A stretch of 16,783 bases of DNA. It comes from Bdellovibrionota bacterium (GTDB lineage: Bacteria > Bdellovibrionota_C > UBA2361 > JBGSMV01). Under the pieces are notes generated by a model. It had not been told where the DNA came from and made no database searches. It worked only from the letters and a program-made list of their open reading frames with translations. The translations under genes and the position numbers were made by a program. Numbering within the stretch: position 1 is the stretch's first letter; every line of letters starts with the position of its first letter. The stretch lies in NCBI GenBank assembly GCA_044356455.1, contig JBIKWF010000102.1, positions 1 through 16,783 on the forward strand, read 5' to 3'. Positions 1 to 16,783 of this stretch are shown here, piece by piece.

Positions 1-48
1 CCATGCATCGCTCTCGAACTAGTCAGTTCTTTTTTAGGAGTAGTCCCT

Positions 49-3000
49 ATGAGCCACTCAACCTCTGACACTTCTCTCCCAGTAAAAAAAGGCGAATCAT
101 CTCTGACCGTCCCTGAACCTACGCAGACCGCGCTCACGGTGACTAAGGAAAAAATTGTTCAAGTTTCAATCGGATCCTCATCTATGACTACCCAGCAGTC
201 CTCCTCTTCAGGTTCCTCCCTTTATGAGAGCTTTGTTAACCGTCACCTTGGACCTTCCGCGCGTGAAGTGGAAGGAATGCTCGCGGCCTTGCGCACCTCG
301 GAGCTCGCCCTTACCTCTGTTGATGAATTCTCTAACGCGGTAATCCCCGAAGCTATTCGGTTCAATAAAGAGTTCCGCATGGCGGCTTTCCCGCACGAAG
401 TGACCGAACAAGGCGCGCTCGCTCGCCTCAAGACAATTGCCTCTAAGAATAAGATTTTCCGCTCCTTTATTGGCTGCGGGTACTACGGCACCCACACCCC
501 GGGGCCTATTCTTAGAAACATCCTTGAGAACCCCGGCTGGTATACACAGTACACTCCTTATCAAGCAGAGATCGCTCAGGGGCGACTTGAAGCGCTCCTC
601 AATTTTCAGACCATGATCTGCGACCTCACAGGACTCTCAGTTTCCAATGCGTCCCTCCTTGACGAAGGAACAGCCGCAGCGGAAGCCATGGGACTTAGCC
701 TCGCGAAGCAGACGGGGGAGGGGGCTTTTGTCTTCTTAGTAGCTGAAGATTGCCACCCACAAACCATAGAAGTTGTTCGTACGCGCGCCGAGGCGCTTGG
801 GGTAGAAGTGCAGGTTTCTGCGTTTGACTGCTTCTCCTTTGTTCAATCCGGAAAGATCGTGATCGGGGCCCTCGTGCAGTACCCTGCGACAGACGGAACC
901 GTACGTGAATATCAAGCTACTATCTCCAAGGCCCACGAAGCAGGGGCACTGGTAACGGTTGCTACCGATCTTCTTGCACTGACGCAGCTTACTCCTCCTG
1001 GAGACTTTGGTGCAGACATCGCAGTTGGTAGTGCACAGCGCTTTGGTGTGCCCTTTGGTTTCGGCGGCCCCCATGCCGGTTTCTTTGCCGTAAAGGACGA
1101 GCTCAAACGCCTCATGCCAGGGAGACTCATTGGTGTTTCTAAAGACACCGAGGGCCGGCCCGCCATGCGCCTTTCGCTTCAAACCCGCGAACAGCACATC
1201 CGCCGCGAGCGGGCGACCAGTAACATTTGTACTGCGCAGGTACTGCTCGCCGTGATGGCAAGCATGTACGCCGTGTATCATGGGCCCGAGGGATTAAAGC
1301 GTATCGCAAAGCGGGTCAGTCTCTTTACCTCTGCGCTTGCGCGTTCTCTTGAATCGCGTGGCGTAAAAGTACTTACCAAGAACTTTTTCGATACACTTAA
1401 AGTTGAAGTGTCATCATCAAAGGAAGTGCTTGAAAGAGCCGCGAAGCTCAAGATTAATCTGCGTTCGTTTGGTAGTTCGCAATTCGGCATCTCGCTTGAC
1501 GAAGCAACCACGGAATCGGATATCGCCGACCTTGTTTTTGTGCTCACCGGGCAGAAGCTTGCAGAGGTAGCTGGTAATGGAACAAGCGGAGTCTTGACCA
1601 CAGAAGTTTCCGCCCTTCCAGCGAACTTGCTCCGTACGTCCCCATTCCTCACTCACCCCGTGTTTAACTCGTATCATTCTGAGACGGAATTCCTTAGATA
1701 CGTGAAGCGGCTTGAGTCCAGAGACCTTTCATTAGCCCAGGCCATGATACCGCTTGGCTCGTGTACGATGAAGCTCAACGCTACCTGCGAGATGATTCCC
1801 GTCACGTGGCCCGAATTCGGACAGCTTCATCCTTTCGCTCCCGCAGAACAGACCAAGGGGTACCTCGAACTTTTCAAAGAGCTCGAGCAAGGACTTAAAG
1901 ATGTAACCGGATTTAATGCGGTTTCCTTGCAGCCAAACTCGGGCGCACAAGGAGAATACGCCGGTCTGCTTGTCATTCGCGCATATCACCGCTCACGCGG
2001 AGATGCGCACCGCACCGTCTGCCTCATTCCAAAGTCAGCGCATGGCACCAATCCCGCCAGCGCGGTCATGGCAGGATTCGAAGTTGTGCCCGTTGAGTGT
2101 GATGAAAGCGGCAACATCGATCTTAATGATGTGAAGGCCAAGGCCGAGCTCCATCGTGAGAAACTTGCAGCGCTCATGGTTACCTATCCTTCTACGCACG
2201 GCGTATTTGAAGGACACATCGAGAAGATCTGCAAAGTTATTCATGATGCTGGTGGCCAAGTGTACATGGACGGAGCAAATCTCAACGCCCTCGTCGGTCT
2301 TGTTCGCCCGGCAGATATTGGCGGAGATGTCTGTCACATTAATCTCCATAAAACGTTCTGTATCCCGCACGGCGGCGGCGGACCAGGCATGGGACCGATT
2401 GCCGTAAAGAAACACCTCGCGCCATTTTTGCCAGGGCACCCACTCGTAGATCTCAAGATTGAGAAAGCGGTTGGTCCCGTATCTGCCGCGCCTTGGGGCT
2501 CGGCGAGCATTCTTGTAATTCCTTGGGTCTACATGAAGGCCATGGGAGCGCAGAATCTTAGACGCGCCACCCAGATTGCGATTCTGAATGCGAACTACGT
2601 CGCCAAGCGACTTGAAGGCGCATATCCGATTCTCTTTAAGGGGCAGAATGGATTTGTAGCGCATGAATGTATTCTTGATCTTCGGCACTTTAAGAAGTGT
2701 GGCGTTGAAGTAGAGGACGTCGCGAAACGCCTCATGGATTATGGATTCCATGCTCCTACCGTGTCATGGCCAGTAGCCGGAACACTGATGGTTGAGCCGA
2801 CGGAAAGTGAATCGAAGGCAGAGCTCGATAGATTCTGCGATGCCATGCTCGCCATTCGTGAGGAGATACGTGCGGTAGAGGAGGGGCGCATTGATAAAGT
2901 GAACAACCCTCTTAAGAATGCACCTCATACTGCGTCCGCCGTTCTTAGTGATTCCTGGAGCCGTCCGTATGGGCGAGAAGTTGCCGCATTCCCGCTTGCG

Positions 3001-3108
3001 TCTCTTCGCGACTATAAGTTCTGGCCAGCGGTGGGGCGAGTCGATGGAGTGTATGGCGATAAAAATCTCGTCTGCACCTGTCTGCCGATGGAGGCCTACC
3101 AGAAATAG
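49..3108 (+). CDS. gcvP: Glycine dehydrogenase (decarboxylating), glycine cleavage system P protein, single-chain form
   Basis: 1019-aa ORF with hallmark motifs: [100 protein letters not shown], the PLP-lysine motif [18 protein letters not shown], and [20 protein letters not shown] at 36-40 precedes ATG 49. An alternative ATG exists at 184. Confidence 0.98.
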
Positions 3109-3116
3109 TTTCCCCG

Positions 3117-3918
3117 GTAGGGCGCTCTGTCCCGCCTATAGGTAGGGCGCGCCGTTCCGCCTCTGCCAGTAGGCGACGGCGAGACGCGCGCCCCGGCGTG
3201 CCGAAAGATCTCGCGGCCCATCTCAATTGGTTCCGATTTGCCACCACGCGGTGAGCCGAAAGATCATGCGGCGCCCTGGGGACAGGACGCCCTACCAAGA
3301 TGTCTCGCCAATGGGCAGGGCGCGCCGTTCCGCCTCTGCCAGTAGGCGACGGCAAGAAACGCGCCCTGGCGTGCCGAAAGATCCCCCGGCCCATCCCAAT
3401 TGGTTCCGATTTGCCACCACGGGGCAGGCCGAAAGATCATGCGGCACCGCGGGGACGCGGCGCCCTACCAAGATGTCTCGCCAATGGGCAGGGCGCGCCG
3501 TTCCGCCTCTGCCAGTAGGCGACGGCAAGAAACGCGCCCTGGCGTGCCCCAGAATATCCCGTTCCATCTAAACTGGTTCCGATATGTTGCCTAAGAGGCA
3601 GCTTGAAAGATCATGCGGCACCGCGAGGACGCGGCGCCCTTCCAAGATGCTTCGCCTATGGGTAGGGCGCGCCGTCCCCGGCGTGCCGAAAGATCCCCCG
3701 GCCCATCCCAATTGGTTCCGATTTGCCACCACGGGGCAGGCCGAAAGATCATGCGGCACCGCGGGGACGCGGCGCCCTACCAAGATGCTTCGCCTATGGG
3801 TAGGGCGCCCTGTCCCCAGGGCGCCGAGAGATCTCCCGATCCCTACCAAATGGTTTCGATTTGCAACCGCGGTGTAGGTAGAAAGATCACGCGGCGTCCT
3901 GGGGACAGGACGCCCTAC
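3117..3918. repeat. Tandem array of five inverted REP doublets (BIME/REPIN-like, GTAG family)
   Basis: Forward copies start at 3142, 3315, 3488, 3662 and 3800 (periods 173, 173, 174, 138). Reverse copies are at 3269-3295, 3442-3468, 3616-3642, 3754-3780 and 3892-3918. Core is GTAG + 9-bp stem + TCCC loop + stem + G, e.g. GTAG-GGCGCCCTG-TCCC-CAGGGCGCC-G at 3800-3826. A truncated copy is at 3117-3133. Confidence 0.92.
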
Positions 3919-3926
3919 CGGATCCC

Positions 3927-4499
3927 TCAGCGCCCCAATACCCTGTCTAGCCTCCGGGATATTCGAAGGCGCGTCGCTTTTTTCGTGAGATAGTCCTTCT
4001 CCACCTCAGTCATTTCGACTTCGGAGAGTATTGACCTCGCATCTTCAAGGTCGAGCGCAGAGCCGGCATAAAGCTTAAGTAGCACCAGCGCCTTCCAGTC
4101 AGCGATGGGAATCTGTGTGCCATCAATATCGATGTCGCTCAGATCGTAGAGCGCAATTTCCTCCCATGCGGGAGGGAGTAGCACCAGTTGAATTGGAACA
4201 ACTCCAGTATTGTCATCCCTCGTGGCATTATCCTCCACGTAGGCTCTTTGGGAATACTCAATCACCCCGAGCAGTGGATCTCCAAGGTTGCCTTGCTTCC
4301 ATTGGCCACTAAGTTCTATGGCAAGCTCATGTGCAGAGAGACTTCCAAGCCGAAATACATAGTCAATGTCGGCGGTTGCTCGTGGTCTTGCCCATCGAGA
4401 AACGGCGAATGCCCCGATGAGCGCAAATGCAGAGATCTTTTCTTGCTCCTTTAGGTGACGAAGGTGGCTAGAAGAATCGAAGAGCGCGTTTTTAAACAT
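3927..4499 (-). CDS. Pol-beta-superfamily nucleotidyltransferase (AbiEii/DUF1814/DUF6036-like), putative TA or defence component
   Basis: Motif LIGAFAVSRWARPRATADIDY (G-x-x-A...PR-x-T-x-DID) and C-terminal LVLLKLYAGSALDLEDARSIL. It lies downstream of an HTH gene on the same strand. Confidence 0.75.
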   Translation of the reverse strand: MFKNALFDSSSHLRHLKEQEKISAFALIGAFAVSRWARPRATADIDYVFRLGSLSAHELAIELSGQWKQGNLGDPLLGVIEYSQRAYVEDNATRDDNTGVVPIQLVLLPPAWEEIALYDLSDIDIDGTQIPIADWKALVLLKLYAGSALDLEDARSILSEVEMTEVEKDYLTKKATRLRISRRLDRVLGR

Positions 4500-4553
4500 G
4501 GAGTAAAAGAGAAAATTTATTTCCTGCGTTAGTCTGGTTGTGCCTCACGGGAA

Positions 4554-5000
4554 TTATCCCGCATTGCTACGTGCTCGAGGGCTCTTCCCAATCTTCATTC
4601 CAAGGTCTGCTAAGGCGCACGCCTGGAGTATTCGAGCGGAGGGCGCGAGAGCGCGCGCGAGAAGTAAGTTTCGCTGCTCGGAGGTATCGTTGACCGAGCG
4701 AGTTCGCCTCGTAACCTTGGTTCGTGAGCCCCGGCGAAGTCCCGAGTAGGTGCCTCTAGAGCGCCGACGTTTGGGTGGAGCAGAGAATTCATATGAGAAC
4801 GAGCAACCAAGCGCCTGCGCTATTTTCTCAAGCGACTTTATGGTGATCGCCCCACGCAGTTCTGCTTGCTCGAATCGTAGGGCAGTTGATTGAGTAACGC
4901 CTAAAAGGTGCGCCAATTGAGAGCTACTTAGCCCGGCATGCCGGCGCAGCTCTTTGATAGATGGCAAGCGTGCCTTTGCGGATTGGTGGCGGTTCCTCAT
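4554..5000 (-). CDS. XRE-family HTH regulator resembling 'mobile mystery protein A', with a basic linker and short C-terminal helix; probable partner of the downstream NTase
   Basis: IKELRRHAGLSSSQLAHLLGVTQSTALRFEQAELRGAITIKSLEKIAQALGCSFSYEF matches the XRE HTH / mobile mystery protein A pattern. Confidence 0.75.
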   Translation of the reverse strand: MRNRHQSAKARLPSIKELRRHAGLSSSQLAHLLGVTQSTALRFEQAELRGAITIKSLEKIAQALGCSFSYEFSAPPKRRRSRGTYSGLRRGSRTKVTRRTRSVNDTSEQRNLLLARALAPSARILQACALADLGMKIGKSPRARSNAG

Positions 5001-5001
5001 T

Positions 5002-5033
5002 TATATATGATGCATGATAAAGCATCATATATA
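5002..5033. promoter_or_regulatory. 12-bp perfect inverted repeat, probable operator overlapping the promoter of the XRE-NTase operon
   Basis: TATATATGATGC (5002-5013), 8-nt spacer, GCATCATATATA (5022-5033). It starts 1 nt before the minus-strand ATG at 5000, with no Shine-Dalgarno. Confidence 0.7.
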
Positions 5034-5129
5034 CAAGTTAAATGTGGAGAGACGATATTTTATGTATTAATTTAAGTAAGTTGGGCGCGGTGCCCCATTT
5101 AAGCGTAAATGCGGTGTGGTATGCGAATA

Positions 5130-5164
5130 TTGACAGAAAGACCAGATCCGACCAGACTATATTC
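5130..5164 (+). promoter_or_regulatory. Sigma70-like promoter for phd-vapC with a direct-repeat operator candidate
   Basis: TTGACA (5130-5135), 17 nt, CAGACT (5153-5158), 6 nt, ATG 5165. GACCAGA direct repeats at 5140-5146 and 5150-5156. Confidence 0.55.
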
Positions 5165-5419
5165 ATGGTAATGAAGAATATCTCCGAAGTGAAAGCCCAG
5201 CTTTCCTCACTCCTGGGGCGCGTCGCGAAGGGGGAAGTAATCGTTATTGGAAAAGCCGGAAAGCCGGTAGCCAAGATTGTTGCATTTGGGGGCATCGAGA
5301 AAACAAGAAAGCCAGGTGCACTTAAGGGGAAAATTAAAATAGCAGCGGACTTTGCGGAGCTTCCAGAGGACATCGCGGCGGCCTTTGGGGTTGCTGACGA
5401 CAAAACTCCCGCGAAGTAG
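5165..5419 (+). CDS. Phd/YefM-family antitoxin (VapB role)
   Basis: MVMKNISEVKAQLSSLLGRVAKGEVIVIGKAGKPVAKIV...RKPGALKGKIKIAADFAELPEDIAAAF is a typical Phd/YefM sequence. The ORF-track start at 5042 is probably over-extended; ATG 5165 fits the family N-terminus. Confidence 0.9.
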   Translation: MVMKNISEVKAQLSSLLGRVAKGEVIVIGKAGKPVAKIVAFGGIEKTRKPGALKGKIKIAADFAELPEDIAAAFGVADDKTPAK

Positions 5420-5421
5420 CC

Positions 5422-5802
5422 ATGACGAAATTTTTACTAGACACGCATGCACTGCTTTGGTGGCTCACGGATGATGCTCAATTAAGGTCAGATGCCCGTG
5501 CGGTGATTTCATCAAATGAAAACTTAATTGCCTACAGCGCTGCCTCTATTTGGGAGATCAGAATTAAAGAGGGGCTCGGTAAGATTTCTCTTCCGCCTAA
5601 ATTTGCCGAGGTCTTGCAAGGCGAATCTATGGAAGAGATTCCTGTGAGGGCGGTTCATGCCCATGAGCTTATCCGATTGCCTCTTCTGCACCGCGATCCC
5701 TTTGATCGCATTTTCGTTGCTCAGGCGCGTATTGAAGGGGCGACTCTTATCACAAGAGACAGGACCCTTGAGCGCTACGGGATTTCGGTGCTTGAGGCGT
5801 AA
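5422..5802 (+). CDS. vapC: PIN-domain toxin VapC
   Basis: LLDTHALLWW, SAASIWEIRIK, HRDPFDRIFVAQA and LITRD carry the conserved PIN acidic residues. It starts 2 nt after the antitoxin stop. Confidence 0.93.
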   Translation: MTKFLLDTHALLWWLTDDAQLRSDARAVISSNENLIAYSAASIWEIRIKEGLGKISLPPKFAEVLQGESMEEIPVRAVHAHELIRLPLLHRDPFDRIFVAQARIEGATLITRDRTLERYGISVLEA

Positions 5803-5971
5803 GGAGAAGGGCTGCTGAAGAGAGCCGAAAGTGGAGTGCGGAAGAGGGAGTAGTTTCAGCTACTTAGTCTCTTTAAACGACCCCGTGCCGCTAGAGTCAC
5901 GAATGCATCATACTTATCCATAACCTCTACGGATAATTCGTAGTCGAAAAAGGTTTTTTGGATTCCTCTCC

Positions 5972-6823
5972 ATGCAGGCGCAAAAATCCGGCCAAAAACT
6001 TCTCCTCGCGAGCGCATTTGCTTTCTTTGCGATGCCGAGTCTTCTTCACGCCGAAAATCCGAATCAGTCTAACGAGCCTCCTGCCATTCAAGTCTCGCAG
6101 GAAGTAATCGCCGACTTCGCGCGCATGTTTAAGGTCAGCCCCGATAACCCCGAGCTCCAGGAAACCTTTCGGCAGCTCAACGAGTCCTTGCGCCAGAGCG
6201 CCGCAGGCGCTGAGCCTGAAAACAAGAACCGCACCTATAATCCGAATTCCGGCCTTCAGCGCGATAGGCAGAGCCTAGGACTCCAGATGGCGCGCACCGT
6301 CGTTGCGCGGCACTACCGCTTTGAAAGCGGGATTCCGTTTCAAGAAGCGCCGCGTGAGATGCTTGGGCCTGAGGAGCAGGCATCGACCAAAGGCGCGGTA
6401 TCTTACTTCCAAGGACAAATGCGTGCTTCGGTTAACGCAGCAAAAAATACGCCGCCTCTTCCTCGCTGCGCAGAGAATGCGGTCGACCACTCCAAGGTAG
6501 ATTCTGGGGACCAAGAGTTTGATAAAGAGCGCGTCAGCGATTTTCTTTTTCTACGGGGAGCTGAGCCGTCCAATTCAGCGGCACTTTTTGGCCGGGGTGT
6601 AACGGTCATTTCGTGCGGGGCGCAGGCTGGAGATCGCTGCGCGCTATCAGCCGGCTTACTTAACCTGCGCTGTCTTCCTACGAGGCTGCGTATGAGCAAA
6701 GGAAAAGCAACTCGAATAGAAGGCAAGAACGCTCTTGCAAATTTTGACCAAGGAGGCGCGGGAAAGCTTACGCCGGAAGTTGCCGCTCAGCTTGAGGTGT
6801 TCATGGGAGAAGTAGTGAAATGA
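5972..6823 (+). CDS. Exported protein, possibly a divergent TraW-like pilus assembly protein
   Basis: N-terminal signal peptide (KLLLASAFAFFAMPSLLHA). C-terminal FLFLRGAEP...LLNLRCLPTRLRM resembles the TraW pattern LFF.NGDDP...LGI..VPARV. ATGA overlap with the next gene. Confidence 0.4.
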   Translation: MQAQKSGQKLLLASAFAFFAMPSLLHAENPNQSNEPPAIQVSQEVIADFARMFKVSPDNPELQETFRQLNESLRQSAAGAEPENKNRTYNPNSGLQRDRQSLGLQMARTVVARHYRFESGIPFQEAPREMLGPEEQASTKGAVSYFQGQMRASVNAAKNTPPLPRCAENAVDHSKVDSGDQEFDKERVSDFLFLRGAEPSNSAALFGRGVTVISCGAQAGDRCALSAGLLNLRCLPTRLRMSKGKATRIEGKNALANFDQGGAGKLTPEVAAQLEVFMGEVVK

Positions 6824-8643
6824 GACGTCAAGTAACGTTCCTCCTTATAGGAGTCCTTACTCTCTCCTTACTCGCGCAGGCTGCGCACGCGGGGCCTCCT
6901 TCGAATTCGTCCTCGGAAGACTACGAAAAGTGGGTGAAGGACCAGTATCTTCCAAGTCGCCAAGGGGAGGCGGGGCGCGTCGAGGATGAGATAAAAGACA
7001 AAGTGCAAGGATGGGCCGCAGGAACCGAGGAGCCTACGAATTGGCGTGGGACTACTGAAGCGAAAGCTCAGGAGAATGCGGAGTGGGATGAATTGCACAT
7101 CAAGGATAGCCAATTTAAATCTTGTAATGACCAGCGAATCACGATTTGGGGAGATCCCGAGCGTCGTCCACCGCGGCCTTGCCAAGAGGAGCAAGGTTTT
7201 TTTGATAAACCTAATGCTATCTCATTCATGTGCCCCTTTGGCATCTTTGAAAATGCCTGTGGGAGCGATCGAGAAACTGGTTTTGAGCTAGGCTTATTGT
7301 GTGCGAGCGACCCAGGCGCTTGCGGCGTGCATTACGATAATAAGCACCCTGGTATGGCGGGCGTGATTGGGATTGGAATCATCTCCAAGGTTAAGGCGCC
7401 TCCCTTTTCGCCCTGCACCTATATCTACGTCACTGGAACCTATGTCGAGTATTATTTCCCCTGGATGATGCTCAACACCTCGCGGCAGATGTATCAGTCG
7501 AGTTATCTAGTTGAAGATGTCAGCGAGGAGCTGCGTCAAACAGGGCAAGACAGACTCCGTCTTCTTGCTGCAATAGAGACTGGCGCCACCGTTGATTTGG
7601 TTGCCCAGTCTGGGAATAACACTGTAAAAGCGCTCCTTGGGAATAAGGTCGGTGACGCCTTGCCCGCAGCGAATCCGGAAAGGAACAAAGCGGCTAAGGA
7701 ATCAGCGGATGCACTTCAGAACATTGACGACAAGTTCCGCGATATCTCTCCTCACGGCTCGCGCCAGTACACCCGCAACTTTTCCGCAGTGACTGACATT
7801 CGGTTCCAGCAATCAGTCTATTGGTATGTGCCGCACTACCCCCTTGACACCCATAGGTTTGGCACTGAGTTTCCCGACCTTGCAACTCCGATCGATATTC
7901 CCATGCCGACGGGAACTTATGAGTCGCTAGAACTGTCTCCGATGGGCGGCGGCTCAGGTGGGCAGTATCGCGGAGGGCTTCTTCATAGCCGCTTTCTCTC
8001 AATGTCTGATAAGACCGGAGGCAATCTTAAGGCAAACGTCCAAAAACTCATCGCAGCGCGCGGCGCCACAAGGTGTATAGGCAACAACAAGGCCTCCGGT
8101 AAAACCCCTCAAGATTTCTTGACTATGCTTGCCGCAGGAAAAGATCCTGATAAGTTCTGTATCGATAAGATAGGACCGCGGTTTCCTCTCATGTCCCTGA
8201 GTTTCTCGCCCCACGATACCGATGCATTCTGGCGCGGGATTCTAAGCGGTGGGCTCGACCTCTTTTATGCGCTCAATTGGCCTCCCGTTTACGGCGCAGA
8301 CAGGGGGCTTGTGCAGGCCATGGCAACCATTCCGCCTTTTGGGCAGTATCCTTTCCACACCTATTTCGATGACTACGACCGCGTAGCGCTCTCGCCTAAC
8401 CCGGAGAGTTCAGACCCGAATTTCGCGAACGAGATTACGCAATGCGGAAGAATTCAAGACATCGCCGACTATAACGTTAATTACGCACGCTCCAATATTC
8501 ATAAGCCACTCTGGGGTGCGCAAAATACCGTCTATGTGTATGGTCTGGTGAAAGGGATTTGGGCCTTTAGGGGCCAGCGAGGCTTATACACCATTGAAAA
8601 TGGGCAAACTCGTTATCCCGATATCGACTTTAGATGGCGGTAA
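6820..8643 (+). CDS. Cys-rich exported protein, TraU-like
   Basis: Signal peptide and several Cys residues. GTYVEYYFPWMMLNTSRQ resembles the TraU G..V.(F/Y)WEP..L.EV.R motif, and CIDKIGPRFPL resembles the TraU C...G.LYPL motif. It is longer than typical TraU. Confidence 0.5.
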   Translation: MRRQVTFLLIGVLTLSLLAQAAHAGPPSNSSSEDYEKWVKDQYLPSRQGEAGRVEDEIKDKVQGWAAGTEEPTNWRGTTEAKAQENAEWDELHIKDSQFKSCNDQRITIWGDPERRPPRPCQEEQGFFDKPNAISFMCPFGIFENACGSDRETGFELGLLCASDPGACGVHYDNKHPGMAGVIGIGIISKVKAPPFSPCTYIYVTGTYVEYYFPWMMLNTSRQMYQSSYLVEDVSEELRQTGQDRLRLLAAIETGATVDLVAQSGNNTVKALLGNKVGDALPAANPERNKAAKESADALQNIDDKFRDISPHGSRQYTRNFSAVTDIRFQQSVYWYVPHYPLDTHRFGTEFPDLATPIDIPMPTGTYESLELSPMGGGSGGQYRGGLLHSRFLSMSDKTGGNLKANVQKLIAARGATRCIGNNKASGKTPQDFLTMLAAGKDPDKFCIDKIGPRFPLMSLSFSPHDTDAFWRGILSGGLDLFYALNWPPVYGADRGLVQAMATIPPFGQYPFHTYFDDYDRVALSPNPESSDPNFANEITQCGRIQDIADYNVNYARSNIHKPLWGAQNTVYVYGLVKGIWAFRGQRGLYTIENGQTRYPDIDFRWR

Positions 8644-9110
8644 CGGTGCTTCTCAGCTCTCAGGAAAGTAAATTCGTTTCAAGGAAGTCCATTGAGCGGC
8701 TCTGCGGAGTCCTCTGCCTCGCTTTGGCAATGGTGTTAGGCAATGCGGCGTACCCCAATCTTCTGCATGCAGACCCTTACGCGAGGCCAGACTCTTTCTT
8801 CGAAAAAGACTATCTCAATAAAGATCGTGAAATATCCTCCGAAGAAAGCAAAGGAAACGAGCCGAGGGATTCCGGTCGCTCTAGTGAAGATAGTTTTGAA
8901 AAGAAGCCTGATTCCTGGGAAGCCCCGCGTAGGAATATGCCAGAGCAGTCCGTTGCCGGCAGCGACCGTGTGCGTGAATATCGAGATGGAACAGGGCGCT
9001 TCGCCTCTTCTTCCTCCTCATCCGCTCCCTACGCCATTCCAGGATCTAATGCGAAAGCAATTCCACTTCCCGGTGTAGGAGTTCTGGTACTTCCTGGAGC
9101 AACGGAATAG
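8634..9110 (+). CDS. Hypothetical exported, low-complexity charged/Ser-rich protein
   Basis: Hydrophobic segment LCGVLCLALAMVLGNAA followed by a polar disordered region. It overlaps the upstream gene by 10 nt and ends 2 nt before the next. The start is uncertain. Confidence 0.6.
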   Translation: MAVTVLLSSQESKFVSRKSIERLCGVLCLALAMVLGNAAYPNLLHADPYARPDSFFEKDYLNKDREISSEESKGNEPRDSGRSSEDSFEKKPDSWEAPRRNMPEQSVAGSDRVREYRDGTGRFASSSSSSAPYAIPGSNAKAIPLPGVGVLVLPGATE

Positions 9111-9112
9111 CG

Positions 9113-9757
9113 ATGAGACCCCAAGGCTTGCCTCTGATTGTCAGCGCGTTATGCACGACACTCGCTTGTGCGACACTAACTCTTGCGCAAGGACTTCCAG
9201 AGCCAAAACAGTTCTACAATCAAGGGTACGTAAACGACCCTCGCGCAAGTCCAGCTCCAGATGCGACCCCCACCCCGCGAGAGGCAGCACTTCAGGACCC
9301 TTCTTCTAGTCTCGCAGACCCCGCCACGGGAACTCAGGCACCTGAGGAGACCCCGGTTTCAAAGGAAACCCCGATTGTTTCCGAATACGCAGAAGGGGAG
9401 GGCGAAAAACCTCGTGCGGTGAGCCTGCTCCTTAGCACTGCTGACCCGGAGCTTCTCAAGAAACACTATGGGGAGTTAGTGCAGCTCTCAGAAAAATCCG
9501 GCTTTAAGCTAAAAGATCTGTTTCTTGTAGGAGACCCCAAGAGTCTCCCCTCAAAGGGCCTGTACTCCGAGCTCACCAAAGGCGGCAGCAAAATGGTGCT
9601 GCGCTTTGTTCCGCGCATTCCAAAGGAATTCGGTGAGATCAAAAGCTCTCCTGCACTTCTCGTCGAGACTTCGACGGGAGTAGTGGTAGTCGAAGGTTAT
9701 CCCTCACTCGGAAAAGTCTTCTCGGCAGATGGCCGCTTCATAGAACCGACCAGGTAG
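9113..9757 (+). CDS. Exported protein, TrbC(F-type)-like thioredoxin-fold fragment
   Basis: Signal peptide, then a Pro/Glu-rich linker, then VPRIPKEFGEIKSSPALLVETSTGVVVVEGYPSL, which resembles the TrbC IDP.LF..Y.I..VPA.V...V.G.VSL motif. The stop TAG (9755-9757) is part of a REP GTAG. Confidence 0.45.
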   Translation: MRPQGLPLIVSALCTTLACATLTLAQGLPEPKQFYNQGYVNDPRASPAPDATPTPREAALQDPSSSLADPATGTQAPEETPVSKETPIVSEYAEGEGEKPRAVSLLLSTADPELLKKHYGELVQLSEKSGFKLKDLFLVGDPKSLPSKGLYSELTKGGSKMVLRFVPRIPKEFGEIKSSPALLVETSTGVVVVEGYPSLGKVFSADGRFIEPTR

Positions 9758-10136
9758 GGCGCCGGGTTCCGCCTCTGTCAATCTCGTCCCCAGCTTCCTC
9801 GCGTGCGAGGGGTAGGGGGCGGCGCAAGATCTTCCGACCTGGCGCGCTCGTGGCGCTCAAGAATCAACCAACGAAAGTTGCAAGATCGTTCGGCGCCCTG
9901 GGGACAGGACGCCCTACCCATAGGCGAGACATCTTGGTAGGGCGCCGCGTCCCCGCGGTGCCGCATGATCTTTCAGCCTGCCCCGTGGTGGCGAATCGGA
10001 ACCAGTTGGAATGGGCCGAGAGATAATTCGGCACACCGAGGTGCTTCTCGCCGTCGCCTACCGGCAAATGCGGAACGGCGCGCCCTACCCATAGGCGAGG
10101 CATCTTGGGGTAGGGCGCCGCGTCCCCGCGGTGCCG
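9754..10136. repeat. Second REP cluster, same family as 3117-3918, with the unit in opposite orientation
   Basis: Truncated copy from 9754 (GTAGGGCGCCGGGTTCCGCCTCTG), reverse copy 9891-9917, forward 9937-9963, expanded reverse copy 10029-10088, forward 10110-10136. It shares the 65-nt spacer and the 19-nt linker (9918-9936) of the first array. Confidence 0.9.
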
Positions 10137-10292
10137 AACGATCTCCCAACCTCCAAAAGTAACATGCGATTCCGCCCAGTCGTTAGATTAGCCCGGATAC
10201 TGAGTGCGAGCGGGGAAGGGTAGGGAGTGCCCACAAAACTTATAGAAAAGCAGGGCCTTACCCATACCTAAGGCCAGAACAAGGGCGCAGTG

Positions 10293-10361
10293 AGGTGCAG
10301 TTATATGTGATATAAGCACTAAATATTGCACCTATTTCTTTATAAGAGTAATCTATCTGAT
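10293..10361 (+). promoter_or_regulatory. Sigma70-like promoter of the MNT-HEPN operon with inverted repeats
   Basis: TTGCAC (10326-10331), 17 nt, TAATCT (10349-10354), 7 nt, ATG 10362. Inverted repeats AGGTGCA (10293-10299)/TGCACCT (10327-10333) and TTATAT (10301-10306)/ATATAA (10310-10315). Confidence 0.55.
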
Positions 10362-10967
10362 ATGTACCTCGGCTACCGCCTAGACCCCGAAAAATTCCGC
10401 CTCGCCCTTGCGGCGCGTGGATACTCCACGACCGCGGCGCTACTTAAAGCTGCGGGCTTACACCGCAACTCGCTTAACGAATATCTTGCGGGCCGAAAGA
10501 GCGTCTTTTCCTCCGTTACCGAAAAAATTAGCGCGGCCCTCGACTGCGACCCGCTATCCCTGCTCTCGGGACATGAGCAGCTGGTAAGTGTCGATTCAAC
10601 CGGAGCTGCGCTTCAGCGCATACTCGAACGAGTGAGCGCAGAGCATCCTCATGTTGCTTTCTTTCTTATCGGCTCACGCGCAAAGGGAAGTCATCAGAAG
10701 TTTTCGGATTGGGATGTGGCGATTTCCGGCGGACGCTCCGCGCTCTCAACAGACGAATATCTTGCGATTAAATCTAAAATCGAAGATGGCGTCGAAGATC
10801 TCTCGGTAGGGGTCGATGTGGTAAACTTCGATGGCGCACCACCCTGGTTTATCGCAGGAATTACCTACGAGCCGCGCTTTCTCGCCGGAGATGAACGCGC
10901 ATTTTCATATGTTCTTGGAGTGATAGATGGAGCACGTAAGGCTACAAAAGATATCGAAAGCCGCTAA
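10362..10967 (+). CDS. HTH-fused minimal nucleotidyltransferase (MntA-like antitoxin)
   Basis: N-terminal HTH (LAARGYSTTAALLKAAGLHRNSLNEYLAG...EKISAALDCDP) and MNT motif IGSRAKGSHQKFSDWDVAI (GS-x10-DxD) plus VDVV. The start is placed at ATG 10362 because the track's TTG 10326 coincides with the -35 box. Confidence 0.85.
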   Translation: MYLGYRLDPEKFRLALAARGYSTTAALLKAAGLHRNSLNEYLAGRKSVFSSVTEKISAALDCDPLSLLSGHEQLVSVDSTGAALQRILERVSAEHPHVAFFLIGSRAKGSHQKFSDWDVAISGGRSALSTDEYLAIKSKIEDGVEDLSVGVDVVNFDGAPPWFIAGITYEPRFLAGDERAFSYVLGVIDGARKATKDIESR

Positions 10968-11298
10968 AAATCTCGAGTCTGCGCTCGAGCTTTACGCCAA
11001 TCGTCGTAAGACCGATGAGATTCCATTTCTTGCCGTTTGCAAGACCGTTGAGGTCTTAATGGAGTATCTGTGGAAGGAGTTTAAATCGCGCGTAGAAGCC
11101 GAGGGCCTCTTTGCCGCCTCTCCCAAAGAGGCTGTGCGTCAGGCGGCGGCAATCGGGCTCATAGATGAGCCAGATAAGTGGATAGCGATTGTGCTCGCCA
11201 GGAATGATTCCGTGCACGATTATTTTGGAATTCCGGAAACAGAATACGTTCGCCTAGCCCACGATCTCGTCCAGCGTAGTAAGCGCATCGAATGGTAG
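10927..11298 (+). CDS. HEPN-domain protein (HI0074 / nucleotidyltransferase substrate-binding family; HepT-like RNase toxin)
   Basis: EYLWK...SPKEAVRQAAAIGLI...W...ARNDSVHDY contains the R-x4-H-x-Y HEPN motif. It overlaps the MNT gene by 41 nt. Its stop TAG (11296-11298) belongs to a REP GTAG. Confidence 0.88.
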   Translation: MEHVRLQKISKAAKNLESALELYANRRKTDEIPFLAVCKTVEVLMEYLWKEFKSRVEAEGLFAASPKEAVRQAAAIGLIDEPDKWIAIVLARNDSVHDYFGIPETEYVRLAHDLVQRSKRIEW

Positions 11299-11400
11299 GG
11301 CGTCCTGTCCCCAGGGCGCCGCAAGATCTTTCAACCTGCCTCGTGGCGGCAATTGGGAGCCAATTGGGATGGGCCGGAAGATCTTTCGTCACGCCGGGGC
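11295..11400. repeat. REP copy with conserved 65-nt spacer and degenerate partner
   Basis: GTAG-GGCGTCCTG-TCCC-CAGGGCGCC-G at 11295-11321. The spacer is the reverse complement of the first-array spacer type. A partial partner CGTCACGCCGGGG starts at 11387. Confidence 0.85.
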
Positions 11401-11500
11401 GAGACAAGCCCAGAGGTGCCGCAATATCGACCAACCCAACCACTGCAGTAACGCAGCACGACCGCATCTGAAGTTGAAATAATCCTACGTCGCTGTCATC

Positions 11501-12058
11501 TCAATTTTCAGCGCGAAGCCTTTTTAATAGTTCCTCAACTCCGAGGAGAGCAGCTCTTTGGTTTAGGTAGTCTAGATCCAGTTTTTTCTCGCATCTCTTA
11601 AGCATTGCCTTAACATCATGCCGGCTCTTGTCGCTGCCTTTGGAAATCCAGATGAGCTTTGAAAGTAGTGCATCCTCGACGGAGACCATCGGTACAACAA
11701 CTCCCGCAAGGATCTCTTCGCTACGACTCCTTTCTAGCTCGCCGCCGATAGCCTCGCCCACATGAAAATCAACCTTGATCATCGTCACTTCGTGAAGTGC
11801 TTGAAAAATGCTCATACGCCGGACTGCGTCTTCAATGGCACTGCGATCCACAATAAATTTTCGTGAAAGGTCGTCAGCCAATTGATTAAGAGAATCACTA
11901 AGGCCGATCTTGATGACGATATCTATGTCTTGGGTAAATCTTGGCTCCCCATAGAACGAAGAGGCAAGTCCGCCGGTAAGATGAAACTTACACTGCCTCC
12001 CGAGTAGCACGGCCGAAACATCAGCCAGGGTTATTTTGAGATCGTTTGAGTCTATCAA
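11501..12058 (-). CDS. Pol-beta-superfamily nucleotidyltransferase (AbiEii/DUF6036-like), second module
   Basis: HLTGGLASSFYGEPRFTQDIDIV, KVDF, and SVEDALLSKLIW...SDKSRHDV. The TTG start overlaps the upstream TGA (TTGA coupling at 12055-12058). Confidence 0.78.
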   Translation of the reverse strand: MIDSNDLKITLADVSAVLLGRQCKFHLTGGLASSFYGEPRFTQDIDIVIKIGLSDSLNQLADDLSRKFIVDRSAIEDAVRRMSIFQALHEVTMIKVDFHVGEAIGGELERSRSEEILAGVVVPMVSVEDALLSKLIWISKGSDKSRHDVKAMLKRCEKKLDLDYLNQRAALLGVEELLKRLRAEN

Positions 12059-12285
12059 TCTACGCTAACCCTCTTCAAAAGCTCCTGCGTTCCTTTATCC
12101 AAGAGGTATAGCCGCTCGGCCACCTTTCTTCTTGTTTCGCGATCACTCAAATTAGAGAATTCCCTTGAGATCTGAAGTGTCAACATCTCGCACATGGAGC
12201 CAAACAACGAAAAGGTCCGCTCAATACGCTCTCGTCCGGTCATCCGATCAAGGGCTTCATTGTACTTTTGTTCTATTAGAGACAT
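12055..12285 (-). CDS. Small helical protein, upstream partner of the nucleotidyltransferase
   Basis: 76-aa MSLIEQKYNEALDRMTGRERIERTFSL...LSDRETRRKVAERLY, with GAGGGA upstream of ATG 12285. The track's extension to 12435 is translated REP sequence. Confidence 0.72.
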   Translation of the reverse strand: MSLIEQKYNEALDRMTGRERIERTFSLFGSMCEMLTLQISREFSNLSDRETRRKVAERLYLLDKGTQELLKRVSVD

Positions 12286-12335
12286 TTGAATTCCCTCAGA
12301 CGATCTAAAGCCTACCACAGTCGTTACGCGTGTAG

Positions 12336-12420
12336 GTAGGGCGTCCTGTCCCCAGGGCGCCGCAAGATCTTTCAATCTGCCTCGTGGCGGTAAATCGGAC
12401 CCAATTGGAATGCGCCCAAA
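12336..12420. repeat. Single REP copy plus most of the conserved spacer
   Basis: GTAG-GGCGTCCTG-TCCC-CAGGGCGCC-G at 12336-12362, followed by CAAGATCTTTCAATCTGCCTCGTGGCGG..., nearly the same as the sequence from 11322 onward. Confidence 0.85.
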
Positions 12421-12452
12421 GCTCTCGTAATCCAAAACCAGGTTGGCTCATA

Positions 12453-12470
12453 TCATATATCACTATATGA
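12453..12470. promoter_or_regulatory. Inverted repeat upstream of the RHH gene, candidate operator
   Basis: TCATATA (12453-12459), TCAC, TATATGA (12464-12470), ending 8 nt before ATG 12479. Confidence 0.5.
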
Positions 12471-12478
12471 AATCATTC

Positions 12479-12730
12479 ATGAGAACGATAATCGAACTAC
12501 CTAAAGAATTAGCCAAGAGCCTTGATCTCTATCGCAAGAGTAAGGGTATTTCGCGGACCGAAGCGATTCGCCGTGCCATACAGCAGTATTTGGAGCAACT
12601 TACAGAGCCTGCCTCCGACGAAGCCTTTGGACTGTGGAAAGCGAAGGTTGGCGACGGTTTGCGATACGAAAGATCTGTGCGCGGGGAGTGGGGGAGTAGC
12701 AAGGTTACGCCGCCATCTTCGACATGGTGA
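12479..12730 (+). CDS. CopG/ribbon-helix-helix antitoxin (VapB-like), with no downstream toxin
   Basis: MRTIIELPKELAKSLDLYRKSKGISRTEAIRRAIQQYL...EAFGLWKAKVGDGLRYERSVRGEW. Its 3' end runs into the convergent higA-like gene. Confidence 0.8.
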   Translation: MRTIIELPKELAKSLDLYRKSKGISRTEAIRRAIQQYLEQLTEPASDEAFGLWKAKVGDGLRYERSVRGEWGSSKVTPPSSTW

Positions 12731-12989
12731 TCTTATAGCGGTAACCAAGCCCTTGAATAATACGTAAAAAGATATCAAAGCTTGTGCGGTTAAGTTTTAT
12801 GCCCGCCTCGATCTGCGCGATTCGGGACCGAGAGACCCCGACGCGCTCCGCAAGCTGTGCCTGGCTAAGTCCGCTTTTGCTTCGAATCTTGATGATTATA
12901 TCGCGTAGCCTCAGTTTCTGATCTATCTCATTGATGTCGACATCGAGCGCATCTGCCAACTCAGGGAGCGTTACTTTCTTCCAAGCCAT
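12705..12989 (-). CDS. higA: XRE-family HTH antitoxin (HigA-like)
   Basis: IIKIRSKSGLSQAQLAERVGVSRSRIAQIEAG. It starts 3 nt after the RelE-like toxin stop (toxin-first order). Confidence 0.82.
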   Translation of the reverse strand: MAWKKVTLPELADALDVDINEIDQKLRLRDIIIKIRSKSGLSQAQLAERVGVSRSRIAQIEAGIKLNRTSFDIFLRIIQGLGYRYKITMSKMAA

Positions 12990-12992
12990 ATT

Positions 12993-13340
12993 CTATCCTC
13001 TAAATTTTAAGCAAATTTCGCCGATTCGTTTTAAAATCAGGCTCCGATCCTTCTCGCTTATAGTTGCCCCCTTCTTTCTGAGACCGTGGAGTAGAAAGAT
13101 GGAGCCCTTTATCTTCGTATAATAGAAAACTCGAACATGGCCCTGGGCGTCTCTGACTCGGATTTCATAGAGCCCATGCGCCATAGTCGCCATACTTCGG
13201 ACGTGAGGCATCGTGACTTGCTCGCCGCCTTCAATCCGGCGGAGTAGTGTTAAGATTTCAAAGCGAGTCTCAGCAGGAAGCTCCTGCAAGAATTCTCTCA
13301 CAGGCTCCCGCCCGCCTGTGGTGTAGTAGAAGATGTTCAC
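12993..13340 (-). CDS. higB: RelE/ParE-superfamily toxin (HigB / Gp49-DUF891-like)
   Basis: FYYTTGGREPVREFL...MPHVRSM...GLYEIRV...RVFY...LLHGLRKK. GTG start. Confidence 0.88.
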   Translation of the reverse strand: MNIFYYTTGGREPVREFLQELPAETRFEILTLLRRIEGGEQVTMPHVRSMATMAHGLYEIRVRDAQGHVRVFYYTKIKGSIFLLHGLRKKGATISEKDRSLILKRIGEICLKFRG

Positions 13341-13376
13341 AACTCTATGTTAGCTACAACTAACACATGCCGTCAA
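13341..13376 (-). promoter_or_regulatory. Sigma70-like promoter and operator of higBA
   Basis: On the minus strand: TTGACG (13376-13371), 18 nt, TAACAT (13352-13347), 6 nt, GTG 13340. Inverted repeat TGTTAG (13348-13353)/CTAACA (13360-13365) overlaps the -10 box. Confidence 0.65.
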
Positions 13377-13451
13377 TCGGAAGTTGTGTTGCGGATTTCG
13401 AGGGTGGCGCCCCCAGCAGATAAGCCCGAATATAAGCCGTTCAGTGCGCTG

Positions 13452-13560
13452 GTGGGGCGTCCTGTCCCCAGGGCGCCGCCATATCTAGCGATCATCCCTT
13501 CCGAATCCCCCAACCTGCCAGCCCCATTAAATTCGGCGTCCTGAGGACAGGACGCCTTAC
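13452..13560. repeat. Diverged inverted REP doublet
   Basis: GTGG-GGCGTCCTG-TCCC-CAGGGCGCC-G (13452-13478) and a reverse copy at 13534-13560 (minus strand GTAA-GGCGTCCTG-TCCT-CAGGACGCC-G), with a 55-nt spacer. Confidence 0.82.
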
Positions 13561-13679
13561 CTAACCAACTGATACTTAACAGATATTCCCCAAACAAATT
13601 AATCCTTCTCACGTCACATAAACCCCCAAACCCCGCATAACTCCCTTAGAACAATACTCATAACTGAGGCGGGAGTATT

Positions 13680-14870
13680 TTGAGACTTAAGGTTGGGCGG
13701 CACATGAAGGTTGGTTTGTTTATACTGGCAGCAGGCCTTGCGATGAGTCCTGCGCTTCTACTCGCAGAGGCTGAGAACCAAGCGCGCTTTTACGCGACGC
13801 AAGGTTCCGGATCTCCCATGAAAGGCTTCTTCAATAAGGGCAGCGCACGCACCGTGTTTAGCAACCCTGCCGGAGAAGAAGCGCGGGCGAGCATTCAATA
13901 TTTCCCAAGCAAAAAGCCAATTGAAGCAGAGGAAGAATTAGCGCCTGAGACTGCTCCAGAAGCTCAGCCCGCAAAACTCTCCCAGCCAGCTCAGGAAGCA
14001 AAAACAGAGCAAAAAGCCGCAAAAACAAAGGAAGAAAAGCGCGAAGAGCTTGTGAAAAATTACGGAGCTCCTGATGAAGAGGCTCCTGTGCAAGCTCAAG
14101 AAAATGCGCCAAAGCCTTTCCGGGCGATGATGGCGGCGCTGGAGACGGGGGATGATGAACTCGCCTACAAGTATGCTCGTCAGTACGTGCGCTACATGGG
14201 GCGCCTCCAGCAGAGAAGCACTCGTGTGGTAGGCCTCATGGGAACCGCCATGGAGCGTGAAGGCATGGTGGAGAAGGGCGCATGGCAAGCAGCCAAAGAA
14301 TTTGGAAGTGACCGGCAGTTCTTAGATGCCGAGCTTGCAGAAAATGCAGAGCGTGCCCCTGAGCAGCGTGAGCTCAACGAAGAAGCCTCAGCACTCCTTT
14401 CAAAGGCCCGTATGATGGAAGAGGGGGGCGAGGCACCTAAGGCTCCAAGTCAGCCCGCCCTCAACCCCGTCCAAGAACGCGCCCAAATACGCCAGCACCT
14501 TGCCCGCGAAGTTCCCGTTGATGCAGGCGTAAAGGTGCAGGTTTACTTCTTTTTTAAACCCCTTGATACGCAGTCCCAGAATATGGGCCGCGAGCTTCAG
14601 GGCATGTTTGCTAGTTCCCGCGGGCACTTAGACCTCATTGCGATGGCCCTAACCCCCATGTCCGACCAAGAAGAGAAAATCTTTAGAAGTCGTACGGGAG
14701 CCACGTACGCGATTAACCCAGACGGAAGCAATATTGCCCGAATGATGGAAGTACGTGGTGTGCCTTCAACTGTGCTCGTGTCCCCGCGCCTTAATAAGGC
14801 CTACGCGATTCAGGGAATGAGGAAGGCGCTGTTTGTGGATGAGGTGATTAAGATGATGGAGGGGCGATAA
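13680..14870 (+). CDS. Exported protein with C-terminal thioredoxin-like fold lacking CxxC, TraF-like
   Basis: Signal peptide (MKVGLFILAAGLAMSPALLLA; alternative ATG 13704). C-terminal VYFFFKPLDTQSQNM...LIAMAL...DGSNIARMMEVRGVPSTVLVSP...IQG matches the TraF/TrbB layout, with DTQS in place of CxxC. Confidence 0.55.
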   Translation: MRLKVGRHMKVGLFILAAGLAMSPALLLAEAENQARFYATQGSGSPMKGFFNKGSARTVFSNPAGEEARASIQYFPSKKPIEAEEELAPETAPEAQPAKLSQPAQEAKTEQKAAKTKEEKREELVKNYGAPDEEAPVQAQENAPKPFRAMMAALETGDDELAYKYARQYVRYMGRLQQRSTRVVGLMGTAMEREGMVEKGAWQAAKEFGSDRQFLDAELAENAERAPEQRELNEEASALLSKARMMEEGGEAPKAPSQPALNPVQERAQIRQHLAREVPVDAGVKVQVYFFFKPLDTQSQNMGRELQGMFASSRGHLDLIAMALTPMSDQEEKIFRSRTGATYAINPDGSNIARMMEVRGVPSTVLVSPRLNKAYAIQGMRKALFVDEVIKMMEGR

Positions 14871-14871
14871 C

Positions 14872-16602
14872 GTGCGGAAGATTACGCTCAATTTGTCCCT
14901 TCTGGCTGCGCTAGTAGTCAGTGCGAATCTCCTTTCAAACCATGGGAGCGAGGCACAGGCGCAAGCACTCCCTGGGAGCTCGGCTCCACCCGCCCCAGGT
15001 TTTGGCCAAATTGGTCAGGCAGATGGAGTTGCAGGCCAAAACAAAGCAAATGAGCCCACTACTTTGCCAAGCGATAGCGTGCTCTCCAGCAACTACGATG
15101 CTTCGGCTTCGGCCTTGATTACTAGGCCAACTGGAGAGAAAGAAGTCTCGTCAAACGGCTATAACTCACTCAATTCGGGAAGCACCAACAACACCCCCGT
15201 CGTGTATCAGGACCCAGAATCAGGGATTGCGAGCATCATGCAGGAGAATCAGTGGCGAAGAATGTCCACTAATCTTCTGAATAGTCCCCTCGCCTTAATG
15301 AACGTAACGTGGCAACTCACTGAGCCCGCTGTCGCGCAGGGTTTCGCAAACGCATTCCAACAGTCGGCATGGGTGAATCAACTAGCCTACGGAGGGCAGC
15401 AAGCCCTCATGGAGCAATACAAGCTTGGCGGAACCCAAGGATTTGCGCAGGCGGTTAGCATGCTCAATTGCATGAGAGTTGAAATTCTCAGACAGCAAAT
15501 GGCAAACGAGCCAGAGAACTGGCAGAAAGCGCGAATGCGTTGCCAAGGGGCCTATGACACGACGACACCCGCGGGTTCAGGAAGCGGTGTGGCCGCACAG
15601 GAAGCCAAAGTCGATGGTTCAGTGGCAGCATTGACAAGTGATCCTTCTCTTAATGTTGTCGATTGTAACCAGCTCGAAGAGCAGAGAAAGTCAGAAGAGA
15701 CTTTGCCCGCGGCGCAACGGAAAAAAGGCATCATGAGCTTTGTTGATGTGCGCTTACAGAATTTAAAGCCGGAAGAGCGCGCGAAGATTAAGGAAGAGGT
15801 TGGAGATATTATATATTCCTACACGCATGAGTTCTCTCAGGATGCCAGTAAGCCTGCTCGCGCGGTGCTTCTTGCCACATGTATTAAGCCTCCTACAACT
15901 CCCATTTGGGACCAAGCAAAGGCAATGGAACTTTCAATTTGGAAGCAGATTCTCGCGATGTTCAAAGCGCGTTGCATAGCGGCTGCGCAGGAGCGGGACA
16001 GGAGCAATGAATATGTTCCATTCGATCCTGCGAAGCGTAATAGCTTCTTGGAGAATTCGTCCCAGTTTATTGAGCCGCTCAGTTTTGACGAATTTAAATT
16101 TACGCCAAATCTTCTGGATATCACCTACAATCTTTTCATCTCTAAAGAGATTGAGGAGCTGAAGGAGTCAACCTGCAACGCCCGGCTAGATCCGGATGCT
16201 GAACGCAATGATCTTGAGAAGCTGAAAAAGGGACAGGTAAAGACTCGCTTGGAGCATCGCACGATTCACCAACTGGTGTTGTGGATAACTCAAGGCAAGA
16301 TATTTGAGCGGGCAGCGACTCGAGTGAAGGAGATAAATGCAACAAGCCAAGGCATGAATCGCCAGCTCGACGGAAGAGCCGCAATTGTCCCTGCAATGTA
16401 TTTCTTAGTAGCTCGCTCGGTGAATATGAATTCGTTGGAAGAGCTGTCGGATGCAATGCAGAAAAACTTGGCGCAGCTGAACGCTTTTAAGAGACAAATG
16501 GAAGACCAAGCGGCAATGGTCACCGGTAAAGGTGCGGATATTCTGCGCAGTCCGTTTGATGAATCAAATAAAGCGCCGAGCGCGGGCGGATACGGAAGTT
16601 AA
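14872..16602 (+). CDS. Large exported helical protein, possibly TraH / PFL_4711-like
   Basis: GTG start 1 nt after the previous stop, a signal peptide, scattered Cys residues and a C-terminal coiled coil. NLLNSPLALMNVTWQLTEPAVAQGFANAFQQ weakly resembles the TraH/PFL_4711 N-terminal segment. It directly follows the traF-like gene. Confidence 0.4.
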   Translation: MRKITLNLSLLAALVVSANLLSNHGSEAQAQALPGSSAPPAPGFGQIGQADGVAGQNKANEPTTLPSDSVLSSNYDASASALITRPTGEKEVSSNGYNSLNSGSTNNTPVVYQDPESGIASIMQENQWRRMSTNLLNSPLALMNVTWQLTEPAVAQGFANAFQQSAWVNQLAYGGQQALMEQYKLGGTQGFAQAVSMLNCMRVEILRQQMANEPENWQKARMRCQGAYDTTTPAGSGSGVAAQEAKVDGSVAALTSDPSLNVVDCNQLEEQRKSEETLPAAQRKKGIMSFVDVRLQNLKPEERAKIKEEVGDIIYSYTHEFSQDASKPARAVLLATCIKPPTTPIWDQAKAMELSIWKQILAMFKARCIAAAQERDRSNEYVPFDPAKRNSFLENSSQFIEPLSFDEFKFTPNLLDITYNLFISKEIEELKESTCNARLDPDAERNDLEKLKKGQVKTRLEHRTIHQLVLWITQGKIFERAATRVKEINATSQGMNRQLDGRAAIVPAMYFLVARSVNMNSLEELSDAMQKNLAQLNAFKRQMEDQAAMVTGKGADILRSPFDESNKAPSAGGYGS

Positions 16603-16617
16603 GAATTCAGGGGTTGT

Positions 16618-16783
16618 ATGGCGTTTGTAGAAGTATACCAACATCTGGTTCAGGCTCAGCAGGTTGGGGCTCCGATATTCCAATCTATCGAGCCAATGTC
16701 ATGCGCGTCGAACTGCTCATACTTTTTTGACGGCCAGCCTGGATGTCCGGGAAGTTCTTTTACCGCTATTGGAGCCGCTTTTG
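16618..16783 (+). CDS. 5' part of the next operon gene, truncated by the window edge; product unknown
   Basis: ATG 16618 follows CAGGGG and lies 15 nt after the previous stop. The frame is open to the end of the window: MAFVEVYQHLVQAQQVGAPIFQSIEPMSCASNCSYFFDGQPGCPGSSFTAIGAAF. Confidence 0.5.
   Translation, partial: MAFVEVYQHLVQAQQVGAPIFQSIEPMSCASNCSYFFDGQPGCPGSSFTAIGAAF

What the first reader, a model, noticed from the sequence alone, without database searches (positions are those of the whole stretch)
9754..13560. REP-delimited toxin-antitoxin cassette array: a possible integron-like gene capture system built on GTAG REPs
Seen in sequence: a strict alternation of REP cluster (9754-10136), HTH-MNT/HEPN, REP (11295-11400), small protein/NTase, REP (12336-12420), RHH + HigBA, and REP doublet (13452-13560). 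Every gene between the outer REPs is TA-type. Orientations are mixed. The flanking genes on both sides are co-directional, tightly coupled secreted-protein genes that look like one interrupted operon. A second REP array (3117-3918) directly abuts two further TA-type modules. Established: GTAG REPs are substrates of the RAYT/TnpA(REP) HUH nucleases, and TA modules accumulate in integron and pdif cassette arrays. Inference: here the REPs may act as cassette boundaries or insertion hotspots through which TA/defence modules are gained and lost, by a trans-acting RAYT or by recombination between REPs.
Basis: partly seen in the sequence, partly recalled or inferred. Interest (0 to 1): 0.85.

Follow-up and report, generated by a model that had tools for sequence, protein, structure and literature searches.

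The report
REP-decorated toxin-antitoxin hotspot, not integron
Three toxin-antitoxin-type gene pairs and a lone antitoxin sit at a chromosomal spot that also collects such genes in relatives lacking these short hairpin repeats (REPs), so the repeats between the genes are likely later, locally copied arrivals rather than a gene-capture machine, though two of them may have helped one module come or go.

Summary
The anatomy is real: four clusters of a GTAG REP punctuate HTH-MNT/HEPN, a small protein plus AbiEii-like NTase, an orphan RHH and HigBA between trbC-like and traF-like genes. The REP has 382 copies genome-wide, and a candidate RAYT lies on another contig.

The general capture-system reading fails. 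Outside this contig, TA genes are not enriched beside this REP (2 of 44 within 600 nt, background 7%). REP-bounded intervals mostly hold ordinary genes, and 21 copies supply a host gene's TAG stop. The junction is empty in seven relatives and carries TA genes in REP-less ones. Both tested modules occur REP-free at 20 other loci. There is no attC array, local integrase or shared orientation.

The locus is still special. All five clusters on the contig share a rare REP subtype. A sister lineage has different TA-like cargo split by an identical REP. A roughly 90% relative seems to lack the module between two direct copies (indirect evidence).

Verdict: an ordinary REP/RAYT system on a lineage-wide TA hotspot, with possible local REP-assisted turnover. 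This scan has noted similar REP-framed hotspots in other genomes.

The parts
3115..3919 (.). BIME-like REP array (about 11 copies) directly behind the gcvP stop; near-inverted copy of the 9752-10136 array
   Evidence: (I1: 159 nt, 91% complementary)
3927..4499 (-). short nucleotidyltransferase; no Pfam hit, but a member of the genome's short-NTase family in a local HMM
4554..5000 (-). Xre-type HTH protein (HTH_3; weak match to mobile mystery protein A)
5168..5802 (+). Phd/YefM antitoxin + PIN toxin pair, not REP-bounded
5972..9757 (+). conserved four-gene block of predicted secreted proteins; the last (9113-9757) is thioredoxin-fold/TrbC-like (a lead only) and its TAG stop is the GTAG of a REP
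   Evidence: sequence
9752..10136 (.). REP cluster of five copies in mixed orientation
10362..10967 (+). HTH-MNT (MntA-like adenylyltransferase antitoxin with N-terminal HTH)
10927..11298 (+). HEPN/NTase_sub_bind toxin-like protein, full length against homologues; its TAG stop is the GTAG of REP 11294
11294..11401 (+). REP (rare TCCT subtype) with spacer and a decayed second arm
11501..12058 (-). AbiEii-like short nucleotidyltransferase
12055..12288 (-). small partner protein, found beside the NTase in 9 of 9 other loci
12335..12425 (+). REP (TCCT subtype), direct repeat of 11294 (first 42 nt identical); its closest copy in the genome is 11294
12479..12730 (+). orphan RHH/CopG antitoxin-like gene, no toxin partner, 3' end variable among strains
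12705..13340 (-). HigB-type (Gp49/RelE) toxin 12993-13340 and HigA-type HTH antitoxin 12705-12989
13451..13561 (.). REPIN-like inverted REP doublet with degenerate GTAG ends; homology with the sister lineage begins at about its outer end
13680..14870 (+). TraF-like thioredoxin-fold protein, found in 83 of 124 genomes of the class; first gene of the right-hand block

Best explanation
The gap between a trbC-like and a traF-like gene collects toxin-antitoxin modules across this bacterial order with or without these repeats, and the GTAG REPs here are likely later arrivals, predicted to be spread to gene 3' ends by a RAYT elsewhere in the genome and then copied locally. Steps. (1) Shown: the junction is empty, TA-filled or otherwise filled in different relatives. 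(2) Shown: homologues of the two tested modules sit elsewhere without this REP; inferred: they arrive by ordinary horizontal transfer, each with its own promoter region. (3) Shown: the REP family is lineage-restricted, abundant and favours gene 3' ends, often overlapping a TAG stop. (4) Inferred: the C172 RAYT moves it. (5) Inferred from the shared rare subtype: copies in this contig descend from local copying or gene conversion. The REPs mark module ends mainly because those are free gene 3' ends in a dispensable stretch.
For: No TA enrichment beside this REP outside the contig: 2 of 44 hits within 600 nt against 320 of 4424 genes, p=0.83; 3 of 44 units within 300 nt against 247 of 3168, p=0.68. 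REP-flanking genes are not small-gene rich (median 297 aa against 260). Of 27 other intervals of at most 4 kb between REP clusters, 3 contain TA-type genes by my reading. 21 REP copies supply a gene's stop, mostly ordinary genes, and include the full-length HEPN here. Junction empty in G082, G081, G123, G023, G007, G031 and G015. Pfam TA domains lie within two genes upstream of traF-like in G024, G035, G021 and G012, 4 of 20 regions fetched and 3 genera; p about 0.015 for 3 of 17. None of those regions has this REP. HTH-MNT/HEPN at 11 other loci and the small+NTase pair at 9 other loci carry 0 copies. The RHH/HigBA junction has no REP. G019 has an unrelated palindrome family right behind the same gcvP and trbC-like stops.
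Against: Four of five gaps filled is far beyond background. All 5 clusters on this contig carry the TCCT subtype, against 15 of 155 elsewhere, while nearby clusters elsewhere share subtypes no more than distant ones (23 of 64 against 38%); plain decoration does not predict this. The sister lineage L052 has an identical, co-oriented REP between two different TA-like modules at this site, and homology with it starts at about the outer end of the last REP. A relative at 88-92% identity appears to hold MNT, HEPN and RHH but not the module between the direct repeats (inferred from a shared contig length only). Short-NTase modules outside the contig lie near REPs in 3 of 11 loci (p about 0.05, chosen after the fact). 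The relatives that carry the modules REP-free mostly lack the family altogether, so they show the REP is not needed, not that it is never used.
Confidence: 0.55

Rival explanations
1. The site is a hotspot in its own right, but in this lineage the co-oriented REP copies serve as short homology handles. Host recombination between them would delete or swap modules, or integrate a REP-carrying circle, at least for the small-protein/NTase module between 11294 and 12335.
For: 11294 and 12335 are direct repeats with 42 identical nt; 12335's best match genome-wide is 11294, and 12335 ranks third for 11294. Rare subtype in all clusters of the contig. The sister lineage has the same REP between other modules. 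An 8458-nt metagenome contig apparently has the flanking modules but no close NTase. REP effects on recombination and amplification are cited in bioRxiv 10.1101/2021.07.10.451892 (passage).
Against: 11294 is at least as similar to two copies on other contigs as to 12335 (scores 46 and 44 against 42), and the two differ at about a fifth of positions beyond the first 42 nt. No empty-site joint with unique flanks in six runs; the one joint that mimics loss of MNT/HEPN is matched 27-29 of 30 letters by REP pairs on other contigs. The DNA of the 8458-nt contig could not be read.
Confidence: 0.3
2. A RAYT-driven, integron-like capture system: the trans-acting HUH enzyme cuts single-stranded DNA at REPs and stacks or excises TA/defence cassettes genome-wide.
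For: An intact RAYT candidate with HUH, WQ..EH.IR and Y..NP motifs and this REP doublet 60 nt upstream. TnpA(REP) cleaves and strand-transfers at REPs in vitro (PMC8266576, passages). The local regularity, and the sister lineage's REP-split cargo.
Against: No genome-wide TA enrichment; REP-bounded intervals are mostly ordinary genes. The RAYT is on another contig. Two of the boundary REPs have lost the GTAG (13451 GTGG, 13561 GTAA), which published systems need for efficient cutting. Modules are in mixed orientation. The hotspot is older than the REP family. No circles seen (contigs only).
Confidence: 0.08
3. The pattern is chance plus assembly: a repeat-rich metagenome bin in which REP-bounded pieces were joined wrongly.
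For: The bin has 1228 intergenic repeat intervals and about a third of between-unit gaps carry some repeat. Unitigs break at the REPs and none listed bridges HEPN to REP 11294. One run of three REP-filled gaps is roughly what patchiness gives (12 of 123).
Against: Unitigs 11305-12364, 12346-13478 and 13449-16777 confirm most joins in X1, and the first two also in X2. Depth is even across the modules in X1. Divergent strains keep REP-RHH, RHH-HigA and doublet-traF joins. The HEPN stop and the REP share letters.
Confidence: 0.05

Closest known systems
REP/REPIN/BIME-RAYT (TnpA_REP, REPtron) systems; GTAG repeats of Di Nocera et al. 2013 (PMC3733652)
   Same: GTAG-footed stem-loop; hundreds of lineage-restricted copies as singlets, inverted doublets and arrays; bias to convergent and co-directional gaps; termini supplying TAG stops (described in that paper); one candidate RAYT with an adjacent doublet.
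   Different: A new sequence family in an uncultured lake bacterium; the RAYT has REPs on its 5' side only and scores just under the NCBIfam cut-off (74.4 against 80). One stretch shows local subtype homogeneity around TA modules.
Integron cassette arrays / CALINs rich in TA cassettes
   Same: Small TA modules separated by a repeated structured site at a variable locus.
   Different: No attC-type site between modules, no integrase at the locus, mixed orientation, and the separator occurs at 160 loci, mostly beside ordinary genes. The genome's real integron (IntI, contig C92) has a different site that does not match the window.
pdif / Xer-mobilised TA modules (features recalled)
   Same: Stacked TA modules with short boundary sites.
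   Different: No dif-like XerC/D site was found in the window with a recalled motif.
Chromosomal TA clusters and accessory-gene hotspots between conserved genes (recalled; search listing only)
   Same: A conserved junction with empty, TA-filled and otherwise filled alleles across relatives; decaying modules such as an orphan antitoxin.
   Different: Here the modules are additionally separated by one REP subtype.
IS110 elements that target REPs (ISPpu9, PMC12288879; search listing only)
   Same: A route by which REPs act as insertion targets and modules move as circles.
   Different: No IS110 transposase (PF02371) was found in this 93% complete bin.

Membership tests
GTAG REP / REPIN | GTAG tetranucleotide at the foot of a short stem-loop | tested here: met
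   GGTAG + 9-bp stem, 4-nt loop; degenerate in the 13451 doublet
GTAG REP / REPIN | high copy number, extragenic, lineage-restricted | tested here: met
   382 copies, null 1, 4 called genes overlapped; strict pattern 254 in G000, 1 in G023, 0 in the other 39 of 40 relatives
GTAG REP / REPIN | inverted doublets and composite arrays | tested here: met
   96 of 160 clusters have 2 or more copies; doublet folds at z -4.4 and -8.3
REPtron (RAYT + cognate REP) | HUH/Y1 transposase-like gene with RAYT motifs | tested here: met
   C172:33813-34268, 151 aa, open frame; NF047646 E 8e-21 at 74.4 bits, under the 80-bit cut-off; motif as in PMC6006769
REPtron (RAYT + cognate REP) | gene flanked by the cognate REP | tested here: inconclusive
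   doublet 60 nt upstream; next cluster downstream is about 2.8 kb away; 0 of 65 distant homologue loci (22-52% identity) carry this REP
REPtron (RAYT + cognate REP) | enzyme cleaves the single-stranded REP | not testable with these tools
   needs biochemistry
Integron / CALIN | integron integrase at the array | tested here: not met
   none in the window; the genome's IntI is on C92
Integron / CALIN | attC sites between cassettes | tested here: not met
   recalled core motif gives only matches at 13559-13698, outside the module junctions; the C92 site matches nothing in the window; Rfam 0 hits
Integron / CALIN | cassettes in one orientation | tested here: not met
   modules run +, -, +, -
Integron / CALIN | excised circles or empty sites at the repeat | tested here: inconclusive
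   contigs of six runs only, tables cut; no joint with unique flanks
pdif module array | XerC/D dif-like sites around modules | tested here: not met
   recalled dif motif, up to 2 mismatches, no hit in the window; the same scan found no dif site anywhere in the bin, so its sensitivity for this lineage is unknown
Accessory-gene / TA hotspot | conserved flanks with empty and differently filled alleles in relatives | tested here: met

The most novel reading that the evidence does not exclude
At a pre-existing TA hotspot, one REP subtype and its trans-acting RAYT act as a local cassette-stacking device. REP-carrying circles with a TA module integrate at a resident REP, leaving co-oriented copies on both sides, so that sister lineages build different TA arrays at the same site without any integrase.
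Probability: 0.12. Interest if true: 0.8.

Novelty: new member of a known kind. Interest (0 to 1): 0.33.

Why it matters
As it stands, this is a new REP family with a candidate RAYT in an uncultured lake bacterium, plus a junction that collects TA modules across a whole order. That is useful but unsurprising. What REP-RAYT systems do for their hosts is still open (PMC8266576 and bioRxiv 10.1101/2021.07.10.451892, passages). This locus gives a narrow, testable case: a module between two direct REP copies that one close relative appears to lack. If its loss or gain maps to the REP, it would be direct evidence that REPs shuffle accessory genes; if it depended on the RAYT, it would give the enzyme a function.

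Tried and rejected
Genome-wide TA-REP enrichment: negative in two designs. The TA set came from nine Pfam families and misses others, such as HicAB and MazEF. For one search I dropped four hits that did not look like TA genes (C12, C84, C101, C136) and added six short-NTase loci. Genes were called with my own script, which includes some false short ORFs.

'Any repeat family' next to TA units: no enrichment (21 of 44 against 51.5%).

'REPs fill most gaps': rejected (138 of 4208).

REP truncating the HEPN gene: rejected; the gene is full length.

tRNA as anchor of the hotspot: none in the window, and 3 of 30 related loci have one. dif and attC scans were negative. IS110 was not found. The REP pattern gave 0 hits in viral contigs.

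RHH relatives in genome contigs: none; only one non-self protein homologue.

No RNA holder was listed. Read joints between REP copies were traced to other REP loci for two joints. One joint (9971-11292, side 24 letters) was not traced and is too short to count. Twelve joints were not shown.

In G001 the junction could not be closed: ABC-efflux genes follow the trbC-like gene and the contig ends. PHROGs and NCBIfam gave no useful names for the flanking secreted proteins; trbC-like and traF-like rest on Atlas leads.

A first hotspot p-value (4 of 17, 0.0016) counted G117, whose pair has only an HTH hit. The stricter count is 3 of 17, p 0.015. The 17 leaves out two regions cut by contig ends and one of two same-genus genomes.

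Searches listed no paper on REP-delimited TA cassette arrays (listings and abstracts only; many subscription papers are not held).
Full report
Setting. The window is the whole contig C83 of a 4.7-Mb, 216-contig, 93% complete bin. Runs that hold it are lake-water metagenomes. I did not establish the organism's name.

Observation. Between the trbC-like gene (ends 9757) and the traF-like gene (starts 13680) lie HTH-MNT/HEPN (+), an AbiEii-like NTase with a small partner (-), an RHH gene (+) and a HigBA-type pair (-). REP clusters sit at 9752-10136, 11294, 12335 and 13451-13561. The names trbC-like and traF-like are leads from the ESM Atlas; Pfam and NCBIfam give none. Four of five between-unit gaps carry the REP, the densest stretch in the genome. 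The RHH/HigBA junction has none. The RHH lacks a toxin, and strains in runs X4 and X6 have a two-base insertion near its end, which suggests a decaying module.

The repeat. It is a GTAG-footed 9-bp hairpin with 382 copies in 160 clusters (null 1). It occupies 138 of 4208 intergenic spaces: 59 of 797 convergent, 60 of 2589 co-directional and 19 of 822 divergent. Forty-nine of 160 clusters lie within 15 nt of a stop codon, and 21 copies supply the TAG itself. Di Nocera et al. describe both habits for GTAG repeats (PMC3733652, passages). The strict pattern has 254 matches here, 1 in G023 and 0 in the other 39 of 40 relatives, including the same-genus G001. A 151-aa RAYT candidate on C172 has this doublet 60 nt upstream. 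It has no close homologue in 40 relatives (best E 2e-6), and none of 65 distant homologue loci carries this REP. That it moves the REP is inferred from the literature (PMC8266576, PMC6006769, PMC5581495, PMC3337134; passages).

The enrichment test. Nine Pfam families gave 52 hits, 44 outside C83. Two of 44 lie within 600 nt of a REP cluster, against 320 of 4424 genes (p 0.83). At transcription-unit level, with an edited set (see Tried and rejected), 3 of 44 against 247 of 3168 (p 0.68). Among 27 other intervals of at most 4 kb between clusters, three contain TA-type genes. The rest look like ordinary genes such as isocitrate dehydrogenase, Trp-tRNA synthetase, SSB and SmpB (my reading of the sequences). 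Of 102 short REP-flanking proteins outside C83, I read about four as TA-type. One sub-signal points the other way: short-NTase modules are within 400 nt of a REP in 3 of 11 outside loci (p about 0.05, chosen after the fact).

The site in relatives. The traF-like gene is found in 83 of 124 genomes of the class. I fetched 20 upstream regions, chosen across genera. In five the trbC-like gene is directly adjacent (83-238 nt), as it is in G031 and G015 from an earlier fetch. In four (G024, G035, G021, G012; three genera) Pfam TA domains lie within two genes, and G117 has an HTH-containing pair. Others hold an Ig-domain gene, a transporter, a PD-(D/E)XK gene or an IS. G019 has an AAA_14/DUF4143 ATPase there. 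None of these regions carries this REP. So the hotspot is older and wider than the REP family. The modules also travel without it: HTH-MNT/HEPN at 11 other loci and the small+NTase pair at 9, all in different contexts, with 0 copies.

What keeps the question open. All five clusters on C83 contain the rare TCCT subtype (15 of 155 clusters elsewhere; 7 of 14 copies against 20 of 307). The closest relative of 12335 is 11294, and the two large arrays are near-inverted copies of each other. Nearby clusters elsewhere do not share subtypes more than distant ones. The single metagenome locus recovered, L052 (79% aa at traF-like), has different cargo at the site: an AAA_14/DUF4143 ATPase, an identical co-oriented REP, a small protein with a DUF6036-like NTase, and a second repeat family. 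Its homology with the window starts at about the outer end of the last REP, although non-coding homology would fade about there anyway. Proteins 92%, 88% and 89% identical to MNT, HEPN and RHH all come from a contig of 8458 nt. No NTase homologue above 78% exists outside the window's own cluster at near-full length, and none of the 120 listed hits or nine expanded clusters is on a contig of that length. If that is one contig of this locus, it lacks the module between the direct repeats. I could not read its DNA.

Reads. Contigs of six runs show the modules at even depth in X1 and the same neighbours in divergent strains. They show no empty-site or circle joint with unique flanks. Two joints between REP copies were traced to other REP loci, one short joint was not, and the tables were cut. 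Contigs drop rare variants, so this is weak.

Membership. It is a GTAG REP/REPIN family with a probable RAYT. It is not an integron: no attC between modules, no local integrase, mixed orientation. The genome's real integron is on C92 and uses another site. It resembles an integron only in layout.

Verdict. Most likely an order-wide TA landing site later decorated by locally copied REPs (0.55). REP-assisted recombination of at least one module is a serious rival (0.30). A RAYT-driven capture system is unlikely in its general form (0.08). Earlier unchecked notes of this scan describe similar REP-framed hotspots in other genomes. Supplements of the cited papers were not read; their lists of REP families could show whether this sequence family is already catalogued.

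Noticed in passing
G000:C191:1564-6378 (L155), C146:6735-11502, C78:26474-27364, C79:40221-40589, C209:10355: A second palindromic repeat family (63 copies) does sit beside TA modules: 5 of 44 TA units against 28 of 3168 (p 7e-5, three contigs, chosen after the fact). On C191 it separates three TA blocks next to a 324-aa Y1/HUH transposase.
   Followed up: partly
G000:C92:1-2959 (L150): A true integron integrase (TIGR02249, 428 bits) with cassettes and attC-like sites beside it.
   Followed up: partly
window 5972-9757 and 13680-16602: Order-wide conserved chromosomal cluster of Cys-rich and thioredoxin-fold secreted proteins resembling F-type pilus assembly genes (TraF-like by the Atlas), usually next to gcvP and unnamed in Pfam, NCBIfam and PHROGs.
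   Followed up: partly
whole bin: Extreme load of intergenic repeats: 1228 intervals, 194 kb, several families, one with about 660 motif copies.
   Followed up: no
window 3109-5971; L031:6500-13280: The gcvP-to-block junction is a second variable site: TA-type modules here, about 7 kb of other genes in G001, empty or short in others.
   Followed up: partly
L034:3896-3964 and 7344-7396 (G019): An unrelated palindrome family sits right behind the same gcvP and trbC-like stop codons that carry REP arrays in the window.
   Followed up: no
G000:C172:32116-34467 (L154): The RAYT itself lies in a TA-rich patch: BrnA, a BrnT fragment and a split short NTase gene.
   Followed up: partly
G000:C106:625-3491: A dense TA cluster (HigBA-type, Phd and PIN-like genes by my reading) with no repeat of any family.
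   Followed up: no
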